DNA from: Escherichia coli
Lineage (GTDB): Bacteria; Pseudomonadota; Gammaproteobacteria; Enterobacterales; Enterobacteriaceae
Length of the DNA: 64,000 nucleotides
Assembly (NCBI RefSeq): GCF_029227855.1
Contig: NZ_CP074356.1
Direction: 5' to 3' (one strand)
Shown here: piece after piece, positions 1-64,000 of the stretch
Numbering within the stretch: the first letter of the stretch is position 1
How the letters are laid out: each line of letters begins with the position of its first letter
Notes under the pieces: generated by a model
Seen by the model: the letters and a program-made list of their open reading frames with translations, nothing else
What the model was told of the DNA's origin: nothing
Database searches by the model: none
Made by a program: the position numbers and the translations under genes

Positions 1-272
1 ATGACGCTCTGACCGCTTTTAATCCACGGATTTTCTTTCCCGGCAATGGGTTTCACCAATAGTTGCAGCTGACTGCTGAATACGCCGCGATGATAGTTTT
101 GATAACTCACTTCCAGGTTGGATTCAGGAGCGGTCAGTTTGAGTTGCGCGTTCGCCTGCGCGACCATGTCTTCGAGATGGGTTTCAATCTTCTTGCCTGT
201 ATACCATGCGCCGCCTGTCCAGACTACGCCTAGCGCAACAATGACGCCTACCGCTACCAGCGATTTATTCAT
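1..272 (-). CDS. ydgA: YdgA-like protein, N-terminal ~90 codons only; gene runs off the window start
   Basis: Minus-strand ATG at 270-272; hand translation MNKSLVAVGVIVALGVVWTGGAWYTGKKIETHLEDMVAQ... with signal-anchor-like N-terminus; position next to manA fits E. coli synteny. Absent from ORF track because no stop lies in the window. Confidence 0.7.
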   Translation of the reverse strand, partial: MNKSLVAVGVIVALGVVWTGGAWYTGKKIETHLEDMVAQANAQLKLTAPESNLEVSYQNYHRGVFSSQLQLLVKPIAGKENPWIKSGQSV

Positions 273-372
273 AATGATTATCCATAAAATGAAATCAGGC
301 GGACTGGCCGCCTGAAGGTGTTATAAGCCTTTAATAAGCTTAGCAAGAGATGTTAATTTTTTCAGTAAGCTC

Positions 373-1548
373 TTACAGCTTGTTGTAAACACGCGCTAAA
401 CGGCCGTGGCCTTTGACAGTCACCGGTGATTCGTTGGCGGCAATAAACGCTGATTCACCCGGTTTAAGCTGTAACTGCTGAGAACCTTTCCACAGCGTTG
501 CATCGCCTTCGACGCAGAACAAAATGGCGGCACTCTGCTGGCTGATGGTGGTTTCTTTATCACTAAGGTCATGCAGCGAGAAGGCAAAATCATCCACAGG
601 AATCGGGAAGTCCAGTTCTGCACCTTGTTTCACCGGCTGGGTCAACAACTGGTTAGCCGGTTTGGCTTCGAACTTCACATTGGCAACCAGTTCCGGAATA
701 TCAATGTATTTAGGCGTCAGACCCGCACGCAGCACGTTATCGGAGTTCGCCATCACTTCCAGCGCCACGCCTTGCAGGTAAGCGTGCGGTGTTTCAGCGA
801 ACAGGAACATCGCTTCGCCAGGATTCAATTTCACCACATTCAGCAACAGCGGGGAGAACAGACCGCTGTCATCCGGGTAAAATTCAGAAATTAAACGAAT
901 TGTTTGCCACGGTTCACCCTGCTGGCTGTCAAGGGCCGATTTTAAAATCGCCAGCGCGCGGGATTTTTCTTCACCCTGCATATTCAACAGGCTGGCGAAC
1001 AGTTCGCTTAAACGTTCGGCATCAGGCTGTTGTAAAAAGTGAGCAATCGCCGGATGTGCACCTGCGACCGGCTGGAGCAGGGAGACAATCTCGGAAAACT
1101 CACGAAACGCGTTCATCGCAAGGAAAGGCGTCAGCGCAAAAACCAGCTCCGGCTTGTGGTTAGGATCTTTATAGTTACGCTCGGCGGCATCCAACGGAAT
1201 ACCTGCGGCATTTTCTTTGGCAAAACCGATTTCAGAATTGCGTTTGTTTGGATGAACCTGAATGGAGAGCGGCTGTGCTGCGCATAATACTTTGAACAGG
1301 AAAGGCAGTTCGCCAAAGCGTTTGGCAACGGCCTCTCCGAGCAGAGTCGATTTATCACTCTCAATCACATCACGCAGTGAAACGATATCTCCGGCGGCAT
1401 TCTGCACTCGTGAACTGCTTTTCGGATGTGCGCCCATCCACAGCTCGGCCATCGGCTGGCTGGACGGATTTTCCATACCATAAAGTTCAGTCAACGCCGT
1501 TTTGCTGCCCCAGGCATAGTTTTGCACTGAGTTAATGAGTTTTTGCAT
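373..1548 (-). CDS. manA: mannose-6-phosphate isomerase (391 aa)
   Basis: ORF 373..1626 (-); protein from internal Met MQKLINSVQNYAWGS... recognised as ManA; ATG at 1546-1548. Confidence 0.95.
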   Translation of the reverse strand: MQKLINSVQNYAWGSKTALTELYGMENPSSQPMAELWMGAHPKSSSRVQNAAGDIVSLRDVIESDKSTLLGEAVAKRFGELPFLFKVLCAAQPLSIQVHPNKRNSEIGFAKENAAGIPLDAAERNYKDPNHKPELVFALTPFLAMNAFREFSEIVSLLQPVAGAHPAIAHFLQQPDAERLSELFASLLNMQGEEKSRALAILKSALDSQQGEPWQTIRLISEFYPDDSGLFSPLLLNVVKLNPGEAMFLFAETPHAYLQGVALEVMANSDNVLRAGLTPKYIDIPELVANVKFEAKPANQLLTQPVKQGAELDFPIPVDDFAFSLHDLSDKETTISQQSAAILFCVEGDATLWKGSQQLQLKPGESAFIAANESPVTVKGHGRLARVYNKL

Positions 1549-1746
1549 GATCAATCCCTGTTTTAATGTGGAAATTAATCCCGCTATTAAAGCAAGAATC
1601 CTACGGGAAGTAACCTGGAGCCGCAAAAAGTCGTACTAGTCTCAGTTTTTGTTAAAAAAGTGTGTAGGATATTGTTACTCGCTTTTAACAGGGCAACGGA
1701 ACACCCGCCCAGAGCATAACCAAACCAGGCAGTAAGTGAGAGAACA

Positions 1747-3393
1747 ATGTCAAACAAACCCTTTCATTATCAGGCACCTTTTCCACTCAAAAAAGATGAT
1801 ACTGAGTATTACCTGCTAACCAGCGAACACGTTAGCGTATCTGAATTTGAAGGGCAGGAGATTTTGAAAGTCGCACCCGAAGCGTTAACTTTGTTGGCGC
1901 GTCAGGCGTTTCATGATGCGTCATTTATGCTGCGTCCGGCTCACCAACAACAGGTGGCCGACATTCTGCGTGACCCGGAAGCCAGCGAAAATGATAAATA
2001 TGTGGCGCTGCAATTCCTGCGCAACTCCGACATCGCCGCAAAAGGCGTTCTGCCAACCTGTCAGGATACCGGCACCGCGATTATTGTTGGTAAAAAAGGG
2101 CAGCGTGTATGGACCGGTGGCGGTGATGAAGTGGCGCTGGCACGCGGTGTCTATAACACTTATATCGAAGATAATCTGCGCTACTCGCAAAACGCGCCGC
2201 TGGATATGTATAAAGAGGTGAATACCGGCACCAATCTACCAGCGCAGATCGATCTTTATGCCGTTGATGGCGACGAGTACAAATTCCTCTGTATCGCCAA
2301 AGGTGGCGGTTCGGCAAACAAGACGTATCTCTATCAGGAAACCAAAGCGTTACTGACGCCGGGGAAACTGAAAAATTACCTGGTTGAGAAGATGCGCACG
2401 CTGGGTACGGCGGCCTGTCCTCCGTATCATATTGCGTTCGTTATTGGTGGAACTTCTGCAGAAACGAACCTTAAAACGGTGAAACTGGCTTCCGCTAAAT
2501 ACTATGATGAACTGCCAACGGAAGGGAATGAGCACGGACAGGCGTTCCGCGATGTGGAACTGGAAAAAGAATTGCTGATCGAAGCGCAAAATCTTGGTCT
2601 GGGTGCGCAGTTTGGCGGTAAATACTTCGCTCACGACATCCGCGTGATTCGCCTGCCACGTCACGGCGCATCCTGCCCGGTCGGTATGGGCGTCTCCTGT
2701 TCTGCTGACCGTAATATCAAAGCAAAGATCAACCGTCAGGGGATTTGGATCGAAAAACTGGAACATAATCCAGGCAAATATATCCCGGAAGAGCTGCGCA
2801 AAGCGGGAGAAGGCGAAGCGGTGCGCGTTGACCTTAACCGTCCGATGAAAGAGATCCTCGCACAGTTGTCGCAGTATCCCGTTTCTACACGCTTATCGCT
2901 GAATGGCACGATTATCGTTGGTCGTGATATTGCTCACGCCAAACTGAAAGAGCGGATGGATAACGGCGAAGGGCTGCCGCAGTATATTAAAGATCATCCG
3001 ATTTACTACGCGGGTCCGGCCAAAACGCCGGAAGGTTATGCCTCCGGTTCTCTTGGCCCAACGACCGCCGGACGGATGGATTCTTATGTCGATCAACTGC
3101 AAGCGCAGGGCGGAAGTATGATCATGCTGGCGAAAGGCAACCGCAGCCAGCAGGTGACGGATGCCTGTAAAAAACACGGCGGTTTCTACCTCGGTAGTAT
3201 CGGTGGTCCGGCAGCTGTATTGGCGCAGGGAAGTATTAAGAGCCTGGAATGTGTTGAATATCCGGAACTGGGAATGGAAGCCATCTGGAAAATTGAAGTG
3301 GAAGATTTCCCGGCATTTATCCTTGTGGATGATAAAGGAAATGACTTCTTCCAGCAGATACAACTCACACAGTGCACCCGCTGTGTGAAATAA
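1747..3393 (+). CDS. fumA: class I fumarate hydratase (Fe-S), 548 aa
   Basis: ORF track 548 aa [18 protein letters not shown]...; full-length FumA. Confidence 0.96.
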
Positions 3394-3398
3394 ACAGA

Positions 3399-3422
3399 GC
3401 CGCCCTTCGGGGCGGTTTTTTT
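3399..3422 (+). terminator. Rho-independent terminator after fumA
   Basis: GC hairpin gccgcccttcggggcgg followed by a T-run immediately after the fumA stop. Confidence 0.6.
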
Positions 3423-3535
3423 ACATGGCACGAAAGACCAAACATTTGTTATCAAATAGTAAATAATAAGTGAGCTAAAAGTTGCTTAACGAAAGCAAAA
3501 CAGAAAGAAAAAATTAATCAGGTGAGGAGCAGGCC

Positions 3536-7243
<3,708 letters not shown>

Positions 7244-7246
7244 CGC

Positions 7247-7966
7247 TTATTCCCATGCATGAGGCGCAAAAAGATAGCCTTTGTTACGCACAGTTTTAAT
7301 GCGATAAGGTTCTGCGGCGTTATCGAGCAGTTTTTTTCTTAACCGCGAAATAGCCACGTCCACGCTACGATCCAGTCCGTCATAACTGACGCCACGTAAA
7401 TTTTTCAGCAATGCATCGCGGTCCATGATTTGCCCAGCATGGGTAGCTAATTCCCACAATAATTCGAAATCAGCTGTCGAGAGCGAGATTTCAGTGTTAG
7501 CCAGGGTGACTACGCGGTTGATAGGATCGATGGTCAACGTGCCGAAATGCAGGGCTTTGTAGGGAGTCAGAGACGTTTCCTGAAGACCTTTGGTCAGCGT
7601 GGCTTGCTCATTCTGACGCAAATGCAAACGTAAACGCGCTAACAAAACAGCAGGGGGCGTCGTTTTGAGAATATAGTCGCAGGCACCCATTTCCAGTGCC
7701 AGGATGTGGTTCATATCGCTATCGAGAGAGGTTAGAAGAACAATCGGTCCGGACCACTTTGCGCGTAAATCACGACAAATGGTCATGCCGTCCTTGCCTG
7801 GTAGCATGATGTCGAGTAACACCAAATCCGGATTTTCTCGCAAAATAGTTTCTTCGGCCCGGTCGCCGCGCGGTTCCACGGTAACCTGCATATCATGTTT
7901 TGCCAGGTACGCAGCAATCAGTGAACCGACTTCCGCATCATCTTCCACAAATACGATAGTGTTCAT
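7247..7966 (-). CDS. rstA: OmpR-family response regulator RstA (239 aa)
   Basis: ORF 7247..8026 (-); start taken at internal ATG 7964-7966 (MNTIVFVEDD...); receiver domain plus winged-helix C-terminus. Confidence 0.92.
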   Translation of the reverse strand: MNTIVFVEDDAEVGSLIAAYLAKHDMQVTVEPRGDRAEETILRENPDLVLLDIMLPGKDGMTICRDLRAKWSGPIVLLTSLDSDMNHILALEMGACDYILKTTPPAVLLARLRLHLRQNEQATLTKGLQETSLTPYKALHFGTLTIDPINRVVTLANTEISLSTADFELLWELATHAGQIMDRDALLKNLRGVSYDGLDRSVDVAISRLRKKLLDNAAEPYRIKTVRNKGYLFAPHAWE

Positions 7967-8094
7967 AACATTCACGGTAGATATAAAAACGTCACAATAC
8001 ACCGCGCTGTTTTTACTTACTATCAATCGTTTCTAAACAAGGTTTCATCAGGTATTCTACTGATGACTTGTTATGGAAGTGTTAAGGTAAAAAG

Positions 8095-8430
8095 ATGGGG
8101 CTGGTAATCAAAGCCGCGCTCGGTGCGCTGGTAGTGCTGTTGATTGGTGTTTTAGCAAAAACGAAAAATTATTATATCGCCGGGCTGATTCCACTTTTCC
8201 CGACCTTTGCGCTTATCGCGCATTATATTGTTGCCAGCGAACGCGGCATTGAAGCCTTACGCGCAACTATCATTTTTAGCATGTGGTCGATTATTCCCTA
8301 TTTTGTTTACCTGGCGTCGCTATGGTATTTCACCGGAATGATGCGCTTGCCCGCCGCTTTTGTTGGTTCTGTTGCATGCTGGGGGATAAGCGCATGGGTG
8401 TTGATTATATGCTGGATTAAGCTGCATTAA
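8095..8430 (+). CDS. ydgC: GlpM-family small membrane protein (111 aa)
   Basis: ORF track 111 aa, hydrophobic; synteny between rstA and folM. Confidence 0.88.
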   Translation: MGLVIKAALGALVVLLIGVLAKTKNYYIAGLIPLFPTFALIAHYIVASERGIEALRATIIFSMWSIIPYFVYLASLWYFTGMMRLPAAFVGSVACWGISAWVLIICWIKLH

Positions 8431-9149
8431 CGCAGATGACGACCGCCATCAAGAGGGAAACTGCGTCCGGTGACAAAGCAGCTGGTAAGTAAGTAATCGA
8501 CCAGGTCGATCACTTCTTTCTCGCCAGGCGCAGTTTTCATCAGTGATTTATTCAGCGCCTGTTGTCGATATTCGGCATCATCATGTTCATTAAACAGGAT
8601 CAGCGATGGCGCAATAGAATTCACTTTCACTTCCGGTGCCAGCTTGCGGGCAAACGAGCGAGTCATATTATCCAGTGCCGCTTTGCTTGCAGCATAGGCA
8701 ATATGTTTGTCGCTACCGCGCTCCACCACATAATCGGTAAAGTGAATGATATCGCTGGCGGCGTGTCCGTGCCCACGCAGTAATCTTTCCAGTGCATGGT
8801 TGAGTAGGTATGGGGTATTAACGTGGATCTGCATCATGCAAGCCAGTACGTCGGTCAGTGGTGTACTTGGTTTTTCTGCCATCCACGCGCTGGCGTTATG
8901 CAAAATAGCACGCAGGCCATGGGTGCTTTTTAGTACTTCATCGGCAAACGCCATCACACCGTCGTTGGTCGAAAAATCAGCCTGAATACACTGCGCTCCT
9001 GCGTTAATCAGTCCATCAATGGCTGGATAGTGCGTCCGATAGCTGATAATCACCGGTTGCTTTTGATTAATGAAATGCCATGCGAGGGCGAGGCCGATGC
9101 GACGACCACCGCCAGTAATTAATATTGGCAAGGGCTGGGCTTTACCCAT
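8427..9149 (-). CDS. folM: dihydromonapterin/dihydrofolate reductase, SDR family (240 aa)
   Basis: ORF track 240 aa; Rossmann motif ITGGGRRIG; catalytic YAASKAAL. Confidence 0.93.
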   Translation of the reverse strand: MGKAQPLPILITGGGRRIGLALAWHFINQKQPVIISYRTHYPAIDGLINAGAQCIQADFSTNDGVMAFADEVLKSTHGLRAILHNASAWMAEKPSTPLTDVLACMMQIHVNTPYLLNHALERLLRGHGHAASDIIHFTDYVVERGSDKHIAYAASKAALDNMTRSFARKLAPEVKVNSIAPSLILFNEHDDAEYRQQALNKSLMKTAPGEKEVIDLVDYLLTSCFVTGRSFPLDGGRHLR

Positions 9150-9185
9150 CGTTATCTCCTTTGCTATCCAACGATGGGATGAACG

Positions 9186-10568
9186 TTATCCCACCAGCAT
9201 CCAGGTCGCCGGAACTGAGGCAATTAACAGCATGCCAATCAGCACCATTTCCTGACGATTCAGTACATTATCATGGGTATGCGTTTTACGCGCGTACAGG
9301 AAAACCAGCAGCCCCGGTGCATACAGAACAACGGATAACAGCAAGTGCATTGGACCAGAGGCGTACAATAACCATAAGCCATAAATGCAGGCACCGACAC
9401 CTACCGCTTTATGCAGTGGACGGGTTGCGATTTTCAGCAAGAACGCGCCGACCAGGAAATAGGGCACCAGAATCATTTCTGAGGCGATGGTCAGCAACGT
9501 GTTGTAATCGGAACCGGTCAGCCAGATGAGTACCAGACAAATTTGCACGCAGATGTTGGTCAACCACAGTGAGGCGGATGGCGCAGCTTGTGCGTTCTGG
9601 CGCGCAAAAATGCGCGGGAATGCTTTATGAGTGGCGGCCAGGAACGGAACTTCTGCCGCCATGATGGTCCAGCTTAAGTACGCGCCGCAAACGGAAACGA
9701 TCAAACCGGCAGCGATGATGATTTCGCCCCATGGTCCCATCATTTCCACCATCAGACCGGCCATTGACGGGTTACGAATTTCAGCCAGTTCAGGACGTGC
9801 CACCACGCCCAGCGAAAGCAGCGTTACCAGCAAGTAAACGCCCAGAGCGGAGAGAACCGCCAGCAGTGTCGCTTTGCCAACATCACGTTTATTACGCGCA
9901 CGCGCAGAAACAACCACGGCACCTTCCACACCAATGAAAACCCACAGGGTGATCAGCATGGTGTTTTTCACCTGTTCCCAAACGGGTACGCCAAGTGCAA
10001 GTCCGGTGAAGTCGAGCTTGAAGGTATCCAGTTTGAACATCATCATCGCCAACACAACAAACAGACCCAGCGGCAACAGTTTTGCCAGTGTTGCCACCAG
10101 GTTAATGCTGGCAGCGGTTTGCACCCCGCGCAGGATCAAAAAGTGAACAATCCACAATAAAGCCGATGCACCGACGATCGATTGCCAGGTATTACCATCG
10201 CCAAACAGGCGCAATTCCGGCGTGTCCGTAAAAAAGCTTAACGCGGAAAAAACGATCACCAGATAGGAGACGTTGGCGATGACCGCGCACAGCCAGTATC
10301 CCCATGCGGAACAAAAGCCGATTAGCTCGCCAAACCCTTCGCGGGCATAGGTAAAGATACCGCCGTCAAGTTCGGGACGAATGCGCGTGAGGATCAGCAT
10401 GGCAAAGGCCAGCAATAAAATGCCTGCGCCAGTAATACCCCAGCCGATGAGCAGTGCTGCCGGGCTGGCAACTGCCGCCATATTTTGCGGCAGACTGAAA
10501 ACACCCGCGCCCAGCATTGAGCTTAATACCAGCGCGGTGAGTGCGCTCAGTCCCAGTTTCTTTTCCAT
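9186..10568 (-). CDS. ydgI: APC-family amino acid transporter (putative arginine:ornithine antiporter), 460 aa
   Basis: ORF track 460 aa, about 12 hydrophobic helices; synteny. Confidence 0.92.
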   Translation of the reverse strand: MEKKLGLSALTALVLSSMLGAGVFSLPQNMAAVASPAALLIGWGITGAGILLLAFAMLILTRIRPELDGGIFTYAREGFGELIGFCSAWGYWLCAVIANVSYLVIVFSALSFFTDTPELRLFGDGNTWQSIVGASALLWIVHFLILRGVQTAASINLVATLAKLLPLGLFVVLAMMMFKLDTFKLDFTGLALGVPVWEQVKNTMLITLWVFIGVEGAVVVSARARNKRDVGKATLLAVLSALGVYLLVTLLSLGVVARPELAEIRNPSMAGLMVEMMGPWGEIIIAAGLIVSVCGAYLSWTIMAAEVPFLAATHKAFPRIFARQNAQAAPSASLWLTNICVQICLVLIWLTGSDYNTLLTIASEMILVPYFLVGAFLLKIATRPLHKAVGVGACIYGLWLLYASGPMHLLLSVVLYAPGLLVFLYARKTHTHDNVLNRQEMVLIGMLLIASVPATWMLVG

Positions 10569-10714
10569 CGATATCCAGTGATTAAAACGTGATAAGAAGA
10601 ATAAATATTAGGGCAAAACGCATAAAAATGGAGTTTGCCACTGAAGCGCGGGATTTTACGAAGAGATGTGTCTGCATGCAATGGTCGCGGGGAAATTTGT
10701 GACTAAAAATGCGA

Positions 10715-10735
10715 AAGGCGGCATCAAGCCGCCTT
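10715..10735 (-). terminator. putative Rho-independent terminator downstream of ydgH
   Basis: Perfect 8-bp inverted repeat aaggcggc-atcaa-gccgcctt; on the minus strand it is followed by a T-rich tract. Confidence 0.5.
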
Positions 10736-10753
10736 ATAGGAGTAACTGAATAG

Positions 10754-11698
10754 TTATTTATACAGATCTGCGCTGACGGTCAGGTTATTACCACGTTCCT
10801 GCCACTGGCGGGTGATGTGGTAATACTTAGCACCTTTCTTCGCGGCACGTTTCGCAACCTGATAGGAGACTTCGGTCATGTTGCCGTAGTTGCCAGAGAA
10901 TTTGATGCTGTCGAACGGGACCATCATCGCTGCGGTCGCTTTGTTCAGTTCTTCGACTTTAGTGCCATCCGGGAGCGTGACGGTGTAACGCCCGCCTTTT
11001 GATGACTGGGTTTCAAAGAAGCGACCGACTTCAGAACTTGGTGATGCGGTAGTCGCAACACCCGGGATCTCAACTTTCTTCGCGGCTTCGCCACCGGCAG
11101 CCAGAGCTGCACGTCCTGCTTCGGAATCTGCCGGGATCACATCCGGGCTCTGGACGATACGTTTCTTAGCATCTTTTTTATAGATGAATGCAGTAATACG
11201 CTGGTTGCCGCCCTGGTTGGAATCGATTTGACGAACGATGTAGAAAGAGTAGGCACCTTTCGCTTTTGCCGCTTTGGTGATGGCATCATTGACTTCTGGC
11301 TGGCTACGATAAAAGCCCTGGACGGTGACCGTGTCAAACGGTTCAATCAGAACGGCCTGATCTTTCGGCAGTTCGACAACTCCGTTAATTACGCGATTAC
11401 TTGTTTCTTCTGCTTTTTCAGCATCGGCTTTATAGAGGTCAGCGACCACACGCCAGTTACCGCTGTTACCAAAATCAGAAGTGTCGACAACATAAAAAGA
11501 GGCGGCACCTTCTTTATCTGCGCGACGAGAAACGGCTTTCACCGCTTCGCCAATAGCATTAAAACGACCGGTAACCACTACACGGTCAAAAGGTTTAACC
11601 GCTGCCGCTTGCTCCGGTGTCAGTTCTGTTGCTGCGTTAACGGAGAATGCCGTAGCAGAAAGCAGTGCCGACGCCAGGAGGGTGTTCTTAAGCTTCAT
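10754..11698 (-). CDS. ydgH: periplasmic DUF1471-repeat protein YdgH (314 aa)
   Basis: ORF track 314 aa with signal peptide; three internally repeated ~90-aa modules (..PFD.V.V.G.....E...A...A.A.GA.YY.I...). Confidence 0.92.
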   Translation of the reverse strand: MKLKNTLLASALLSATAFSVNAATELTPEQAAAVKPFDRVVVTGRFNAIGEAVKAVSRRADKEGAASFYVVDTSDFGNSGNWRVVADLYKADAEKAEETSNRVINGVVELPKDQAVLIEPFDTVTVQGFYRSQPEVNDAITKAAKAKGAYSFYIVRQIDSNQGGNQRITAFIYKKDAKKRIVQSPDVIPADSEAGRAALAAGGEAAKKVEIPGVATTASPSSEVGRFFETQSSKGGRYTVTLPDGTKVEELNKATAAMMVPFDSIKFSGNYGNMTEVSYQVAKRAAKKGAKYYHITRQWQERGNNLTVSADLYK

Positions 11699-12158
11699 AA
11701 AAATAATCCTTCGCCTTGCGCAAACCAGGTACTGGTATTGTTATTAACGAGAAACGTGGCTGATTATTGCATTTAAACGGTGTAACTGTCTGCGTCATTT
11801 TTCATATCACATTCCTTAAGCCAATTTTAATCCTGCTCAAATGACCGTCTATGCTTAAAAAACAGCCGTATCAGCATCAATACTACTGAAGCAACTGAAT
11901 TGTATAAGTTAATTTAATGTTAAGTAGTGATTCGTATCGGGGCGATGTCTCGTTTTACCTGACCGTCGAAGACAATTATCAGTCTTTATCCGGCGTTCTA
12001 AGGTGTTTATCCCACTATCACGGCTGAATCGTTAATATTTTGCGAGTTCACGCCGAAATACTGATTTTTGGCGCTAGATCACAGGCATAATTTTCAGTAC
12101 GTTATAGGGCGTTTGTTACTAATTTATTTTAACGGAGTAACATTTAGCTCGTACATGA

Positions 12159-13754
<1,596 letters not shown>

Positions 13755-13761
13755 GGGGTAA

Positions 13762-15153
<1,392 letters not shown>

Positions 15154-15157
15154 CCCT

Positions 15158-15179
15158 GACGGCCTCTGCGGAGGCCGTC
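15158..15179. terminator. bidirectional hairpin between convergent pntB and tqsA
   Basis: Inverted repeat gacggcctc-tgcg-gaggccgtc directly after the pntB stop. Confidence 0.5.
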
Positions 15180-16212
15180 ACTCTTTATTGAGATCGCTTA
15201 ACAGAACGGCGATGCTTTGACCTCCCGCTGTTTGTTCAAGCGCAATTTTGACAATAATTGTCAACGGCACGGAAAGCAGCATACCCACCGGTCCTAACAA
15301 CCATCCCCAAAAAATCAACGACAAAAATACCACCAATGTGGAAAGCCCCAGCCCACGCCCCATGATGCGTGGCTCCAGAATATTGCCGAAGACCAGATTA
15401 ATCAGCAGATATCCCGCCAGCACCAGCAACGCTTCGTAGAAGCCATTAAACACCAGTACCTGAGCAATAGGGGGGATTGCCGCGAGAACTGAACCAATAT
15501 TCGGGATGTAATTAAGCGCAAAGGCCAGCAATCCCCAGACAAAAGCGAAGCGAACATCGAGTGCGGCGAGCATCGCCCAGGCGACCAGGCCGGTGATGAT
15601 GCTGATGGCTGTTTTCAGCACCAGATAATGAGACACACTGTCAATCGCACGCTGAATCGCCGCCATCCCTTCAACCGGACGCGCCATCATTTGCTGAAAT
15701 TTTCCGGGCAATTGTGGCACTTCGAGCAGCATAAACAGCACCGTCAGCAGCAATAAAAATATTGATGACATGGCATTAGATAACTGCGTCAATAAGTTGG
15801 TGAGCAACGTCATCGCCGCGTTCGGATCAATGTAATGCGCCAGTTGGTCAACTGAGACGTCAATCCCTACGCGTTGCAACAACGGTTCAAGCGCTTGCAG
15901 CGGCGTCATAATAGAGTTGCGATATTGCGGTAACGTCCGCGTCAACTCGTTGAGTGCGGAACCCAGATAAGCTAACAGCAACACCATCGCCATCACGATG
16001 ATGGTCATCAAAATCGACACCGCCAGTACACGCGGCACTCGCCAGCGGACCATGTGTTGCACCAGCGGGTTAAGAATAACAGCAATAAATAATGCGAGAA
16101 TAAACGGCACGATGATCTCGGCGGCAAAACGGATACCGCAGAGAATAATGACCAGCATTCCCAACATAATGACGATTTTTAGGCCATTGAGCGTGATGAT
16201 CGGCTTTGCCAT
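15178..16212 (-). CDS. tqsA: AI-2 exporter family permease TqsA (344 aa)
   Basis: ORF track 344 aa; polytopic membrane protein; synteny. Confidence 0.92.
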
Positions 16213-16623
16213 GCTTGTCCCCGTTTTTTCTTCCTTTGCTAATAATAATGTCTTTTTCGCTCCGTCATCATAACGAAAATCAAACTGCTCAGGTAAAGAA
16301 GTGAAAATATTTTGAGTTAATTCTTAAGCTATGATACAAATCAGGCGTGTTCAACTACCGAGGACAATTATCATCCGCGATGACGAGAAGCAACACTGCG
16401 GATAATTGTAATATTATGGACAATTTGTTCAGGACGTTATTTTCTACATTTACCCATCTTCGTACCTCATCCACTATCTTGCTCGTAGGTGAGCAGCACT
16501 GGCGCAACGCGCTTTAGTCCTTTCTTCTGCCTAAGCTTGCGCTATGCGCGGGGCTTGACCACTTTACTTTGGTTTCGCTGAAATAAGCGAAAATTAAAAT
16601 AATTCTCTTGCAGGAGAAGGACA

Positions 16624-16989
16624 ATGTATATTTATTGGATTTTATTAGGCCTGGCTATTGCTACGGAAATTACCGGTACGCTGTCAATGAAATGGGCGAG
16701 CATCAGTGAGGGAAATGGCGGCTTTATTTTAATGCTGGTGATGATTTCTCTGTCGTATATATTTCTCTCTTTCGCCGTTAAAAAAATCGCCTTAGGCGTG
16801 GCTTATGCGCTGTGGGAAGGTATCGGTATTTTATTTATTACCTTGTTTAGCGTTTTGTTATTCGACGAAAGTTTATCGCTGATGAAAAGTGCCGGGTTAA
16901 CCACCCTGGTGGCCGGGATTGTATTGATCAAATCAGGTACCCGTAAAGCGCGTAAACCTGAACTGGAGGTGAACCATGGCGCAGTTTGA
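16624..16989 (+). CDS. mdtJ: SMR-family spermidine export protein MdtJ (121 aa)
   Basis: ORF track 121 aa; four-helix SMR architecture; overlaps the mdtI start. Confidence 0.92.
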
Positions 16990-17305
16990 ATGGGTTCACG
17001 CCGCCTGGCTGGCATTGGCAATCGTGCTGGAAATCGTTGCTAACGTTTTTTTGAAATTTTCTGACGGCTTTCGTCGCAAAATATTTGGCTTGCTCTCCCT
17101 GGCGGCGGTGCTGGCTGCCTTTAGTGCGCTTTCTCAGGCCGTTAAAGGGATCGACTTGTCTGTCGCTTATGCATTGTGGGGCGGGTTTGGTATTGCCGCC
17201 ACGTTAGCCGCAGGTTGGATCTTGTTTGGTCAACGGTTAAATCGTAAAGGCTGGATTGGCCTGGTCTTGCTGTTGGCTGGAATGATCATGGTGAAACTTG
17301 CCTGA
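16976..17305 (+). CDS. mdtI: SMR-family spermidine export protein MdtI (109 aa)
   Basis: ORF track 109 aa; paralogous to MdtJ; translationally coupled. Confidence 0.92.
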
Positions 17306-17315
17306 TGAACACGCT

Positions 17316-17345
17316 GCCCGCACTGTCGGGCAGCGTTTGAACATT
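17316..17345. terminator. putative hairpin terminator between mdtI and ydgD
   Basis: ctgcccg-cactgt-cgggcag hairpin followed by a T-rich tract. Confidence 0.45.
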
Positions 17346-18165
17346 ATTTTTGCGACAGTTGATCCAGCTTGTCGCGAAAACCGGTAACAGAAATGGCCCG
17401 GTTATCGGCGCGCCAGCGATCTTTCGCGGCAGGAGCCGAACTTTGCACCCCAATTAATTGCCAGCCGTCATTGGTATGCAACATCAGAGGCGAACCGCTG
17501 TCACCCGGCAAGGTATCGCACTGATGTGACATCACCGACGTTTGCGCCCAGCCAGTCACTTCACAGTTTTGATGACTGTACAACGTATCGAGATGATCTT
17601 CAGGGTATCCTGCCTGAGTCACTTTACGGCCAGCCGATTTTAATGCGGCGGTAAGCGCGGCTTTATCTCCCTTAAATAACGGCAACGGTGTAATGCCAGA
17701 AGGGGGATTACGTAGCACAATCAAACCGAAGTCCCACGGCGCAGCTGCGGGAGGAACAATCCAACCATCCCCATCTGCTTTTAACCGCTTTCCCAGTGTC
17801 GGATCAACGCGGCCTTCTATGTCGTGGATCTCATAGCGCCAAAGACCTTTATTTGACACGAAACGCAGCGCTACCGCTTTATCGGCTTTACCCTTTGGCG
17901 GCGTCAATAAACAGTGTCCTGCCGTTAATGCCAGATTGGGTGCAATCAGCGTCGCCGTACATAAATTGCCGCTGGCCGTTTCCAGTTGGCCAACCGCATC
18001 CCACGGTGATTGGGTCGTGTCATTCACTGGCACACGATCATCATGACCAAAAAACAGGGTGCTGACCTCATCGTTTGCCGATTTGGCAACGTCTGGTTTA
18101 TCTGCAAACACAAAAGCAGACGTCAAACTAATTGCACCCAACACTACAGCAATGGTTGTACGCAT
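17344..18165 (-). CDS. ydgD: secreted trypsin-like serine peptidase (273 aa)
   Basis: ORF track 273 aa; signal peptide; catalytic motifs TAGHC and GDSGSP. Confidence 0.9.
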
Positions 18166-18264
18166 ATCACACTCTGGTGGGTAATTATGATTATTAAAAG
18201 CAAACCCTCATAAATACTATAGACGGGACGGGATGAAAGTGGGAGTAAAATCAGATAACTACGA

Positions 18265-18348
18265 TCAGGAAAGATAAAAACGGGCGGCAATCAGTGCGCA
18301 TAAAATAAGGATGATAAGAATGAACTCAAAGCGATAACGGCCCACCAT
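18265..18348 (-). CDS. ydgU: small membrane protein YdgU (27 aa)
   Basis: Hand-translated minus-strand ORF MVGRYRFEFILIILILCALIAARFYLS; too short for the ORF track. Confidence 0.6.
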   Translation of the reverse strand: MVGRYRFEFILIILILCALIAARFYLS

Positions 18349-18440
18349 ACTACCCTCCGCTAAAGGCGGTGCTAAACGTTATCCGCTTAGCACCGTAATT
18401 TTCAGGCGCGAGGGGGCGCGCCAGCATTACTATTGATAAC

Positions 18441-18749
18441 TTACGCTGCGGGTTGTGCAGCAGGTTTTGCCGGTTGCTGATGGCTGTGTTTCTTGGCGTG
18501 TTTCTTCGCTGCCTGCGCTTTTTGTTCAGGAGCTTTCTGTTCAGCTTTGGCATTTTTATGATGCTTTTTAGCCGCCTGCGCTTTCTGGGCAGGTGCTGCT
18601 TTATGCTGTTTTTTATGATGTGTGGTTTTCGCCGGCGCTGCTTTGGTGGTCGTCGCAGTCGGAGCAGGTGTGGTCGCAGTCTCTGCAGCAAAGGCAGCAG
18701 AAGACAGACCCATAGCAGCGGCAACAACCAGAGCTAATACTTTTTTCAT
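18441..18749 (-). CDS. asr: acid shock protein Asr (102 aa)
   Basis: ORF 18441..18776 (-); start at ATG 18747-18749 ([21 protein letters not shown]); Ala/Lys/Gln/His-rich low-complexity mature region. Confidence 0.9.
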
Positions 18750-19172
18750 TGTCATACCCTCAATTTGTTTTTTCATTTAACCCCACTGCGGGGCCGTTGA
18801 AATAACTATATCCCTGGGAATGGCAGACTTCCGTGAGTGGTTGGTTTCAGCGTGTAACGATATGTACAAACGCTGAATAAATTACAGCGTTGATAATAAC
18901 GTATTGTGACTTAAGGGAAATTTAGCTACCAATAATAGTAGTCTTGATCGGGTTAACTATTTTACTACTTACAAAGCGGTAGAATAACTGCGCATCAGTA
19001 ATAAATGACACACAGCAAAATGAATCCGTTTATTTGGGTACTTATAATCCTGATGACACTAGATGCGCTGCGGGAATTGGCTGGCGCTTCGTCTATTTTA
19101 GGATGGCTATTAACGTTGGTTTGAGCAGACAATAAGTCCGGATGGGTATTTACCGCAGTCCGGACTTATTTT

Positions 19173-20426
19173 TCAGGCGTGCAGACGACGATGCAAACGC
19201 GTCCCGACCAGCAGAGCAATGACCAGCATCAGAGCAATAAATGCGCCGACGCCGTTCCAGCCATAGTTATGCCAGAAAACACCACCCAGCGTCCCGGCAA
19301 TACTCGACCCCAGATAGTAACTGAACAGATACAGCGAGGAGGCCTGGCCTTTAGCGCGTTTTGCTCGGGGGCCGATCCAGCTGCTGGCTACTGAGTGGGC
19401 TGCGAAGAATCCGGCTGAGAAGAGTAACATTCCGGCAAAGATCAGCCACAGCGAGCTAAATAAGGTCATCAGTAAACCAAACAGCATAACCCCCGTCGAA
19501 AACAACATCACCGGACCGCGCCCATAGCGGGTGGTCATGGTTCCGGCTTTGGGTGAGCTCCATGTACCGGTCAAATAGGCCAGCGATAATAAGCCAACCA
19601 CAGCCTGACTGACATGCCAGGGGGAGAGCATCAACCGATAGCCGATGTAATTAAACAGCGTGACGAACGACCCCATCAGCAAAAAGCCTTCTGCGAACAA
19701 TAACGGTAATCCCCGGTCACGCCAGTGCAGACGAAAGTTGATAAACAACGTCTTAGGTCGCAGCGAAGTCGGGCGAAAATGGCGTGATTCAGGGAGGATT
19801 TTCCAGAACATTAACGCCGAGGCCAGCGCGAAACAACCGATTGCCGCCAGCGCAATTCGCCAGTTGAAAAAGTCCGTGAAGACACCGCTAATTAAGCGTC
19901 CGCTCATGCCGCCAATTGAGTTGCCGCTGATATACAACCCCATCGAAAAGGCCACGAAACTGGGGTGGATTTCCTCACTAAGATAAGTCATGCCAACAGC
20001 TGCTACGCCACTTAACGAAAGCCCAATCAAGGCGCGCATAATCAAAATGCCGTGCCAGCTGGTCATCATTGTTGAAAGTAATGTGCAAATGGAGGCCAAC
20101 AGTAGCGCCGTTACCATCACTGGTTTGCGACCAATGGCATCGGATAGCGGGCCAGTAAACAGCAAACCGATAGCCAACATCGCCGTGGAAATGGACAGTG
20201 AAATACTACTGTTCGCGGGTGTTAAGCCAAACTCTTGTGAAAGCACCGGAAGGATAGGTTGCACACAATAGAGAAGTGCGAAGGTTGCCAGTCCGGCAGA
20301 GAACAGCGCCAGGGTGACGCGCATAAATTGCGGCGTACCGCGTTTAATAAATTGATTTGGCTGAGAAATGCTTTGCTTGTCAGTGTCGCTTGCCGGAGCG
20401 CCATCAACAGTTGTAGTACGGCTCAC
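19173..20426 (-). CDS. ynfM: MFS transporter YnfM (417 aa)
   Basis: ORF track 417 aa; 12-helix MFS pattern; GTG start at 20424-20426. Confidence 0.92.
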   Translation of the reverse strand: MSRTTTVDGAPASDTDKQSISQPNQFIKRGTPQFMRVTLALFSAGLATFALLYCVQPILPVLSQEFGLTPANSSISLSISTAMLAIGLLFTGPLSDAIGRKPVMVTALLLASICTLLSTMMTSWHGILIMRALIGLSLSGVAAVGMTYLSEEIHPSFVAFSMGLYISGNSIGGMSGRLISGVFTDFFNWRIALAAIGCFALASALMFWKILPESRHFRPTSLRPKTLFINFRLHWRDRGLPLLFAEGFLLMGSFVTLFNYIGYRLMLSPWHVSQAVVGLLSLAYLTGTWSSPKAGTMTTRYGRGPVMLFSTGVMLFGLLMTLFSSLWLIFAGMLLFSAGFFAAHSVASSWIGPRAKRAKGQASSLYLFSYYLGSSIAGTLGGVFWHNYGWNGVGAFIALMLVIALLVGTRLHRRLHA

Positions 20427-20532
20427 TTGAAATCCTTGCTAAATATGCCTGTGGATCAGGCTTATGAATAGATTAGGAAAATGGAATTGTTCTGTCTAAT
20501 ATATTAATAATCTCAAATAAGATGTTTTAAAT

Positions 20533-21426
20533 ATGAATATTGAACTTCGTCATCTGCGTTACTTTGTTGCTGTTGCAGAAGAGCTGCATTTCGGGCGCGC
20601 CGCTGCCCGCCTGAATATTTCGCAACCGCCGCTAAGTCAGCAGATTCAGGCGCTGGAGCAACAAATTGGTGCCCGACTGCTGGCACGAACCAATCGCAGT
20701 GTATTGCTGACGGCAGCAGGAAAACAGTTTCTTGCAGATAGTCGGCAAATCCTGTCTATGGTGGATGACACTGCCGCTCGCGCTGAAAGACTGCATCAGG
20801 GTGAAGCGGGGGAGTTGCGTATTGGTTTTACTTCGTCCGCTCCTTTTATTCGGGCGGTGTCCGATACGTTATCGCTGTTTCGCCGTGATTATCCTGATGT
20901 CCATTTACAAACCCGCGAAATGAACACTCGCGAGCAAATCGCTCCGCTCATTGAAGGAACGCTGGATATGGGATTGCTGCGTAACACAGCGTTACCGGAG
21001 ACGCTTGAACACGCAGTCATCGTCCATGAACCGCTTATGGCGATGATCCCGCACGATCATCCCTTGGCAAATAACCCGAGTGTAACGCTGGCTGAACTGG
21101 CGAAAGAACCCTTTGTCTTTTTTGATCCGCACGTAGGGACAGGGCTGTATGACGATATTCTCGGGCTGATGCGACGTTACAATTTGACGCCCGTCATCAC
21201 TCAGGAGGTGGGTGAGGCAATGACCATCATCGGTCTGGTTTCCGCTGGTCTGGGTGTTTCAATTTTGCCTGCGTCATTTAAACGTGTTCAGCTCAACGAA
21301 ATGCGCTGGGTGCCGATTGCTGAAGAGGATGCGGTTTCTGAAATGTGGTTGGTCTGGCCGAAACATCATGAACAAAGTCCGGCTGCGCGTAACTTTCGTA
21401 TTCATCTGCTGAATGCTCTCAGGTGA
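20533..21426 (+). CDS. ynfL: LysR-family transcriptional regulator (297 aa)
   Basis: ORF track 297 aa; N-terminal HTH LRHLRYFVAVAEELHFGRAAARLNISQPPLSQQI; divergent from ynfM. Confidence 0.92.
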   Translation: MNIELRHLRYFVAVAEELHFGRAAARLNISQPPLSQQIQALEQQIGARLLARTNRSVLLTAAGKQFLADSRQILSMVDDTAARAERLHQGEAGELRIGFTSSAPFIRAVSDTLSLFRRDYPDVHLQTREMNTREQIAPLIEGTLDMGLLRNTALPETLEHAVIVHEPLMAMIPHDHPLANNPSVTLAELAKEPFVFFDPHVGTGLYDDILGLMRRYNLTPVITQEVGEAMTIIGLVSAGLGVSILPASFKRVQLNEMRWVPIAEEDAVSEMWLVWPKHHEQSPAARNFRIHLLNALR

Positions 21427-21560
21427 GGGAAATTTCAGCGAAAAAGCCCGAAAAATGTGCTGTTAATCACATGCCTAAGTAAAAATTTGACGACACGTAT
21501 TGAAGTGCTTCACCATAGCCTACAGATTATTTCGGAGCGCGAAAATATAGGGAGTATGCG

Positions 21561-22781
21561 GTGGTTGCTGAAAATCAGCCTGGGCACATTGATCAAATAA
21601 AGCAGACCAACGCGGGCGCGGTTTATCGCCTGATTGATCAGCTTGGTCCAGTCTCGCGTATCGATCTTTCCCGTCTGGCGCAGCTGGCTCCTGCCAGTAT
21701 CACTAAAATTGTCCGTGAGATGCTCGAAGCACACCTGGTGCAAGAGCTGGAAATCAAAGAAGCGGGGAACCGTGGCCGTCCGGCAGTGGGGCTGGTGGTT
21801 GAAACTGAAGCCTGGCACTATCTTTCTCTGCGCATTAGTCGCGGGGAGATTTTCCTTGCTCTGCGCGATCTGAGCAGCAAACTGGTGGTGGAGGAGTCGC
21901 AGGAACTGGCGTTAAAAGATGACTCGCCATTGTTGGATCGTATCATTTCCCATATCGATCAGTTTTTTATCCGCCATCAGAAAAAACTTGAGCGTCTGAC
22001 TTCGATTGCCATTACCTTGCCGGGAATTATTGATACGGAAAATGGTATTGTACATCGCATGCCGTTCTACGAGGATGTAAAAGAGATGCCGCTCGGAGAG
22101 GCGCTGGAGCAGCATACCGGCGTACCGGTTTATATTCAGCATGATATCAGCGCATGGACGATGGCTGAGGCCTTGTTTGGTGCCTCACGCGGGGCGCGCG
22201 ATGTGATTCAGGTGGTTATCGATCACAACGTGGGGGCGGGCGTCATTACCGATGGTCATCTGCTACACGCAGGCAGCAGTAGCCTCGTGGAAATAGGTCA
22301 CACGCAGGTCGACCCGTATGGGAAACGCTGTTATTGCGGGAATCACGGCTGCCTCGAAACCATCGCCAGTGTGGACAGTATTCTTGAGCTGGCACAGCTG
22401 CGTCTCAATCAATCCATGAGCTCGATGTTACATGGACAGCCGTTAACCGTGGATTCATTGTGTCAGGCGGCATTGCGCGGCGATCTACTGGCAAAAGACA
22501 TCATTACCGGGGTGGGCGCGCATGTAGGGCGCATTCTTGCCATCATGGTGAATTTATTTAACCCACAAAAAATACTGATTGGCTCACCGTTAAGTAAAGC
22601 GGCAGATATCCTCTTCCCGGTCATCTCGGACAGCATCCGTCAGCAGGCCCTTCCTGCGTATAGTCAGCACATTAGCGTTGAGAGTACTCAGTTTTCTAAC
22701 CAGGGTACGATGGCAGGGGCTGCGCTGGTAAAAGACGCGATGTATAACGGTTCTTTGTTGATTCGTCTGTTGCAGGGTTAA
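21561..22781 (+). CDS. mlc: ROK-family global repressor Mlc (DgsA), 406 aa
   Basis: ORF track 406 aa, GTG start; ROK zinc motif CYCGNHGC. Confidence 0.94.
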   Translation: MVAENQPGHIDQIKQTNAGAVYRLIDQLGPVSRIDLSRLAQLAPASITKIVREMLEAHLVQELEIKEAGNRGRPAVGLVVETEAWHYLSLRISRGEIFLALRDLSSKLVVEESQELALKDDSPLLDRIISHIDQFFIRHQKKLERLTSIAITLPGIIDTENGIVHRMPFYEDVKEMPLGEALEQHTGVPVYIQHDISAWTMAEALFGASRGARDVIQVVIDHNVGAGVITDGHLLHAGSSSLVEIGHTQVDPYGKRCYCGNHGCLETIASVDSILELAQLRLNQSMSSMLHGQPLTVDSLCQAALRGDLLAKDIITGVGAHVGRILAIMVNLFNPQKILIGSPLSKAADILFPVISDSIRQQALPAYSQHISVESTQFSNQGTMAGAALVKDAMYNGSLLIRLLQG

Positions 22782-22905
22782 CATTTTTTAACTGTTCTAC
22801 CAAAATTTGCGCTATCTCAATTTGGGCCAGGAAAGCATAACTTAGACTTTCAAGGTTAATTATTTTCCTGGTTTATATTTGTGAAGCATAACGGTGGAGT
22901 TAGTG

Positions 22906-23601
22906 ATGCTGAAGCGTTTCTTTATTACCGGTACAGACACTTCTGTAGGGAAAACGGTGGTTTCCCGCGCATTGCTACAAGCGTTAGCCTCCCAGGGAAA
23001 AACGGTTGCGGGATATAAACCCGTAGCGAAGGGGAGCAAAGAGACACCCGAAGGGCTGCGTAATAAAGATGCCCTGGTGTTGCAGAGTGTTTCAACCATC
23101 GAACTGCCTTATGAAGCAGTTAATCCTATCGCGTTAAGCGAAGAAGAAAGTAGCGTGGCGCACAGTTGCCCAATCAATTACACCCTCATTTCAAACGGCC
23201 TGGCAAACCTGACCGATAAAGTCGATCATGTGGTGGTAGAAGGGACTGGCGGCTGGCGCAGTCTGATGAATGATTTGCGTCCGCTCTCTGAATGGGTGGT
23301 GCAGGAACAACTGCCGGTGTTGATGGTTGTCGGTATTCAGGAAGGTTGCATTAACCATGCACTGCTAACAGCTCAGGCGATCGCCAACGACGGGCTACCG
23401 CTCATTGGCTGGGTGGCTAACCGAATCAATCCAGGACTGGCGCATTATGCGGAAATCATTGATGTGCTCGGTAAAAAACTTCCGGCACCGCTCATTGGTG
23501 AACTGCCTTATCTGCCGCGCGCCGAACAGCGTGAACTGGGGCAATACATCCGCTTAGCTATGCTTCGCAGTGTGCTGGCGGTAGATAGAGTCACGGTGTA
23601 A
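22906..23601 (+). CDS. ynfK: dethiobiotin synthetase paralogue (231 aa)
   Basis: ORF 22894..23601; ATG at 22906; P-loop GTDTSVGKT; 3' end overlaps convergent clcB. Confidence 0.9.
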
Positions 23602-24810
23602 CGTCCGCGAAATTACCGACGCAATTACGCAGGCAATCAATAAACCGGGGAGTAGCTGATACTCCCCGGTCATTTCACATATCATCAACGTCGACATAAT
23701 CGGCGCGTGCGTGGTTGCCGCCAACAGTGTCGCCATCCCGGTCAATCCGAGTAAAAGCGTAATTTCTTCGCCATCAGGGAACCATAATCCCAGGCTACGA
23801 CCATACAACATGCCAATGGCAAGACCGATAAATAGCGTCGGTGTAAAGACACCACCGGGCGCGCCAGAACCACTACTCGCCAGCACGGCAAACAGTTTAC
23901 AGAGGAAGATCCCGGCAATGATCATTAACAGTGGCGGGGCGGTTAAAAAGGATTGTACGGTGCTATAGCCGTTGCCCCACACTGCAGGTGTGAACAGGGA
24001 AAGCAGACCCACGATCAACCCGCCCAGTGCCAGTTGCCAGGGCGGCGCAAGTTTGAGACTCACAAATCCACGATGACAGGCGTTCATTAACGTTAACAAC
24101 AGTGGTCCGCACAGACCTGCCAGCACACCTGTACTGATAATCAGCGCATAGTCACGAGCCTGAACCGTCACTGAGAGTTGTACGCTGTAGAGTAACGCGT
24201 CGCTATGATTAATCAGATTGCTAACCAGCAACGCCACGACGGCGGAAATAATCACCGGGCCGAGAGAGGCCAACATCATAGTGCCAAACAGCACTTCGGC
24301 TATAAATAAACTGCCAGCAAGCGGGGCGCGATAGGCCGCAGCCATTCCCGCCGCAGCTCCACAGGCGATCCATAATTTCCATTCCTGGCGTGGCGTAAAA
24401 CGTTGGGCAAAACAGGAGGCGGCAAGGGCAGCTAAAAGAATCATCGCACCTTCGCGACCAATTGCACTGCCGCTGGTTACTACCAGCAGAGAGGCAAGCG
24501 ATTTAACCAGGCTTGCTGCGTAATCAAACTGCCCATCGGTTTGCAACGCTTCCATATAATCGGTCGGCGCATGAGGGCGTTGCTGGGTAAATTTCTGCCA
24601 GCCCATCAGCAACAAACCCGCCGCCAGTCCGCCGAGCGCCGGGGTTAGCAGCCGTCGCCAGGGGGAAAGGTTTGTCGCTGCATTGACCAGACTGCCGGAG
24701 TCATTATTGAGGAACAACCACTCCAGTAGCAGCATCGCATGACGAAACCCGGCAACGGCAAAGGCCGCGAGAATACCAACGACTGTTGCGATAAGCAGAC
24801 GGCGGAACAT
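23554..24810 (-). CDS. clcB: ClC-family voltage-gated chloride channel ClcB (418 aa)
   Basis: ORF 23554..24870 (-); start at ATG 24808-24810 ([12 protein letters not shown]...); polytopic. Confidence 0.92.
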
Positions 24811-25004
24811 AGTGCGCAGATCCGGATAGATGTGTAGATGATGCATGAGCAGAAATGGGCAATGAAACACGGGCGACTATTTTGCGGCAAAAGAGGCCAG
24901 CCGCAAAAGCAGTGCGTGCTTTAAGAGATAAAAAAACGTGACACTGTAACCTATTATTGCCGAATTGCGCGTAATCGTCACCATCCGGCAATAATAAGGT
25001 GATC

Positions 25005-25619
25005 CTATCGAAAGAGTGGTTTAACCGCGACAGGAATTAACAGTTGTGATTGCCATTGCGCCAGCGTTAAGCGAGCCAGTTCACCCAGTGCACGGTAGAA
25101 AGGGTGTTCTGCTTTTTCGATAAAAACGTCAAGAAAACGTGTTGACCACGGAAAAAGGTGCCATGCCAGCAATTCTTCGCATTCTGTCTGGCGACCATTC
25201 TCCGCCAACCACGCAGCCATCAAGAGCAGTGAACCAAAATGATCTTCCGGTTCGTTTTGCTTCATTTCAAACTGAATGCCTTTCTCGCGCATCCACTGAC
25301 GAAGTGCCAATGTTGAATCGCCAAACAGCACAGATTCGCGATCCAGCCAGACCGATCCCCACGGCGGAGACGGCAGTGCCCACGGGCCGACAAACAAACG
25401 CTGCCAGGCCTGGGCGCGAGTCTCTTCACTCTGTGCCTGAAAAGCCGTCACCAGCGGCGCTAATGACGCTTCTGGTAGAGGCCACTGAGTTTCCCAGCCG
25501 TCACGGGTGAGTACCGCAACCATGGGGGCGGCTTCCGCACTCTCTGGAGCGTAATAAAACAGCGCGCCCAACACGCGCGCCGCGACAGAAAAATTATCTT
25601 GCTGTGAAAAATGGGTCAT
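25005..25619 (-). CDS. dmsD: Tat proofreading chaperone DmsD (204 aa)
   Basis: ORF 25005..25628 (-); start at MTHFSQQDNF...; TorD/DmsD family. Confidence 0.92.
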   Translation of the reverse strand: MTHFSQQDNFSVAARVLGALFYYAPESAEAAPMVAVLTRDGWETQWPLPEASLAPLVTAFQAQSEETRAQAWQRLFVGPWALPSPPWGSVWLDRESVLFGDSTLALRQWMREKGIQFEMKQNEPEDHFGSLLLMAAWLAENGRQTECEELLAWHLFPWSTRFLDVFIEKAEHPFYRALGELARLTLAQWQSQLLIPVAVKPLFR

Positions 25620-25661
25620 TCCTAACATCCTGAAATGTGCGGGTTGCCCCGCACCAATTTG

Positions 25662-26516
25662 TTAACCTGCAATAGCCATTCCTACCGTCATGTGCAGGCC
25701 ATAAAAGAGCACACGCCCGATCATCTCACCGCCAAGTATGAGGATTAGCCCCAGAACAAGTCCGGCAACGTGAGGTTCACGGCGACGAATGAGCGGACAA
25801 AGCCAGCATCCTAGACCTGCGCATAACAATACCACACGCCAGACCTGTAAGGAGGCGTAATCTGGTACCAGTGCGCTGGCTTGTTGTACGGATGAGTGAA
25901 TAGACGCCAGAGACAAACCTTGCAGCACAATCACCCCGGCACAAGCGATCAGCGCCAGAACGCTAATGATGGCAAAGGGTGTGGTATTAAATGTAATGCG
26001 GGCTGCCCGCAGAATTGTGGCAGCAAGTATTGGACCGCTCAACAATACTGTCAGGAAGAAAGCCAGCGTAGTGTAACCGTTATGCCAGGTTGGCACTGTG
26101 TCGATTTGATACACGCAGGTCATCATCCAGACGAAAATGACGCCGAGCGCCATGCTGACAAGTAACCAGAGTTTCCCCAACGCTTGCGGCATTTTACCGA
26201 TGACCGCCACCAGCCACCATAATCCGCCAACGGCAAAAAATATGGAGCCGGCAGCAATCTCGTTACTCAGACCAGAAGCTCCGATTCGATTCAGCGAGTT
26301 AAACGCCCGCAGTGGGGATCCCAGGTGCATGACAGAGGCAATAAACCCGATGCCCATCAACAGCCAGAGGAAAAACATGCCACGAACAATGTGCTGACGG
26401 TCTGCGTCATTTTTGGCGGCGAACCAGCCAATTCCGCTAACAATCAGCGCGCCTACTACGCATTGACCCAATACGGTAAAGATAACCAGTGGCCATTCAT
26501 GCCATCCATTTCCCAT
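25662..26516 (-). CDS. ynfH: DmsC-type membrane anchor subunit of the YnfEFGH oxidoreductase (284 aa)
   Basis: ORF 25662..26756 (-); start at ATG 26514-26516 (MGNGWHEWPLVIFTV...), directly after the ynfG stop. Confidence 0.92.
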   Translation of the reverse strand: MGNGWHEWPLVIFTVLGQCVVGALIVSGIGWFAAKNDADRQHIVRGMFFLWLLMGIGFIASVMHLGSPLRAFNSLNRIGASGLSNEIAAGSIFFAVGGLWWLVAVIGKMPQALGKLWLLVSMALGVIFVWMMTCVYQIDTVPTWHNGYTTLAFFLTVLLSGPILAATILRAARITFNTTPFAIISVLALIACAGVIVLQGLSLASIHSSVQQASALVPDYASLQVWRVVLLCAGLGCWLCPLIRRREPHVAGLVLGLILILGGEMIGRVLFYGLHMTVGMAIAG

Positions 26517-26517
26517 T

Positions 26518-27135
26518 TTACACTTCCTCCGGATTAGCCAGATAACCAGTGGTATCGCCGGTTGAGCGGCTGTTGGCGTTAGGTTTGATAACAATATTGG
26601 GTTTTGTGAAATGCGCGCGCGGCAGTGGCGCGACGGCAGCCAGAGTGCCGTGCTTCTGGCGCAGCTTTTCAATTGGACCGAACTCAAGTGCACGCAGCGG
26701 GCAGGATTCGACACATATGGGTTGTTTCCCCTCGGCGACGCGCGAATAACAACCATCGCACTTCGTCATGTGCCCTTTTTCAGCATTGTACTGTGGCGCG
26801 CCGTACGGACAAGCCATGTGGCAGTAGCGGCAGCCGATACAAACATCTTCATCAACCACCACAAAGCCATCTTCACGCTTATGCATTGCGCCGCTGGGGC
26901 AGACTTTTGTACATGCGGGGTCATCGCAATGGTTACAGGAGATGGAGAGATAATAAGCGAACACGTTCTGGTGCCAGACGCCATTATCTTCCTGCCAGTC
27001 GCCGCCAGCATATTCATAAATACGGCGGAAACTGACTTCCGGGCCAAGATCTTTAAAATCTTTGCACGCCAGTTCGCAGGTTTTACAGCCAGTACAGCGG
27101 CTGGAATCGATAAAAAATCCATATTGTGTGGTCAT
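26518..27135 (-). CDS. ynfG: 4Fe-4S ferredoxin-type electron-transfer subunit, DmsB-like (205 aa)
   Basis: ORF track 205 aa; four CxxCxxCxxxCP clusters. Confidence 0.95.
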   Translation of the reverse strand: MTTQYGFFIDSSRCTGCKTCELACKDFKDLGPEVSFRRIYEYAGGDWQEDNGVWHQNVFAYYLSISCNHCDDPACTKVCPSGAMHKREDGFVVVDEDVCIGCRYCHMACPYGAPQYNAEKGHMTKCDGCYSRVAEGKQPICVESCPLRALEFGPIEKLRQKHGTLAAVAPLPRAHFTKPNIVIKPNANSRSTGDTTGYLANPEEV

Positions 27136-27145
27136 GGGCTACTCC

Positions 27146-29572
27146 TTAAACCTTTTCGATCTGGACAAGATTGCTGTGCGACGGGTTTCCCTTTGCCAGC
27201 GGTGAAGGGCGGTGAGAGGTCAGAATATTGATACTGCCGCCGTGATCGACCCGGTCACCAAACATATCCGCTTTAAGCCACGCACCTTGCCCGATGGCGG
27301 TAACGCCAGGCAGAATACGCGGAGTCACTTTTGCGGCAATCAGCATTTCTCCATTATTGTTAAATACCCGCACGGTATCGCCATGACGGATACCGCGTGC
27401 CTGAGCATCAATAGGGTTGATCCACACCTCTTGTGGGCAGGCCTGCTGTAACACATCAATATTGCCGTAGCTGGAGTGGGTACGCGCTTTGTAGTGGAAG
27501 CCCGTTAGCTGCAGTGGATAGGTTTTCCGCAGGGGATCGTCCCAGCCATCAAAACCTGGCGTATACGCAGGAAGGGGATGAATAATTTCATCTTTTTTCA
27601 ATTCCCAGGTATCCGCAATCGTCGCCAGTCGTTCAGAATAAATTTCGATTTTCCCCGAAGGTGTTTTCAACGGGTTTGCCTGTGGATCTTCACGGAATGC
27701 GCGGAAAGCGACGTAGTGTTCTTCCGGGCATTTTTTCTTAAAGATCCCGGTCGTTTTCATCTCCTCGTAGTCGGGCATCTCAGGGTTACGTTCCTTCGTT
27801 TTCGCATGGAGATATTTGATCCATTCGTGCTGACTGCGACCTTCAGTAAAGGTTTGATAAACGTCTGGTCCTAAGCGTTTGGCAACTTCACTCAGAATCC
27901 AGTAGATGGGTTTGCGTTCAAATTTTGCTGAGGTTGCGGGTTGGGCGAGGATCACATAGCCCATATTCCCGGCAGATTCATGAGAGATAAGGTCTTCTTG
28001 CTCTGTTGGCATCAGGTCGGGCAACAGGATATCGCAATACTTAGCCGAGGCAGTCATGAAGTGGTCAATGCCAACAATCATCTCGCACTTGCTGTCATCC
28101 TGAAGCACCTCATGGGTGTGATTGATGTCGCCATGTTGATTGATCAATGTGTTACTGGCGTAGCACCATAAAAACTTGATGGGGACATCCAGTTTTTCTT
28201 TTCCACGAACACCATCACGGGTCGCGGTCATTTCCGTACCGTGGTCGATGGCATCTGTCCATGTAAAGACGGAAATCTGCGTTTTAACAGGATTCTCAAG
28301 CATCGGGAACCATTCTACCCCCAGATCCCAGCTACCTTCGCGTACACCTGAGTTGCCGCCGTTTATGCCGACGTTACCGGTGAGAACGGAAAGCATGGCA
28401 ATAGCGCGGGACGTTTGTTCGCCGTTGGAGTGTCGTTGTGGCCCCCAACCCTGACAAATATAAGCAGGTTTTGCTGAACCGATCTCTCGTGCCAACTGGA
28501 TAATTTTTTCTGCCGGGATGCTGGTGATTTTTGCTGCCCATTCCGGCGTTTTAGCTATGCCGTCAGGCCCTTCGCCCAGAATATAGGCTTTATAATGCGC
28601 GTTACGTGGTGCGTTGGCGGGCAGCGTTTTTTCATCGTAACCAACACAATATTTGTCGAGAAATGGCTGATCGACCATGTTCTCAGTAATCAGTACCCAG
28701 GCAATCGCACAGGCCAGTGCGCCATCGGTGCCTGGGCGAATTGGCAGCCATTCATCTTCACGCCCGGCAGCAGTGTCGTTATAACGTGGATCGATGACGA
28801 TCATGCGTGCGTTTGAACGTTCGCGGGCTTGCTCGACGTAGTAAGTGACACCACCGCCGCTCATCCGCGTTTCTGCCGGGTTATTTCCGAACATAACGAC
28901 CAGTTTCGTATTGGCGATATCATCCGGGCTGTTGCCATCATTGGCACCGAACATATAACTCATCGCGGCACTGATCTGTGCGGTACTGTAGCTACCATAG
29001 CGACTGAGAAAACCACCGCAAGAGTTCATCAGACGGTACGGGACGTTTGAGTTGGTGATGTTTCCGCCATCTACGCCTGTTCCGTACAGGACATGTACAG
29101 CCTCATTGCCGTAATCTTTAAGGATCCGCCGAAGATTATCACTGATGGTATCCAGGGCTTCATCCCAACTTATCCGTTCAAATTTACCTTCACCGCGCTT
29201 GCCGACGCGCTTCATGGGATATTTCAACCTGTCAGGATGATTCATCCGTCGGCGGATAGAGCGCCCGCGTAAACATGCCCGAACCTGATGATTACCGTAA
29301 ACGTCGTCACCTGTCGTATCAGACTCCACCCAGTACACGGTGTCATCTTTCACATGCAAACGTAACAGACAGCGGCTCCCGCAGTTAACGGTGCAGGAAC
29401 TCCAGACCGCTTTCTCTCCTACCGGTGCCTCTGCCGCTCGGACCATTTGGGAAAATGGCAGAGTGAAAGCACTGCTTGCCAGCGCAAGACTGCCAAGTGC
29501 GGAGGTTTTCATCAGACTTCTACGGCTGATTTCAGCCTTCATGAGCGCCTCTGTGGTATGGATTTTCATCAT
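27146..29572 (-). CDS. ynfF: Tat-exported molybdopterin oxidoreductase catalytic subunit, DmsA paralogue (807-808 aa)
   Basis: ORF track 808 aa; twin-arginine signal SRRSLMKTSALGSLALA; alternative start one codon downstream (29569). Confidence 0.95.
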   Translation of the reverse strand: MMKIHTTEALMKAEISRRSLMKTSALGSLALASSAFTLPFSQMVRAAEAPVGEKAVWSSCTVNCGSRCLLRLHVKDDTVYWVESDTTGDDVYGNHQVRACLRGRSIRRRMNHPDRLKYPMKRVGKRGEGKFERISWDEALDTISDNLRRILKDYGNEAVHVLYGTGVDGGNITNSNVPYRLMNSCGGFLSRYGSYSTAQISAAMSYMFGANDGNSPDDIANTKLVVMFGNNPAETRMSGGGVTYYVEQARERSNARMIVIDPRYNDTAAGREDEWLPIRPGTDGALACAIAWVLITENMVDQPFLDKYCVGYDEKTLPANAPRNAHYKAYILGEGPDGIAKTPEWAAKITSIPAEKIIQLAREIGSAKPAYICQGWGPQRHSNGEQTSRAIAMLSVLTGNVGINGGNSGVREGSWDLGVEWFPMLENPVKTQISVFTWTDAIDHGTEMTATRDGVRGKEKLDVPIKFLWCYASNTLINQHGDINHTHEVLQDDSKCEMIVGIDHFMTASAKYCDILLPDLMPTEQEDLISHESAGNMGYVILAQPATSAKFERKPIYWILSEVAKRLGPDVYQTFTEGRSQHEWIKYLHAKTKERNPEMPDYEEMKTTGIFKKKCPEEHYVAFRAFREDPQANPLKTPSGKIEIYSERLATIADTWELKKDEIIHPLPAYTPGFDGWDDPLRKTYPLQLTGFHYKARTHSSYGNIDVLQQACPQEVWINPIDAQARGIRHGDTVRVFNNNGEMLIAAKVTPRILPGVTAIGQGAWLKADMFGDRVDHGGSINILTSHRPSPLAKGNPSHSNLVQIEKV

Positions 29573-29629
29573 TACTCACTTATTGCTTTTCAAACAAAAT
29601 GTCATGTCAGAATTTATGGTTGTTGTGGG

Positions 29630-32056
29630 TTATATTTTTTCGATCTCGACCAGATTAGTGTGCTGCGGGTTTCCCTTCGCCAGTGGTGAAGGGCGCAGAG
29701 TGGTTAGCGTATTCACACAGCCGCCGTGGTCGATTTTATCGCCAGACATATTGGCCTCGTGCCAGGCTCCCTGGCCCATAGCGCTAACCCCAGGGAGAAT
29801 GCGTGGTGTTACTTTGGCTGGTAGCCGAACTTCGCCACGATGGTTAAACACCCGCACCATATCGCCGTTGGCAATCCCACGTTTCTGTGCATCTATAGGG
29901 TTGATCCACACCTCCTGACGGCAGGCTGCCTTCAGGACATCAATGTTGCCGTAGGTCGAGTGAGTACGGGATTTGTAATGGAAACCAAACAGTTGCAGTG
30001 GGAAGGTGCTACGTTCAGGGGAGTCCCAGCCTTCAAAGGTTGAGGCATAAACCGGCAGTGGGCTTATCACTTCATCTTTTTCCAGTTCCCAGGTACGGGC
30101 AATTTCCGCCAGCTTGCTGGAGTAAATTTCAATCTTACCGGAAGGCGTTTTAAGTGGATTTGCCTCGGGGTCGTCACGAAATGCTTTGTAGGCGACAAAA
30201 TGACCATTGGGATCTTTACGCTTATAGATACCCATTTTTTTCAGTTCGTCGTAAGACGGTAACGCCGGATCTTTGGCAAGCATTTTGGCGTACAGATGTT
30301 GTAACCATTGTTCCTGAGTGCGACCTTCAGTGAACTTTTGATAGACTTCAGGTCCAAGACGTTTCGCGACTTCACTCAGGATCCAGTAAATCGGTTTGCG
30401 TTCGAATTTTTCGCTGGTGACTGGCTGAAGGAAAATGAGATATCCCATGTTACCGGCGTAGTCGTTAGGAATAATATCTTCCTGCTCAACGGTCATCAGG
30501 TCTGGCAGCAGAATGTCGGCATATTTTGCCGATGAGGTCATAAAGTTTTCGATGACCACAATCATTTCGCATTTCGATTCGTCCTGCAGAATTTCATGCG
30601 TTTTGTTGATGTCAGAATGCTGATTAACCAGGGTATTTCCCGCGTAGTTCCAGATGAACTTAATGGGCACATCCAGTTTATCTTTGCCGCGGACGCCGTC
30701 GCGGATTGCCGTCATTTGCGGGCCATGATCGATAGCATCCGTCCAGCTGAAGCAGGAGATTGACGTTTTAACCGGATTATCCAGCACCGGCAGGCGTTCT
30801 ATGGTAATGGTATAGGTCGATTCACGCGCGCCACTATTTCCGCCGCTGATGCCGACATTGCCCGTCAAAATAGGCAACATCGCAATAGCGCGTGCAGTCA
30901 GTTCGCCGTTTGCCTGGCGTTGCGGCCCCCAGCCCTGGCAGATATAAGCGGGTTTTGCTGTGCCAATTTCACGCGCCAGTTTGATGATACGGTCCACCGG
31001 GATACCGGTAATTTGCGAAGCCCACTGCGGCGTTTTCGCTGTTTTATCGTCACCTTCACCAAGAATATAGGCTTTATAGTGACCATTTTTTGGTGCATCT
31101 GCGGGTAAGGTTTTTTCGTCATAGCCGACGCAGTATTTATCGAGAAAAGGTTGATCAACGAGATTTTCGTTAATCAATACCCAGGCAATACCCGCAACCA
31201 GCGCGGCATCGGTGCCCGGGCGAATAGGAAGCCATTCATCTTCACGACCGGCAGCCGTATCGGTATATCGCGGATCGATAACAATCATTTTTGCGTTCGA
31301 TTTCTCGCGCGCTTTTTCAAGAAGATAAGTGATGCCACCACCGCTCATGCGGGTTTCTGCCGGGTTGTTACCAAACATCACGACCAGCTTGCTGTTTTCA
31401 ATATCCGTGGTGCTGTTGCCATCATTACTGCCGTAGGTGTAGGGCATGGCACAGGAAATTTGCGCGGTGCTGTAGGAGCCATACTGGTTGAGTGAACCGC
31501 CGTAGCAGTTCATCAGGCGTTTGACCGCCGAGGCGGATGGCGAAGAGCGGGTCATATTGCCGCCAACGATCCCTGAAGAGTACTGAATATATACAGCCTC
31601 ATTGCCATATTGTTCGACGGTTTTTTTCAGGCTACTGGCCATAGTATCCAGGGCTTCATCCCAGCTAATCCGTTCGAATTTGCCTTCGCCGCGTTTGCCC
31701 ACGCGTTTCATTGGGTAATTCAAGCGATCGGGATGATTAATACGCCGACGGATGGAGCGACCGCGCAAACAGGCACGTACTTGATGATTGCCATACTCGT
31801 CGTTGCCGGTGTTGTCAGTTTCCACCCAGGTCACTTCATTATCTTTAACATGCAGACGAAGTGCACAGCGGCTACCACAGTTGACGGAACAGGCACCCCA
31901 GACCACTTTCTCGCTGGCCTGCTGTACCGCTGCCGCTGCACTGCGCAGGGTGAACGGTAAAGAAAAACCGCCTGCAGCCAGCGCCAGAGAACCTATCGCG
32001 GTAGATTTAACGAGTGTTCTGCGGCTGATGCCCACCATTTGTTCATTTTTGGACAT
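29630..32056 (-). CDS. ynfE: Tat-exported molybdopterin oxidoreductase catalytic subunit (putative selenate reductase), 808 aa
   Basis: ORF track 808 aa; twin-arginine signal SRRTLVKSTAIGSLALA; long stretches identical to YnfF. Confidence 0.95.
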   Translation of the reverse strand: MSKNEQMVGISRRTLVKSTAIGSLALAAGGFSLPFTLRSAAAAVQQASEKVVWGACSVNCGSRCALRLHVKDNEVTWVETDNTGNDEYGNHQVRACLRGRSIRRRINHPDRLNYPMKRVGKRGEGKFERISWDEALDTMASSLKKTVEQYGNEAVYIQYSSGIVGGNMTRSSPSASAVKRLMNCYGGSLNQYGSYSTAQISCAMPYTYGSNDGNSTTDIENSKLVVMFGNNPAETRMSGGGITYLLEKAREKSNAKMIVIDPRYTDTAAGREDEWLPIRPGTDAALVAGIAWVLINENLVDQPFLDKYCVGYDEKTLPADAPKNGHYKAYILGEGDDKTAKTPQWASQITGIPVDRIIKLAREIGTAKPAYICQGWGPQRQANGELTARAIAMLPILTGNVGISGGNSGARESTYTITIERLPVLDNPVKTSISCFSWTDAIDHGPQMTAIRDGVRGKDKLDVPIKFIWNYAGNTLVNQHSDINKTHEILQDESKCEMIVVIENFMTSSAKYADILLPDLMTVEQEDIIPNDYAGNMGYLIFLQPVTSEKFERKPIYWILSEVAKRLGPEVYQKFTEGRTQEQWLQHLYAKMLAKDPALPSYDELKKMGIYKRKDPNGHFVAYKAFRDDPEANPLKTPSGKIEIYSSKLAEIARTWELEKDEVISPLPVYASTFEGWDSPERSTFPLQLFGFHYKSRTHSTYGNIDVLKAACRQEVWINPIDAQKRGIANGDMVRVFNHRGEVRLPAKVTPRILPGVSAMGQGAWHEANMSGDKIDHGGCVNTLTTLRPSPLAKGNPQHTNLVEIEKI

Positions 32057-32155
32057 AACTCACTCCCTGTTCTTTATCGTTATATAAAAGTTTATATATT
32101 GAATATTTAGCGCGCTAACAATAGAGGGAGTCTACCTATTTTGGGTTAAGAATTA

Positions 32156-32169
32156 TTAATCCATATCAA
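32156..32169 (-). promoter_or_regulatory. candidate FNR-type site upstream of ynfE
   Basis: Minus strand reads TTGAT-ATGG-ATTAA (one mismatch to TTGAT-N4-ATCAA), ~105 bp upstream of the ynfE ATG; anaerobic oxidoreductase operon. Confidence 0.3.
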
Positions 32170-32254
32170 TAGAAGGGTATGAGTAATAAGGTGGGATTAT
32201 GTTGTATGTTCAAATCGCCGGATGTGTCGTATCCGGCGTGCAGTCGATAATGTG

Positions 32255-32560
32255 TTACTGCGGTTCGGCAGGCGCGCCATCCTGGGTAGACTGCGCGGGA
32301 GCAGAGACGTTACCGCTGGTGGTGCGGGTGTAGAGAATTTTATGCGTATCATTAGCGCAATGCCCGACGACCTGGGAATCAGGCTGATCAACCTGGTCAT
32401 TGGGTACAATACTTAACGTGAAGCTGCTTTCGGGAACGCCATTATTGATAATGCGCTGTGATATATCGCTCTGTATGCGCTCACAGGATCCCGGCGCGGC
32501 GAGTACCGCGGGTGAGGCGAGGGCGAGCAGAAGCGCGGCACAGCAGGTTGAGAGTTTCAT
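32255..32560 (-). CDS. ynfD: secreted DUF1161-family protein YnfD (101 aa)
   Basis: ORF 32255..32602 (-); start at ATG 32558-32560 (MKLSTCCAALLLALASPAVLA); signal peptide. Confidence 0.88.
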   Translation of the reverse strand: MKLSTCCAALLLALASPAVLAAPGSCERIQSDISQRIINNGVPESSFTLSIVPNDQVDQPDSQVVGHCANDTHKILYTRTTSGNVSAPAQSTQDGAPAEPQ

Positions 32561-32667
32561 CATAAGCTCCTTACGCGAAGATAACTTCTTTAAGCATAGC
32601 ATTTAACGTGTAAAGTACTGTATTTGCTACTATGATTGAGAATCATCTCTACTCTCTGGTGACTGTT

Positions 32668-33378
32668 GTGAAATACAAATTACTGCCATGCTTACTCGCG
32701 ATATTCCTCACAGGATGTGACCGAACAGAGGTAACACTTTCATTTACCCCTGAGATGGCCAGTTTCTCTAATGAATTCGATTTTGATCCGCTGCGTGGTC
32801 CGGTAAAAGATTTCACTCAGACATTAATGGATGAGCAAGGTGAAGTGACGAAACGTGTTTCGGGGACTTTGTCGGAAGAAGGCTGTTTTGATTCACTCGA
32901 ATTACTGGATCTGGAAAATAATACCGTGGTTGCCCTGGTACTGGACGCCAATTATTACCGTGATGCCCAGACACTGGAGAAAAGAGTTCGTTTGCAGGGA
33001 AAATGCCAGCTAGCAGAATTACCTTCTGCCGGGGTGAGTTGGGAAACCGATGATAATGGCTTTGTGATTAAAGCCAGCAGCAAACAGATGCAGATGGAAT
33101 ATCGCTATGATGATCAGGGGTATCCGCTGGGTAAAACCACGAAAAGTAACGACAAAACATTATCTGTTAGCGCCACGCCATCAACGGACCCGATCAAAAA
33201 ATTAGATTACACAGCGGTTACTTTACTGAATAATCAAAGAGTTGGTAATGTAAAACAGAGCTGTGAATATGACAGTCACGCCAATCCGGTGGACTGTCAG
33301 CTAATCATTGTTGATGAAGGAGTAAAACCCGCCATCGAACGGGTTTACACCATCAAAAATACTATCGATTATTATTAA
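32668..33378 (+). CDS. ynfC: UPF0257 lipoprotein YnfC (236 aa)
   Basis: ORF 32632..33378; preferred GTG start at 32668 (MKYKLLPCLLAIFLTGCDR), lipobox LTGC; ATG 32632 is an alternative. Confidence 0.85.
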   Translation: MKYKLLPCLLAIFLTGCDRTEVTLSFTPEMASFSNEFDFDPLRGPVKDFTQTLMDEQGEVTKRVSGTLSEEGCFDSLELLDLENNTVVALVLDANYYRDAQTLEKRVRLQGKCQLAELPSAGVSWETDDNGFVIKASSKQMQMEYRYDDQGYPLGKTTKSNDKTLSVSATPSTDPIKKLDYTAVTLLNNQRVGNVKQSCEYDSHANPVDCQLIIVDEGVKPAIERVYTIKNTIDYY

Positions 33379-33380
33379 TG

Positions 33381-33941
33381 CTATTGTGCGGTCGGCTTCA
33401 GGAGAGTCTGACCCGGTGTTTTGTGCTCTGCCAGATACTGATGCTGGAATATGCACATGCGAATGGCATTCCGATATTGACCATTAATAAAGAACTCATG
33501 CATCAATTCACCTTCAACCGTAAAGCCAAGCTTGCGGTAAATGTGAATCGCTTTTTCATTCTCTTTATCGACGATCAGATACAGCTTATAGAGATTGAGA
33601 ACGGTGAAGCCATAGTCCATTGCTAATTTTGCGGCACGCGTTGCCAGACCTTTCCCCTGATATTCCGGGGAGATAATTATCTGAAATTCTGCGCGGCGAT
33701 GAACATGGTTAATTTCCACCAGCTCCACCAGACCGGCTTTTTCGCCGTCACATTCCACCACAAAGCGCCGTTCGCTCTGATCGTGAATATGCTTATCGTA
33801 CAGATCAGAGAGTTCAACAAAGGCTTCGTAGGGTTCCTCAAACCAGTAACGCATCACACTGGCGTTATTGTCGAGTTGATGTACATAGCGTAAATCTTCA
33901 CGCTCCAGCGGGCGTAGCTTAACACTGTGGGCGCTTGGCAT
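33381..33941 (-). CDS. speG: spermidine N1-acetyltransferase, GNAT family (186 aa)
   Basis: ORF track 186 aa [39 protein letters not shown]... Confidence 0.95.
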
Positions 33942-33975
33942 AACGTGTCCTTACATTCCTTAAATCAATAACAGG

Positions 33976-34317
33976 TTAGGGGGTAATAACGCGGCCAGTT
34001 CGACGATCCAGGCAGCGCAAAGTATTTGGCTCCCAGTAGGCATTGATGTTGGCGCTTTGCTCACATTTATCGCGGTTATCAAAAGCGGCGTCGGCTTTAT
34101 CCCACTCTTTTTCAGTGCGTTTATTCACTTTCTGGCGCAGATTGCGCGTGTCATTCCATTGCTCTTTTTCCATCGCGGCGTGCTGGCGGCTTTGTGCACT
34201 GTCGCCAGACTCAATCACCAGTTTGTTAGTTTCGGCATGAATAGTTGTGCTCAATGCCAGTGCGCAAGGCAGCAGAAAAGCGAGCAGGCCAATTCGTTTG
34301 CTGAGAGTAATTTTCAT
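33976..34317 (-). CDS. ynfB: UPF0482 secreted protein YnfB (113 aa)
   Basis: ORF track 113 aa with signal peptide. Confidence 0.9.
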
Positions 34318-34451
34318 AATTCATTCCCTGTATGAATGATTAAAGGTGATTCTACACCATCCACTGCGAACGCAAAACGTACCAGGAGGATGTTTATATT
34401 GATGATATTATGTCGCCCTATAACTATACATGATGTCAATAAGTGACAAAG

Positions 34452-34778
34452 ATGATTAAAACAACGTTACTATTTTTTGCTACTGCGCTGTGTGAAATTA
34501 TTGGATGCTTTCTGCCCTGGTTGTGGTTAAAACGAAACGCCAGTATCTGGCTGTTGCTTCCGGCGGGGATTTCTCTGGCACTGTTTGTCTGGTTGTTAAC
34601 GTTGCATCCTGCGGCGAGTGGGCGTGTTTACGCGGCTTATGGTGGCGTTTATGTCTGCACGGCGTTGATTTGGCTGCGCGTTGTGGATGGCGTGAAACTG
34701 AGTCTTTATGACTGGACGGGGGCGTTGATTGCGCTTTGCGGCATGTTGATCATTGTTGCGGGCTGGGGGCGCGCGTAA
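34452..34778 (+). CDS. ynfA: UPF0060 small membrane protein YnfA (108 aa)
   Basis: ORF 34443..34778; ATG at 34452 ([13 protein letters not shown]...). Confidence 0.9.
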
Positions 34779-34982
34779 GGACATAAATCCATTTTATCAA
34801 TAAGATACGAGGAAGTGTCAGCTGACAAAAGGTATTCTATTTCATCTTTTGTCAACCATTCACGACGCAAATATACGCCTTTTTTTGTGATCACTCCGGT
34901 TTTTTTGATCTTCATACTTGTATGGTAGTAGCTCAGTTGCGTAGATTTCATGCATCACGACAAGCGATGCAAGGAATCGAAC

Positions 34983-36197
34983 ATGAAGATCGTAAAGGCT
35001 GAAGTTTTTGTTACCTGTCCGGGGCGTAATTTCGTCACATTAAAAATCACTACTGAGGACGGTATTACGGGCCTTGGGGATGCCACCCTCAATGGACGTG
35101 AGCTTTCCGTGGCCTCTTATTTGCAGGATCACCTTTGTCCGCAGCTTATTGGTCGCGATGCGCACCGTATCGAAGATATCTGGCAGTTTTTCTATAAAGG
35201 TGCTTACTGGCGTCGCGGCCCGGTGACGATGTCGGCCATTTCAGCGGTTGATATGGCGCTGTGGGATATTAAAGCCAAAGCTGCCAACATGCCGCTTTAC
35301 CAGTTACTCGGCGGCGCGTCTCGTGAAGGGGTGATGGTTTATTGCCATACCACCGGTCACAGTATTGATGAAGCTCTGGATGATTATGCCCGTCATCAGG
35401 AGCTGGGATTCAAAGCCATCCGCGTGCAGTGCGGAATCCCTGGTATGAAAACCACATACGGCATGTCGAAAGGTAAAGGTCTGGCTTATGAACCCGCAAC
35501 CAAAGGACAGTGGCCGGAAGAGCAGCTGTGGTCGACGGAGAAATACCTCGATTTCATGCCGAAATTGTTTGACGCGGTACGTAACAAGTTTGGTTTTAAT
35601 GAACATTTGCTGCATGACATGCACCATCGCTTAACGCCTATTGAAGCGGCGCGCTTTGGTAAAAGCATTGAAGATTATCGCATGTTCTGGATGGAAGACC
35701 CGACGCCTGCGGAAAACCAGGAATGCTTCCGTCTCATTCGCCAACATACCGTCACACCCATCGCGGTGGGTGAAGTCTTCAACAGCATCTGGGACTGCAA
35801 GCAACTGATTGAAGAGCAACTTATCGATTATATCCGCACTACGCTGACCCACGCGGGTGGCATTACCGGTATGCGCCGGATTGCCGATTTTGCTTCGCTG
35901 TATCAGGTACGTACTGGCTCACACGGTCCTTCCGATTTGTCACCAGTCTGCATGGCTGCGGCGCTGCACTTTGATCTGTGGGTCCCCAATTTCGGTGTCC
36001 AGGAATACATGGGTTATTCCGAACAAATGCTCGAAGTCTTCCCGCACAACTGGACTTTCGATAACGGCTATATGCATCCGGGAGACAAACCGGGTCTTGG
36101 CATCGAATTCGATGAAAAGCTGGCGGCGAAATATCCCTATGAATCTGCTTATCTACCAGTCGCACGTCTGGAAGATGGCACGCTGTGGAACTGGTAA
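34983..36197 (+). CDS. rspA: starvation-sensing protein RspA, enolase-superfamily dehydratase (404 aa)
   Basis: ORF 34950..36197; ATG at 34983 ([17 protein letters not shown]...) preceded by AAGGAA. Confidence 0.94.
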
Positions 36198-36208
36198 GGA
36201 GTAAGATA

Positions 36209-37228
36209 ATGAAAAGCATTTTAATTGAAAAACCGAATCAACTGGCAATTATCGAACGCGAAATACCTACCCCGTCAGCGGGTGAAGTACGAGTAAAAGT
36301 GAAACTTGCCGGAATTTGTGGTTCAGATAGCCATATTTATCGTGGGCATAATCCTTTTGCGAAATATCCGCGCGTCATTGGACATGAATTTTTTGGCGTC
36401 ATTGATGCAGTGGGTGAAGGCGTGGAAAGCGCCAGAGTCGGTGAACGCGTTGCTGTCGATCCGGTGGTCAGCTGTGGGCATTGCTATCCGTGCTCTATAG
36501 GTAAGCCGAACGTTTGTACAACACTGGCTGTATTAGGTGTGCACGCTGACGGTGGTTTCAGTGAATATGCCGTGGTTCCGGCAAAAAATGCGTGGAAAAT
36601 TCCTGAAGCAGTGGCCGATCAATATGCGGTGATGATCGAACCTTTTACCATTGCGGCGAACGTAACCGGTCATGGTCAACCGACTGAAAATGATACCGTT
36701 CTGGTTTACGGTGCCGGTCCAATCGGCCTGACGATCGTTCAGGTATTAAAAGGCGTCTATAACGTTAAAAATGTGATTGTTGCCGATCGCATTGATGAAC
36801 GACTGGAAAAAGCGAAAGAGAGCGGGGCTGACTGGGCGATTAATAACAGCCAGACACCGCTTGGCGAGATTTTCGCTGAAAAAGGCATAAAGCCGACATT
36901 AATTATCGATGCGGCTTGTCATCCTTCTATCCTGAAAGAGGCCGTAATTCTGGCTTCTCCAGCGGCACGTATTGTATTGATGGGCTTCTCCAGTGAACCG
37001 TCTGAAGTGATTCAGCAAGGAATTACCGGAAAAGAACTCTCTATTTTCTCTTCACGCTTAAATGCAAATAAATTCCCGGTCGTTATCGACTGGTTAAGTA
37101 AAGGGTTAATTAAACCAGAAAAATTAATTACCCATACGTTTGATTTCCAGCATGTTGCTGATGCCATTAGTTTATTTGAACAGGATCAAAAACATTGCTG
37201 CAAAGTCTTACTCACTTTTTCTGAATAA
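36209..37228 (+). CDS. rspB: starvation-sensing protein RspB, Zn-dependent alcohol dehydrogenase family (339 aa)
   Basis: ORF 36185..37228; ATG at 36209 after AAGGAG; motifs CGSDSH, GHEFFG, GAGPIG. Confidence 0.94.
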   Translation: MKSILIEKPNQLAIIEREIPTPSAGEVRVKVKLAGICGSDSHIYRGHNPFAKYPRVIGHEFFGVIDAVGEGVESARVGERVAVDPVVSCGHCYPCSIGKPNVCTTLAVLGVHADGGFSEYAVVPAKNAWKIPEAVADQYAVMIEPFTIAANVTGHGQPTENDTVLVYGAGPIGLTIVQVLKGVYNVKNVIVADRIDERLEKAKESGADWAINNSQTPLGEIFAEKGIKPTLIIDAACHPSILKEAVILASPAARIVLMGFSSEPSEVIQQGITGKELSIFSSRLNANKFPVVIDWLSKGLIKPEKLITHTFDFQHVADAISLFEQDQKHCCKVLLTFSE

Positions 37229-37285
37229 TACCAATAACGGCGAATAAGTAGTACGCATCTTACCTCTTTTTTAGAGATAACCATT

Positions 37286-37414
37286 ATGACAATAGAAAAA
37301 CACGAAAGAAGCACTAAGGATTTGGTGAAAGCAGCAGTATCGGGATGGCTGGGCACTGCGCTTGAATTTATGGATTTCAAGAGTCATACGTGTCAACTAT
37401 TTGATAAATATTAA
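37286..37414 (+). pseudogene. ydfJ: 5' fragment of an MFS-transporter gene (ydfJ-like) truncated at the prophage junction
   Basis: Hand translation MTIEKHERSTKDLVKAAVSGWLGTALEFMDF then KSHTCQLFDKY-stop; the first ~31 residues look like the conserved N-terminus of a metabolite:H+ symporter; the reading frame ends 2 bp before the integrase stop. Confidence 0.5.
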
Positions 37415-37415
37415 A

Positions 37416-38696
37416 TTAATTTTTCATTGCTTCGTTATGGGGCATGGTTGGGGCAAACTCGCTTAACTGTGTATTTAACAAAGCTACCTGTGCATTATTG
37501 TTTTCAGACATCCATTTTCCGTATACCTGAAATACCATTTGCGCATCTGCATGGCCCATCTGGTTTGCTATAAATGCCGGGTTAGCACCAGCTGTCAGCG
37601 ACCAGCAGGCATAAGTATGTCTCGACTGATATGATTTTCGATGGCGGAGTCCGGCACGTTTTATCGCTGCGTCCCACATCTGCCTTATTGAGTCAACGGT
37701 AAAATGGTCACCATAATTTTTTACTCTCGCTGACACTTCAGGTTGAAAAACAAAGGTGCATTTTTGTTTTTCTGTTCTGCCATACTCTCTGAGGTGAACA
37801 TCAATGATATGCTCTTTGCTCAGTCTCGTTAATGTCATCTGACTCCGGAGAGCGTCGATTGCTGGCTTAATAAGATGAATGACCCGATTGGTTCCCGCCT
37901 GTGTTTTTGGTACCGTGAAACGGTCTTTTGCTAAATTTCTCCTGATCATCATTGTTCCATTTTTCAGATCTATGTCCTCCCATCCAAGTGCACACAGCTC
38001 ACCAGGGCGAACGCCAGTATAAACAGAAACACACCATAAATTTTTTGCTTGCTGATTTCTGCACGCATCGATAAGACGGATAAATTCCTCCCGCGAAAGA
38101 GGATCCGGAATGGTTCTTGATTCCTTTAATGGCGAGATCCCCTTAAACGGATTATCTGGCAGGTAACCGTTATCAACACCAAACTGGAACACGGCGTTAA
38201 GATTTGTCATGTAATTATTTACAGTTACAGCCGATCTCCCTGGTTGTGTAACAATATAGTTACTTTTGGGGATCTGGTATCCAGTCAGTAGCTCTTTACG
38301 AACCTCCAGTAATTTTTCTTTATTAATCGATGAGGCAAGATTTTTTTCACCGATTATGCTCAGGATATTTTTGATGACGGCACGGTATGTGTTGAGTGAT
38401 GTTTTGGCGACTTCAGTTTCTTTCAGTGCCAGAAATTTTTCAGCCAGTTCTTTTATGGTTAAATCTTGTCGGGCCTCACCAAATTTTTCCAGATTGCGTG
38501 AGGAGGGAAACTGTTTTGCATAGTCGAAAACACCAGTTTTTATTGCGTAACAAACAGAGGCGCGTAGTTCACCTGCAACGCGCCTGTTTTTTGCTGTGTC
38601 AGGAACCCCCAGATTTTCCCTGACTCTTACGCCTTTATAAACAAACCAGATACGTAATTTCCCTCCATGGTTTTCCACGCCTGTCGGATATTTCAT
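37416..38696 (-). CDS. intQ: phage tyrosine integrase (about 426 aa)
   Basis: ORF 37416..38711 (-); preferred start at second ATG 38696 (MKYPTGVENHGGKLRIWF...) preceded by GAGAGG; catalytic region ...HRKSYQSRHTYACW...HADAQMVFQVYGKWM. Confidence 0.88.
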   Translation of the reverse strand: MKYPTGVENHGGKLRIWFVYKGVRVRENLGVPDTAKNRRVAGELRASVCYAIKTGVFDYAKQFPSSRNLEKFGEARQDLTIKELAEKFLALKETEVAKTSLNTYRAVIKNILSIIGEKNLASSINKEKLLEVRKELLTGYQIPKSNYIVTQPGRSAVTVNNYMTNLNAVFQFGVDNGYLPDNPFKGISPLKESRTIPDPLSREEFIRLIDACRNQQAKNLWCVSVYTGVRPGELCALGWEDIDLKNGTMMIRRNLAKDRFTVPKTQAGTNRVIHLIKPAIDALRSQMTLTRLSKEHIIDVHLREYGRTEKQKCTFVFQPEVSARVKNYGDHFTVDSIRQMWDAAIKRAGLRHRKSYQSRHTYACWSLTAGANPAFIANQMGHADAQMVFQVYGKWMSENNNAQVALLNTQLSEFAPTMPHNEAMKN

Positions 38697-38730
38697 TTCA
38701 ACCTCTCTCATTAGTTAGTGTGGCTTTTAG

Positions 38731-38982
38731 TCAAGTAAGATGACGTCTTGGTCTCGCTGATGCCTGGCGCTCAATCCAGCGATCAATTTCTTCCAGGTTG
38801 TAAAAGCATGGACTGTTATCCCATGGCATACCGTCATGAGCGACATGCTTATATTCCCTTCCTTCCATAAACGATTTTTCCCGGGCCTTTTTTAACGTAC
38901 CTTTTTTTATTCCTTTCAGCGCAATTAACTGCTCTTCGGATACCCATTTGCCGGGAGAGACAATCATGATTACTTCGCTCAT
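38731..38982 (-). CDS. putative excisionase (83 aa)
   Basis: Small ORF immediately upstream of int in the same orientation; assignment is by position. Confidence 0.55.
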   Translation of the reverse strand: MSEVIMIVSPGKWVSEEQLIALKGIKKGTLKKAREKSFMEGREYKHVAHDGMPWDNSPCFYNLEEIDRWIERQASARPRRHLT

Positions 38983-39054
38983 CGATTTCTTTATCTCTTA
39001 CATCAGACGAGCGCCGGTTGCAGAATACCAGTCACAACCGGCGACAGTTGAACA

Positions 39055-41526
39055 TTAAGAATCAGCCTGACTCGGGATCAGTTTTTGCCAGATAACTGAA
39101 ACGTATTTTGCCTGGTAACGGGCGTCATCAAGTGCATTATGCCGCTCACCTTCGAATGGAATAGCCGTTCTGGCATCGAAGTCTATGGCTTTCCCCAGCT
39201 CAACGATTGTGCGTACATCGCGATCGTTGTAGTAACGCCACGGGCAGGGGATCCCCTGCCGTTCGTATGAACGGCGCAAAATCGTGTTGTCGAAGTTGGC
39301 TCCATTTCCCCAGACCTGAACAAAAAATTCACCGGAGTTTTCGTCGATAAATTCCCGCAATTGTAACAGTGCATCATCTAACGGGATTTCATCGGTCATA
39401 ATGGCAGACTGCGCTTCACGTGATTGCTTCAGCCACCATTTAATGACGTCACGATCAATGACTCCGCCAGCAGTATTCAGATCTATGGTCTTGCTAAATT
39501 CCGGTCCCATATCTCCGGTTTGTGGATCGAAAAATATTGCGCCTATTGAGATAATCGGGGCATCAGGATTTTTTCCCATGGTTTCAAGGTCGATCATTAG
39601 ATGGTCACACGTCCTGCTGGTGGATGTGATAACGTGATGACCGTTCACCGTAATTAAGGGATCTGCCGTCTCGCCAGTTTCACTATCGCTGGCGTGGTCC
39701 TGAGCGCTGCCAGCATTCTCCTTGTGTGGATGTTCAGCGCCTTCCATTTTCTCCGAATCGTCTTCCTGAACTTCAACCTGGTTCTTGTCATCGAATGTTT
39801 CCTGGTATGTTGCGTCGCCCATCACCGCACCACATTCAGGGCAGTTGCCGCCGCCGGTCTGACCGTAGGCGGTGCAGATTTTTTCCGCTTCCTGTTGCGC
39901 TACTGGCTCAGGTTGTTTCGTTTCTGGCTCGTTTTGTAACGCATTTGGGCTGTTTTGTTCCGCTTTCTGGTCGTTCTGTTCCGTTTCTTGCTGGTTCTGG
40001 TTCACTGAATCGCGGGTTTCAATCCCCTTCACCCATTTCGGATCATTCGGATCGCTAATCCCTGCAACAAATTCACCACGTGATACAGCAAGCAACTGAT
40101 TGGCGTCAGGCTGGCTGATATTGGCTGCCTGCATAATTTTGTTTACTTCGTCAGCGGTAATTTTTACCGGCTCTGGTTGTGCGGTCGTGTCAGATGCACC
40201 AGTATTTTGTTGTGAACCTGAGTATGTACCGTTTTTGCGGGCGAAATATTCTTCTTTCGTGATTTCAGTAGCCCCGGCAGCCAGCGCCTTATCCAGACCA
40301 GAAAGTTTGTTTGCGCGACCGTATTTTTCGCCATCCTTGTCGGTAAAGAGGAAGTAGAACGGCCCCTCACGCTCTACAGATGGTTCGACTTCCACTTTGC
40401 ATTCAGTTTTTTCGTTGCCCGGAATTGCCGTTTCCACTGCATCAGTTTCTGGTACTGGCGACGAGAGAGTATCAGTTGCGCTCTGATTTGTTCCTTCATC
40501 TTCAAACACGCCCTTTGTAGTCAGGTATTTAGTAATGTATTTGTTCAGTGCCACAGGGTCTTTGTGAATGTCGATCGGACGTTCACGGACAAGGCCAAAA
40601 ATAGTCTGGCGGTCGTAGCGAAGGGCATCAGGCTGTTTGCGCATTGATGCCGAGATACGCTTCCAGTCTTCGCGGTCGTTGTCGATAACTTCATTTTTTG
40701 CCCAGCGATGGATGCTGCCGTCAATGTTTCCGGCATCCACATCACCAGGCCAGAGAGCGTAGGCCAGTTCGTCATCCAGTGTTTTCCATGTCTGCTTGTA
40801 TTCGCGATGAGTGGCAGCAATGACCGGGTTGATTTTTCCTGTTGAATTTTCAGTGTGCTGTTGATTGGCTCTGGCGCGGGCGAGATCAACAACAGACGTG
40901 TATTTTCCGGTTTCCTTGCGTTCATTTTCGCGACGTTTTTTCCAGATGCGCATCTCTGCCTGAATTTCGGGCCATTTAGCTCCAGGATTACATTTATGTT
41001 TAACCCACCCGATGGCATGCAGCTTAAGCTCCGGATACATGGCGTTAACTTCTGGCATTTTCATCAACGCTTCAACGATATGTCCGTCGAATGTTGCCAT
41101 GTCTTCCTGCAACAATTCCTGCGCGCTAATCACCATATCAACGGTGATGTTTTCACATGTGTCGAACTTAACCATGACAGCGTTCTGTACTTCAGGGGCC
41201 AGCTTGTCAAAAGTGACGTTCATCGGATCTGATTCAGTCTCAACCGGGACAAAGGAAGCAGACTCCTCATCCCAGCGGTTTTCCTGCATATATTCAGCAT
41301 CCCAGGAATCGAGGGCAGGGCGGGGTATACCGGGTTTATCCTCGCAAACAAGAAATTTATAAGCGCAGTCCTGAGCAACCGGATAATGTTCCAGGAATTG
41401 CCAGTGAAATTTTGCGCGGGCGCGACGTTCATCACCGGCTTCAATGGCAGTGGCTACAGCGATTGCACCTTCTTCCTTTATTGCCTGTTCGTCCGGAATG
41501 GCGGCGCAAATAAAGACTTTACTCAT
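39055..41526 (-). CDS. prophage exonuclease (RecE/ExoVIII-like position) with C-terminal DEDDh-type 3'-5' exonuclease domain (823 aa)
   Basis: ORF track 823 aa; C-terminal motifs MIDLETMG and ERHNALDDARYQ fit Exo I and Exo III of DnaQ-like exonucleases; acidic Q/E-rich central region. Confidence 0.78.
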   Translation of the reverse strand: MSKVFICAAIPDEQAIKEEGAIAVATAIEAGDERRARAKFHWQFLEHYPVAQDCAYKFLVCEDKPGIPRPALDSWDAEYMQENRWDEESASFVPVETESDPMNVTFDKLAPEVQNAVMVKFDTCENITVDMVISAQELLQEDMATFDGHIVEALMKMPEVNAMYPELKLHAIGWVKHKCNPGAKWPEIQAEMRIWKKRRENERKETGKYTSVVDLARARANQQHTENSTGKINPVIAATHREYKQTWKTLDDELAYALWPGDVDAGNIDGSIHRWAKNEVIDNDREDWKRISASMRKQPDALRYDRQTIFGLVRERPIDIHKDPVALNKYITKYLTTKGVFEDEGTNQSATDTLSSPVPETDAVETAIPGNEKTECKVEVEPSVEREGPFYFLFTDKDGEKYGRANKLSGLDKALAAGATEITKEEYFARKNGTYSGSQQNTGASDTTAQPEPVKITADEVNKIMQAANISQPDANQLLAVSRGEFVAGISDPNDPKWVKGIETRDSVNQNQQETEQNDQKAEQNSPNALQNEPETKQPEPVAQQEAEKICTAYGQTGGGNCPECGAVMGDATYQETFDDKNQVEVQEDDSEKMEGAEHPHKENAGSAQDHASDSETGETADPLITVNGHHVITSTSRTCDHLMIDLETMGKNPDAPIISIGAIFFDPQTGDMGPEFSKTIDLNTAGGVIDRDVIKWWLKQSREAQSAIMTDEIPLDDALLQLREFIDENSGEFFVQVWGNGANFDNTILRRSYERQGIPCPWRYYNDRDVRTIVELGKAIDFDARTAIPFEGERHNALDDARYQAKYVSVIWQKLIPSQADS

Positions 41527-41619
41527 TTTGTTTTAACCTCATGACAGATTTAAGGGTGAACAAATCCCTGCCATTGCTGGCATATAAGAATGAAATCGGA
41601 TGTTTATTACGGAACTGTT

Positions 41620-41811
41620 TTAAAGACCTGCCGGGATTTCGTTATTATCCTGGTGAATAACTTTATCGACAGGGTAACAGTTACCGGGAATTTTCTGTTC
41701 GGTTGCTGCAGTCACACACTCCTGCATTGTCCTGTGAACACTGACTGCAATATCAACTGGTTCTCCGGAAACAAGAAAAACTGTCAGAACAAGTGCAAAT
41801 GCTGTATTCAT
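41620..41811 (-). CDS. ydfD: small membrane-targeted protein YdfD (63 aa)
   Basis: ORF 41620..41865 (-); start at ATG 41809-41811 (MNTAFALVLTVFLVSGEPVD...); overlaps the dicB stop (ATGA). Confidence 0.8.
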   Translation of the reverse strand: MNTAFALVLTVFLVSGEPVDIAVSVHRTMQECVTAATEQKIPGNCYPVDKVIHQDNNEIPAGL

Positions 41812-41996
41812 TGCCAGCATCCTTTTTGTATCGGACGTAAACGGGCCAGCATTGAAAGAATGCATACTTTATTTAATAGCTCCCGTTCTTGTTTTCTCTT
41901 GTTAATGGCATCTTCAGTAAATACTGGGTTACTGATAGTGACACCAATTTCAAAACAACCTTCAGACGTATTAACGTTTGGTAATAACGTTTTCAT
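41808..41996 (-). CDS. dicB: cell-division inhibitor DicB (62 aa)
   Basis: ORF 41808..42101 (-); start at ATG 41994-41996 preceded by GAGGA; MKTLLPNVNTSEGCFEIGVTISNPVFTEDAINKRKQERELLNKVCILSMLARL... recognised as DicB. Confidence 0.88.
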   Translation of the reverse strand: MKTLLPNVNTSEGCFEIGVTISNPVFTEDAINKRKQERELLNKVCILSMLARLRPIQKGCWQ

Positions 41997-42165
41997 TATC
42001 GCGTCCTCAACAATGAATTTTGTGATGCAGTGCCTGGTGCCTCCAGGTGACGTTAACCAGTTAACAATTAACGTCGGATACAGAGAATCCACCCATAACA
42101 CTGTTTTTGGTTTTAACTGTTCCGCGTGCGCTCAGCCGCATTCACCGCATCACAAAATTCACTTT

Positions 42166-42223
42166 AAAAACGGCGGCAGAGCAGTCACGGAGTAAAACTG
42201 ATACCGCTAAACGTCACCAGAAA
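42166..42223 (-). ncRNA. dicF: DicF small RNA
   Basis: Reverse complement reads TTTCTGGTGACGTTTAGCGGTATCAGTTTTACTCCGTGACTGCTCTGCCGCCGTTTTT, matching the DicF sequence I recall, including terminator stem and U-tail; lies between the ydfC-like ORF and dicB. Confidence 0.85.
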
Positions 42224-42254
42224 ATTGATAACAGAGGGCGTTGCAGCGGGGTTG

Positions 42255-42446
42255 TCACTTAAGCGTATGGTCAACCTGACAACCCGGTGTCCTCAACGGG
42301 GAAGGAATAACCCCGCCATACTTACCGCCGCGCCATTTCGCGGGTTGCCACAACCGGAAGCGCACGGTCGAATTAAATTTAACGACACCGTACAGTGAGA
42401 CGAACTTCGCCGTGCGCTTTCGTGTTGTGTGCCTGCTTTTAACCAC
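42255..42446 (-). CDS. possible ydfC-like small ORF (63 aa, GTG start)
   Basis: Only positional support (between the ydfB-like ORF and dicF); composition not convincing; a second GTG ORF 42293..42478 competes. Confidence 0.25.
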   Translation of the reverse strand: MVKSRHTTRKRTAKFVSLYGVVKFNSTVRFRLWQPAKWRGGKYGGVIPSPLRTPGCQVDHTLK

Positions 42447-42482
42447 GTCAGGCGAGGTGGTATCCTTAAAATCACCACAGTT

Positions 42483-43058
42483 TTAAGGATTCATTAAGCA
42501 ATGTCGCAACCACCAATAAATCCGCTTAAGAACATGAAAATTGATTACTGGTATAAAGCGCTTACAGTTGTTGGCGCTGCGTTGTTTGTCTTTAATGGAA
42601 CGTCTTTTTTTGACAGATATCCCGTTGTTCCATTGGGTTTTTTGTCCTCCGGCATCTTTTTTATTGGTTTGGGGGAGTGGATTAATCACCCTCTCAAAGT
42701 GAGATTTATTGGTCCTGGAGTTTGGACTCGTGGATATAATCGTTCTTCGTGCGCACTCGGTATCATCTTCGACATACTTGGTTGTTTCCTGATTGTTACA
42801 GGAGTCGTCAAGTTCTTCTGATGTAAAACCGCAAATGGGGCACGTAACGGGAATTTTGAAAAGCGTTTCTCCGGGTTCCAGAACAAAATTTTCTGCGGTC
42901 TGATTTTGCTTCTCATATTTGTGCTCCGCGTCATTGTGAGAGCACATTCTTATTCTGAGTGCCTGTTTAAACTCACTGAAGCTGAGAGCTTCTTCGCCTT
43001 CGGCAAGACCTTCGAAGTATTCTTCGTAAGCCTTTTCCATGATTGTGTCGAAATCCAT
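42483..43058 (-). CDS. ydfB-like ORF, extended (191 aa from MDFDTIMEK...)
   Basis: ATG at 43056-43058, 1 nt after the ydfA stop; N-terminal ~90 aa protein-like (acidic helix, CPICGF); C-terminal half K/R/N-rich and is the codon-for-codon complement of a membrane-protein-like ORF on the plus strand. Confidence 0.4.
   Translation of the reverse strand: MDFDTIMEKAYEEYFEGLAEGEEALSFSEFKQALRIRMCSHNDAEHKYEKQNQTAENFVLEPGETLFKIPVTCPICGFTSEELDDSCNNQETTKYVEDDTECARRTIISTSPNSRTNKSHFERVINPLPQTNKKDAGGQKTQWNNGISVKKRRSIKDKQRSANNCKRFIPVINFHVLKRIYWWLRHCLMNP
42501..42821 (+). CDS. possible antisense 3-TM membrane protein (106 aa)
   Basis: ORF track 106 aa; three hydrophobic segments (ALTVVGAALFVF, VVPLGFLSSGIFFIGLG, CALGIIFDILGCFLIVTGVV); T-rich second codon positions; AAGGA 11 nt upstream of the ATG. 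Shares triplet register with the minus-strand ORF, so only one of the two is likely real. Confidence 0.35.
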   Translation: MSQPPINPLKNMKIDYWYKALTVVGAALFVFNGTSFFDRYPVVPLGFLSSGIFFIGLGEWINHPLKVRFIGPGVWTRGYNRSSCALGIIFDILGCFLIVTGVVKFF

Positions 43059-43059
43059 A

Positions 43060-43215
43060 TCACTCACCTGAGTTTCTTTCCAGCCAGCGACGGGCACCAT
43101 TTTCGGTTTTAAACGTTTTGCTTTTGGTATATGTCATCGCGGTGAACGTACCGTCCTGGTTGGGGAACACGCCACATACCAGAGATTCGCTGTTGCCAAG
43201 ATCGATAGTATCCAT
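43060..43215 (-). CDS. ydfA: DUF1391 small protein YdfA (51 aa)
   Basis: ORF 43060..43269 (-); start at ATG 43213-43215 with GAGG SD; MDTIDLGNSESLVCGVFPNQDGTFTAMTYTKSKTFKTENGARRWLERNSGE. Confidence 0.85.
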   Translation of the reverse strand: MDTIDLGNSESLVCGVFPNQDGTFTAMTYTKSKTFKTENGARRWLERNSGE

Positions 43216-43329
43216 GCTGACCTCATTTCCCCTTAACGCCGGGGTCGCGGAACTGTTTGCTGAGAACACCGTGCGGTGTCTTGATGGAAAGTAATTTAGA
43301 ATAACCTAACACGAGAGGCAAGTGTTTTT

Positions 43330-43347
43330 TGTTAGATTGATCTAACA
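43330..43347. promoter_or_regulatory. perfect palindrome TGTTAGA-N4-TCTAACA, candidate DicA operator at the dicB-operon promoter
   Basis: tgttagattgatctaaca between dicA 3' end and ydfA; same half-sites as the palindrome in the dicA-dicC intergenic region. Confidence 0.5.
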
Positions 43348-43383
43348 AAAAGAGTGGGCGCAACTAATCACTTGAAAAGAATG

Positions 43384-43791
43384 TTATTTTATTGATTTAT
43401 TTTTACGCGCTTTAAGCATTTCTTCGAAGAGTTTGTTGAAGTTTTCTACTCTTGCGCGCATTTCAGACAGCAAGGCTTCCTGCTCGGAAGATGGAAGAGC
43501 ATCGAATAATTCGATCAATTCTTTGTGGTTGGGAGTTAGCTCTGTTTCCACATGAAGTTCTTGTGCAGGCACTGGTGCCTTGTCTTCGTCACCAAACATT
43601 AGCCATGTAGGTGAGCACTTCAGAGCATCCGCTAAAGCAAACAATCGTTTTCCGACTGGCTGGGTTTCGTCTCTTTCCCATTGTGAAATTGTGACGTGAG
43701 CAACTCCAGCGAGGCGCGCAGCTTCTCGTTGTGTTAAGCGTAATTCTTTTCGTCGCGCCAGAACTCGCTGGCCTAGGGTTCTTGTATCCAT
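43384..43791 (-). CDS. dicA: HTH (XRE/CI-like) repressor DicA (135 aa)
   Basis: ORF track 135 aa MDTRTLGQRVLARRKELRLTQREAARLAGVAHVTISQWERDETQP... Confidence 0.9.
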   Translation of the reverse strand: MDTRTLGQRVLARRKELRLTQREAARLAGVAHVTISQWERDETQPVGKRLFALADALKCSPTWLMFGDEDKAPVPAQELHVETELTPNHKELIELFDALPSSEQEALLSEMRARVENFNKLFEEMLKARKNKSIK

Positions 43792-43840
43792 AGTTAGGTA
43801 ATTCTAATTTTTCTTGACTTAGGTATCCCGCGCACAATAA

Positions 43841-43858
43841 TGTTAGAAAAGTCTAACA
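43841..43858. promoter_or_regulatory. perfect palindrome TGTTAGA-N4-TCTAACA in the dicA/dicC divergent promoter region (candidate operator)
   Basis: tgttagaaaagtctaaca, 13 bp upstream of the dicC start. Confidence 0.55.
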
Positions 43859-43871
43859 AGAGGGGGCTTTG

Positions 43872-44099
43872 ATGCTTAAAGTTGACGCAATTACTTTTTT
43901 TGGCAGCAAAACAAAGCTTGCCAATGCCGCAGGAGTGAGACTGGCAAGTGTTGCTGCTTGGGGGATACTGGTTCCTGAAGGTCGCGCGATGCGTCTACAG
44001 GAGGCATCTGGCGGGGAGCTTCAGTATGATCCCAAAGTTTATGACGAATATCGTAAGACGAAGCGGGCGGGGCGGTTGAACAATGAAAATCACTCCTGA
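43872..44099 (+). CDS. dicC: Cro-like regulator DicC (75-76 aa)
   Basis: ORF 43869..44099; ATG at 43872 preceded by AGGGGG; MLKVDAITFFGSKTKLANAAGVRLASVAAWGIL... Confidence 0.88.
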   Translation: MLKVDAITFFGSKTKLANAAGVRLASVAAWGILVPEGRAMRLQEASGGELQYDPKVYDEYRKTKRAGRLNNENHS

Positions 44100-44604
44100 A
44101 CAGGCTCGTGAGGCTCTGGATGCCTGGATATGTCGACCAGGAATGACACAGGAGCAGGCGACGATATTAATCACTGAAGCATTCTGGGCTTTGAAAGAGC
44201 GCCCGAACATCGATGTTCAGCGTGTCACATATGAAGGTGGCGCGGTTGATCAGCGAGCGCTTAGCGTTAATCGAGTGAAGATATTCGAACGCTGGAAGGC
44301 TATCGACACCAGGGATAAGCGTGAAAAGTTCACAGCGCTAGTGCCTGCAATTATGGAGGCTATCCGGATTAGTGATTTCAGGTTGTATCGTGAGATCAGT
44401 GATGGAAAAAGTATTACGTACATGATCGCCGGGTTAAATAAAGAATATGGCGATGTGGTGGAATCCGGACTGCTTTTTGCAGATCCTGCCGTTGTAGATC
44501 GTGAAACTGACGAACTTATAGAAAAAGCAATTGCTTTCAAGCTTGCGTATCGACAGCAATACCAACAAAAAGCTGGATGGAATTATGAGTCTTCTTTTTG
44601 CTGA
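44083..44604 (+). CDS. prophage early protein (YdfX/YdaT-like position), 173 aa
   Basis: ORF track 173 aa overlapping the dicC stop; position equals cII in lambdoid maps; family name is a guess. Confidence 0.55.
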   Translation: MKITPEQAREALDAWICRPGMTQEQATILITEAFWALKERPNIDVQRVTYEGGAVDQRALSVNRVKIFERWKAIDTRDKREKFTALVPAIMEAIRISDFRLYREISDGKSITYMIAGLNKEYGDVVESGLLFADPAVVDRETDELIEKAIAFKLAYRQQYQQKAGWNYESSFC

Positions 44605-45550
44605 ACGCCCACTGGTTATAAACACGCAGCTGGCAATGAAAATCGGCTTAAACGAAGCCATTGTTTTGCAACAACTGCACTACTGGTTGAGAGATACCAA
44701 CTCCGGTATGGAATGTGATGGTGTTCGCTGGATTTATAACACAACGGAACAATGGCTGGAACAGTTCCCATTCTGGTCAGAGTCAACGTTAAAGCGCGCG
44801 TTTGCAAGTCTGAAAACGCTGGGGCTTTTGCGTTGTGAAAAGCTCAATAAATCAAAGCGCGATATGACCAATTTCTACACGATCAACTATGGGAGCGAGC
44901 TTTTAGATGGTGGCAAATTGAACGAATCCATCGGTTCAAAATGCGCCGCTCCATCAGGTCAAAATGACACGATGGAAGAGGTCAAAATGAAACGCTCCAT
45001 TGGTTCAAAACGATCCAATGTCATCGGGTCAAAATGGCCTGATGATCTTACAGAGAATACAACAGAGATTACTACAGAGAATAAAAACACTTTTCGTCCG
45101 GAAGCTTCGCAACCGGACCCGCAGACGACTGAACAGGATTTTTTAACCCGGAACTCCGACGCGGTTGTGTTTAGTGCGAAAAAACGCCAGTGGGGTAGCA
45201 GGGAGGATTTGGCGTGTGCGCAGTGGATCTGGGGGCGGATCGTGGGTCTCTACGAACAGGCAGCCAGTGATGATGGCGAGATCATGCGACCAAAAGAGCC
45301 TAACTGGACTGCCTGGGCCAATGACGTGCGCACAATGCGGATGCTGGATGGCAGAAGCCACAGACAAATTTGCGAAATGTTTGGTCGGGTTCAGCGAGAT
45401 CCATTCTGGGTAAAAAACATCATGAGCCCGTCAAAGCTCCGCGAAAAATGGGACGAACTGGTCATCCGCCTGGGACGTTCACCTGTACAGCGTTGTGTTA
45501 ATCATATTTCTGAACCGGATACAGAAATTCCGCCTGGTTTCAGAGGATAA
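44585..45550 (+). CDS. phage replication initiation / replisome organiser protein (O-like), about 321 aa
   Basis: ORF 44531..45550; start chosen at ATG 44585 (MSLLFAERPLVINTQLAMKIGLNEAIVLQQLHYWL...), an N-terminal winged-helix pattern I associate with phage replisome organisers; alternative start 44636. Confidence 0.7.
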   Translation: MSLLFAERPLVINTQLAMKIGLNEAIVLQQLHYWLRDTNSGMECDGVRWIYNTTEQWLEQFPFWSESTLKRAFASLKTLGLLRCEKLNKSKRDMTNFYTINYGSELLDGGKLNESIGSKCAAPSGQNDTMEEVKMKRSIGSKRSNVIGSKWPDDLTENTTEITTENKNTFRPEASQPDPQTTEQDFLTRNSDAVVFSAKKRQWGSREDLACAQWIWGRIVGLYEQAASDDGEIMRPKEPNWTAWANDVRTMRMLDGRSHRQICEMFGRVQRDPFWVKNIMSPSKLREKWDELVIRLGRSPVQRCVNHISEPDTEIPPGFRG

Positions 45551-45590
45551 GTGTTGATTTCAGGTCATGAGGTAATTTTAAGGGGGACTT

Positions 45591-46022
45591 GTGGCAAAAG
45601 TTTTTACACAAGAAGAGCGGGAAAAAATTAAAGGGCAGGTGGTGGAACTCGTGCGCCAGAGCGGTCGTGAGACGTTACGGCAACTGGAAGCTAAAACAGG
45701 TGCGACTAGATATCTGATGAGCGTTCTTGCCAGAGAGCTGGTAGCCAGTGGCGATGTATACAACTCCGGCTACGGGTTATTCCCGTCTGAACAGGCGCGT
45801 AAGGACTGGCAACACGCCCGCAAAAAACTCTCGAGGGCAAAGGTGAAGAAACCTGCTGTGGTTGATCCGGACCTTATCTGGTCATTACCTGACGGAGAAA
45901 TACGCCGCTACGACAGTCGCCTAAACATAATCTGTCGCGAGTGCCGGAAGACTGAAGTTATGCAGCGTATACTCGCATTCTATCAGGGAAATGTTCGATA
46001 TCTATTGAAGCGACGAGATTAA
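45591..46022 (+). CDS. hypothetical prophage protein (143 aa, GTG start)
   Basis: GTG at 45591 preceded by AGGGGG; basic protein; function unknown. Confidence 0.5.
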   Translation: MAKVFTQEEREKIKGQVVELVRQSGRETLRQLEAKTGATRYLMSVLARELVASGDVYNSGYGLFPSEQARKDWQHARKKLSRAKVKKPAVVDPDLIWSLPDGEIRRYDSRLNIICRECRKTEVMQRILAFYQGNVRYLLKRRD

Positions 46023-46345
46023 AGAGCATTAGTTCAGATGTGAATTGACATTTTCGTGGCACAAGATTAGCGCTAGCGTGGTCGTTTGGTTTGTGCCAAG
46101 AGCGGATAATGCTGACATTCCTATGCACTAATTAACGCAGAGCAAGCCAGTTAGTTGGTTATGGAAGTAAGTTGTAGCCAGCAACTATCACCATCGGAGA
46201 TATTTAGGGGGATGCACTCTAAGTTGTAGTTACTTTATAATGTCACTTTCAAAGCGGAAGCTTGTACAAAAGATGGATAAGCTTTTGTATAGTATGGGAT
46301 TCAAGAATCACTAAAAGATGACAACAGTACTTACAGGATGTGGCT

Positions 46346-46585
46346 ATGATCCGAATTATGATTAGAATATTTTCTTTGACATTCGTTGCTTGCGCTGGCT
46401 TTGCTGCATATCACTTCAATAGTGTGCCATTGATGTTCACTTCTGGTAGCTTTCTTGTAACATTTTTAGGTACATTTATTGTTAATAAAAAAAGTTCAGG
46501 GCATACAATAATTCAAAAAAGCGGTAGCCATTCAAAAAATAATCATACGGTCGTTTTTGGAAATAATGAAAACAAGCGAGGCTGA
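46346..46585 (+). CDS. small two-TM membrane peptide (79 aa), first gene of the AT-rich cassette
   Basis: ATG at 46346 with AGGA upstream; MIRIMIRIFSLTFVACAGFAAYHF...LMFTSGSFLVTFLGTFIV then polar tail; stop is 2 nt before the next start. Confidence 0.5.
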   Translation: MIRIMIRIFSLTFVACAGFAAYHFNSVPLMFTSGSFLVTFLGTFIVNKKSSGHTIIQKSGSHSKNNHTVVFGNNENKRG

Positions 46586-46587
46586 TC

Positions 46588-47184
46588 ATGGTTGGTGTTA
46601 CTCAAAGGTCAGGGAATTACTCACGTAATGTGCAGGTGGTTGTCGATTCTAACTCTGTTGATATTATAAAGTCTCCATCGATTTTTATGGATCTTGTTGG
46701 TATTTTAGTTGATTCGAATGTTATTGATCCTCGTACAAACAATGACTACGAGCCATATGATATTGAGAATAAAATAGACTTCAATGATGTTATAAAACAT
46801 AGAGAACGTATTGAAGGGTTCTATCTATATTCTTCGATGATAGATAAAGCGTATGAAACATTAAATGAAAGTATGCCTACTGCTAAGGAAACGGCACTGA
46901 AAAGCATCAATTCACGATATCTTGATTGTCAAGGAGATTTATTGCTTAAACATAGAGAAGCGTATAAGAGCTGCAAGGATGCTCAGGAACGGAATAATTT
47001 AAAGATTCAATTGGTAAGAGAGTTTGCAGATTGGATAATAGACAGTGTAATAGAGCACATCATTAAGAAATGCTTAAATTCTCTTATGGCAATGAATTAC
47101 ACAAGCGAAGAAATCGAATGCCATGCTTCTTTTATCGTTTATCATGCATTCGTAGAGTGTAAGATTCTGGAAAAACCAATATGA
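46588..47184 (+). CDS. hypothetical protein (198 aa), second gene of the AT-rich cassette
   Basis: ATG 46588 with GAGG SD; stop overlaps the next start (ATGA); no motif I recognise. Confidence 0.65.
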   Translation: MVGVTQRSGNYSRNVQVVVDSNSVDIIKSPSIFMDLVGILVDSNVIDPRTNNDYEPYDIENKIDFNDVIKHRERIEGFYLYSSMIDKAYETLNESMPTAKETALKSINSRYLDCQGDLLLKHREAYKSCKDAQERNNLKIQLVREFADWIIDSVIEHIIKKCLNSLMAMNYTSEEIECHASFIVYHAFVECKILEKPI

Positions 47185-47417
47185 TTATCTCTGATGTAAC
47201 AAAACCAAGCCAAACCTTGTATTACCTGGGAGCTCGGTTATTAGAATGCATGAGTTCAAATGCTTATTCGTATGTTGATATTATAGACTTGTATAATGAA
47301 TTCAAATCTAAAAATAACAACTCTTCATTCACGCAATATATTTACACTTTAAATTGGCTATATTTATTAGGCCTGGTTGATGCTAACGAAAATGGAGATT
47401 TGATATTATGTTTTTGA
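47181..47417 (+). CDS. hypothetical small protein (78 aa), third gene of the AT-rich cassette
   Basis: ATG 47181 overlapping the upstream stop; 3' end overlaps the ATPase start by 10 nt. Confidence 0.6.
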   Translation: MIISDVTKPSQTLYYLGARLLECMSSNAYSYVDIIDLYNEFKSKNNNSSFTQYIYTLNWLYLLGLVDANENGDLILCF

Positions 47418-49132
47418 AACGGCTAATAGTCAGTTCTTTCAGGCTTGGAGTGATTCGTGATATCGAATTTCACATTGGCGTTAATTTGATTATTGACCGA
47501 AACACCTCCAGCAAAGAGCAAACTGGAAATGGTGTGGGAAAAACTACTGTATTAAGAGCTTTAGATTTTTGTTTTGGAGCAGAACAACTGAATTTTTATA
47601 CCGATCCTGAATTCAAGAAAGAAAATTCGGTTATAAAAAATTATTTGATAGAGAACGAGATTGAGTTTTGTTTAATTCTCACAAAAGATTTGAATAATAA
47701 AACTGCACCAGTAATAAAAATTAAGCGTAAAATTACATCTGAGACTAATAAAACGAAGGTTATAGCCTCAATAAATGAAGAGTCCTATACGAAGGCTAAA
47801 GATTTCAACGAGGCTTTAAAAAGAACATTATATCTTGATTCCGCGATAAAACCGACCATACGAGAGATTATGGGACGTGTTATTCGAAATACGCATGACA
47901 AGATGTCGAACGCATTAAAAACGATAAAAATGGGTTCTAATACACAATATGAAACGTTAAATCTGTTTATGTTTGGGTTCGGTAACTCACAGATTCTGGA
48001 TGAAAAACAGTCAGTGACTAAAGCCTATAAACTGGCGAAATCCGATTATGAAGTAATTACTCGCCATCGCTCAAAGAATGCTTTGGAACAAGCTATTGCA
48101 ATTATAAATAGAGATATTATAGCACAAGAAGAGTTAATTTCTAATTTTCAAGTGGCAGACTCTTATAATGATATGCTTGCTGAGTTAAATGAGTTAAAAA
48201 TTAAAATTAGTGAAGTTTCTATCACACTATCATCTTTGGAGTTTAAGCAAAAATTAAACGATAAGGCTATACTAGATCTGGAAAAAAGTCATGAAAATAT
48301 AAATACACTAGATCTACAGAAGTTGTACTTAGAAGCAACTGATCGGTTAGGTAACTTAAACAAAGAGTTTACTGAGCTACTTTCGTTTCATAATAAAATG
48401 CTTGTAAAAAAAGCTGAGTTTATTAGAAAACAAATGCAGCCAGTGCTGCAAGAAATTTCCAAATATAAAGATGAACTAAATAATTTATTGACTCAAGAAT
48501 CAGAGCTTTTAAAGAGTTTGTCTTCGCATGGGACATTGGCAGACCTGCAAATAATGCAAAAAAAATTAAATTCATTATTTGAAGAAAAAGGTGGGCTTGA
48601 AGCTGGACTACTTCAAATCCAAGAGATGGAGAACAACTTTAATATACTGAAAGCAAAGTTTAATGATGTGTCAGATAGATTAAAATCTAAACTTGACGAT
48701 TTTAACAAACGTCTTGCGCTATTCAATTCCTATTTTTCTTTATATACTAAAAAATTATATCAGGATGAATATATTCTTTCCTATAAAGATTCCTCCGGTT
48801 CTTTCGTTTTTACCATTGAACCTTTAGGAACTTTGCTCACATCAGGTAATCAGGGAGAAGGAAAAAAGAAAGCCCAGGTTGCCTCTTTAGATTTTGCCTA
48901 TTTATCTGTCCAGGAGTCTTTAGAAGCCAGAACACCACGTTTTATAGCTCATGATGGAATTGAGGCAATTCATGTAAATCAAATAAATAAGTTATTCGAG
49001 ATAGCTTCGGGGATTAATGGTCAATATATATTGGCTATTCTTAAAGACAAGTTGGAGAATATTGATCAAGACTTCATCAATAATAGTGTTGTGCTTGAGC
49101 TTGGGGAGGACGATAAGTTTTTTAGGCTTTAA
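47408..49132 (+). CDS. SMC/Rad50/ABC-type coiled-coil ATPase (574 aa), fourth gene of the AT-rich cassette
   Basis: N-terminal P-loop TGNGVGKTTVLRALDFCFG (RecF/SMC-type Walker A); ~300-aa heptad-rich central region; C-terminal TSGNQGEG (signature-like) followed by RFIAHDGIEAIH (Walker-B/D-loop-like); GGAG SD. Confidence 0.8.
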   Translation: MFLKRLIVSSFRLGVIRDIEFHIGVNLIIDRNTSSKEQTGNGVGKTTVLRALDFCFGAEQLNFYTDPEFKKENSVIKNYLIENEIEFCLILTKDLNNKTAPVIKIKRKITSETNKTKVIASINEESYTKAKDFNEALKRTLYLDSAIKPTIREIMGRVIRNTHDKMSNALKTIKMGSNTQYETLNLFMFGFGNSQILDEKQSVTKAYKLAKSDYEVITRHRSKNALEQAIAIINRDIIAQEELISNFQVADSYNDMLAELNELKIKISEVSITLSSLEFKQKLNDKAILDLEKSHENINTLDLQKLYLEATDRLGNLNKEFTELLSFHNKMLVKKAEFIRKQMQPVLQEISKYKDELNNLLTQESELLKSLSSHGTLADLQIMQKKLNSLFEEKGGLEAGLLQIQEMENNFNILKAKFNDVSDRLKSKLDDFNKRLALFNSYFSLYTKKLYQDEYILSYKDSSGSFVFTIEPLGTLLTSGNQGEGKKKAQVASLDFAYLSVQESLEARTPRFIAHDGIEAIHVNQINKLFEIASGINGQYILAILKDKLENIDQDFINNSVVLELGEDDKFFRL

Positions 49133-49279
49133 GATTTGTAATTTGATAGATATGTAGATATCATTTTTCTCGCTCAAAACTGACAGTCAGATTTGAGCGA
49201 ATTGCTTATGTAAGTATTTCGCAGAATCATGCCATTTATATTTATTAGAACATACGTACTTTAAATGTGGGAGGCTGTC

Positions 49280-49366
49280 ATGTTGGTTCTTAAATGTTCG
49301 CTGACTATTGCGGTGGTGCGGGTAATTTATTGTTCTGTTATTCTTATGGATCGCCTTTCTGACTGA
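49280..49366 (+). CDS. possible 28-aa hydrophobic peptide
   Basis: ATG 49280 preceded by GGGAGG at spacing 6; MLVLKCSLTIAVVRVIYCSVILMDRLSD; could be coincidental. Confidence 0.25.
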   Translation: MLVLKCSLTIAVVRVIYCSVILMDRLSD

Positions 49367-49577
49367 TTTCATATTGGCGAGATAACGGGAGTTAAGTAGA
49401 ATGCCTGCGGGTGCTTGAGGCTATCTGCCTCGGGCATGAACACCAACGGCAGATAGAGAAAAGCCCCAGTTAACATTACGCGTCCTGCAAGACGCTTAAC
49501 ATTAATCTGAGGCCAATTTCATGCTAGACACATGTAGGTTAGCCTCTTACGTGCCGAAAGGCAAGGAGAAGCAGGCT

Positions 49578-49733
49578 ATGAAGCAGCAAAAGGCGATGTT
49601 AATCGCCCTGATCGTCATCTGTTTAACCGTCATAGTGACGGCACTGGTAACGAGGAAAGACCTCTGCGAGGTACGAATCCGAACCGGCCAGACGGAGGTC
49701 GCTGTCTTCACAGCTTACGAACCTGAGGAGTAA
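49578..49733 (+). CDS. hokD: Hok/Gef-family membrane toxin HokD (51 aa)
   Basis: ATG 49578 preceded by AAGGAGAAG; MKQQKAMLIALIVICLTVIVTALVTRKDLCEVRIRTGQTEVAVFTAYEPEE; ORF track shows an in-frame upstream extension from 49521. Confidence 0.86.
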   Translation: MKQQKAMLIALIVICLTVIVTALVTRKDLCEVRIRTGQTEVAVFTAYEPEE

Positions 49734-49740
49734 GAGACCC

Positions 49741-49830
49741 GGCGAGGGAGAAATCCCTCGCCACCTCTGATGTGACAGGCATCCTCAACGCACCCGCACT
49801 TAACCCGCTTCGGCGTGTTTTTGTTTTTAT
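49741..49830 (+). terminator. stem-loops and T-run downstream of hokD (putative 3' fold-back/terminator region)
   Basis: Hairpin ggcgaggga-gaaa-tccctcgcc at 49741-49762, then cgcttcggcg followed by tgtttttgtttttatttt. Confidence 0.4.
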
Positions 49831-49949
49831 TTTCAACGCGTTTGAAGTTCTGGACGGTGCCGGAATAGAATCAAAAATACTTAAGTAGCGCGCAGGGATA
49901 AGAGGGATGTTCCCTTAAAGGGGAGAGCTAATTATCCGGAAGGATTCTG

Positions 49950-50201
49950 ATGATGAACATCGAAGAACTGCGTAAAATTTTTTGTGAAGATGGCCTCTAT
50001 GCTGTGTGCGTTGAAAATGGAAATCTTGTTAGTCATTACCGCATTATGTGTTTGCGAAAGAATGGGGCTGCGTTAATTAATTTTGTGGATGGTCGAGTGA
50101 CAGACGGATTTATCTTGCGCGAAGGTGAGTTTGTCACTTCATTACAGGCACTGAAAGAGATCGGAATAAAAGCAGGCTTTTCAGCTTTTGCAGAAGAATA
50201 A
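49950..50201 (+). CDS. rem: Rem protein (83 aa), function unknown
   Basis: ORF track 83 aa MMNIEELRKIFCEDGLYAVCVENGNLVSHYRIMCLRK...; conserved Qin gene next to hokD. Confidence 0.8.
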   Translation: MMNIEELRKIFCEDGLYAVCVENGNLVSHYRIMCLRKNGAALINFVDGRVTDGFILREGEFVTSLQALKEIGIKAGFSAFAEE

Positions 50202-50267
50202 ACTCATCTACAATCTTGCGCGGGGCTGAACTCCCGCTGAGTAACACCGTGCCACCGGAGAAAACCG

Positions 50268-50546
50268 ATGGCACGCAACGTAAAATATTACAATTCTGAT
50301 AATTCGCCCGTTCTTGCCTGCACGCACGAGCGGTATTCTCACGCATTCAAGTCTGAATGGTTCCAGCACCCTCCATGCACTGAAGAGCAGGCTGAATGGA
50401 TAATTCAGTGTTACCGCAGGCGCGGATACGAGGTTAAGAAAGCCCTTAGTCTCGACTACCGTCACTGGATAATCTCAGTCAGATTGCCTTACTCCGAACG
50501 CCCACCGCGTCCGTCCCGTACATTCCAGCAACGCATCTGGAGGTAA
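50268..50546 (+). CDS. hypothetical prophage protein (92 aa)
   Basis: ATG 50268 with GGAG upstream; stop 1 nt before the ydfU start. Confidence 0.5.
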   Translation: MARNVKYYNSDNSPVLACTHERYSHAFKSEWFQHPPCTEEQAEWIIQCYRRRGYEVKKALSLDYRHWIISVRLPYSERPPRPSRTFQQRIWR

Positions 50547-50547
50547 C

Positions 50548-51597
50548 GTGCGGGTATTACTTCGACCTGTTCTGGTACCGGAACTCGGGCTGGTGGTCGT
50601 TAAGCCGGGCCGTGAATCCATGCCGGTATTCCACAATACCCGGGTACTGGTGGAGCCGGAACCGAAAAGCATGCGTAATCTGCCGTCCGGGGTCGTTCCT
50701 GCCGTTCGCCAGCCGCTGGTGGAAGACAAAACATTGCTGCCGTTTTTCAGTAACGCACGGGTGATTCGTGCTGCTGGTGGTGCTGGTGCATTGTCTGACT
50801 GGCTGTTGCGCCATATTAAATCCTGCCAGTGGCCACACGGCGATTATCATCACAGCGAAACCGTCATTCACCGTTATGGTACCGGCGCAATGGTGTTGTG
50901 CTGGCACTGCGACAACCAGCTGCGTGACCAGACATCCGAATCACTCGAGCAAGTTGCTCATCAAAACCTGTCAGCATGGATGATTGACGTCATCGGTCAC
51001 GCAATAAGCGGTACGCAGGAGCGTGAATTATCTCTGGCTGAATTATCCTGGTGGGCGGTCCGCAATCAGGTGGCGGACGCGCTACCGGAAGCGGTATTAC
51101 GTCGTTCGCTGGGGTTGCGTGCGGAAAAAATCCGCTCAATGTACCGCGAAAGCGACATCGTACCGGGAGAGCAGACCGCCACCAGCATATTGAAACAGCG
51201 CACAAAAAATCTTGCACCGTTGCCTCACGCCCACCAGCAACAAAACCCATCACAGGAAAAGACGGTGGTAAGCATCACCGTTGATCCAGAGTCTCCGGAA
51301 TCTTTCATGAAGCTGCCTAAACGTCACCGTTGGGTTAAGGAGAAATACACACGCTGGGTTAAGACACAGCCGTGTGCTTGCTGCGGGATGCCAGCCGACG
51401 ATCCGCATCATCTGATTGGTCACGGGCAGGGCGGAATGGGAACCAAAGCACATGATCTCTTTGTGTTGCCTTTGTGCAGAAAGCATCACGACGAGTTGCA
51501 TACGGATACCGTGGCATTTGAAGAGAAGTATGGCTCCCAACTGGAGCTGATTTTTCGATTTATCGATCGCGCGCTGGCAATTGGTGTGCTGGCCTAA
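50548..51597 (+). CDS. ydfU: DUF968-family prophage protein YdfU (349 aa)
   Basis: ORF track 349 aa, GTG start after GGAGG; C-terminal Cys/His cluster CACCGMP...[10 protein letters not shown]...CRKHHDELH. Confidence 0.87.
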
Positions 51598-51614
51598 TTT
51601 TGTGGAGTAAGTTG

Positions 51615-51992
51615 ATGCGTGATATTCAGATGGTTCTTGAGCGTTGGGGGGCATGGGCGGCTAATAATCATGAAGATGTGACCTGGTCGTCCATTGCCGC
51701 TGGTTTTAAGGGATTAATTCCTTCAAAAGTAAGATCTCGTCCGCAATGCTGTGACGATGACGCGATGATCATTTGTGAATGTATGGCTCGCCTGAGAAAA
51801 AACAACAGCGATTTACATGGTTTATTGGTGGACTATTATGTCGGCGGCATGACTTTTATGGCGCTTGCACGTAAGCATGGGCGATCTGATTGTTGGGTTG
51901 GCAGGATGCTCCAGAAAGCTGAGGGCGTAGTGGAGGGCATGCTGATGGTATTGGATCTCCGATTGGAGATGGATGCTGATTGTTCGAAATAA
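51615..51992 (+). CDS. late-gene antiterminator Q (QuuD-type), about 126 aa
   Basis: ORF 51600..51992 (TTG); ATG at 51615 after GGAG; [34 protein letters not shown]... recognised as the short Q family of DLP12 QuuD. Confidence 0.85.
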
Positions 51993-51999
51993 TTAAAGG

Positions 52000-52060
52000 A
52001 AAAGTTGCTGTCTGATTGTCATTAGTCTAACATTTTAAATGTTGGAATCGCAACGTAGTT
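52000..52060 (+). promoter_or_regulatory. putative late promoter / qut region (pR'-like), not precisely mapped
   Basis: AT-rich segment with TTGTCA and TAAATG/TATCAT candidate hexamers between the Q stop and a strong terminator. Confidence 0.3.
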
Positions 52061-52081
52061 ATTATCATATAACAGCTTGTT

Positions 52082-52109
52082 TCCTGATTTAGCCAGCCTC
52101 CCCAAAGGC
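52082..52109 (+). terminator. Rho-independent terminator (tR'-like) downstream of Q
   Basis: ccagcc-tccccaaa-ggctgg hairpin followed by TTTTTTT. Confidence 0.65.
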
Positions 52110-52147
52110 TGGTTTTTTTCTAATAAGTATCATTTCGGGTAGGGATT

Positions 52148-52672
52148 TTATTGTTTAACCCATAATAATTCATTGACATTGAATCCCAACTTTTGAGCGG
52201 TTCGCACATAGTCTGCTTTTACTTTATCTGGAATAGTTGGGGTCCTTGCCAGAATCCATAGGTATTCTCTGTTCGAACCACTAACAAGAGCATACTTATA
52301 CTCATCATCCAGTTTGATTACATTATAGCCACCATAGAAGGGGCCAAAAAACGAAACCTTCAACGCTGCAGTTTTAGTATCTCCAGTAAAGTATGCTTTA
52401 CCTTCGCTCTCGCTCCATTTATTTTTCGTTGGATCGTATCCACGGTTAAGTACACGAATCCCTCCGTCGTTCCGTTTTCCATAAGTAGCGCTGACCTGTT
52501 CCAGACCACGTTCGAACCGGTTCTCGAGGCGAGCTATTTCATACCATTTTCCGAGGTAGCGGTTGGCGTCAAAATTTGTAATCGGCTGCACACCTTTAGG
52601 TGGTGTCGGGGCCTTACATGCTATAAGAGTGAAAGAGAGTGCAATGCCAGTCAACACAGGCCATAACTTCAT
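52148..52672 (-). CDS. outer-membrane lipocalin Blc homologue (about 174 aa), prophage cargo
   Basis: ORF 52148..52678 (-); ATG at 52670-52672 with AGGA SD; lipobox LIAC; lipocalin motifs NFDANRYLGKWYEIARL, YNVIKLDDEYKYALVSG; AT-rich. Confidence 0.85.
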   Translation of the reverse strand: MKLWPVLTGIALSFTLIACKAPTPPKGVQPITNFDANRYLGKWYEIARLENRFERGLEQVSATYGKRNDGGIRVLNRGYDPTKNKWSESEGKAYFTGDTKTAALKVSFFGPFYGGYNVIKLDDEYKYALVSGSNREYLWILARTPTIPDKVKADYVRTAQKLGFNVNELLWVKQ

Positions 52673-52864
52673 AATCAATCCTGTACTTTTGATAGTTGAG
52701 AGTAAGTATGAAAGATAGATGATTACGACCGATCACTTAAAGAACTTTCATACTATATTAGGAATAGTCCATAACAGAAAAATTGTCAGTGATGACGTCA
52801 GAAAGGCAATTTATTCCGTGCACTACACAGTTTATGTGTTAATGAATTAGTCAAGGGGGAGGAT

Positions 52865-53824
52865 ATGATAAAAAAACCTGTGATTGGAATCAGCGGTTGT
52901 TTGGCCGGTTCTGCTGTTCGTTTTGATGGTGGTCACAAAAGAGCTGACTTTTTAATGGACAAATTAGTGGAATGGGTAACATTCAGACCAGTATGTCCGG
53001 AAATGGCTATAGGGCTGCCAGTTCCGCGTCCTGCTCTACGTCTTGTGCGCTCGAAGCAAGGAAATATACGGATGTGTTTCAGCCACGACCAGAATGAGGA
53101 TGTGACAGAGAGAATGACAGAGTTTAGTCGTTCTTATATGCACAAATTAAAGGATGTATCGGGGTTTGTGGTTTGTGCTAAATCTCCCAGCTGTGGCATG
53201 GAGCGCGTGCGTGTCTATGATGAAAATGGTAATCGAGGTCGTAAAGATGGAGTGGGACTATTTACGAGCACTTTGATGGAAAAGTTTTCCTGGCTACCGG
53301 TTGAAGAGGATGGGCGATTACATGATCCAGTGCTTCGTGAGAATTTTGTTGAAAGAGTTTTTGCTTTGCATGAGCTCAATCACCTTTACAAGGAGAAATT
53401 ATCAAGAAGAGAGTTATTAGCTTTTCATAGTCGTTATAAGCTTCAGTTGTTGGCGCATAGTCAGGCAGGCTATAAAGATATGGGACCATTTGTGGCTGCA
53501 ATACACGAGTGGGCGGACCTTGAATCATACTTTGAGGTGTATCGTGATAAGCTGATGGCGATTCTCAGAAAACCTGCATCACGTAAAAATCACACGAATG
53601 TGCTGATGCATATACAGGGGTATTTTAGTAATTACTTAAGTACACGCCAGCGTAAAGAGTTGACCGAGGTTATACTTAACTATCGCTTTGGCACATTGCC
53701 TCTTCTTGCGCCGTTGACTCTGCTGAAGCATTATCTGGGTGAGTATCCTAATGATTACTTGCTTACACAGAATTACTTCGATCCCTATCCGGAAGAACTG
53801 GCTCTAAGACTGATGGTGAATTAA
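52865..53824 (+). CDS. two-domain DUF523 (TudS-like Fe-S thio-nucleobase desulfidase) plus DUF1722 protein, RudS-like (319 aa)
   Basis: ORF track 319 aa; GGGGGAGG SD; N-terminal GISGCLAGSAVRFDGGHK with further Cys at FRPVCPEM and VVCAKSPSCGM (three-Cys Fe-S pattern); C-terminal half YbgA-like. Confidence 0.75.
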   Translation: MIKKPVIGISGCLAGSAVRFDGGHKRADFLMDKLVEWVTFRPVCPEMAIGLPVPRPALRLVRSKQGNIRMCFSHDQNEDVTERMTEFSRSYMHKLKDVSGFVVCAKSPSCGMERVRVYDENGNRGRKDGVGLFTSTLMEKFSWLPVEEDGRLHDPVLRENFVERVFALHELNHLYKEKLSRRELLAFHSRYKLQLLAHSQAGYKDMGPFVAAIHEWADLESYFEVYRDKLMAILRKPASRKNHTNVLMHIQGYFSNYLSTRQRKELTEVILNYRFGTLPLLAPLTLLKHYLGEYPNDYLLTQNYFDPYPEELALRLMVN

Positions 53825-54230
53825 CTGTATGCGATATCATCTGAAAGTGATGAGTTCCTGTATGCAGGATATTTACAATCGTAAAAACTACACTATGATA
53901 CCCATAGTGTCAGTTTGTATAAAAATCCTGTTCACGCTGAAGAAAACATTGAGATGCAATTTAATGTTGGTAAACATACCAGCCCCAAAAGATTTTATTC
54001 AATCTGTTTTTATATGAAGATATTTCAAGTGAATATTAAGAGTATATAATATTATTATTGCACGCAGCTATTATAATATAACAGATTAGTTTAATGATTT
54101 GTTTTTTGTGAGTTAAACACATGGTTTTATAGTTGTGATGCAATGAGATTTTCCTTATTGTTGAACTGGCGAATATTGATTTTCCACCTATACTTACCTG
54201 GTGTAACCCCAGTGATATCAGGTGGATAAT

Positions 54231-54944
54231 ATGCCATACATATGTTCTGTCATTTTGGTGTTGAACTCGTTTGGTGTCCGAATTGGTAAAGAAGATATTT
54301 TGTTTAAAAAAGGAAGTGCTGTCCTCATCGAATACAATTTAAAAGATCTTTTTTCGTCAAATACAGATCATCTAATGATCGTAGATGTTGAGGAGAAAAC
54401 AGTTAATGATTTCTTTAAAAACTACACACTCTCACCTTTTTCTGTAAGAAGGTTTTATCCGGCATACTTGATAGTAGAATGTGAAGGTTTTTCTTTGTTA
54501 AAGAACTTGGTTGCATGCTTGAATTGTGATAGCAAAACCGTGGATGTGGTTAGAAATCAAATATCACTTGCATGTCTTGCTGTCTTATCTTCAGAGAAAA
54601 TAGTGCAAAGTTTTTTGTTCGGAAGTCTTAATAGCTTAGGTTGTAAAGTTAAGGCTATTATTCACTCGGATATCTCAGCGTCATGGAGACTTTGTGATAT
54701 ATCTTCAAGATTATATATGAGCGAGAGTTTGTTAAAAAGAAAATTAAAAGACGAAGGGGTATCGTTTAGTAGATTAATTCTTGAAGAACGAATGATGATG
54801 GCGCAAAGATTATTAATTTACAGTAACCATACTGTCGGCAAGGTGGCGGGAATATGCGGGTATGACAATGCATCATATTTTGTAAGTGTTTTTAGAAGAT
54901 ATTTTGGTGTGCCTCCGCACCAATATTTATCAAGATTTTCTTAG
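54231..54944 (+). CDS. AraC/XylS-family transcriptional regulator (about 237 aa), prophage cargo
   Basis: ORF 54222..54944 (GTG); ATG at 54231; C-terminal HTH ...HTVGKVAGICGYDNASYFVSVFRRYFGVPPHQY; AT-rich with long AT-rich upstream region. Confidence 0.85.
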   Translation: MPYICSVILVLNSFGVRIGKEDILFKKGSAVLIEYNLKDLFSSNTDHLMIVDVEEKTVNDFFKNYTLSPFSVRRFYPAYLIVECEGFSLLKNLVACLNCDSKTVDVVRNQISLACLAVLSSEKIVQSFLFGSLNSLGCKVKAIIHSDISASWRLCDISSRLYMSESLLKRKLKDEGVSFSRLILEERMMMAQRLLIYSNHTVGKVAGICGYDNASYFVSVFRRYFGVPPHQYLSRFS

Positions 54945-55135
54945 AAGATATGATGTGATGGCATTTTATAAAGTTGTTTTTTTGAAGTGTAAGATTATAC
55001 GATATTTTTAGCTACGCCAGAATAATTGCTGGCGTTTTTCTTTTTGAATAGATGTTCGGGCCTTACGCTAATGTAATTTTTTTCCTTCTTCGAACCAAAC
55101 CGTGTACACCATCCGTTATCTGCGGAGGTGAGGCT

Positions 55136-55351
55136 ATGAAATCCATGGATAAGTTAACAACGGGCATCGCCTACGGCACCTCTGCAGGCAGTGCTGGCTA
55201 CTGGTTTTTACAGTTGCTCGATAAAGTCACGCCCTCACAGTGGGCGGCAATAGGTGTATTGGGTAGTCTGGTATTTGGCATGCTGACGTATCTGACTAAC
55301 CTTTATTTCAAGATTAAAGAAGACAGGCGTAAGGCTGAGAGAGGAGAGTAA
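55136..55351 (+). CDS. essQ: phage holin (71 aa)
   Basis: ORF 55052..55351; ATG 55136 after GGAGGTGAGG; [30 protein letters not shown]...[13 protein letters not shown]. Confidence 0.88.
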
Positions 55352-55355
55352 TCCA

Positions 55356-55700
55356 ATGACTCAAGTATACGAACTGGTTGTGAAAGGAGTCCGTAATTTT
55401 GAGAATAAAGTTGCGGTAACTTTAGCCTTACAGGACAAAGAACGCTTTGACGGTGAGATTTTTGACCTTGATATCACTATGGATCGTGTTGAAGGTGCTG
55501 CACTGGAGTTTTATGAGGCAGCAGCCAGAAGGAGAATCAGACAGGTGTTCTTGGATGTTGCTGCCGGGTTATGTGAAGGGGATGAGCAGTCGCCGGAAAA
55601 GCGCCCCATAATTTTAGAGGCGCAGAATGTGTGGATAACCTACAAAGGAAAGCTACCAGGAAGAATTACTGGTTATCTGAAGACTCCGCCGGAATGTTAA
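55356..55700 (+). CDS. hypothetical protein between holin and endolysin (114 aa)
   Basis: ATG 55356 after GAGGAGAG, 5 nt after the holin stop. Confidence 0.5.
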   Translation: MTQVYELVVKGVRNFENKVAVTLALQDKERFDGEIFDLDITMDRVEGAALEFYEAAARRRIRQVFLDVAAGLCEGDEQSPEKRPIILEAQNVWITYKGKLPGRITGYLKTPPEC

Positions 55701-55938
55701 TTTTAACAGCATATTTCTCTTCCAGTAATGCCACCAGCCACTTGAAGGAATTTTGTTGTTCCTGGGACCATTTGGGGCTGTGTGATTCAAGCTGGAGCGA
55801 TGCCAGTGTTGGTTGCATTTGTTCCCTGGGAATTGACAATGCCAGATATGAAAATGCGACAGTAAGGGCATTAACATCATCCCGAAGCCTGGAAATGCAG
55901 TCGAGCAACTCCTGAAGAGAAATGGTGTTATTGTCCAT
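55666..55938 (-). CDS. hypothetical protein, antisense to the lysis cassette (90 aa)
   Basis: Minus-strand ATG at 55936-55938 preceded by AAGAGGA; 3' end overlaps the convergent 114-aa ORF by 35 nt. Confidence 0.45.
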   Translation of the reverse strand: MDNNTISLQELLDCISRLRDDVNALTVAFSYLALSIPREQMQPTLASLQLESHSPKWSQEQQNSFKWLVALLEEKYAVKINIPAESSDNQ

Positions 55939-56043
55939 AAATAATCCTCTTGATTGTATTTACCTGTTCTCCGCCTGATTCAACAGGTTGGGACAGATAA
56001 ACATATCCTGGGTTCAGAAATCGATAAATCCTGATAAATATCC

Positions 56044-56577
56044 ATGAACGTAAAAGTCAAATACGGCCTGTCGGCTGCCGTTCTGGCGCTGATTGGTGCT
56101 GGTGCATCTGCTCCCCAGATACTTGACCAGTTTCTGGACGAAAAAGAAGGTAACCACACAATGGCATACCGTGATGGTTCCGGCATATGGACCATCTGTC
56201 GGGGTGCCACAGTGGTGGATGGAAAACCCGTTTTTCCCAATATGAAACTGTCGAAGGAAAAATGCGACCAGGTTAACGCTATTGAGCGTGATAAGGCTCT
56301 GGCATGGGTGGAGCGCAATATTAAAGTACCACTGACCGAACCACAAAAAGCGGGTATCGCGTCATTTTGTCCCTATAACATTGGCCCCGGTAAGTGTTTT
56401 CCGTCGACGTTTTATAAACGGCTGAATGCTGGTGATCGTAAAGGTGCATGCGAGGCGATTCGCTGGTGGATTAAGGACAGGGGGCGTGATTGCCGCATTC
56501 GTTCAAATAACTGTTACGGTCAGGTTATTCGTCGTGATCAGGAGAGCGCGTTAGTGTGCTGGGGGATCGACAGATAA
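56044..56577 (+). CDS. rrrQ: SAR-type endolysin (lysozyme), 177 aa
   Basis: ORF track 177 aa; N-terminal signal-anchor-release segment LSAAVLALIGAGASAP; motifs shared with lambdoid lysozymes (WTICRG, LNAGDRKGACEAIRWW, CWG). Confidence 0.82.
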   Translation: MNVKVKYGLSAAVLALIGAGASAPQILDQFLDEKEGNHTMAYRDGSGIWTICRGATVVDGKPVFPNMKLSKEKCDQVNAIERDKALAWVERNIKVPLTEPQKAGIASFCPYNIGPGKCFPSTFYKRLNAGDRKGACEAIRWWIKDRGRDCRIRSNNCYGQVIRRDQESALVCWGIDR

Positions 56578-56875
56578 GCAGAATATTTCTCTGAAAAATG
56601 ACGTTGGCCAACGCGAGTGGATAACACGATATTCGTCATAAATGAATTGAAGTAGTGAATAAGAGCAGAACCCCCGATTGCGCGAACAGTCGGGTTTTTT
56701 GTGTTTCCTGACTCCGGAAAAGCCAAAGGAGAAAGTGTGTTTGATTTTAGCAAACTGATTCGGGAGATTCGAACTATGGTTGAAAAATTATCCACCTGGA
56801 AATTCATTCTTTTCTGGCTGGTGTTTGCGATTATGGCCTCCGGTTATTTCATTGCTCAGATACGCTGGTGGTGAA

Positions 56876-57340
56876 ATGAAACCGGTTCTGTATGCGGTGA
56901 TTGTTATTCTACTGGTGGTCAGTGGTGCGCTGTTGCTGGCAATAGCCCATTACCGCGATAATGCCATCATCTACAAAGAGCAGAGAGATGATGCGAAGAC
57001 AAAACTCAGCCAGGCGAACGCAGCCATTACTGACATGCAGCAGCGCCAGCGTGATGTTACTGCACTCGATGCAAAATACCTGAAGGAATTAGCTGATGCG
57101 AAAGCTGAAAATGATGCTCTTCGTGATGATATTGCCGCTGGTCGTCGTCGGTTGCACATCAGAGCAGTCTGTCAGAGCGTGCGTGAAGCCACCGCCGCCT
57201 CCGGCGTGGGTAATGCAGCCGCCCCCCGACTGGCAGACACCGCTGAACGGGATTATTTCACCCTCAGAGAGCGACTGATAATAATGCAAAAACAACTTGA
57301 AGGGGCACAGCTATACATTCGAGAGCAATGCCTCAGATAA
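56876..57340 (+). CDS. rzpQ: i-spanin Rz (about 154 aa)
   Basis: ORF 56780..57340; ATG 56876 ([26 protein letters not shown]...); N-terminal TM helix plus coiled-coil periplasmic domain. Confidence 0.8.
57096..57278 (+). CDS. o-spanin Rz1 lipoprotein (60 aa), embedded in Rz in the +1 frame
   Basis: ORF track 60 aa [24 protein letters not shown]...; lipobox VVGC; proline-rich ([15 protein letters not shown]). Confidence 0.78.
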
Positions 57341-57657
57341 AAACCGGCCAAGGATAATCCGCTGAAGATTCGCCGGGGCTAGAGAGAGCCAAAGCTTTAA
57401 TTGACACCATTACTCATAGCAAGGCAATGCATCGTTTTTATGAGGTCAATAGATGCCTGATTTATTTCTGTGCTCCGTATCGTCGCTGTATTCCTTCGTT
57501 AACCATGAGTGTAGTCCGACGGGGAGCACGAGTGTATGGGAATAATAAAAAAAGATACACACCTGGGTTTACCGCTTTTATGCTTCGCGGGTTTGCTCTT
57601 CATGCAGCTAGTCCGGTACAGAGGTGTATGAAACCGGACTGCTGATTTAATTAATTC

Positions 57658-58062
57658 CTATATTAATGGTCTGTTATTTTCAACATCTTCCATGTACAAA
57701 AGATCGTGATCAAACGAATAGTAAAACCTTATGTTTTTATCTATATCTGTAATCCAGCGATAAACACCTGCTTTTGCTAAAGTGAGACGATATTGATGAA
57801 ATGTAGATTTACCTGATATAAGATTTCTGGCTGCTTCTTTAATTAATTCTGGTTTCTTTGATGTGCTAACTTTCACAAGTCCTCTACTGCCTCGAACTAA
57901 TAAAATATTATCATCATGAGTAATTAGTCTTATATTATCAGTAGCCAGATAATAAATATAATGCGCAATATTATGGCGTTTTAATTCGGAGTAAAACCAT
58001 GGGAAGTATAAATTACTTCTAACGTGTTCGAATATCTCTTGAAAAATATCTGCCTGCTCCAT
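57658..58062 (-). CDS. hypothetical AT-rich cargo protein (about 134 aa) between lysis and packaging modules
   Basis: ORF 57658..58083 (-, GTG); preferred ATG at 58060-58062 preceded by AAGAGGA; Tyr/aromatic-rich; no recognised motif. Confidence 0.5.
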   Translation of the reverse strand: MEQADIFQEIFEHVRSNLYFPWFYSELKRHNIAHYIYYLATDNIRLITHDDNILLVRGSRGLVKVSTSKKPELIKEAARNLISGKSTFHQYRLTLAKAGVYRWITDIDKNIRFYYSFDHDLLYMEDVENNRPLI

Positions 58063-58218
58063 CAGGAAATATCCTCTTGTCACTGCTACTTCTTACCATG
58101 AGCTTAGATAGTTTGCATGATTTGTTCTCTCACATCAATCTGATCCGACCTCATTGAGGTGGGCGTTGTGAATACCTGATAAGAAATGTGGGTCCTCCCA
58201 ATGGGGGAGGCTGGCACG

Positions 58219-58230
58219 GGGCGGGAGCGT
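58219..58230. other. candidate cohesive-end (cosN-like) site
   Basis: GGGCGGGAGCGT-CGCGG resembles the lambda cos start GGGCGGCGACCT-CGCGG; ~185 bp upstream of the terminase small subunit; next to palindrome CCTCCCaatgGGGGAGG. Confidence 0.3.
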
Positions 58231-58414
58231 CGCGGAAAAAGGCTAGTTTTTGCATTTCCATGGCGGCGGCAGCATGTTTGGTAATTTATTGATAATTAAA
58301 AGTTATTTCCCTTTTCACCTGTACAATATTTTTTTCTTCCTGTCATTAGACCAGTTTGCAATTAATTGAAATATATAAATAAACCTGATTTTCACCTGCC
58401 AGATGGAGTTGCTT

Positions 58415-58942
58415 ATGTCAAATGTGAGCGGGATCGGTGATGCTTATTACTGGAGTGTTTTTAAAATCGCCGAGGCCTTTGGGCTTCACCGGGACACAGT
58501 AAAAAAACGGCTCCTCGCGGCCAACACTCCTGTGGCTGCGACTGTCAGGGGGAACCCCGTTTACGCCCTGCAGCATGTCGGGCCCGCCCTGTTTAGTGTG
58601 AAGCATGAGGCAGCAGACTCTGTTCATGATCCATCCCGTATGGAGCCGAAAGAGAGAAAGGACTGGTACCAGTCTGAAAATGAAAGGATCAAGCTGGAAA
58701 AGGAGCAGCGAAAACTCATCCCAGTTGATGAAGTAGTCATCGTCTATTCGTCCATGAGAAAGGCTGTCGTCCAGGTTCTGGAGACAATTCCGGATGTTCT
58801 TGAACGCGATTGCGCTCTGACTCCTCAGGCCGTCGGCGTTGTACAGCAGGCCATTGATGACCTGCGATACACTCTTCAGGAAAAATCCTACGAGGCTTGT
58901 GCTGCTGAATTAATTCCTGATGAGGAAGGAGAGAGTCTCTAG
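58415..58942 (+). CDS. terminase small subunit (about 175 aa)
   Basis: ORF 58403..58942; ATG 58415 after GGAG; N-terminal HTH-like segment; directly precedes the large subunit. Confidence 0.75.
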   Translation: MSNVSGIGDAYYWSVFKIAEAFGLHRDTVKKRLLAANTPVAATVRGNPVYALQHVGPALFSVKHEAADSVHDPSRMEPKERKDWYQSENERIKLEKEQRKLIPVDEVVIVYSSMRKAVVQVLETIPDVLERDCALTPQAVGVVQQAIDDLRYTLQEKSYEACAAELIPDEEGESL

Positions 58943-58950
58943 GAGGAATA

Positions 58951-61050
58951 ATGGGTTTTTCATCAGCCCGAAATTTGGGAAGGGACATATCGGCAGGATT
59001 TTCCCCACCACGTCGCATGCCGATTTCGGAGGCTGTTAAAAAATTCATGCGTGTTCCCAAGGGGGCTGGTAACTCGGTGCCATGGGATCCTGAACTGACA
59101 CCCTACATCATTGAGCCCATGAACTGCCTGGCATCGCGTGAATACGATGCGGTGATTTTTGTTGGTCCTGCGCGAACAGGGAAGACCATTGGTCTGATCG
59201 ATGGATGGATTGTCTATACCATCGTTTGCGATCCTTCGGACATGCTCGTTGTGCAGATGACCGAAGATAAGGCCCGCGAGCATTCTAAAAAGCGCCTCGA
59301 CAGAACGTTCAGAAGCAGTGCGGCGGTAAAGAAAAGAATGAGTCCACGTCGTAACGACAATAATGTCCATGATAAGAAGTTCAGGGATGGCTCGTTCCTT
59401 AAAATTGGTTGGCCCTCGGTCAACATTATGTCGTCGTCGGATTACCGGTTTGTCGCCTTAACCGATTACGACCGTTTTCCGGAGAATATCGACAGCGAGG
59501 GTGATGGTTTCTCCCTGGCCTCAAAACGTACCACCACATTTATGTCCGCCGGGATGACTCTGGTGGAGAGCTCGCCGGGACGTGACATCTGCGACAGCAA
59601 ATGGCGACGTAAGTCGCCTCATGAAGCGCCACCGACGACTGGTATTCTTTCCCTTTACAATCGTGGTGACCGCCGCCGCTGGTACTGGCCATGTCCGCAC
59701 TGCGGTGAATATTTTCAGCCAGCTATGGATGCCATGACCGGCTACCGTAATGAACCGGATCCCTTTAAAGCCAGTGAGGCGGCGTATCTACTTTGCCCGC
59801 ACTGCAGCGGCATTATCACTGCGGAGAAAAAGCGTGAGCTCAATAGTGCAGGAGTCTGGTTGCGTGAAGGTCAGGTCATTGATCGTAACGGCAACGTTTC
59901 CGGTGAACCGCGCCGCTCCCGTATCGCCAGTTTCTGGATGGAAGGGCCAGCTGCTGCGTATCAGACCTGGGCGCAACTGGTTTACAAATTACTGACTGCA
60001 GAACAGGAGTATGAAGCGACAGGAAGCGAAGAAACACTCAGGGCGGTTATCAACACCGACTGGGGATTGCCTTATCTTCCTCGTGCCAGCATGGAGCAAC
60101 GAAAAAGTGAACTGCTTGAGCAGCGGGCAGAGCCAGTTCCTTCCTGCAGTGTGCCGGATGGCGTTAATTTCCTTGTGGCGACAGTGGATGTGCAGGCGGG
60201 ACGTCATCGCCGTTTTGTGGTTCAGGTAACTGGCTATGGCAGTCGTGGCGAACGCTGGATTATTGATCGTTACAATATCACGCAGTCATTGCGCAGTGAC
60301 TGCGACGGGGAGAGCCAGCGAATTGATCCGGCCAGCTATCCGGAAGACTGGGATGTCCTGCTGACGGATGTTTTTCATAAAAGCTGGCCGCTGGCCTCCG
60401 ATCCTTCTCAACAAATGCGACTGATGGCAATGGCGGTGGACTCCGGCGGTGAAGACGGGGTCACTGATAATGCCTATAAATTCTGGCGTCGTTGCCGTCG
60501 TGATGGCCTTGGTAAACGTATTTACCTGTTTAAGGGCGACAGCATCCGGCGCGCAAAACTGATCACCCGTACATTCCCTGATAACACCGGACGAACGGGC
60601 CGACGGGCGCAGGCCGCAGGTGATGTGCCGCTCTGGCTTCTTCAGACGGATGCACTGAAAGACCGGGTGAATAACGCGTTATGGCGTGACTCGCCAGGTC
60701 CCGGCTATGTGCATTTCCCTGACTGGCTGGGGAGCTGGTTTTACGACGAACTGACGTATGAAGAGCGGAGCAGTGACGGGAAATGGAGTAAGCCGGGTCG
60801 CGGTGCCAACGAAGCTTTTGACCTGATGGTGTATGCCGAGGCTCTGGTCATTCTGCATGGATACGAAAAGATCCGCTGGCCGGATGCACCGGAGTGGGCG
60901 AGCCGGGAAACCTGGCTGGAGTGTGTCCCGGACAGTACCGAACCGTCACCCTCACCGGAACCGGTATCCACGCCTGTTAAAAAACAAAAACGGAAGAAAA
61001 CAGTAACTGACGATGTTAACCCCTGGCTGACTTCCGGAGGATGGTTATGA
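58951..61050 (+). CDS. terminase large subunit (699 aa)
   Basis: ORF track 699 aa; AGGAGG SD; Walker A VGPARTGKT; lambda gpA-like layout. Confidence 0.92.
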   Translation: MGFSSARNLGRDISAGFSPPRRMPISEAVKKFMRVPKGAGNSVPWDPELTPYIIEPMNCLASREYDAVIFVGPARTGKTIGLIDGWIVYTIVCDPSDMLVVQMTEDKAREHSKKRLDRTFRSSAAVKKRMSPRRNDNNVHDKKFRDGSFLKIGWPSVNIMSSSDYRFVALTDYDRFPENIDSEGDGFSLASKRTTTFMSAGMTLVESSPGRDICDSKWRRKSPHEAPPTTGILSLYNRGDRRRWYWPCPHCGEYFQPAMDAMTGYRNEPDPFKASEAAYLLCPHCSGIITAEKKRELNSAGVWLREGQVIDRNGNVSGEPRRSRIASFWMEGPAAAYQTWAQLVYKLLTAEQEYEATGSEETLRAVINTDWGLPYLPRASMEQRKSELLEQRAEPVPSCSVPDGVNFLVATVDVQAGRHRRFVVQVTGYGSRGERWIIDRYNITQSLRSDCDGESQRIDPASYPEDWDVLLTDVFHKSWPLASDPSQQMRLMAMAVDSGGEDGVTDNAYKFWRRCRRDGLGKRIYLFKGDSIRRAKLITRTFPDNTGRTGRRAQAAGDVPLWLLQTDALKDRVNNALWRDSPGPGYVHFPDWLGSWFYDELTYEERSSDGKWSKPGRGANEAFDLMVYAEALVILHGYEKIRWPDAPEWASRETWLECVPDSTEPSPSPEPVSTPVKKQKRKKTVTDDVNPWLTSGGWL

Positions 61051-61259
61051 ACCAGAATGATATCGAAGCCATGATTCAGCGTTATACGGAAGCTGAAATG
61101 GCGGTGCTGGACGGAAAATCCGTCACCTTTAATGGTCAGCAGATGACCATGGAAAACTTATCTGAGATCCGGCAGGGACGGCAGGAGTGGGAGCGCCGCC
61201 TTGCGGCTCTGATTACACGACGACGGGGGCATCCCGGGTACCGGCTGGCGAGGTTCTGA
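61047..61259 (+). CDS. head-tail joining protein, gpW-like (70 aa)
   Basis: ORF 61041..61259; ATG 61047 after GGAGG; overlaps terminase stop and portal start (TGATG). Confidence 0.6.
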   Translation: MNQNDIEAMIQRYTEAEMAVLDGKSVTFNGQQMTMENLSEIRQGRQEWERRLAALITRRRGHPGYRLARF

Positions 61260-62767
61260 TGGCAATTCTTGATGATGTGATTGGCGTTTTTTCACCAGGA
61301 TGGAAAGCGGCAAGGCTGCGTTCCCGGGCGGTGATCCAGGCTTATGAGGCCGTAAAAACGACGCGGACACACAAAGCCCGGCGGGAAAACCGAACTGCCG
61401 ACCAGTTAAGCCTCTACGGGGCCGTGTCGTTACGTGAGCAGGCCCGTTACCTTGATAACAACCACGATCTGGTCATTGGTGTATTTGACAAGCTGGAAGA
61501 ACGGGTGGTGGGGAAAAACGGGATTATTGTCGAGCCACATCCGGTATTACGCAATGGGGCCATTGCCCGTGATCTGGCAGCGGAGATACGCACCCGATGG
61601 AGTGAATGGTCTGTCAGTCCGGAAGTTACCGGGCAGTTTACCCGTCCGATGCTGGAACGTCTGATGCTGCGTACCTGGCTGCGCGATGGTGAGGTGTTTG
61701 CCCAGATGGTTTCCGGGCGCATAAACAGCCTGACGCCTTCTGCCGGTGTTCATTTCTGGCTGGAGGCACTCGAGCCAGACTTTATTCCCATGACCAGTGA
61801 TGAGAGCAACAGGCTGAATCAGGGCGTGTTTGTTGATGACTGGGGGCGTCCCGAAAAATATCTGGTGTATAAAAGTCGTCCTGTATCCGGACGGCAGATG
61901 GAAACCAAAGAAGTGGATGCAGAGCGAATGCTGCATCTTAAATTTGTTCGCCGTCTGCACCAGATGCGCGGGACGTCTTTATTGTCCGGTGTGCTGATCC
62001 GCCTCAGTGCCCTGAAAGAATATGAAGATTCTGAGCTGACTGCAGCAAGGATCGCTGCTGCTCTGGGGATGTACATCCGCAAAGGCGACGGACAGAGCTA
62101 TGAAACGGATGGTAATGACAGCAAGGAGAATGAACGCGAGCTTACCATTCAGCCAGGCATTATTTACGACGATCTGAAACCCGGCGAAGAAATCGGAATG
62201 GTGAAGTCGGATCGCCCCAATCCTAACCTTGAAACTTTTCGTAATGGTCAGTTGCGTGCCGTGGCGGCGGGCAGTCGTCTGAGTTTTTCCAGTACAGCGC
62301 GCAACTATAACGGCACTTACAGCGCCCAGCGTCAGGAGCTGGTTGAATCCACTGATGGCTACCTGATCCTGCAGGACTGGTTTATTGGTGCCGTCACCCG
62401 CCCGATGTATCGTGCCTGGCTGAAACAGGCTGTGGCATCCGGTGTTATCAGGCTACCCCGCGATCTTGACCGTTCTTCACTGTATACCGCGGTGTATTCC
62501 GGACCGGTGATGCCGTGGATTGACCCTGTTAAGGAGGCTGAGGCCTGGAAAATTCAGATTCGTGGTGGAGCGGCGACAGAATCAGACTGGGTACGTGCAG
62601 GTGGTCGTAATCCGGATGATGTCAAACGTCGGCGCAAGGCAGAAATTGATGAAAACCGCAAGCTGGATCTGGTATTTGATACCGATCCGGCCAGTGATAA
62701 AGGAGGCAGCAGTGCCGCAACGAAACGACAGGAGCCGCAGCACACCGACGACCAGTCCGAAGAATAA
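61259..62767 (+). CDS. portal protein (502 aa)
   Basis: ORF 61187..62767; ATG 61259 (MAILDDVIGVFSPGWKAARL...); size and position after terminase/gpW. Confidence 0.88.
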   Translation: MAILDDVIGVFSPGWKAARLRSRAVIQAYEAVKTTRTHKARRENRTADQLSLYGAVSLREQARYLDNNHDLVIGVFDKLEERVVGKNGIIVEPHPVLRNGAIARDLAAEIRTRWSEWSVSPEVTGQFTRPMLERLMLRTWLRDGEVFAQMVSGRINSLTPSAGVHFWLEALEPDFIPMTSDESNRLNQGVFVDDWGRPEKYLVYKSRPVSGRQMETKEVDAERMLHLKFVRRLHQMRGTSLLSGVLIRLSALKEYEDSELTAARIAAALGMYIRKGDGQSYETDGNDSKENERELTIQPGIIYDDLKPGEEIGMVKSDRPNPNLETFRNGQLRAVAAGSRLSFSSTARNYNGTYSAQRQELVESTDGYLILQDWFIGAVTRPMYRAWLKQAVASGVIRLPRDLDRSSLYTAVYSGPVMPWIDPVKEAEAWKIQIRGGAATESDWVRAGGRNPDDVKRRRKAEIDENRKLDLVFDTDPASDKGGSSAATKRQEPQHTDDQSEE

Positions 62768-62779
62768 TTCCTGGTTCAG

Positions 62780-64000
62780 GATGCAGGCTGGTCACCAGAG
62801 TGACGCGGATATTTATATTTATGACGAGATTGGTTTCTGGGGTGTTACAGCGAAGCAGTTTATCAGTGATCTGAATGCACTGGGCGATATCACCCACATT
62901 AATCTCCATATCAATTCACCGGGTGGCGATGTCTTTGAAGGCATCGCCATTTTTAATGCGCTGAAAACACATGGTGCGTCCATTACCGTTTATGTCGACG
63001 GTGTGGCGGCGTCAATGGCGTCGGTCATTGCGATGGTGGGAAACCCGGTCATTATGCCGGAAAACACCTTCATGATGATTCATAAACCATTTGGCTTTAC
63101 GGGCGGTGATGCGGAGGACATGCGCACCTATGCCGACCTGCTCGATAAGGTTGAGGCGGTTCTGTTACCCGCTTATGCACAGAAAACCGGGAAAACCACC
63201 GATGAAATTGCTGCCATGCTGGCGGATGAGACCTGGATGTCCGGTGCCGAATGTCTGGCACATGGATTTGCTGATCAGGTGACGCCAGCCGTTAAGGCAA
63301 TGGCATGTATTCAGTCAAAACGTACAGAGGAATTTAAAAAGATGCCGGAATCCATTCGAAACATGATTACTCCGCCACGCAACAGTGCTCCACGCGTACA
63401 GGATGATGAACCTGCAGCCTCCCGGACGCCAGTGCAGGCAGCAGCACCCGTGGTGGATGAAAACAGTATCCGTGCGCAGGTACTGGCAGAGCAAAAAGCG
63501 CGTGTAAACGGTATTAATGATCTGTTTGCCATGTTTGGCGGGCGTTATCAGACGCTGCAGGCTCAGTGTCTTGCCGATCCTGAGTGTTCGCTGGAGCAGG
63601 CCCGCGAAAAGCTGTTGAACGAGATGGGGCGCGAGTCCACGCCATCCAATAAAAATACACCGGCTCATATTTATGCTGGTAACGGTAATTTTGTGGGGGA
63701 CGGGATCCGCCAGGCGCTGATGGCGCGTGCCGGATTTGAAAAAACCGAACGTGATAATGTCTACAACGGGATGACCCTGCGTGAATATGCCCGTATGTCA
63801 CTGACTGAACGGGGTATTGGGGTTTCCGGTTATAACCCGATGCAGATGGTCGGTGCGGCGTTCACCCACAGTACGTCTGACTTCGGTAATATTCTGCTGG
63901 ATGTTGCGAACAAAGCCATTCTGCAGGGCTGGGAAGATGCTCCTGAAACCTATGAACAATGGACGCGGAAAGGTCAGTTGTCTGATTTTAAAATTGCCCA
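62780..64000 (+). CDS. prohead serine protease (ClpP-like) fused to scaffold/capsid region; 3' end beyond the window
   Basis: Hand translation MQAGHQSDADIYIYDEIGFWGVTAKQF...INSPGGDVFEGIAIFNALKTHGASITVYVDGVAASMASVIAMVG... (ClpP-type motifs); frame open to position 64000. Confidence 0.8.

Follow-up and report, generated by a model that had tools for sequence, protein, structure and literature searches.

Two inverted repeats with identical arms, TGTTAGA-N4-TCTAACA, stand on either side of the repressor gene of a lambdoid prophage in the 64-kb stretch of DNA analyzed here (the window). We assign a probability of about 0.85 to the reading that both are strong operators of the CI-like, DicA-family immunity repressor encoded between them. 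The copy at 43841–43858 would silence dicC, and the copy at 43330–43347 would act as the distal member of a distal/proximal pair that silences the dicB operon. This assignment draws on the observed sequences and positions of the sites, on their conservation among related loci, and on their co-variation with the repressor; binding of the two sites by the repressor of this allele is what these features predict.

Results

The 1.5 kb around the sites are 100% identical to the chromosome of Escherichia coli 19A14, in which the locus lies in a lambdoid prophage beside rspAB, the site occupied by Qin in K-12. The annotated genes of the prophage include an integrase, an excisionase, an exonuclease, replication genes, and a Q antiterminator (RefSeq). 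Synteny with Qin extends over dicC, dicA, ydfA, ydfB, DicF, and dicB at the rspAB site (RefSeq annotation; DicF by Rfam). These features identify the locus as the immunity region of a lambdoid prophage of the Qin type, with a DicA-family allele other than that of K-12. The repressor gene (43384–43791, minus strand; WP_000381212.1) encodes a protein of 135 aa that is 57% identical to K-12 DicA over 132 of its 135 residues (E = 4e-55). A preliminary description of this DNA had called the gene dicA, a name that is right for the family but not for the K-12 gene itself. The N-terminal domain of the repressor matches the P22 C2 structures 1ADR and 2R1J (phmmer against the PDB, E = 1.3e-18), and HTH_3 is its only Pfam match; a peptidase or RecA-cleavage domain for LexA-like self-cleavage was not found in the 135-aa protein by Pfam, in which helix-turn-helix families alone match. 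Homology to DicA is full-length, covering the helix-turn-helix as well as the DicA-specific C-terminal half, and the C-terminal motifs LPxSE and NFNxLFEE are invariant across the DicA family.

The neighboring genes had been named correctly as dicC and ydfA. The dicC-like cro gene (43872–44099, plus strand; Pfam P22_Cro) has a product 86% identical to K-12 DicC, and a YdaT-family gene lies on the plus strand at the dicC side (Pfam). The leftward operon, on the minus strand, has ydfA as its first gene (43060–43215; RefSeq annotation and Pfam DUF1391, E = 9e-28) and includes the small RNA DicF (42171–42222; Rfam RF00039, 64.8 bits) and the cell-division inhibitor gene dicB (41808–41996; RefSeq annotation mapped from positions 6909–7097 of record L001).

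Both 18-mers were found exactly where they had been placed before, and the motif occurs nowhere else in the window, compared with a chance expectation of 0.0003 for 14 specified bases in 64 kb, calculated from base composition. The window holds ten perfect 7-N4-7 inverted repeats in total, among which only the flagged pair has arms in common, and none of 60 windows simulated with a first-order Markov model contained an arm-sharing pair. That the repeats arose by chance or composition in AT-rich intergenic DNA, or serve a host nucleoid protein such as H-NS, IHF, or Fis, therefore has a negligible likelihood. The two regions are indeed AT-rich, and Cnu-H-NS, Fis, and Hfq have been implicated in regulation of the dic locus by published work, but the base-specific conservation, the free center, and the co-variation with a phage repressor described below do not fit a host protein. 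Inspection of the sequence also gave no match to the IHF consensus WATCAANNNNTTR.

The repeats had been introduced as perfect 18-bp palindromes. The 7-bp inverted arms bear this out, but the central 4 bp, TTGA in the 43330 copy and AAAG in the 43841 copy, are not self-complementary, and for this reason we describe the sites as inverted repeats with 7-bp arms. The 43330 copy (TGTTAGATTGATCTAACA) is also longer than the 18 bp given for it: symmetry runs from 43326 to 43351, with perfect 12-bp arms at 43326–43337 and 43340–43351. This extended repeat lies 33 nt past the dicA stop codon, and its RNA folds as an 11-bp hairpin (−10.2 kcal/mol, z = −5.6), as a transcription terminator of dicA might. 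We discarded this very improbable reading: the stem is A/U-rich rather than G+C-rich, with U5 before and A6 after it and no 3′ U-tract on either strand, and a terminator scan returns nothing at 43326–43351. Moreover, the same motif is present at the dicC promoter, a place where a terminator would not be expected, and alleles that do have a GC-rich terminator after dicA carry the operator as well. Clear GC-rich intrinsic terminators between dicA and the distal operator were seen in many DicA-family alleles (L097, L141, and others). In the window allele, the scan detects no intrinsic terminator between dicA and the dicB-operon promoter (43348–43384), so transcripts of dicA could continue into the dicB promoter region.

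The 43841 copy (TGTTAGAAAAGTCTAACA), an exact match to the motif, is a predicted Oc-type operator. It starts on the last base of the −10 element of a strong σ70-like dicC promoter (predicted; TTGACT, 16-bp spacer, AATAAT; 43814–43841, plus strand; 10 of 12 consensus positions matched) and spans the expected transcription start. The predicted dicB-operon promoter, dicBp (43293–43321, minus strand), was read from the sequence as a −35 element TTGCCT at 43321–43316, a 17-bp spacer, and a −10 element TAAATT at 43298–43293. It scores under the threshold of the promoter scan; its TTG and TAA are conserved at identical spacing in 36 unique related sequences. The elements assigned to dicBp and to dicAp are predictions at the level of the consensus. 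From them, transcription would be expected to begin close to 43285–43286 at dicBp and close to 43794 at dicAp. The 43330 copy, the predicted distal operator of dicBp, lies 8 bp upstream of the predicted −35 element. Thus, the earlier placement of the sites at both promoters holds for the 43841 copy, whereas the 43330 copy is upstream of the −35 element of dicBp and not in the core promoter.

The pair is real but not complete, as two weaker sites had been missed. The proximal site ATTTAGAATAACCTAACA (43294–43311) spans the spacer and −10 element of dicBp and has three mismatches to the perfect sites. An Oa-like site AGTTAGGTAATTCTAATT (43792–43809) lies directly against the dicA ATG; in inverted orientation, it shows 89% similarity to the proximal site. 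There are four sites in all, two per promoter region. With respect to the core promoters, Oc abuts the −10 element AATAAT, the proximal site holds the predicted −10 element TAAATT, and the distal copy lies outside. The right half of the proximal site reads CTAAAT where the perfect sites read CTAACA, a change that creates a usable TAAATT and thereby accounts for the imperfection of promoter-embedded copies. Within the Oa-like site is a −10-like hexamer, TAGAAT (43801–43806, minus strand), 9 nt from the dicA ATG, and transcription from it would give dicA a leader of about 3 nt.

The half-sites can be compared with a characterized operator. K-12 Oc, TTGTTAGTCATAACTAACAA (TTGTTAG-N6-CTAACAA), is bound by DicA in vivo and mediates DicA-dependent repression (PMC3441716), and its half-sites can also be read directly from the K-12 locus in our set (L002). 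The preliminary description had recommended comparison with the published DicA operator and had regarded DicA binding mapped to different sequences as incompatible with its proposal; because both flagged sites carry the half-sites of K-12 Oc, no such conflict arises. A single A-to-C change in Oc (CTAACAA to CTCACAA) abolishes DicA binding, the start of the K-12 dicC promoter was confirmed by 5′ RACE with Oc overlapping its −10 element, and dicA expression is stimulated by Oc-bound DicA (PMC3441716). Two other predicted K-12 sites, Om and Oa, showed no DicA binding in the in vivo assay of Yun et al. (PMC3441716), so the weak sites, taken by themselves, may not be sites for DicA. For the leftward promoter, a dicBp-lacZ fusion away from the prophage was repressed 22-fold by DicA, and three operators at each of dicCp and dicBp had been predicted in 1988 (PMC10448788). 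Reg-Seq recovered a DicA repressor site at dicC, and the location of DicA at dicB was stated there as unknown (PMC7567609).

About 150 related loci were gathered from IMG/VR together with K-12, phage PPompW, Cronobacter phage phiES15, and a "Rac" record. Of these, the 73 distinct loci encoding a repressor with the recognition helix xHVxxSQWE form the comparison set, and the four-site layout is common to them. Spacing is tightly kept, with 49–51 bp from Oc to Oa among the 73 loci and 34–37 bp, mostly 36 bp, from the distal to the proximal site in the 72 loci that yielded both. An analysis of identical perfect 5-Ns-5 palindromes common to the upstream and downstream regions of each locus, which 56 of 121 loci passed against 10% in a cross-class control, was too strict to inform; the control was raised by several fine-grained classes that share TGTTAG, and position-anchored site extraction was used instead.

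Among class-1 sites (30 Oc, 42 distal, and 36 proximal unique sequences), TTGTTAG and CTAACA are near-invariant, with free variation at the six central positions and in the flanks. Loci whose repressors are identical still differ at the center of Oc, where ACTTTT, ATATTT, and ATATTC were all seen. Invariant half-sites around a free center are the signature of an operator for a dimeric helix-turn-helix protein that leaves the center uncontacted. Position 7 of the half-site may be A, G, or T, and the conserved unit is therefore TTGTTAG rather than the TGTTAGA of the preliminary description. The TTAG/CTAA core of the proximal site is near-invariant (36 unique sequences) and lies at a fixed distance from the conserved TTG of the −35 element, and a core, TTAGAATWAYCTAA, is conserved in the Oa-like and proximal sites of both specificity classes. 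K-12 (TGTTAGCTATAGCATACA) and L141-type alleles have a degenerate distal site, and thus a perfect distal copy is not needed for repression everywhere.

Related dyad-symmetric sites are thus found at the cro promoter and, on the far side of the repressor gene, at a second promoter, with two convincing sites rather than three in each region. A third operator at the "Om" position between Oc and Oa was considered and rejected: class-1 loci have no conserved TTAG-N6-CTAA there, and the class-2 match TCGTAGAGAAACCTAAGT falls on the −35 element of dicC.

The repressors of the comparison set divide into two specificity classes, and the outer operator bases divide with them. Oc reads TGTTAG...CTAACA, with G at position 2 and C at position 17, in all 54 distinct loci whose repressor has T20/R22/A25, a class of 24 distinct repressor proteins with identity down to 50%. 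In the 19 loci with S20/A22/G25, which represent four repressor proteins, position 2 is C and position 17 is G without exception; here Oc reads CCTTAG...CTAAGG, or TCTTAA...CTAAGA in the variant L062. The left half-sites of both dicBp sites show the same G/C switch as Oc, and at the distal site the base at position 2 agrees with the repressor class in 18 of the 19 A22 loci and at least 43 of the 54 R22 loci. Within the DNA-binding domain, only residues 6, 8, 20, 22, and 25 fully separate the classes. The R22-to-A22 change falls in helix 2 of the repressor, and the recognition helix VAHVTISQWERDE is identical in both classes. The G/C co-variation may represent one or two evolutionary events only, which limits its statistical weight.

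The switch bears on which protein reads the palindromes. In lambdoid switches, repressor and Cro share operators, DicC belongs to the P22_Cro family, and repression of both dicA and dicB by DicC has been published, so the flagged repeats could be primarily sites for DicC rather than for the repressor. We consider this improbable. The change from TG to CC follows the helix-2 residues of DicA, whereas the helix-turn-helix of DicC, GSKTKLANAAGVRLASVAAWG, is identical between the classes (window and L054); class-1 loci with very different DicC proteins (L141 and L148) keep TGTTAG; and binding at K-12 Oc needed dicA. The outer operator bases therefore track the repressor and not Cro, which points to DicA, and not DicC, as the reader of these bases. 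The earlier proposal that a single DicA-type repressor controls both sites gains support from this co-variation and from the identity of the half-sites with those of K-12 Oc. DicC probably does bind some of the four sites, most plausibly through the TTAG-N6-CTAA core shared by the weak ones, but does not determine the specificity of the flagged pair.

More distant repressor classes have different palindromes at the same two positions. A repressor with the recognition helix SSVSVFKWE goes with the operator CTAAC-N4-GTTAG, SHVTIFKWE goes with CTTAAC-N4-KYAAG, and S[HY]VT[VI]YRWE goes with CTTGCA-N4-TGCAAG. The first of these, the phiES15 class (L004 and L086–L101), uses the GTTAG-N6-CTAAC pentamers of the window with each half-site inverted in place, and its operator lies at the same distance from the −35 element as in the window.

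Discussion

The arrangement described here suggests how the switch could operate. A repressor dimer would place one subunit on each TTGTTAG half-site and leave the central bases uncontacted. Bound at 43841–43858, it would cover the −10 element and start of the dicC promoter and block RNA polymerase, keeping the rightward operon off; occlusion of this kind was demonstrated for the K-12 homologue and is expected of the window allele by analogy. By the same analogy, repressor on Oc may also stimulate transcription of dicA. At dicBp, the perfect distal copy (43330–43347) could anchor the repressor, with the −10-embedded proximal site (43294–43311) occluding the promoter. Occupancy of the pair would keep the toxic division inhibitors off, as the leftward promoter beneath it is predicted to drive ydfA, DicF, and dicB. 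The near-constant distance between distal and proximal sites suggests that the two are coupled, and cooperation between them may be envisaged. More speculatively, the distal copy could serve as a roadblock against read-through from dicA. The site at 43792–43809 is likely to be OR3-like, such that DicC or excess DicA would lower dicA expression there. Given that the two specificity classes share the core of the weak sites and that Oa was not bound by K-12 DicA, we hypothesize that DicC prefers the weak sites.

It is possible, though we do not favor it, that the proximal site at 43294–43311 represses the dicB operon by itself and that the distal copy is either dispensable or auxiliary, as an affinity anchor, a block to an UP element, or a roadblock to read-through. 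The TTAG/CTAA core of the proximal site is more uniformly conserved across alleles than the distal site and contains the −10 element, the distal site is degenerate in K-12 and L141-type loci, and other alleles have the terminator between dicA and dicBp that was not detected in this one. However, the 34–37-bp spacing is kept across both specificity classes, and position 2 of the distal site co-varies with the repressor in nearly all A22 loci and in most R22 loci. The retained spacing and this co-variation together argue that the repressor reads the distal site under selection, and the reading we prefer is that both members of the pair act in silencing dicBp.

Among known systems, the switch is closest to DicA/Oc of Qin, with the same gene order, chromosomal site, half-sites (TTGTTAG-N6-CTAACAA), and position of Oc on the dicC −10 element, the same 135-aa repressor architecture, and the same regulated operon of ydfA, DicF, and dicB. 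It differs from Qin in that the repressor is only 57% identical, the central operator bases are different, the distal dicBp site is perfect in the window and degenerate in K-12, and the window prophage is more complete. P22 C2 (PDB 2R1J and 3JXB) has a homologous N-terminal helix-turn-helix and 18-bp operators whose outer bases are conserved and whose central 4 bp are not contacted; in these, positions 2–7 and 12–17 are contacted and positions 8–11 are not (PMC4267663). This geometry is that of 7-N4-7, and the half-sites are related (ATTTAAGA against TTGTTAGA). Unlike C2, DicA-family proteins have no C-terminal RecA-cleavable domain, and each region of the window has two convincing sites, not three. 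K-12 DicA is without the Ala-Gly cleavage site, and Rem has been reported as an antirepressor that relieves it (PMC10448788).

As in λ CI/Cro with OR and OL, the repressor and cro genes of the window form a divergent pair, and operators are present not only at the right (cro) promoter but also at a left one, downstream of the repressor gene. As with λ cI transcribed from PRM, the window repressor gene probably has a very short leader. The protein family and site sequence are different from those of λ, and the sites are spaced by 36 and 49 bp rather than 23–24 bp. The PaaR2/YdaS/YdaT region of CP-933P in E. coli O157:H7 is likewise a lambdoid immunity region of the cryptic kind in which cro is followed by a YdaT gene; 18-bp inverted repeats are present at PR/PRM and again at a PL-like promoter, and the repressor gene is leaderless (PMC8630535). 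The operator consensus of PaaR2 is unrelated (GTTTAGTAA), and in CP-933P a toxin-antitoxin pair comes after the repressor.

Elements of this kind have long been known; for DicA, lambdoid operators of the OR/OL type were predicted in 1986–88, and Oc was validated in 2012. What is added here is small, namely a perfect second copy, a four-site map with promoter-embedded weak sites, predicted sites at K-12 dicBp, and the co-variation of residue and base. The comparison pins down the most likely position of a DicA-type repressor at the dicB-operon promoter, the location called unknown in PMC7567609, and the predicted equivalent K-12 sites are TGTTAGTCATGGCTAATC on the −10 element and TGTTAGCTATAGCATACA upstream. 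The practical gain is modest, and the understanding of such switches is unchanged.

The sites matter in that they would determine immunity specificity in a prophage family that is very common in E. coli and at the same time control the toxic division inhibitors DicB and DicF. Of 5426 complete E. coli genomes, 4055 contain DNA similar to the 1.5-kb region, with as many as eight places per genome, so several DicA-type immunity regions often coexist and could cross-regulate. The comparison also suggests that the window allele and K-12 DicA, although only 57% identical, have the same operator specificity, in which case co-resident prophages could regulate each other. We tentatively propose that there are at least two DicA-family immunity specificities with a common recognition helix and a common Cro, split by helix-2 and N-terminal residues (T20/R22/A25 versus S20/A22/G25) that read position 2 as G or C. 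Each switch might further hold two types of site, repressor-specific palindromes and −10-embedded TTAG-N6-CTAA sites that are preferred by DicC and shared between specificities. If so, prophages without common repressor immunity could still cross-talk through a shared Cro.

Several other features of the prophage were observed. The leader of the dicB-operon transcript (43216–43287, minus strand) is conserved even in the most divergent DicA-family loci (equivalent region of L002–L155). Up to ydfA it consists of CATCAAG, a hairpin CACCG-CA-CGGTG, TCTCAGCAAACAGTTCCGC, and then CCCCGGCGTTAAGGGG. The sequence of the first hairpin differs between alleles with the hairpin retained, and the second element resembles a lambdoid boxB (GCCGGAAAGACGGC) in some alleles. 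The leader matches no Rfam family, and RNAalifold on the conserved leader returns a 4-bp stem only; it may be a nutL-like or processing signal.

Downstream of ydfA, a 191-aa open reading frame (42483–43058, minus strand) has the YdfB sequence at its start and, along its entire length, matches PHROG phrog_35040 (E = 5e-141). Only a truncated "ydfB pseudogene" is annotated at these positions in RefSeq, and a real phage gene has therefore probably been mis-annotated. Antisense to it, a hydrophobic 106-aa open reading frame (42501–42821, plus strand), which has neither an annotation nor a PHROG match, is probably spurious. Between the replication genes and hokD, at about 46588–49132 (positions 11689–14233 of L001), are genes annotated as an ABC-three-component system and DUF2326, which are candidate anti-phage defense cargo. 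Beside hokD, a sok antitoxin RNA (49409–49583, plus strand; Rfam RF01794, 115 bits) completes an intact hok/sok module.

Follow-up and report, generated by a model that had tools for sequence, protein, structure and literature searches.

[quoted passage not shown] 2020 is said to be the founding paper, the effector protein consists of an N-terminal effector domain followed by a family-specific C-terminal domain (CTD). Systems of the Lamassu type are widespread; how their effector is released and then oligomerises has been worked out only recently, and for nuclease effectors. The Lamassu protein LmuA is kept as a sequestered monomer, and the sensing of DNA ends leads to its activation by CTD-mediated tetramerisation (bioRxiv 10.1101/2025.04.02.646746). 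For the B. subtilis proteins YydB-YydC-YydD, an integrative YydD-YydB model with crosslink support is available (PDB 9a6c). In fungal NWD2/HET-S and in the E. coli antiphage system Bab/Agp, an oligomerised receptor converts its N-terminal amyloid motif, and the converted motif activates a membrane-targeting effector that carries the same motif at its C-terminus (bioRxiv 10.1101/2024.11.07.622273). The bacterial motifs of this kind have a reported compositional bias, with Q/N/G (and V/I) over-represented and K/P/L under-represented.

The locus described here lies in a 64,000-nucleotide stretch of E. coli DNA, referred to as the window, and consists of four AT-rich, translationally coupled genes on the + strand (46346-49132, from the ORF call). 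The cassette is carried by a Qin-like lambdoid prophage, where it fills the slot upstream of hokD that in E. coli K-12 contains relBE. Its left neighbours are a DUF977 gene and replication-region genes, its right neighbours sok/hokD; the GC content, 0.30-0.35 over 46250-49250, is lower than in the replication genes on the left (0.44-0.51) and in the DNA on the right (0.45-0.56). A preliminary description of this DNA had proposed a separately acquired, AT-rich cargo between replication genes and hokD. The flanks and the composition are as claimed and, with a prophage slot filled by relBE in K-12, bear out separate acquisition. The four co-directional ORFs of 79, 198, 78 and 574 aa reported there are reproduced by the ORF calls, and the coupling by the junction sequences: ORF1 and ORF2 are 2 nt apart (TGA-tc-ATG), ORF2 and ORF3 share an ATGA overlap, and ORF3 and ORF4 overlap by 10 nt. 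Shine-Dalgarno-like stretches, claimed for each gene, are found at all four starts (AGGA at -8 nt for ORF1, GAGG at -8 nt for ORF2, a weak GGAA at -8 nt for ORF3 and GGAG at -10 nt for ORF4). The cassette and its strand stand as described, with a shifted boundary: position 46263, given as the start, is intergenic and upstream of the genes, the first of which begins at 46346. The upstream intergenic region (46023..46345, +), a 323-bp gap between the stop of the DUF977 gene and the start of ORF1, is presumed to be regulatory; a sigma-70 consensus scan of it returned no convincing site, and promoter and terminator scans gave nothing above background. In strain KK05-19, an IS3 element sits within this gap.

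The cassette is a four-component ABC-3C (Lamassu superfamily) system of the YydD/DUF2326-MC6-CTD10 type. It had been considered unassignable to a named family, a view overturned by matches of ORF2 to CTD10 (E 5.5e-9), ORF3 to MC6 (E 1.9e-13) and ORF4 to DUF2326 and the PADLOC model PDC-M68B (E 1.3e-41). The kinship with ABC three-component and Lamassu-type conflict systems that had been suspected is borne out by these Pfam CTD and MC families and by a fold match to LmuB. The profile searches that had been recommended placed ORF2-4 and left ORF1 without a match in Pfam, PADLOC or NCBIfam. NCBIfam contains no family for any of ORF1-4, PHROGs has an unannotated family for ORF4 only, and in PADLOC ORF1-3 match no model. 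The likeness to PDC-M68 consists of a full-length match of ORF4 to its B component, the only one matched. PDC entries of PADLOC are candidates without a described mechanism. Two elements of this assignment are already known, namely the RefSeq ABC-3C annotation ('ABC-three component system protein / middle component 6 / DUF2326') and the PADLOC candidate for the ATPase. The literature searched contained no experimental work on any DUF2326/CTD10 system and did not mention PDC-M68. What is new, at the level of sequence, is a motif common to the first two genes, together with a separate membrane-protein partner.

ORF4 (47408..49132, +) is a 574-aa coiled-coil ABC ATPase of the DUF2326/YydD family, by profile matches and fold, and the proposed sensor. 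Pfam DUF2326 covers residues 447-573, and the PADLOC LmuB models match weakly (E 6e-4, 17 bits, and E 0.03). The Walker A motif (P-loop) TGNGVGKTT spans residues 39-47 (47522..47548, +), with G40, N41, G44, K45, T46 and T47 invariant in 70 homologues. The antiparallel coiled-coil arm, residues 194-451 (47987..48760, +), is formed by long helices in the AF2 model. The C-terminal half of the head (48839..48973, +) contains a signature-like TSGNQGEGKKK (478-488) and the Walker B/D-loop/H-loop stretch RFIAHDGIEAIH (511-522), where N481, G485, K487, D516, E519 and H522 are invariant in the 70 homologues. The motifs named in the preliminary description, GNGVGKTT (40-47), TSGNQGEG (478-485) and RFIAHDG (511-517), are all in place. 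Its reading of ORF4 as an SMC/ABC-type coiled-coil ATPase is supported by their invariant residues and by the AF2 model (pLDDT 85.7), which displays an ABC head and an antiparallel coiled coil. A sequence search against PDB chains retrieved only coiled-coil noise and no Lamassu chain, so a fold search was needed to find the relatives of ORF4. Foldseek ranked YydD (9a6c_A, E 1.5e-23) first, followed by LmuB in 9hqx, 9hqu, 9ux7 and 9nyg (E ~1e-13) and then by SMC, Rad50 and JetC; the proposed comparisons with LmuB, JetC and Rad50 all gave matches at fold level, with YydD the closest. The JGI annotation of ORF4 homologues reads 'YydD (DUF2326 family)'.

ORF3 (47181..47417, +), with 78 aa, is the ABC-3C middle component MC6 (PF20293, residues 7-77) and the counterpart of LmuC. 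Every related locus long enough to show it has an MC6 gene between those for CTD10 and the ATPase. The cassette resembles Lamassu type II (LmuACB / DdmABC) in its coiled-coil ABC ATPase, small middle component and ABC-3C CTD protein, and also in its tight operon within mobile elements. It differs in four respects: ORF4 belongs to the DUF2326/YydD clade, outside the LmuB models, and is like LmuB by fold; the CTD and middle component are CTD10 and MC6, whereas Lamassu has CTD7/12 and MC3; ORF2 has no Cap4 nuclease or other enzyme domain; and the fourth gene encodes a small membrane protein with a motif common to the CTD protein.

ORF2 (46588..47184, +) is a 198-aa CTD10 adaptor protein (PF20275, residues 36-195) and, judging by its domain content, corresponds to the ABC-3C effector component minus the effector domain. 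Searches of ORF1 and ORF2 in Pfam, PADLOC, NCBIfam and PHROGs found no enzymatic effector domain (Cap4, SIR2, protease etc.). In the AF2 model of ORF2 (pLDDT 86.7), residues 1-28 are disordered and residues 29-189 all-alpha, and ahead of the CTD10 domain there are just 28-35 residues, disordered and motif-bearing. The sole meaningful match of this model in the PDB is the C-terminal part of YydB (9a6c_B; probability 1.0, TMq 0.57), which makes the Yyd proteins the closest structural match for both ORF2 and ORF4, at a sequence identity of 13-15%. YydB has 481 residues and a large N-terminal domain in cis; ORF2 has instead a 28-residue disordered motif region and a separate membrane protein. The short, motif-bearing form is the rule, since almost all of the best 150 CTD10 representatives are 161-224 aa long. 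The few long proteins among these 150 have Mrr-like or HNH domains attached, and in three-gene loci with such a long, nuclease-fused CTD10 protein the small membrane gene is absent. ORF1 and ORF2 were also considered as one split gene, a reading excluded by the short form in 15/15 close homologues and almost all of the best 150 remote CTD10 proteins, and by ORF1 being a separate conserved gene in another frame.

ORF1 (46346..46585, +) encodes, by hydropathy profile and conservation, a small membrane protein of 79 aa, which we propose as the detached effector; an alternative GTG start at 46340 would give 81 aa. Two hydrophobic helices (residues ~1-23 and 27-47 in the hydropathy profile) are followed by a polar tail, residues 48-79, which is predicted to be cytoplasmic. 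The family comprises ~30 protein clusters in Enterobacterales, and its conservation across homologues rules out a chance ORF. The window's ORF1 carries His at a position where nearly all relatives have a conserved Gln. A small protein is encoded upstream in 16/16 of the divergent short-CTD10 systems examined. In 15 it contains a membrane helix; the small partner of the exception, L038, has no clear one. The statement that the three upstream proteins carry no recognisable motif does not hold, given the conserved two-helix membrane protein encoded by ORF1 and the short conserved motif that it shares with ORF2. This motif, together with the membrane helices, yields a concrete hypothesis for the effector.

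The killing activity could alternatively reside in the CTD10 protein or the ATPase complex, through an unrecognised activity, DNA compaction or a recruited host nuclease, leaving ORF1 an accessory role in immunity, regulation or localisation. Wadjet-type SMC systems do act directly on DNA, the ORF4 fold resembles JetC and Rad50, and the membrane helices are the only recognisable feature of ORF1, which shows no effector chemistry in Pfam, PADLOC or NCBIfam. We nevertheless find this arrangement improbable: CTD10 is all-alpha and matches only the docking domain of YydB, the cassette encodes no nuclease detectable by profile searches, and the fusion of CTD10 to bona fide nucleases in relatives marks it as a carrier and not an effector.

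The motif consists of ~20 residues (15-24 across systems) and is Q/N/G-rich. In ORF1 it is found near the C-terminus as IIQKSGSHSKNNHTVVFGNN (residues 55-74 of 79; 46508..46567, +), where Q57, G60, S63 and N65 are invariant among divergent homologues. In ORF2 it occurs at the N-terminus as VTQRSGNYSRNVQVVVDSNS (residues 4-23 of 198; 46597..46656, +), where Q16 is invariant and Q6, G9, S12 and N14 nearly so. Both copies have the spacing Q-x2-G-x2-S-x-N-x-Q, and the residues conserved in the ORF1 family and in the ORF2 family are exactly those in common. Local alignment of the ORF1 tail with the ORF2 N-terminus scores 43, versus 19.2 +/- 3.8 for shuffled tails (z = 6.2; 0/2000 shuffles reached it), and all eight cognate pairs tested exceeded composition-preserving shuffles (z 4.9-10.4). 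Over 12 independent systems, the cognate tail/N-terminus scores sum to 680 versus 341 +/- 44.5 for permuted partners, a sum reached by 0/100,000 permutations, and the cognate partner is row-best in 10/12; in the enterobacterial clade, the cognate pair is sometimes not top-scoring (L011). Four further systems gave three clear motif matches and a weak one. The weak match belongs to L041, whose membrane protein has a leucine-rich, helical-looking tail. A recognisable matching motif is present in 15/16 divergent systems, and the motifs vary between systems while being matched within each. A recent DNA duplication was rejected as their origin: the coding segments of ORF1 and ORF2 are identical at just 28/60 positions, which indicates that what is maintained is the protein-level likeness, and elsewhere unrelated motifs are paired in the same way.

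These pairs resemble those of amyloid signalling, as represented by Bab/Agp (BASS11, E. coli), Bell/NLR BASS1-10 and fungal HET-S/NWD2, in layout, pairing and composition. In both cases, a small membrane-targeting protein carries a short Q/N/G-rich motif C-terminally, and its partner, encoded by the adjacent collinear gene, carries it N-terminally; the motif agrees within each pair and varies from pair to pair, and the systems are found in prophage defence hotspots. The N-terminal extensions show the bias reported for bacterial amyloid signalling motifs: across 103 CTD10 proteins, relative to the domain, G is enriched 3.4x, Q 2.9x, N 2.5x and V 1.4x, L (0.36), K (0.56) and P (0.56) are depleted, and I (0.85) is not enriched. 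The cassette differs in that ORF2 is the adaptor of an SMC-like ATPase complex, not an NLR or TPR-GreA/B-PIN receptor, and in that a simple membrane protein of one or two helices takes the place of a Bell/HeLo domain as the effector candidate. The motif pairing denotes co-evolution of two partners and does not specify the type of assembly, and the motif is short. The common motif could be an ordinary constitutive docking element (e.g. a beta-zipper) and not a templated switch. ORF1 would then either anchor the sensor complex to the membrane or be a toxic membrane protein kept inactive by the complex, which would hold its tail until activation. The ORF2 N-terminus, disordered in the monomeric AF2 model, and the helical-looking L041 tail fit such docking. 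A heterotypic contact, however, needs no resemblance between partners, while the sequence identity of the partners, their Q/N/G-rich, L/K/P-poor composition and their placement, C-terminal in the effector and N-terminal in the receptor of adjacent collinear genes, are the signature of in-register homotypic stacking in known amyloid signalling pairs; a pure anchor would also leave the loss of the membrane gene in nuclease-fused CTD10 systems unexplained. We consider constitutive docking, in either variant, unlikely, though a more serious contender than an effector role for ORF2 or ORF4.

Our preferred reading, for and against which we see the balance as about even, is that the sensor ATPase would free the CTD10 adaptor, which would template membrane assembly of ORF1 through the common motif and cause abortive infection. 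By analogy with Lamassu, the ORF4 dimer with MC6 would keep the CTD10 protein monomeric while scanning DNA, and the sensing of a phage DNA structure (DNA ends, replication intermediates) would trigger ATP hydrolysis that frees it. The freed protein would then oligomerise via its CTD, a step modelled on the CTD-mediated tetramerisation of LmuA. Its clustered N-terminal motifs may take up a stacked homotypic fold, probably cross-beta, that would recruit and template the matching motif on the cytoplasmic tails of ORF1; both the cross-beta fold and the ORF1-ORF2 contact are putative. The resulting ORF1 oligomer would breach the inner membrane and abort the infection. Defence, cell death and membrane damage by the cassette are what we infer from these parallels.

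The cassette is present in 16/5426 complete E. coli genomes. Its four-gene order is kept in Pectobacterium, Enterobacter, Chimaeribacter and Phaseolibacter and in unrelated metagenomic and viral contigs, so that the proposed neighbourhood survey did recover it across genera. A tblastn search with ORF4 against 50,697 deposited phage genomes gave no match; prophages and predicted viral contigs are accordingly the only known sources of the cassette. Its rarity, and the toxin-antitoxin genes that occupy the slot in K-12 (relBE, hokD), would suit a module for prophage addiction or stabilisation, or one directed against plasmids, in a cargo slot; DdmABC-type Lamassu also acts on plasmids (PMC10586767). 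We give such a non-antiphage function little credence, because the cassette is kin to Lamassu, whose anti-phage role is established, and its ATPase is a PADLOC defence candidate. Moreover, a homologous cassette occupies the int-psu interval of a P4-like satellite, a site known as an antiviral hotspot (PMC9122126), and SIR2 and Mrr genes adjoin other homologues.

At 50% identity, short-form CTD10 systems fall into hundreds of clusters, which range from prophages of Enterobacterales to viral contigs of low GC. Somewhat more tentatively than for the single cassette, we propose that the short-form CTD10 branch of Lamassu/ABC-3C may use motif pairs of the amyloid-signalling type as the link between an SMC-like DNA sensor and a detached effector, a small membrane protein. 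The cassette suggests a modular alternative to the nuclease effectors, in which a short self-matching tag replaces the effector domain and the killing part is a separate, tagged membrane protein. Recognition of the tag, even as a mere docking element, explains why most CTD10 proteins seem effector-less. If the assembly is a templated cross-beta one, it would connect SMC-like DNA sensing and amyloid signalling, so far separate fields, and would offer many natural, mutually different tag pairs for specificity tests, as well as a compact system from E. coli, four genes in 2.8 kb, whose every step is genetically accessible. If the proposal for the whole branch is true, amyloid-like signalling in immunity would reach beyond NLR and TGP receptors, and the Lamassu effector slot could be filled in trans through a swappable 20-residue tag.

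The cassette comprises four co-directional ORFs on the plus strand: ORF1 (46346–46585, 79 aa counted from the ATG), ORF2 (46588–47184, 198 aa), ORF3 (47181–47417, 78 aa) and ORF4 (47408–49132, 574 aa). As the preliminary description had stated, the genes are joined by coupled junctions (in order, TGA-tc-ATG, an ATGA overlap and a 10-nt overlap), and each start is preceded, 8–10 nt 5′, by a Shine-Dalgarno-like sequence, although that of ORF3 is weak. The reported A/T richness was also borne out, with a GC content down to 0.30–0.35 in the cassette versus 0.44–0.56 on either flank, and the P-loop, signature-like motif and Walker B sequence quoted for ORF4 are present and invariant among 70 homologues.

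[quoted passage not shown] Along its whole length ORF4 matches the PADLOC candidate PDC-M68B (E = 1.3e-41); its match to the LmuB models is weak (E = 6e-4). RefSeq annotation already uses ABC-3C names for these genes, which supersedes the earlier view that the cassette could not be assigned to a named family. The guess at kinship with Lamassu or ABC three-component systems was right, since ABC-3C and type II Lamassu are treated as the same superfamily in reviews and structural papers (including PMC10586767). The cassette belongs to a computationally defined, database-annotated family, and is not new in that respect.

Structure prediction and PDB comparison, also proposed at the outset, agree with this assignment. 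The AlphaFold2 model of ORF4 (pLDDT 85.7) displays an ABC head and an antiparallel coiled coil; its best PDB match is Bacillus subtilis YydD (9a6c_A, E = 1.5e-23), followed by LmuB chains from four Lamassu structures (E about 1e-13 to 1e-12) and, below these, SMC, Rad50 and JetC. The ORF2 model (pLDDT 86.7) is disordered before residue 29 and all-alpha from there. Only one PDB entry matches it meaningfully, the YydD-YydB model, through the C-terminal part of YydB, which fits a role for CTD10 as the module docking onto the ATPase.

In ABC-3C and Lamassu systems, the C-terminal domain usually forms the end of an enzyme (for example Cap4 nuclease, SIR2 or protease), whereas ORF2 has nothing ahead of CTD10 except about 28 disordered residues. 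When a CTD10 profile was run against 1.84 billion representative proteins, 501 clusters were recovered, and among the best 150 of these almost all proteins are 161–224 aa long, with a handful longer, two of which have Mrr-like and HNH domains. Judged by these lengths, the short, effector-less form of ORF2 is typical of the CTD10 family rather than a defect of the window copy. Loci that pair DUF2326 with a long CTD10 protein (about 275 aa in the case of an HNH fusion, otherwise about 320 aa) consist of three genes and have no small membrane gene. The ~320-aa protein occurs in many DUF2326 systems. Its N-terminus is conserved (…GKLNIL…H.E.FY…) and its C-terminus resembles CTD10 (AFIRCKIF.NP); among the related loci compared, it lies at L009 3826–4797, L010 3818–4777 and about 2819–3800 in L025–L029 and L032.

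ORF1 has two hydrophobic helices followed by a polar tail and is conserved in about 30 clusters across Enterobacterales, with no model match in any profile library searched. Its tail, IIQKSGSHSKNNHTVVFGNN, is similar to the N-terminus of ORF2, VTQRSGNYSRNVQVVVDSNS. The residues common to both motifs are those invariant or nearly so within each family (Q57, G60, S63 and N65 in ORF1; Q6, G9, S12, N14 and Q16 in ORF2), and their spacing is identical. A recent duplication was rejected as the origin of the shared motif because the coding DNA is identical at only 28 of 60 positions. Two peculiarities of individual ORF1 sequences were observed. Codon 67 in the window (46544–46546) encodes His (NNHTVV), where nearly all homologues, including some that are 94% identical, have a conserved Gln (NNQTVV); the change may be neutral or may attenuate the motif. 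The 101-aa homologue of Providencia stuartii, P0030, is annotated with 19 extra residues at its C-terminus, running into the CTD10 gene start, probably a frameshift or gene-call artefact.

The pairing of motifs extends to divergent CTD10 systems, which were picked for their differing N-termini. In each, the adjoining upstream gene (overlapping or a few bases off) encodes a protein of 47–112 aa, with one or two membrane helices in all but one, and the motif in the tail of this protein recurs at the N-terminus of the CTD10 partner from the same system, weakly in L041, while the motifs are unrelated between systems. Cognate pairs include QSIKGDDNQQAGGDIKN / QNIKGNNNQQAGGNITN, SNSGSNSGTMAGQNSGEVHNV / ENNGNNHGTMVGVNNGTINNV, SVNNKGVIGGSISGGVSNN / SVNNKGIIAGKIEGDVTNN, NTTVRNQKVGKGSRVINGNNG / NTTITNQTIGNKSAVINGDDG and AIDSSGTNSPV / AINSSGTNSPV; the L012-type motif is IKGNNNQQAGGNI. 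All eight cognate pairs tested beat composition-preserving shuffles (z 4.9 to 10.4). Across 12 systems, the summed cognate score is 680, which none of 100,000 permutations reached (341 ± 44.5 with permuted partners), and the cognate partner scores best in 10 of them; a clear match was found in three of four further systems, and a weak one in L041. This last locus, a short-CTD10 system, is the exception to the rule: its upstream membrane protein (2137–2304) has a leucine-rich, probably helical tail weakly similar to the partner N-terminus. The motif-bearing small partner without a clear transmembrane helix (L038 3022–3243) combines an amphipathic N-terminus, LKSIWSFLKGIFGG, with a long tail rich in Asn and Lys, and may represent a different kind of membrane-targeting head.

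From the cis/trans alternation between long CTD10 proteins without a small membrane gene and short ones with it, we infer that the small membrane protein stands in the place of the effector domain of sister systems, with the motif as the link. The motif could also be a plain docking strand and ORF1 an anchor or a sequestered toxin, or the effector could lie elsewhere than in ORF1; both account less economically than an amyloid-type mechanism for the alternation and for the requirement that the two motifs be similar.

The cassette lies in a prophage. In E. coli 19A14, the identical segment belongs to a Qin-like lambdoid prophage integrated beside rspB. Ahead of the cassette this prophage has, in order, int, xis, exo, dicB, DicF, ydfA, repressor/cro, ydaT, replication genes and a DUF977 gene; the cassette is followed by sok/hokD, rem, ydfU, Q and lysis genes. 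Directly downstream of the cassette in the window are the sok antisense RNA (49409–49583, plus strand; Rfam RF01794, 115 bits) and the hokD toxin gene (49579–49733, plus strand). In K-12 Qin, relBE occupies the position directly upstream of hokD, so cargo at this slot is variable. The full cassette is present in 16 of 5426 complete E. coli genomes and in a few predicted viral contigs, and is absent among 50,697 deposited phage genomes. It could serve prophage maintenance or plasmid exclusion; this reading, too, explains motif similarity and cis/trans alternation less economically than amyloid-type signalling.

Other features of the region were recorded. The DicF small RNA (42171–42222, minus strand; Rfam RF00039, 64.8 bits) adjoins dicB in the early-left region of the prophage. 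In E. coli KK05-19 (two records, one strain), the gap separating the DUF977 gene from ORF1 is interrupted by an IS3 element (L044 555–1717), at a point equivalent to about 190 nt before the ORF1 start in the window; the insertion may cut the cassette off from transcription originating upstream. Downstream of Q, a lipocalin-family gene (52148–52678, minus strand) and then a YbgA-family gene (plus strand) are unusual cargo at such a position in a lambdoid prophage. The Q antiterminator region and the lysis genes flank a second AT-rich stretch (GC 0.31–0.34, about 53750–55000). In 19A14 the corresponding gene bears the annotation ‘helix-turn-helix domain-containing protein’; it is possibly further cargo.

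The published signature of amyloid-signalling pairs consists of look-alike, Q/N/G-rich partners at an effector C-terminus and a receptor N-terminus, encoded by adjacent collinear genes. Across 103 CTD10 proteins, G, Q and N are over-represented in the N-terminal extension, and L, K and P under-represented. Amyloid signalling has been shown experimentally to run the prophage-borne E. coli abortive-infection system Bab/Agp, for whose motifs N-to-P mutants have been made, and in NLR systems oligomerisation nucleates the N-terminal amyloid motif (bioRxiv 10.1101/2024.11.07.622273). Lamassu cryo-EM points to an effector protein kept monomeric until DNA-end sensing and ATP hydrolysis, whereupon it is released and tetramerises via its CTD (bioRxiv 10.1101/2025.04.02.646746), exactly the kind of event that nucleates the motif in NLR systems. 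Put together, the cis/trans alternation, the amyloid-pair signature and Lamassu release suggest a four-step mechanism: the CTD10 protein would be released by the ATPase-MC6 sensor and would oligomerise; its clustered motifs would then bind and template ORF1 tails; and ORF1 would assemble in the membrane, damaging it and killing the cell in what would be a defence response. Of this scheme, the analysis establishes which components there are, how they are related and that the motifs are matched. A literature search found no defence experiment mentioning CTD10, MC6, DUF2326 or PDC-M68, and no link between Lamassu/ABC-3C and amyloid signalling; the founding ABC-3C paper (Krishnan et al. 2020) lies outside the literature covered, and a CTD10 membrane partner may have been described before. 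The motif-pair hypothesis for this family is specific and cheaply testable.

Follow-up and report, generated by a model that had tools for sequence, protein, structure and literature searches.

Upstream of a four-gene cassette in a prophage of Escherichia coli lies a short inverted repeat that is overlapped by two promoter-like hexamers, and a preliminary description of the locus offered two readings of it: it might act as operator of the cassette, or it might be a palindrome that arose by chance in AT-rich DNA. We asked which of these readings is borne out by the 64,000-nucleotide stretch of DNA analysed here (hereafter the window) and by related loci in other genomes. The element is most likely of an ordinary kind, namely the promoter region of a rare mobile Lamassu-like defence cassette, and the 33-nt block that contains the repeat is, as judged from sequence comparison, most likely the cassette's own core promoter, perhaps together with a regulator-binding site.

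The cassette and its position in the prophage

The four genes downstream of the repeat form one tight operon, and the cassette is AT-rich (GC 0.27-0.37):

46346..46585, + strand: first gene, encoding a 79-aa basic protein with hydrophobic segments at residues 1-22 and 29-46
46588..47184, + strand: ABC-3C component with a CTD10 domain, LmuA-like (Pfam PF20275, E = 1.6e-10)
47181..47417, + strand: ABC-3C middle component 6 (MC6), LmuC-like (Pfam PF20293, E = 1.6e-13)
47408..49132, + strand: ABC/SMC-like ATPase with DUF2326, LmuB-like (Pfam PF10088, E = 4e-14)

The gene for the 79-aa protein comes first in all relatives of the cassette. The matches to PF10088, PF20293 and PF20275 are all above the gathering scores, and an ATPase, a middle component and a CTD component are found together in one operon, as expected for ABC-3C, which has been equated with type II Lamassu (LmuA-LmuC-LmuB; PMC11707656; bioRxiv 10.1101/2025.06.23.660979). 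From its domain content the cassette is a predicted ABC-3C or type II Lamassu-like anti-phage system. Its CTD10, MC6 and DUF2326 ATPase components follow the canonical order of LmuA-LmuC-LmuB and DdmABC; in contrast to these systems, the LmuA-like CTD10 protein lacks an enzymatic effector domain, an extra protein with two transmembrane segments is encoded first, and the only PADLOC model matched is a candidate one, PDC-M68B (E = 1.3e-41 for the ATPase), LmuB being matched weakly (E = 6e-4). Our literature search returned no paper on DUF2326 systems, and the homologue search found few relatives of the CTD10 protein. MC6 is acidic and is predicted to fold as a compact winged helix (helices at residues 13-26, 34-44 and 50-63 and a beta-hairpin at 66-76; pLDDT 79); no solved structure matched it at E of 0.001 or better (best E = 0.019).

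The prophage that carries the cassette is lambdoid and Rac-like. In it the cassette occupies a slot flanked by a DUF977 gene (45591-46022) and by hokD/sok, which holds different cargo in other prophages; the cassette was found in 16 of 5,426 complete E. coli genomes. The hokD/sok type I toxin-antitoxin locus (49409-49733; Rfam sok, 115 bits at 49409-49583; Pfam HOK_GEF on the ORF 49521-49733) forms the right border of this cargo slot. Relatives with at least 79% protein identity, which share a colinear cassette and an alignable leader, are referred to as group A (the window, L001, L005-7, L008/9/29, L010/11/27 and L012). They are found in the Rac-like prophage, in another lambdoid prophage, where the orientation is opposite, in a satellite hotspot and, adjacent to Hcp, in a chromosomal island of Cronobacter, and the leader accompanies the cassette into these unrelated contexts. 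Cassettes with a protein identity of 48-56% make up group B (L014-L021 and L030-L033), and their leaders are unrelated to those of group A.

Homology to prophages with other cargo stops near 46105. The DNA from ~46106 to 46236 is a diverged copy of a module of ~150 nt (...AGTTGTCAAAAGTTGTC...GGGGATTTTTGG...TAAGTTACAGTTGCTTCA at its end), copies of which occur in ~31 IMG/VR contigs, 23 E. coli genomes and one Klebsiella IncF plasmid; those compared were window ~46106-46236, L034 1882-2043 and L036-L081. The module is always followed by different cargo, which marks a sharp cargo-hotspot junction, and many of its copies hold a GC-rich terminator-like hairpin with a T-run after it. In L080, primase and small-terminase-like genes are encoded upstream of the module, a setting that suggests a phage satellite. 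Since the DNA upstream of ~46237 is hotspot-flank module, often with a terminator-like hairpin, a dedicated promoter would have to lie within the last ~100 nt, in the leader:

46237..46345, + strand: cassette-specific leader, comprising the conserved block, the variable bases 46296-46299 and the ribosome-binding region with AGGA at 46335-46338

The inverted repeat and the conserved block

The sequence of 46263-46295 is TGTACAAAAGATGGATAAGCTTTTGTATAGTAT. The block and the arms of the repeat are listed below, with positions that vary among relatives given in lower case in the block.

46263..46295, + strand: conserved 33-nt block, TGTAcAAAAgAtGgATAAGCTTTTgTATAGTAT, proposed -35 to -10 region
46265..46272, no strand: left arm of the inverted repeat, TACAAAAG, from the repeat search
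46282..46289, no strand: right arm of the inverted repeat, CTTTTGTA, from the repeat search

The arms are 8/8 complementary (100%) around a 9-nt loop, and when extended outward to TGTACAAAAG and CTTTTGTATA they pair at 9 of 10 positions, the ninth pair (G46264 with T46290) being a mismatch. The dyad symmetry expected of an operator for a dimeric regulator is thus present in these arms, and the original account of a repeat of 8-9 bp separated by nine bases was accurate. The first ATG at 46346, taken from the RefSeq annotation of the identical E. coli locus, lies 56 nt downstream of the right arm, in agreement with the estimate of about 55 bp, and AGGA stands ahead of it. TTGTAC (46262-46267) and TATAGT (46288-46293) both overlap the repeat as had been described, except that TTGTAC starts one base before 46263, where the element had been taken to begin.

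Taken by itself, the repeat is weak evidence and at chance level. Dinucleotide shuffling of the 323-bp intergenic region produces a perfect inverted repeat of 8 bp (loop of 0-20 nt) in 7% of cases, the 64-kb window has such repeats at 39 distinct centres, and at least one match to the repeat pattern with up to three mismatches occurs in 28 of 100 shuffles; the repeat alone is therefore not significant. At the same tolerance the pattern occurs a single time in the window, with no second copy. It also does not resemble an intrinsic terminator, as the stem contains one G:C pair and lacks a T-run, and the terminator scan did not list it. The site is significant because of its conservation across loci, not because of the repeat alone.

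Unless stated otherwise, invariance counts refer to six distinct, diverged group-A cassettes. Across these, 28 of the 33 columns of the block are invariant (85%), whereas only 78 of 217 fourfold-degenerate sites are (36%; binomial P about 1e-8); at first and second codon positions these cassettes are, like the block, 85% invariant. Pairwise identity ranges from 0.91 to 1.00 in the block as against 0.53 to 0.92 at fourfold sites, and in the deepest pairs, with a fourfold identity of 0.54-0.55, the block retains 0.91-0.94, the whole leader 0.75-0.77 and the upstream segment 46236-46262 0.63-0.67. TATAGTAT and ATAAGCTTTT show no variation across group A. The four bases directly 3' of the block, 46296-46299, at the expected transcription start, are variable, and downstream of them the ribosome-binding region is conserved again. 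Those block positions that do vary track the phylogeny of the cassette. Relatives of the block elsewhere were absent from the 5,426 E. coli genomes, from phage records and from plasmids. These comparisons point clearly to strong purifying selection on the block, and the succession of a conserved block, variable bases at 46296-46299 and a conserved ribosome-binding region reads as the footprint of a core promoter.

It is a separate matter whether the symmetry of the block is selected. In group A the two arms and their pairing are as follows:

Window, PG20180057 and SA31-1: TACAAAAG / CTTTTGTA, 8/8
L005, L008 and L029: TACAAAAG / CTTTTATA, 7/8
L010: TATAAAAG / CTTTTATA, 8/8, with a two-sided change
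L012: TACAAAAT / CTTTTATA, 6/8

The right arm is CTTTTATA in L005, L008, L029, L010 and L012, and the arms are imperfect in three of the six lineages. The sole compensatory change is that of L010, where a C to T exchange in the left arm together with the A in the right arm restores 8/8 pairing. Six of the arm pairs never vary; one is C:G in three cases, T:A in one and broken in four, and one is broken once. Covariation of the arms does not exceed that of shuffles (the score was reached by 315 of 500), a test which is underpowered because no new group-A leader variants turned up in exact-pattern scans of genome, viral and metagenome collections or in a protein-based genome scan. Moreover, loop (7 of 9 positions invariant) and arms (13 of 16) are equally conserved, and the selected unit is therefore the whole block rather than its symmetry. 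Neither the preserved or co-varying symmetry nor the higher conservation of arms over centre that would mark an operator was found, and these data do not demonstrate that the dyad itself is selected.

Promoter, operator and competing readings

Two elements of the block and its 5' edge are relevant for its reading as a promoter:

46288..46293, + strand: candidate -10 hexamer TATAGT, 5/6 to TATAAT
46262..46270, + strand: candidate -35 region (TTGTAC / TGTACA / TACAAA), no register of which gives a good -35

TATAGT is near TATAAT and has both A2 and T6, as is typical for a sigma-70 -10 hexamer. It is invariant in all eight distinct leaders, and is 8/8 invariant together with the next two bases. 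When each of the six group-A leaders is scored with a position weight matrix (PWM), the hexamer at this place in the alignment is among the top candidates, with PWM scores that are modest throughout (~5-6 bits). TATAGT ends 52 nt before the ATG, and the -10 hexamers of the clear sigma-70 promoters in subgroup B end at 41-59 nt, TTGATT-17-AATAAT at 51-59 nt and TCAACA-17-TATAAA, with TGn, at about 41-47 nt. In the -35 region, TTGTAC leaves a spacer of 20 bp, TGTACA one of 19 bp (4/6) and TACAAA one of 17 bp (3/6); TGTACA-19-TATAGT is the best pair of hexamers, and the leading TTG is not conserved, being GTG in L010 and ATG in L012. The promoter scan listed no + strand site in 46106-46345 because the hexamers described originally are 20 bp apart, outside the range of 16-18 bp. 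Two other candidates were rejected: the TATAAT at 46236-46241, which has the best score in the window, belongs to the hotspot-flank module, has an unconserved -35 and reads TAAAGT in relatives, and a weak antisense candidate (minus strand, TTGAxx-17-TATATA) has no T6 and does not occur in the window.

Indirect support for a promoter comes from the invariance of TATAGT, from a leader only ~100 nt long and from the promoters of distant cassettes, which lie at a similar distance to the ATG. TATAGT at 46288-46293 would be the -10 hexamer of a sigma-70-type core promoter that contains the repeat and that has a weak or mis-spaced -35, either TGTACA (19 bp) or TACAAA (17 bp). Transcription would start at ~46299-46301, leaving a leader of ~46 nt before the first gene, and the promoter would serve the four-gene ABC-3C / type II Lamassu-like operon at 46346-49132. 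In this it would resemble the moron-type promoters of prophage and satellite cargo, which likewise combine a short cassette-specific leader, a -10-like hexamer and an AT-rich operon, here in the variable lambdoid slot between the DUF977 gene and hokD, with a leader that moves along. In contrast to moron-type promoters, the -35 of this candidate promoter is poor or mis-spaced and its spacer is unusually conserved.

It is the spacer that makes a binding protein worth considering. Within group A, 16-19 of its 19 positions are identical at cassette identities of 0.81-0.93, whereas in subgroup B2 the hexamers are kept and the spacer drifts, with 7-14 of 17 positions identical at 0.76-0.92, which indicates that the group A spacer is under an additional, sequence-specific constraint. 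Such constancy would not be expected of an ordinary spacer, as the drift in B2 illustrates, and the unusual constraint therefore suggests a protein-binding site. Regulators that bind between -35 and -10 have a dyad centred in the spacer. At this locus the centres of the dyad (46277) and of the 19-bp spacer (46278) differ by 1 bp, and spacers of 19 bp (TGTACA) or 20 bp (TTGTAC) correspond to the layout of MerR-type promoters with a 19-20 bp spacer and a central dyad. A putative dimeric regulator could bind the dyad TGTACAAAAG-N9-CTTTTGTATA over the promoter, and once bound would set the output of this potentially toxic membrane-effector system.

No DNA-binding or regulator family was matched by any of the four cassette proteins in profile searches, and no PDB sequence relatives of these proteins were found. 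Nor is there a cognate regulator next to the target, as the neighbouring genes differ in every context. Since the cassette contains no regulator, any binding protein would be host-encoded. Our leading reading, which we hold tentatively and at slightly less than even confidence, is that the repeat lies within the cassette's own core promoter, the spacer of which is held constant by a host-encoded regulator acting at the dyad; the existence and identity of this protein, its action as repressor or activator and the transcription start are inferred.

Several observations weigh against a regulator-bound promoter. From centre to centre the half-sites are 17 bp apart, an unusual distance for a dimer of the simple helix-turn-helix type. 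The cassette brings no regulator gene along, conservation of the loop equals that of the arms, and in L005, L008, L029 and L012 the arms do not pair perfectly. In addition, the promoter scan was empty here, with PWM scores of only ~5-6 bits, and there is neither a second copy of the motif in the window nor any relative of it in the 5,426 E. coli genomes. A comparison with repressor operators located over core promoters gives the same mixed picture: position, dyad symmetry and conservation across the spacer are alike, but here symmetry is not maintained, the loop is conserved like the arms, and a cognate regulator and a second site are missing. The suggestion that the repeat serves as operator of the cassette draws on the constrained spacer and the dyad in its middle; against it stand a symmetry broken in half of the lineages, covariation at the level of shuffles and the missing regulator. 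Overall the operator reading is only suggested by these data, although it appears reasonable.

To our knowledge, none of the motifs for IHF, DnaA box, Fur, CRP, LexA, H-NS nucleation, NarL, the 434 operator or the P2 Ogr site fits the block, the variable positions of which fall in the cores of these motifs. The sites of BluR, MlrA and RcdA, which were checked against the literature, were rejected as well, having only a single TGTACA in common with the block.

A further analogy is with MerR-type promoters, for which MerR-like regulators and spacers of 19-20 bp have been reviewed (PMC3509220) and which the arrangement TGTACA-19 bp-TATAGT with a dyad 1 bp off the spacer centre resembles. The E. 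coli ycgZ promoter, which is controlled by the MerR-like BluR, has TGTACA at its -35 and reads TGTACA-N20-TATTGT; the BluR site is TGTAC-N9-GTACA and the MlrA site AAAGTTGTACA-N12-TGCACAATTTT (PMC3509220). However, in contrast to the BluR and MlrA sites the block contains a single TGTACA half-site, and spacing and orientation differ. Compared with BluR, the second GTACA-like element lies at a distance of 19 nt, and most relatives have ATATA in its place. Unlike in MerR-type promoters, the A-tracts are inside the dyad and not outside, and no MerR-family gene accompanies the cassette, none of whose proteins has a MerR-family match. The resemblance to MerR and BluR is one of logic, not of membership. 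By this analogy, an invariant dyad in a promoter with an overlong spacer could act as a switch, in which a host MerR/BluR-like regulator silences the cassette and induces it upon a cellular signal. We regard this switch as unlikely; if it were real, an abortive-infection system would be expressed conditionally rather than constitutively. In an even bolder variant the Lamassu complex, or its winged-helix middle component, would sense the palindrome in its own promoter.

The principal rival to a regulator-bound promoter is a plain constitutive one, in which no regulator is involved, the repeat is a by-product of A- and T-tracts (AAAAG...CTTTT) in AT-rich DNA, and what is conserved in the block is a core promoter together with those features of the spacer by which a weak promoter is tuned. 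This is a serious contender, although we would sooner doubt it than accept it. It is consistent with a repeat that is by itself at chance level, with the loss of symmetry in half of the lineages and covariation at shuffle level, with the equal conservation of loop and arms, and with a cassette that encodes no regulator and whose MC6 is acidic and has a hydrophobic third helix. However, ordinary sigma-70 spacers are not constrained in sequence, as the drift in B2 shows, whereas here 13 of 17 (TACAAA-17) or 15 of 19 (TGTACA-19) spacer positions are invariant, compared with a neutral level of 36%.

An element acting at the level of RNA is improbable. Here the block would be carried by transcripts started upstream, either at a -10-like TAAxxT (46238-46243) or by read-through out of the early operon of the prophage, and a hairpin or a pairing with the start region (GGAU 46275-46278 with AUCC 46349-46352) would limit translation of the first gene. 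In the window the hairpin reaches -9 kcal/mol (z = -2.7), and RNAalifold pairs the loop with the start-codon region, including one series of G:C to G:U to A:U. Yet the hairpin lacks a central pair in four of seven variants, the RNAalifold consensus energy is only -4.4 kcal/mol, and duplexes between block and initiation region are no better than those of shuffles in five of six variants. In addition, the upstream -10-like hexamer is part of the hotspot-flank module, without a conserved -35 and behind a terminator-like hairpin, and Rfam has no match in the leader (only sok near hokD). With no Rfam match, a consensus of -4.4 kcal/mol and a hairpin broken in most variants, the leader does not behave as a structured 5' UTR element.

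Very improbable is also a functionless palindrome whose conservation is due to recent ancestry or to local recombination of the leader. The repeat does occur at chance frequency, yet the block is 85% invariant as against 36% at fourfold sites. At fourfold sites the six loci have nearly reached saturation (0.54-0.55 identity in the deepest pairs), the flanking leader segments are far more diverged than the block, and variable positions that follow the phylogeny of the cassette argue against a recent exchange of 33 bp. The chance palindrome of the original account, if taken to have no function, is disfavoured because the block is under strong purifying selection.

Least probable of all is an autoregulatory operator, bound by MC6 or by the assembled Lamassu-like complex in feedback on the promoter: MC6 has a predicted H-S-H-H fold with a beta-hairpin wing and fold neighbours that include the winged-helix DNA-binding domains of Fur, Zur and ORC (TM 0.6-0.77), and a response of Lamassu to DNA ends and to palindromic DNA has been reported (PMC11707656; bioRxiv 10.1101/2025.06.23.660979), but these fold matches are weak (best E = 0.019) and generic, extending to the protein-binding cullin WHB, MC6 has a pI of 4.24 and only 4 K+R, its hydrophobic helix 3 (FTQYIYTLNWLYLL) does not vary between subgroups that have unrelated leaders, in the solved complexes of type II Lamassu the middle component has a structural role on the coiled coil (bioRxiv 10.1101/2025.06.23.660979), and subgroup B2 has no conserved spacer. 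Because of the weak, generic fold matches, the acidity, the hydrophobic helix 3 and the structural role in Lamassu, autoregulation through the modelled MC6 appears unlikely.

In the literature examined, no native promoter or regulation of type II Lamassu or ABC-3C has been described. Lamassu studies so far have relied on heterologous promoters, and how anti-phage systems with toxic effectors are safely expressed is at issue. The strongly conserved block, with its constrained spacer and dyad, provides in 33 bp a small and concrete target for the study of host-factor control of cassettes that move among prophages, satellites and chromosomes; a merely constitutive promoter would amount to routine annotation.

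Further observations on leader, slot and cassette

The sequence AAAAGATG occurs twice in the leader, at 46268-46275 and 46313-46320, 45 nt apart, and each copy opens a short ORF. The leader peptide MDKLLYSMGFKNH (46273-46314), which starts in the loop of the repeat, was rejected, as it has AGG in place of its ATG in L008 and L029 and its stop codon is absent in the other relatives. The 15-codon ORF opened by the second copy overlaps the start of the first gene out of frame, and its ATG is unconserved in relatives.

A further inverted repeat (TCGTGGCACAA / TTGTGCCAAGA, 46054-46064 / 46091-46101, 26-nt loop) follows closely on the DUF977 gene at the left edge of the slot. Rac-like prophages keep it irrespective of their cargo, and the flank module, in its version from plasmid and satellite, also contains the right arm of this repeat (TTTGTGCC..AGCGGA). 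This repeat may represent a terminator or a recombination anchor. In E. coli KK05-19 (NZ_CM144239.1 / NZ_OZ392455.1) an IS3-family element is inserted in the flank module at the equivalent of window ~46184, ~160 nt upstream of the first gene, with block and leader intact.

A motif of ~17 aa rich in Q, N, G and S is common to the tail of the first protein and the N-terminus of its CTD10 neighbour (window and L005-L033), and co-varies between the two proteins across subgroups (first protein / CTD10):

Group A: IIQKSGSHSKNNHTVVFG / VTQRSGNYSRNVQVVVD
Subgroup B2: VTQKGGAFSNNNQSVNIG / ISQRGGFGSRNTQVVFN
Subgroup B3: ATQKGGAFSQNTQNNYFSG / IQQRGGLGSTNIQNNFLT

A C-terminal motif on a putative membrane effector and an N-terminal motif on its sensor-side neighbour correspond, by analogy, to the layout of an amyloid signalling pair, an example of which is E. 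coli Bab/Agp BASS11 (bioRxiv 10.1101/2024.11.07.622273); that paper makes no mention of ABC-3C or Lamassu. An amyloid-type pair in this cassette would replace the enzymatic LmuA effector.

In SA31-1 (L001 3150-3317) the RefSeq MC6 gene is 168 nt long as against 237 nt, which suggests a difference in start site or frame. At the other end of the operon, homology among cassettes ends within ~25 nt of the ATPase stop codon. A long hairpin (TCGCTCAAA-A-CTGAC-A-GTCAG-A-TTTGAGCGA, 49170-49200) is located ~40 nt past this stop codon, without a T-run, and may be the terminator of the cassette; L005 and L008 have a different hairpin, CAGTATGGATAC...GTATCCATACTG, at the same place after the ATPase.

Follow-up and report, generated by a model that had tools for sequence, protein, structure and literature searches.

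A predicted Walker B motif without its catalytic glutamate in the ATPase of a Lamassu-type prophage module of Escherichia coli

The last gene of a short operon in an Escherichia coli prophage encodes an SMC/Rad50-like ATPase in which the sequence FIAHDG stands where ATPases of this kind normally carry an aspartate followed by a catalytic glutamate. The initial annotation of the locus, which lies in a 64,000-nucleotide window of contig NZ_CP074356.1, picked out this motif by eye and suggested that the protein may bind ATP but hydrolyse it slowly, as would suit a sensor or switch. The locus raises the questions of whether FIAHDG is the true Walker B, whether the loss is peculiar to this protein, and what such a nucleotide site would do in a defence module.

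Results and discussion

A Lamassu-type module in a Qin-like prophage

The reading frame at 47408..49132 is intact (coordinates verified by translation) and its product is, on sequence matches, an SMC/Rad50-like ATPase belonging to a Lamassu-type (ABC-3C) module of four genes. The module is a low-GC insert within a Qin-like lambdoid prophage and encodes, in order, a two-transmembrane (2-TM) peptide, a CTD10 protein, an MC6 protein and the DUF2326/YydD-family ATPase as its last gene (Table 1). Each of CTD10, MC6 and DUF2326 exceeds its Pfam cutoff. Their genes follow the type II order LmuA-LmuC-LmuB on a single strand and overlap, the MC6 gene sharing a few bases with each neighbour. RefSeq names agree with the Pfam calls for the composition of the module, with the CTD10 product labelled ‘ABC-three component system protein’, the MC6 product ‘ABC-three component system middle component 6’ and the 2-TM product ‘hypothetical protein’. 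The CTD10/MC6/DUF2326 triad was also found in six other loci (L001, L003 and L012–L015). A search of the phage genome collection with the 2.9-kb module returned nothing. PADLOC places the ATPase under the candidate system PDC-M68 only (PDC-M68B, E 1.3e-41), its LmuB models matching marginally (E 6e-4), and a literature search found no ATPase, ATP-binding or defence experiments on DUF2326/MC6/CTD10 systems.

Across the 198 residues of the LmuA-like protein, Pfam shows no enzymatic effector domain ahead of the CTD10, unlike in the LmuA of type II Lamassu; CTD10 proteins of other loci bear an N-terminal HNH or SMEK_N. For the 2-TM product, Pfam returned nothing significant and PADLOC and NCBIfam returned nothing; its two transmembrane helices are predicted by eye from two hydrophobic stretches. 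Equivalent open-reading frames sit directly 5′ of a CTD10-only gene in Dickeya (L001) and Serratia (L012), and a motif in the C-terminal tail of the 2-TM protein, QKSGSHSKNN, is found again at the N-terminus of the CTD10 protein. The 2-TM protein may be a detached effector of the module. A programmed frameshift fusing the 2-TM and CTD10 frames was ruled out, the frame offset being unlike in E. coli and Dickeya.

Table 1 Features of the module and of its ATPase, in window coordinates
Feature	Coordinates	Strand	Details
2-TM small protein	46340..46585	+	81 aa from GTG 46340; 79 aa from ATG 46346 (RefSeq start)
LmuA-like CTD10-only protein	46588..47184	+	198 aa; PF20275 CTD10, E 1.6e-10, 42.1 bits (cutoff 28.1), residues 36-195
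LmuC-like middle component MC6	47181..47417	+	78 aa; PF20293 MC6, E 1.6e-13, 50.8 bits (cutoff 27.2)
DUF2326/YydD-family (LmuB-like) SMC/Rad50-like ABC ATPase	47408..49132	+	574 aa; Pfam, PADLOC, AlphaFold, Foldseek
Walker A (P-loop) GNGVGKTT	47525..47548	+	residues 40-47
Q-loop-equivalent stretch PTIREIMGRVIR	47852..47887	+	residues 149-160; R160 on Q-loop glutamine of LmuB
Signature-motif region TSGNQGEGKKK	48839..48871	+	residues 478-488; TSGNQGEG = 478-485
Predicted Walker B strand FIAHD + G517	48941..48958	+	FIAHDG, residues 512-517; model strand 512-516
D-loop-equivalent segment EAIHVNQ	48962..48982	+	residues 519-525; E519 three residues past Walker B Asp
Strand QYILAIL then KDK	49022..49051	+	residues 539-548; model strand 539-545; expected H-loop place

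Fold and family of the ATPase

The C-terminal part of the ATPase matches PF10088 DUF2326 (residues 447-573, E 4e-14, 52.9 bits against a gathering cutoff of 28.7), and some sources call its relatives ‘YydD (DUF2326 family)’. An AlphaFold model (pLDDT 85.8) shows the topology of an ABC head into which a coiled coil is inserted, the N-terminal head half covering residues ~1-193, the long helices of the coiled coil ~194-451 and the C-terminal head half ~452-574. The best Foldseek match in the PDB was the YydD model 9a6c_A (E 3e-22), five Lamassu LmuB structures matched at E about 4e-15 to 7e-11 and SMC and Rad50 heads came next, with a probability of 1.00 for SMC, Rad50, RecN, MukB and JetC heads. 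The protein has no zinc-hook CxxC, C55 and C88 being its only cysteines; in published short LmuB proteins CxxC copies number zero, one or two, and the hook is not obligatory.

Sequence searches of PDB chains were run with four queries (full protein, N-terminal head, full-length family profile, C-terminal profile) and gave coiled-coil or chance matches only. YydD 9a6c did not come up in any sequence or profile search of the PDB, and LmuB was reached solely by hmmsearch with a head-only profile of diverged members. An hhalign comparison of the C-terminal profile with a single E. coli SbcC sequence gave no match. Short fragments were all that a 59-aa piece of LmuB retrieved from a database; full LmuB genes were obtained by tblastn on plasmids.

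FIAHD is the predicted Walker B

FIAHDG lies within TPRFIAHDGIEAIH (residues 509-522 of the ATPase) and is followed by I518 and then EAIHVNQ. In the AlphaFold model its strand sits between a helix (484-504) and a unit of helix 523-535 and strand 539-545. The distance from the end of TSGNQGEG, put at about 25 residues by the initial annotation, is 27 (G485 to F512). With hhalign we aligned the family head profile to five DUF3732 LmuB heads (Prob 95.3, E 2.3e-8, 266 columns). Four LmuB elements find a counterpart here in that alignment: Walker A, the stretch PxFR...Q-loop, the signature G-S-G and the D-Q of Walker B. It places D516 on the Walker B Asp (posterior ~0.9) and G517 on the LmuB Gln. 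The hmmsearch match to the Salmonella LmuB chain 9hqu_A agrees with this in its collinear pieces and in the pairing of D516 and G517. The assignment made by eye is thus borne out by the model topology and by both LmuB profile alignments, on which FIAHD is the true Walker B of the ATPase and is without a catalytic glutamate.

The missing glutamate is a family trait

Conservation was assessed across 143 representatives of 50%-identity clusters of ATPase relatives. D516 is D in 141 of them and F512 is F in 142, whilst position 517 is occupied by K (66), Q (25), R (20), S (15), G (10), E (3), N (2), H (1) or D (1). Walker A and D516 are fixed across the family and position 517 is free; the initial claim that no catalytic glutamate follows the Walker B aspartate holds both for this ATPase and for all but three relatives. 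In the family alignment, the missing glutamate is a trait of DUF2326 as a whole, the position drifting among K, Q, R, S and G. The residue directly before the aspartate, H in this ATPase and H or N in the family, is polar, which is unusual. Two residues beyond G517, the glutamate E519 is kept by 141 of the 143 relatives, including the three with E at 517.

Other motifs of the nucleotide site

Walker A is canonical: G44 and K45 occur in all 143 relatives, T46 is T in 136 and S in 7, T47 is T in 139 and S in 4, and the motif aligns to LmuB TGKS, the published K40 included. By alignment, the Q-loop is not. No conserved Gln occurs at 158-165 among the 143 relatives, in which R160 is invariant (143/143; P149, 138/143), and R160 pairs with the Q of LmuB FxFQPQ. 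The hhalign match sets KPtFRQLI..iR against rPSFRDLmaFsFQ of LmuB (posterior ~0.7 at R160) and the 9hqu_A pairing agrees, so that an invariant arginine appears to take the place of the Q-loop glutamine in DUF2326 ATPases.

TSGNQGEG had been read as signature-like. It does start the helix before Walker B, but SGNQ probably resembles LSGGQ by coincidence; hhalign instead puts the G-S-G of LmuB on G483-E484-G485. N481 and G483 (or S) are conserved in the family, G485 is present in 142 of 143, position 484 is T in 56 and S in 46 (S/T 71%) with E in this ATPase, and the TLLTS stretch is an insertion missing from most relatives. We considered whether E484 might supply a glutamate in trans for G517; this is unsupported, since diverged relatives with G517 have E, S, T, D or H at 484.

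In the D-loop-equivalent segment H522 varies (H83/D35/S13), N524 is kept in 114 relatives and Q525 in 123. At the expected place of the H-loop, Q539 is invariant (143/143), L545 is L in 123 and I in 19, position 546 is K in 50, R in 42 and H in 5, D547 occurs in 111 and K548 in 117, and no histidine is conserved at 545-548 among the 143 relatives in a register set by spacing and model secondary structure; hhalign of the segment after the D-loop, run for this register, was not significant. The counterparts are QVIVLDH in LmuB, QVMCVTH in RecN, TIGVISH in SbcC and QLIIAAP in MukB. MukB is an active ATPase, so the H-loop gap taken alone says little.

Comparison with known systems

The closest described systems are those of type II LmuB/DdmC (DUF3732; 9hqu, 9hqx, 9uxh, 9nyg), which likewise have a short SMC/Rad50-like ATPase as the last gene of an effector-CTD/middle/ATPase operon, likewise lack the Walker B catalytic glutamate, and match the ATPase here in fold and head profile. 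They differ in the C-terminal head (DUF3732 rather than DUF2326), in the partners (MC3/CTD7 rather than MC6/CTD10), in the residue after the Walker B Asp (Q, as against G here and K/Q/R/S/G in the family), in the Q-loop position (Gln, as against R160) and in the histidine after the last head strand, which LmuB keeps (LDH) and the DUF2326 family does not. The best structural match, Bacillus subtilis YydD (an integrative YydD-YydB model, TM 0.58), belongs to the same Pfam family but shares only 15% sequence identity with the ATPase in the structural alignment and is paired in 9a6c with YydB; the literature search found no functional study of YydD.

Rad50/SbcC, the proposed ancestor of Lamassu (as Rad50/SbcCD), likewise has a head split by a coiled coil and carries Walker A, Q-loop, signature, Walker B and the last head strand in the same succession, with ~31 residues between signature and Walker B in SbcC against ~32 here. 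Unlike those of our ATPase, the SbcC motifs are canonical (LSGGE, LFLDE, Q-loop SQGQ, H-loop ISH), the coiled coil of SbcC is far longer, and a zinc hook joins Rad50-family proteins in pairs. A residue other than glutamate after the Walker B Asp is also found in E. coli RecF (LYLIDD) and long-Lamassu LmuB (hhhhDD), and degenerate ABC-transporter sites, CFTR NBD1 among them, hold on to ATP stably but are poor at hydrolysing it. All of these keep an acidic or small polar residue, whereas the DUF2326 position is unconstrained and often Lys or Arg. E. coli MukB, also SMC-like, resembles our ATPase in lacking the H-loop His (QLIIAAPEN, as against QYILAILKDK) but has a canonical Walker B (LFLDE) and serves a chromosome-organising complex rather than a defence module.

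A deviant Walker B is already published for Lamassu LmuB, in the form hhhhD[Q/S/T/E] in short and hhhhDD in long Lamassu, and the idea of a slow switch, which fits the family, is not new. In LmuB the Walker B E is replaced by Q and the protein is described as an ‘active if inefficient’ ATPase with slow ATP hydrolysis, mutants of the Walker A lysine lose both ATPase activity and defence, and the proposed activation step is release of the effector and its oligomerisation via the CTD. One Lamassu study reports a ‘moderate rate’ of ATPase activity despite the deviant Walker B (10.1101/2025.06.23.660979), so loss of the glutamate is no guarantee of slow hydrolysis.

A proposed latch rather than a motor

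We consider it likely that the ATPase is the sensor of a Lamassu-type prophage module and that, with its glutamate-less Walker B, it works as an ATP-gated latch and not as a motor. Because Walker A and the Walker B aspartate are strictly conserved, the protein is predicted still to bind Mg-ATP, and by analogy with LmuB it would hydrolyse it slowly. On this model, ATP binding would drive head engagement of the dimer once phage DNA structures are sensed, hydrolysis would be slow or dispensable, making the complex a latch, and head engagement would release the CTD10 protein from the coiled coil, where it would sit with MC6. The toxic output in this subtype may be the separate 2-TM peptide rather than a nuclease.

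Other accounts of the motif fare worse to different degrees. Misassignment of the Walker B, with a canonical D-E at some other place in the C-terminal head, is effectively refuted. Such a pair was sought and not found; the only adjacent acidic residues elsewhere in this part of the protein are D453-E454, which precedes the first head strand and is variable at 454, and E567-D568-D569, which follows the last. Neither can be the Walker B, because in the model both fall outside the interval that starts with the signature helix and ends at the next unit of helix and strand, and both LmuB profile alignments put the motif at 512-516. A protein that has given up nucleotide binding altogether and is a mere coiled-coil scaffold for MC6 and CTD10 might be suspected from its four non-canonical positions, R160 (Q-loop), E484 (signature), G517 and L545 (H-loop), as placed by alignment or spacing. 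We regard this as very improbable, since a Walker A G-x-x-x-G-K-T-T and a Walker B aspartate that are almost invariant over clusters of ≤50% identity are hard to explain if no nucleotide is bound, and Walker A lysine mutants of LmuB are non-functional.

It is less far-fetched, though still unlikely, that hydrolysis is normal and relies on a relocated catalytic residue, E519, possibly aided by R160, in a motif that is rearranged and not degenerate. The near-invariance of E519 and the invariance of R160 beside an unconstrained 517 suggest a role at the nucleotide site, and LmuB proteins with D-Q hydrolyse ATP measurably. However, in E. coli RecN (FDEVD) the equally spaced residue is also acidic although a normal catalytic glutamate is present, so E519 may be an ordinary residue of the D-loop region, and its retention in the three relatives with E517 likewise speaks against a substitute role.

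Beyond the preferred reading of a sensor that latches on ATP, we put forward more tentatively, and with more doubt than belief, that the DUF2326 site has been rebuilt and not merely altered by one E-to-Q exchange, with a free 517 that is often Lys or Arg, an arginine for the Q-loop Gln, no conserved switch His and a near-invariant E519, for ATP-gated latching with no hydrolysis or for non-canonical catalysis, and that the 2-TM peptide aids an LmuA that carries no effector. If so, the 2-TM partner would explain the apparent effector loss in a published short-Lamassu clade whose effector domain is lost (PMC12663957).

Taken alone, the missing glutamate repeats what has been published for the family, and the gene had been annotated before. 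Current models in which Lamassu is a one-way switch gated by ATP do, however, centre on the glutamate-less LmuB, and the trait reaches a diverged DUF2326 clade in E. coli prophages, where it appears to go further. What ‘effector-less’ Lamassu uses as its toxic output is a question to which the conserved 2-TM gene suggests an answer that can be tested. If the additional changes around the site hold structurally, the DUF2326 clade would be a natural place to ask whether sensors of the Lamassu type require ATP hydrolysis at all.

Identity of the Walker B motif

In the ATPase, an LmuB-like protein of the DUF2326/YydD family, the initial annotation noted a Walker B-like FIAHDG without the catalytic glutamate, and this is confirmed by topology, fold, alignment to the Lamassu ATPase LmuB and conservation, which agree that FIAHD(G) is the true Walker B. 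Translating exact coordinates places TSGNQGEG at residues 478-485 and TPRFIAHDGIEAIH at residues 509-522. In an AlphaFold model (96 homologues as input, mean pLDDT 85.8), a coiled coil (~194-451) parts the C-terminal half from the N-terminal half with GNGVGKTT, and the C-terminal head has the order expected of ABC heads: two strands (454-473), the signature-like loop, helix 484-504, strand 512-516 (FIAHD), a short turn, helix 523-535, strand 539-545 and terminal strands. Searched against the PDB with Foldseek, the model matched a B. subtilis YydD model (9a6c_A, E 3e-22) and Lamassu LmuB chains (9uxh_F, 9hqx, 9hqu, 9ux7 and 9nyg, E 4e-15 to 7e-11), with SMC, cohesin, condensin, Smc5/6, Rad50, RecN, MukB and JetC heads next.

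A profile built from the heads of 23 diverged family members matched Salmonella LmuB (9hqu_A) over four collinear segments, including vGKTt with TGKS (published K40) and rFilhDkiE with SFLILDQPS. When the family head profile was aligned by hhalign to that of five full LmuB genes from plasmid CTD7/MC3/DUF3732 operons (probability 95.3%, E 2.3e-8, 266 columns), the Walker B aspartate of LmuB was paired with D516 (posterior ~0.9) and the LmuB glutamine with G517. Among 143 representatives of 50%-identity clusters, F512 and D516 hardly vary. No canonical DE takes the Walker B place elsewhere in the C-terminal head; D453-E454 and E567-D569 lie outside the segment from signature to last strand and are not conserved as pairs. 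Residue 515, just before the aspartate (window 48941-48955), is polar in the family (H71, N48, Y9 and Q8 of 143), whereas it is hydrophobic in SbcC, RecN, MukB, RecF and LmuB.

Loss of the catalytic glutamate across the family

Lack of the glutamate is characteristic of the family. Close relatives have Q (61) or G (50) after D516, and the wider family has K66, Q25, R20, S15, G10, E3, N2, H1 and D1; as this normally fixed catalytic position varies freely, selection does not maintain a catalytic side chain at 517. Across six loci examined, the Walker B variant follows system subtype: HDG occurs with a CTD10-only protein and a two-transmembrane (2-TM) gene, [HQ]DQ, plus one LDE, with HNH, and NDKK with SMEK.

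[quoted passage not shown] The missing glutamate is a published hallmark of its ATPases, and the module genes are already annotated accordingly. Walker B reads hhhhD[Q/S/T/E] in short and hhhhDD in long Lamassu (PMC12663957), and a 2023 review and the DdmABC paper report the same deviation; Gly, Lys or Arg after the aspartate falls outside this consensus, yet follows the same theme. The Salmonella complex has no ATPase activity alone and turns over ~1 ATP/min with DNA (10.1101/2025.03.14.643221), and another Lamassu study found a moderate rate abolished by Walker A mutation (10.1101/2025.06.23.660979). The earlier suggestion that the protein may bind ATP but hydrolyse it poorly, suiting a switch, is thus the prevailing published view for its closest characterised relatives, and by analogy may apply here.

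Other departures from the canonical nucleotide site are read from alignment or spacing rather than structure. R160, invariant (143/143), aligns with the Q-loop glutamine of LmuB (PTIREIMGRVIR with RPSFRDLMAFSFQ, at identical spacing from a common P-x-F/I-R motif). For the signature, G-S-G of LmuB lies on G483-x-G485; the middle residue, 484, is S/T in 71% of the family and E in the query. The query family has strand Q539-YILAIL followed by K/R-D-K; E. coli SbcC, RecN and LmuB carry a histidine six residues past the equivalent Q/T, whereas the query has L545, and the family alignment contains no conserved histidine near it (register inferred from spacing; hhalign gave no significant alignment of the ATPase tail). 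E. coli MukB also lacks this histidine (QLIIAAPEN), which calls for caution on the H-loop reading. E519 is nearly invariant and lies three residues past the Walker B aspartate. Since RecN (FDEVD) combines an acidic residue at that offset with a normal glutamate, E519 may simply belong to the D-loop region, and a relocated catalytic base is the less likely reading.

Module composition and genomic setting

The ATPase gene is the last of four open-reading frames, tightly packed or overlapping on one strand. The C-terminal 130 residues of its product match Pfam DUF2326 (E 4e-14), and the protein matches the PADLOC candidate-system protein PDC-M68B (E 1.3e-41), with only marginal matches to LmuB and AriA models; RefSeq naming agrees with the MC6 and CTD10 assignments. 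At 560 aa, the NCBI-derived cluster representative P0001 (352 member sequences) implies a start at V15, 14 codons downstream (window 47408-47452). The start at 47408 is the better call, because conservation of the N-terminal M-F-L-K-x-L strand reaches 90% or more across the family; the RefSeq annotation of strain 19A14 also uses it.

Open-reading frames of the module and nearby cargo genes
Feature	Position	Strand	Description
2-TM ORF	46340..46585	+	81 aa, two hydrophobic helices
CTD10 protein	46588..47184	+	198 aa
MC6 protein	47181..47417	+	78 aa
ATPase	47408..49132	+	fourth, last ORF of module; intact, 574 aa
hokD-type ORF	49521..49733		type I toxin; just downstream of module
Lipocalin-family gene	52148..52678	-	beyond Q antiterminator
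YbgA-family gene	52865..53824		beyond Q antiterminator

GC content is 35-38% across the module block vs ~50% around it. The module lies inside a lambdoid prophage, with replication-region genes on one side and hokD, rem, ydfU and the Q antiterminator on the other; in E. coli 19A14, dicB, ydfA and essD border an identical stretch, which marks the prophage as Qin-like. Other cargo lies nearby (window 49521-49733 and 52148-53824; RefSeq names from the identical region). The module is present in only 16 of 5,426 complete E. coli genomes, and none was found in the phage records of a phage genome collection. Dickeya, Serratia, Flavobacterium and three metagenomic loci also have the CTD10/MC6/DUF2326 triad; its CTD10 protein there either has an N-terminal-type effector domain (HNH or SMEK_N) or, in Enterobacterales, is CTD10-only. 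In Dickeya (L001, 4772-5010), gene calling splits MC6 into a 57-aa and a 25-aa piece, pointing to a disrupted middle component in that copy. In Serratia (L012, 1-8707), a P2-like prophage carries a CTD10-only/MC6/DUF2326 module (ATPase 51% identical, Walker B FVAHDG), with the portal and terminase genes to one side and the gpA replication gene to the other; the module is therefore a cargo cassette shifting between unrelated temperate-phage backbones.

A candidate effector and proposed mechanism

HNH and SMEK are listed as short Lamassu effector types (PMC12663957). The CTD10 protein of the query subtype has no enzymatic domain; the obvious candidate for the effector is the 2-TM peptide conserved upstream. 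Its ORF precedes the CTD10-only gene in E. coli (window 46340-46660), Dickeya (L001, 3941-4300) and Serratia (L012, 2415-2740). In all three, the 2-TM C-terminal tail and the CTD10 N-terminus share a QK(G/S)G..S.N motif (E. coli IIQKSGSHSKNNHTVV and VTQRSGNYSRNVQVVV, Serratia VTQKGGSHSTNTQNV and ISQKGGYRSTNTQNI, Dickeya KQKGGAFSKNNQNV and SQKGGFGSHNTQIV), a pattern suggestive of a 2TM-CTD10 effector that has been split, leaving its junction duplicated, or of a pairing handle. The query locus may belong to the published 'effector-less' short-Lamassu clade, and the 2-TM peptide may be that clade's missing effector.

The ATPase is homologous to LmuB, with Walker A and the Walker B aspartate intact and the catalytic glutamate absent. 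By analogy with Lamassu structures, its dimer would hold MC6 and the CTD10 protein on a short coiled coil; detection of phage DNA ends or of replication intermediates, with ATP-driven head engagement, would release the CTD10 protein, which could then oligomerise and switch on a toxic output, slow or absent hydrolysis making this a one-way latch. Of more interest are two leads: a nucleotide site that seems more extensively rewired in the DUF2326 clade, and the separately encoded 2-TM partner as candidate effector.

Follow-up and report, generated by a model that had tools for sequence, protein, structure and literature searches.

A probable micro-gene for a single-helix membrane peptide upstream of hokD in Qin-like lambdoid prophages of Escherichia coli

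Comparative sequence analysis indicates that the short open reading frame (ORF) located upstream of hokD in a lambdoid prophage of Escherichia coli is probably a genuine protein-coding micro-gene, the prophage allele of an unnamed family of peptides 28-31 amino acids in length, and that it is separate from the hok mRNA. The concentration of variation at third codon positions, the lowest pN/pS in the frame of the micro-gene, the insertions and deletions that preserve this frame, and the lack of a structured-RNA signal together argue for a protein-coding gene. The analyses described below demonstrate purifying selection on the peptide, the anatomy of the locus, and its separability from hok. All positions refer to the window, i.e. 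the whole stretch of 64,000 nucleotides of E. coli contig NZ_CP074356.1 that was analysed.

The micro-gene and its start site

The preliminary description of this DNA had pointed to GGGAGG in front of the ATG at 49280 and to the 28-codon ORF that follows, and both are present as described. The two elements are:

49269..49274, plus strand: Shine-Dalgarno (SD) sequence GGGAGG, followed by a 5-nt spacer (CTGTC) before the start codon; read from the sequence.
49280..49366, plus strand: predicted micro-gene coding sequence, 28 codons plus TGA, product MLVLKCSLTIAVVRVIYCSVILMDRLSD; supported by conservation of the frame, the profile search, and the predicted helix.

The start codon is the ATG at 49280-49282 and the stop codon is the TGA at 49364-49366, as read from the sequence, and translation would be initiated at ATG 49280 by the strong SD. 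The program-made list of ORFs gives a 33-aa version of the micro-gene, which begins at an in-frame ATG at 49265. We reject this start, as it overlaps the SD and has no SD of its own, and as the homologues start at the position equivalent to 49280, with either GTG or ATG as the start codon. The longer in-frame versions proposed by gene finders (37-165 aa) have likewise been discarded; they need the loss of one upstream TGA, found in few alleles, and their start is not conserved.

The window contains 8 sites of the form GGAGG-N4-8-ATG, compared to 9.2 +/- 2.9 in shuffled sequences, and therefore the SD-ATG motif by itself is not above chance. The combination of an SD with at least 28 codons and a GRAVY value of at least 1.4 is found once in the window, compared to a mean of 0.00 in 100 mononucleotide shuffles. 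The same SD/GRAVY filter, applied at 20-40 codons, also finds a 27-aa gene at the ydgU position elsewhere in the window.

The predicted product and its family

The composition of a small membrane peptide, which the preliminary description had attributed to the product, is borne out by the predictions. The best 19-residue window on the Kyte-Doolittle scale reaches 1.94 in the window allele and 2.58 in the common (main) allele, and AlphaFold2, run on the family alignment, folds the family as a single helix that spans residues 2-29 with a pLDDT of 91.5. Both methods thus give the one predicted transmembrane helix that is expected of a small single-pass membrane protein. In the family alignment (alignment A6, numbering of the 30-aa allele) the residues Ile11, Ile17, and Tyr18 are invariant, while Lys6, Cys19, Leu20, Ser29, and Asp30 are near-invariant. 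One hydrophobic helix at approximately residues 2-24, built around an invariant I-Y-C core, and a short charged C-terminal tail (MDRLSD) would make up the product, which most likely spans the inner membrane once.

The profile search of 1.84 billion representative proteins returned 15 matches, every one of which belongs to the micro-gene family, and several of which are artificially extended ORF calls. Searches of the peptide against Pfam, NCBIfam, PHROGs, and PADLOC identified no family, and returned sub-threshold matches typical of hydrophobic helices. The members of the family appear in databases under the names "hypothetical protein", "membrane protein", or "conserved hypothetical protein [E. 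coli B str. REL606]". Literature searches concerning the family (a small protein of hokD, the peptide string, mokD/sokD, and icsP together with hok) found no relevant paper, and no report of experimental detection of the product was found either; the family is unnamed and without a known paper.

Conservation of the reading frame

Two pattern scans of IMG/VR, one for the 5' end of the ORF and the other for its 3' end, yielded approximately 125 usable loci. Among the 71 loci found by the 3' pattern the full frame is present in 62; the other nine are viral contigs, in which unrelated DNA replaces all but the last seven codons. In the loci found by the 5' pattern the frame is full in all cases, except for truncations at contig ends and a single stop-loss that adds two amino acids. 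The deep alleles (L172-L178 and L181) likewise have an uninterrupted frame, which opens at the equivalent position with either ATG or GTG. Nearly all homologues have the SD (A/G)GGAGG at an unchanged distance from the start, and the deeper alleles have (A/G/T)GGAG(G/A) 5 nt before the start; weaker variants occur in some alleles (GGGGG in the L110 type, GGAGA in L174 and L175). The preliminary description had left room for a chance ORF, for which no conservation of the frame among homologous loci would be expected. The frame proved to be strongly conserved across these loci, and we reject the chance origin of the ORF. A scan of genome contigs with a degenerate pattern of the 5' end gave 25 matches in unrelated phyla, none of them in Enterobacteriaceae, which we regard as chance matches; the corresponding loci (L075-L099) were left out of all analyses.

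The insertions and deletions inside the ORF amount to -3 nt in the window, +3 nt in L175, and +6 nt in L176, while in L173 a deletion of 11 nt removes the stop codon and adds six codons to the frame. When the window is compared to L002, codons 1-21 of the ORF exhibit 73% identity with one gap of 3 nt, whereas the 56 nt upstream of the start exhibit 56% identity with 10 gap positions. Many of the loci are near-identical, so that independent substitutions are modest in number. The variable sites of 12 diverse alleles are distributed over codon positions 1, 2, and 3 as 15, 14, and 24 (third versus first and second, Fisher p = 0.0035). The summed pN/pS of these 12 alleles, calculated according to NG86, is 0.41 in frame 0, compared to 0.77 and 0.78 in the other frames of the plus strand and 0.63-0.73 on the minus strand. 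Omega is 0.09-0.19 for the deepest allele pairs, with 0.09 for L002 versus L177. Of the changes counted within the group of common alleles, 11 are synonymous and 12 are non-synonymous but conservative (binomial p = 0.02 versus the expected 26% of synonymous changes), and synonymous double changes are present as well, e.g. CTT to TTG (Leu) in L175. The codon positions, pN/pS, and the multiple-of-3 indels all agree with the purifying selection that is expected of a gene for a small membrane protein.

We have also considered the possibility that the product of the locus is not a protein but a structured RNA or sRNA, and rejected it. At E <= 1, Rfam gives no match at the micro-gene in L002, and its matches in the window do not exceed chance level. 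The consensus fold of the region calculated with alifold is weak (-11.4 kcal/mol, two compensatory pairs), and the fold of the window has a non-significant z-score of -1.37, with the SD of the micro-gene in a predicted unpaired loop. A "terminator-like" hairpin within the ORF of L002 is not conserved in the window allele, where many of its pairs are G-U or broken, and we attribute it to chance.

The last eight codons are extremely conserved, perhaps because they hitch-hike with the adjoining promoter region of hok.

Relationship to the hok locus

The region downstream of the micro-gene contains the following elements:

49374..49402, plus strand: hokD promoter-like site, with -35 TTGGCG at 49374-49379, a 17-nt spacer, and -10 TAGAAT at 49397-49402; from the promoter scan.
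49409..49583, plus strand: 5' leader of the hok mRNA (tac end, mok start, Sok target); Rfam RF01794.
49521..49733, plus strand: mok-type overlapping frame of 70 aa, which shares the stop codon of hokD; from the list of ORFs.
49536..49564, minus strand: putative Sok promoter TTGCCT-17-TAACCT; read from the sequence, weak, and below the threshold of the scan.
49578..49733, plus strand: hokD coding sequence, 51 aa; RefSeq WP_000813254.1 in the window-identical genome NZ_AP021933.1, and the sequence.
49778..49795, plus strand: 3' fold-back (fbi-type) element, in which GCACCC at 49790-49795 pairs with GGGUGC at 49409-49414 in the minimum free energy (MFE) fold.

The segment 49409-49806 combines several of the traits by which a hok/mok/sok locus is recognized, namely a covariance-model match above the gathering score, an overlapping mok frame, and long-range pairing. 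The match to RF01794 (115.3 bits versus the gathering score of 59, E = 3e-27) covers the full model (1-157) and ends at the AUG of hok, and in homologous loci gene callers give 70-aa HOK_GEF products. The predicted MFE fold of the mRNA (49409-49806) has an energy of -159.5 kcal/mol and a z-score of -6.95 and pairs the 5' end with the 3' end; this modelled pairing is the fold-back expected of hok mRNAs. The preliminary description had suggested that GC-rich stems in the interval before hokD could take part in Hok-type folding, and this holds true from 49409 onward, according to the RF01794 match and the z-score, but not for the sequence 5' of 49409. The hokD promoter-like site is also present in L002. 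The putative Sok promoter was placed by analogy with the sok promoter of plasmid R1.

The stop codon of the ORF is separated from the ATG of hokD by 211 nt, of which only 49409-49577 constitute the hok leader. The stop codon is located 7 nt before the -35 element of hok and 42 nt before its +1 position, and therefore the ORF is placed outside of the hok transcript. We also dismiss the micro-gene as an element of the hok mRNA, as it ends at 49366, upstream of both the promoter-like site and the start of the Rfam leader at 49409. The spacing of 7 nt between the stop codon and the -35 element is fixed in 103 loci, and hok is found approximately 300 nt downstream in 100 of the 114 loci that have enough downstream sequence. 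The BLASTP comparison of the micro-gene peptide with HokD gives no alignment at E <= 100, which, together with the lack of a Pfam match (PF01848), led us to reject membership of the Hok/Gef family as well as origin from a truncated tandem paralog of hok.

The micro-gene and hok are genetically separable, and each is found without the other. In the L110 type (at least 11 loci) the ORF is immediately followed by unrelated DNA in a nin region that lacks hok, and in L181 no hok leader is found within the 145 nt available downstream. In the Shigella plasmid pCP301 the ORF, at plasmid positions 219920-220009, is intact, with the product MLVLKGTLAIAAVMTIYCLIVVLMERFSD, while the hok leader has degenerated and breaks off ahead of icsP. 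The ORF is also intact where unrelated DNA interrupts the start codon of hok (L073 and L029) or where this codon is ATA (L128). On the other hand, the micro-gene is dispensable, as it is missing from K-12 and from many hokD loci. The persistence of the ORF without hok, or beside a disrupted or decayed hok, argues against a hok-dependent role, and the separability of the two argues against the view that the conservation merely reflects the hok promoter.

In this context it is unlikely that the ORF is incidental and that the DNA owes its conservation to its place upstream of the hok promoter or to a use as a homology "linker" in the recombinational exchange of the cargo cassettes. Such a scenario would agree with the recombination joints on both sides of the ORF and within it, with the 94% identity of the last eight codons and the hok promoter between otherwise diverged alleles, and with the position of the ORF right against the -35 element of hok. 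However, a non-coding segment would not be expected to vary most at third positions and to have the lowest pN/pS in the frame of the micro-gene, to confine multiple-of-3 indels to the ORF while the upstream DNA lacks such a pattern, to keep the ORF intact without hok and beside a decayed hok, or to conserve the SD and the position of the start codon.

Comparison with known systems

The small single-pass inner-membrane proteins of E. coli form a class that includes YdgU, YohP, and YnhF. The micro-gene product resembles them in size (approximately 27-31 aa), in the single hydrophobic helix with a short charged end, in the strong SD, and in being usually missed by annotation. Unlike these proteins, it is encoded by prophages and plasmids, it is not found in K-12, and no relationship of its sequence to any other family was detected. 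If it turns out to be unrelated to Hok, it would be one more small membrane protein, a useful but unsurprising addition to the class.

Similarity to the Hok/Gef family (PF01848; RF01794) is limited to the location next to hokD, to the membrane-helix nature of the peptide, and to transcripts that probably read into hok, whereas the micro-gene differs in its position outside the hok mRNA, in the lack of BLASTP or Pfam similarity, and in the absence of the periplasmic domain of Hok, in which a Cys is conserved.

Type I toxins of 18-35 aa, such as TisB, ShoB, DinQ, ZorO, Ibs, and Ldr, are comparable to the micro-gene product in length, in the hydrophobic helix, and in the neighbourhood of toxin and defence genes, but an antitoxin RNA, an occluded SD, and a long structured leader have not been found at the micro-gene. 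The preliminary description had considered a regulatory or toxic micro-protein, and the results speak neither for nor against either role. We consider it very unlikely that the micro-gene encodes a second, type I-like membrane toxin next to Hok, which an unrecognised RNA antitoxin would hold in check. A small hydrophobic peptide with a single helix, 28-31 aa in length and with Kyte-Doolittle maxima of 1.94-2.58, encoded in a toxin- and defence-rich spot adjoining hokD, would not be out of place among such toxins. However, consensus scans of the window and of L002, in which a negative outcome is no proof, found no minus-strand promoter-like site over the ORF or its leader, Rfam gives no match at the locus, and the peptide exhibits no likeness to Hok or to the toxin models listed. 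Moreover, the SD is strong and predicted to be unpaired, and the modest folding values given above (both the z-score and the alifold energy) speak against a long structured leader that would hide it.

The lambdoid-phage "morons", or accessory genes, have their own promoter and are found in the nin region. Like them, the micro-gene is a small, self-contained unit that lies between conserved phage modules and has a promoter-like footprint; it also varies in presence among otherwise similar prophages, and its edges are mosaic boundaries. It is far smaller than a typical moron, and a terminator of its own has not been detected. As a working guess, we propose that the micro-gene encodes an accessory ("moron"-like) membrane peptide that would be expressed in the lysogen and act independently of Hok.

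Putative transcription of the micro-gene

The sequence upstream of the micro-gene includes the following elements:

47408..49132, plus strand: DUF2326 gene, the last gene of an ABC-three-component (ABC-3C) cassette in the upstream variable cargo slot; from the list of ORFs and the RefSeq annotation.
49136..49164, plus strand: promoter-like site TTGTAA-17-TATCAT, just past the stop codon of the DUF2326 gene; consensus scan, 9/12 matches.
49237..49248, plus strand: -10-like element TATATTTATTAG, the window form of the family-invariant block CATATTTATCAG; deep-allele alignment and phylogenetic footprint.

The deeply diverged alleles share a footprint, TTGAnn-17-CATATT(TATCAG), approximately 45 nt before the start codon; TTGAnn, 17 variable nucleotides, and CATATT are found in L002, L172, L173, L174, L177, L178, and L007. 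We infer from its layout a putative sigma-70 promoter, with 8/12 consensus matches, which is below the threshold of the scan. Most alleles possess a promoter-like footprint of their own, and if it is used, transcription would be predicted to start approximately 7 nt past CATATT and to give a leader of approximately 35 nt. The window keeps TATATT (49237-49242), with a spacer shorter by 8 nt and no recognisable -35 element. With the -35 element lost, transcription of the window allele probably comes from upstream, either from the site at 49136-49164 or by read-through from the cassette. The site at 49136-49164 might, on weak evidence, give rise to the transcript of the window allele; five promoter-like sites were found in the region, compared to 2.6 expected.

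In the window as well as in the L002 allele type, the interval from the ORF to hok lacks a predicted terminator. As nothing of the kind separates the two, the transcript of the micro-gene probably reads into hok, and an RNA that covers both would measure approximately 530 nt. This read-through, as well as the fixed adjacency of the ORF and hok noted above (7 nt to the -35 element, hok following in the great majority of loci), would be compatible with a cis-acting upstream ORF (uORF), whose translation on read-through transcripts modulates the expression of hokD/mok or the folding of the hok mRNA. We find this explanation highly improbable. The amino-acid sequence is conserved, which is unneeded for a spacer uORF, and loci without hok, or with a disrupted or decayed hok, still contain the ORF. 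The stop codon, located 42 nt upstream of the first structural element of hok, is beyond the reach of a terminating ribosome, and no conserved structure spans the junction of the ORF and hok, whereas a leader peptide would be expected to abut a control structure.

Finally, it is hardly credible that the real gene is the 61-aa ORF on the opposite strand (49187-49372, minus strand), the strand chosen by the annotators of phage HannyBb, who placed two "hypothetical protein" coding sequences there: although the antisense frame is open in the window, it is interrupted by stop codons in both L116 and L177, its pN/pS (0.63) exceeds that of the plus frame, its extent is set by non-conserved upstream DNA, and it has no SD. 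At least one phage record (that of HannyBb) thus calls the wrong strand upstream of hokD.

Distribution

The 111-nt region of the ORF is found in 1669 of 5426 complete genomes of E. coli, mostly at approximately 80% identity. Roughly one third of the complete E. coli genomes thus carry the micro-gene, among them those of E. coli C and of E. coli B REL606, where it occupies the complement of 1619975-1620064 in NC_012967.1. Four sequenced lambdoid phages (mEp460_ev081, Evi, Tritos, and HannyBb) contain it as well, as do 124 plasmid records from Shigella, including the invasion plasmid, and 17 from E. coli. A metagenomic member of the family, MLIIKGVLAIVIVVAIYCLVVTLWERLSD, has the frame intact, as does the copy from pCP301. 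The megablast search with 49100-49900 reveals homology to many other hokD loci that starts at 49270, i.e. at the SD, while K-12 matches the window only from 49564. The ORF has been left unannotated in most records, including the RefSeq annotation of the window-identical genome NZ_AP021933.1. Small membrane proteins are systematically under-annotated, and the gap upstream of hokD is not empty. As E. coli B, E. coli C, and the Shigella plasmid pINV are all hosts of the micro-gene, it should be readily accessible to experiment.

On the virulence plasmids of Shigella the micro-gene is located approximately 260 nt upstream of icsP.

The prophage context and the cargo slot

The window is identical to E. 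coli WP2-W18-ESBL-08 (NZ_AP021933.1), in which RefSeq annotates hokD, rem, ydfU, and the Q antiterminator downstream. The presence of DicF at 42171-42222 confirms that the element is a Qin-like lambdoid prophage. The ORF of the common type is preceded by 110-190 nt of conserved sequence, and the DNA to the left of this block varies between loci. The cargo observed in this left-hand slot comprises the ABC-3C cassette, a restriction endonuclease, a SIR2 protein, DUF4145, QueH with a methyltransferase, HigBA, and ORF6N; in K-12 it is relBE. The micro-gene is a tiny module of its own in the nin region of Qin-like lambdoid prophages, inserted between the cargo slot and the hokD/mok/sok locus. With this respect, it represents the fixed right border of a slot in which defence and toxin-antitoxin cassettes are swapped, set against the promoter of hokD.

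It is tempting to consider the peptide as a functional partner of its neighbourhood, either as a membrane co-factor or modulator of HokD made from a 5'-extended hok transcript, or as an effector of phage exclusion or defence that marks the right edge of the slot, but on the present evidence we regard this as unlikely. If it were true, the retention of the micro-gene near icsP on the Shigella virulence plasmids would also be functional.

The window allele

The micro-gene of the window, which we continue to regard as a probable protein-coding gene, is a mosaic: from 49343 rightward it is 94-100% identical to the common type, and its first 21 codons only 73%. The peptide is 64% identical to that of the common allele. 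The residues Ser7, Thr9, Val12, Arg14, Val15, and Ser19 and a deletion of one codon characterize the window allele, and four of these residues (Arg14, Ser7, Thr9, and Ser19) fall within the hydrophobic stretch. Omega is approximately 0.6 in comparison with L002 and L175, and 0.19 in comparison with L177. This allele may be a divergent but functional form carried along with the ABC-3C cassette; alternatively, it may have evolved under relaxed constraint. It is found in 26-27 genomes, exclusively together with the DUF2326 cassette.

The micro-gene beside disrupted hok genes and on virulence plasmids

The micro-gene, a 28-codon frame upstream of hokD, is intact beside three natural hok knock-outs, two of which have hok interrupted at its start by unrelated DNA (the homologous loci L073 and L029), while in the third the hok start codon is ATA (L128). 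In another locus (L173), an 11-nt deletion takes out the stop codon of the micro-gene, so that the frame is fused across the -35 element of hok and specifies a 35-aa product. The micro-gene is also found on Shigella virulence plasmids, approximately 260 nt upstream of icsP/sopA (124 Shigella plasmid records), as in pCP301:

219920-220009 of pCP301 (1622-1711 of the retrieved locus L178): intact copy of the micro-gene with an ATG start

This copy is unannotated in the pCP301 record; adjacent to it are a promoter of the hok type and a hok leader that is degenerate and truncated.

The cargo slot and neighbouring hairpins

Bounded by the replication/DUF977 genes on one side and the micro-gene/hokD pair on the other, the cargo slot carries cassettes that differ among genomes (46588-49132 in the window; L002, L003 and L172-L176 among the homologous loci). 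In the window it holds an ABC-three-component system, and in other genomes a restriction endonuclease, SIR2, DUF4145, QueH with a methyltransferase, HigBA or ORF6N. Thus, the slot behaves as a prophage defence/TA hotspot. The Qin-like type of the prophage is confirmed by the presence of DicF:

42171-42222 (-): DicF sRNA (RF00039, 64.8 bits)

A palindrome in the window and a hairpin in L002 and its relatives lie upstream of the micro-gene:

49170-49200 of the window: near-perfect palindrome of 31 nt, with 15-nt arms TCGCTCAAAACTGAC and GTCAGATTTGAGCGA separated by 1 nt
2826-2849 of L002, and about 100 related loci: hairpin (G/T)TCCGCT-nnTCGCTCAA-AGCGGA, located some 190-205 nt before the start codon of the micro-gene

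The palindrome is located after the stop codon of the DUF2326 gene and before the micro-gene, directly 3' of the promoter-like site at 49136-49164, and for both strands its folding energy is -16.6 kcal/mol (z = -4.2). A canonical terminator is ruled out, because the palindrome is followed by no U-tract on either strand; it could instead serve as an operator or as an RNA-stabilising hairpin. It has the core TCGCTCAAA in common with the hairpin of L002 and its relatives, which bounds the conserved block on the left, at the end of the variable cargo, and may mark the junction of cargo exchange. Many of the changes in the left arm of the latter among the approximately 100 loci are C-to-T, for which G-U pairs would survive.

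Annotation of small genes

The Rfam family RF01794, named 'sok antitoxin', matches 49409-49583 on the plus strand, i.e. in the sense of the hok mRNA, with the match ending at the hok AUG; automatic annotation would therefore place 'Sok' on the wrong strand. In the record of phage HannyBb (PP925841.1), two minus-strand CDS labelled 'hypothetical protein' extend over the micro-gene and the hok promoter (L179 2423-2712), and the conserved plus-strand frame is not the CDS annotated there. As the positive control for the filter combining a Shine-Dalgarno (SD) sequence with hydrophobicity, we used another small frame of the window:

18265-18348 (-): hydrophobic ORF of 27 aa, MVGRYRFEFILIILILCALIAARFYLS, with a GGAGG SD

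It lies between asr and ydgD, which is where ydgU, a gene for a small membrane protein, is situated, and is labelled 'hypothetical protein' in RefSeq.
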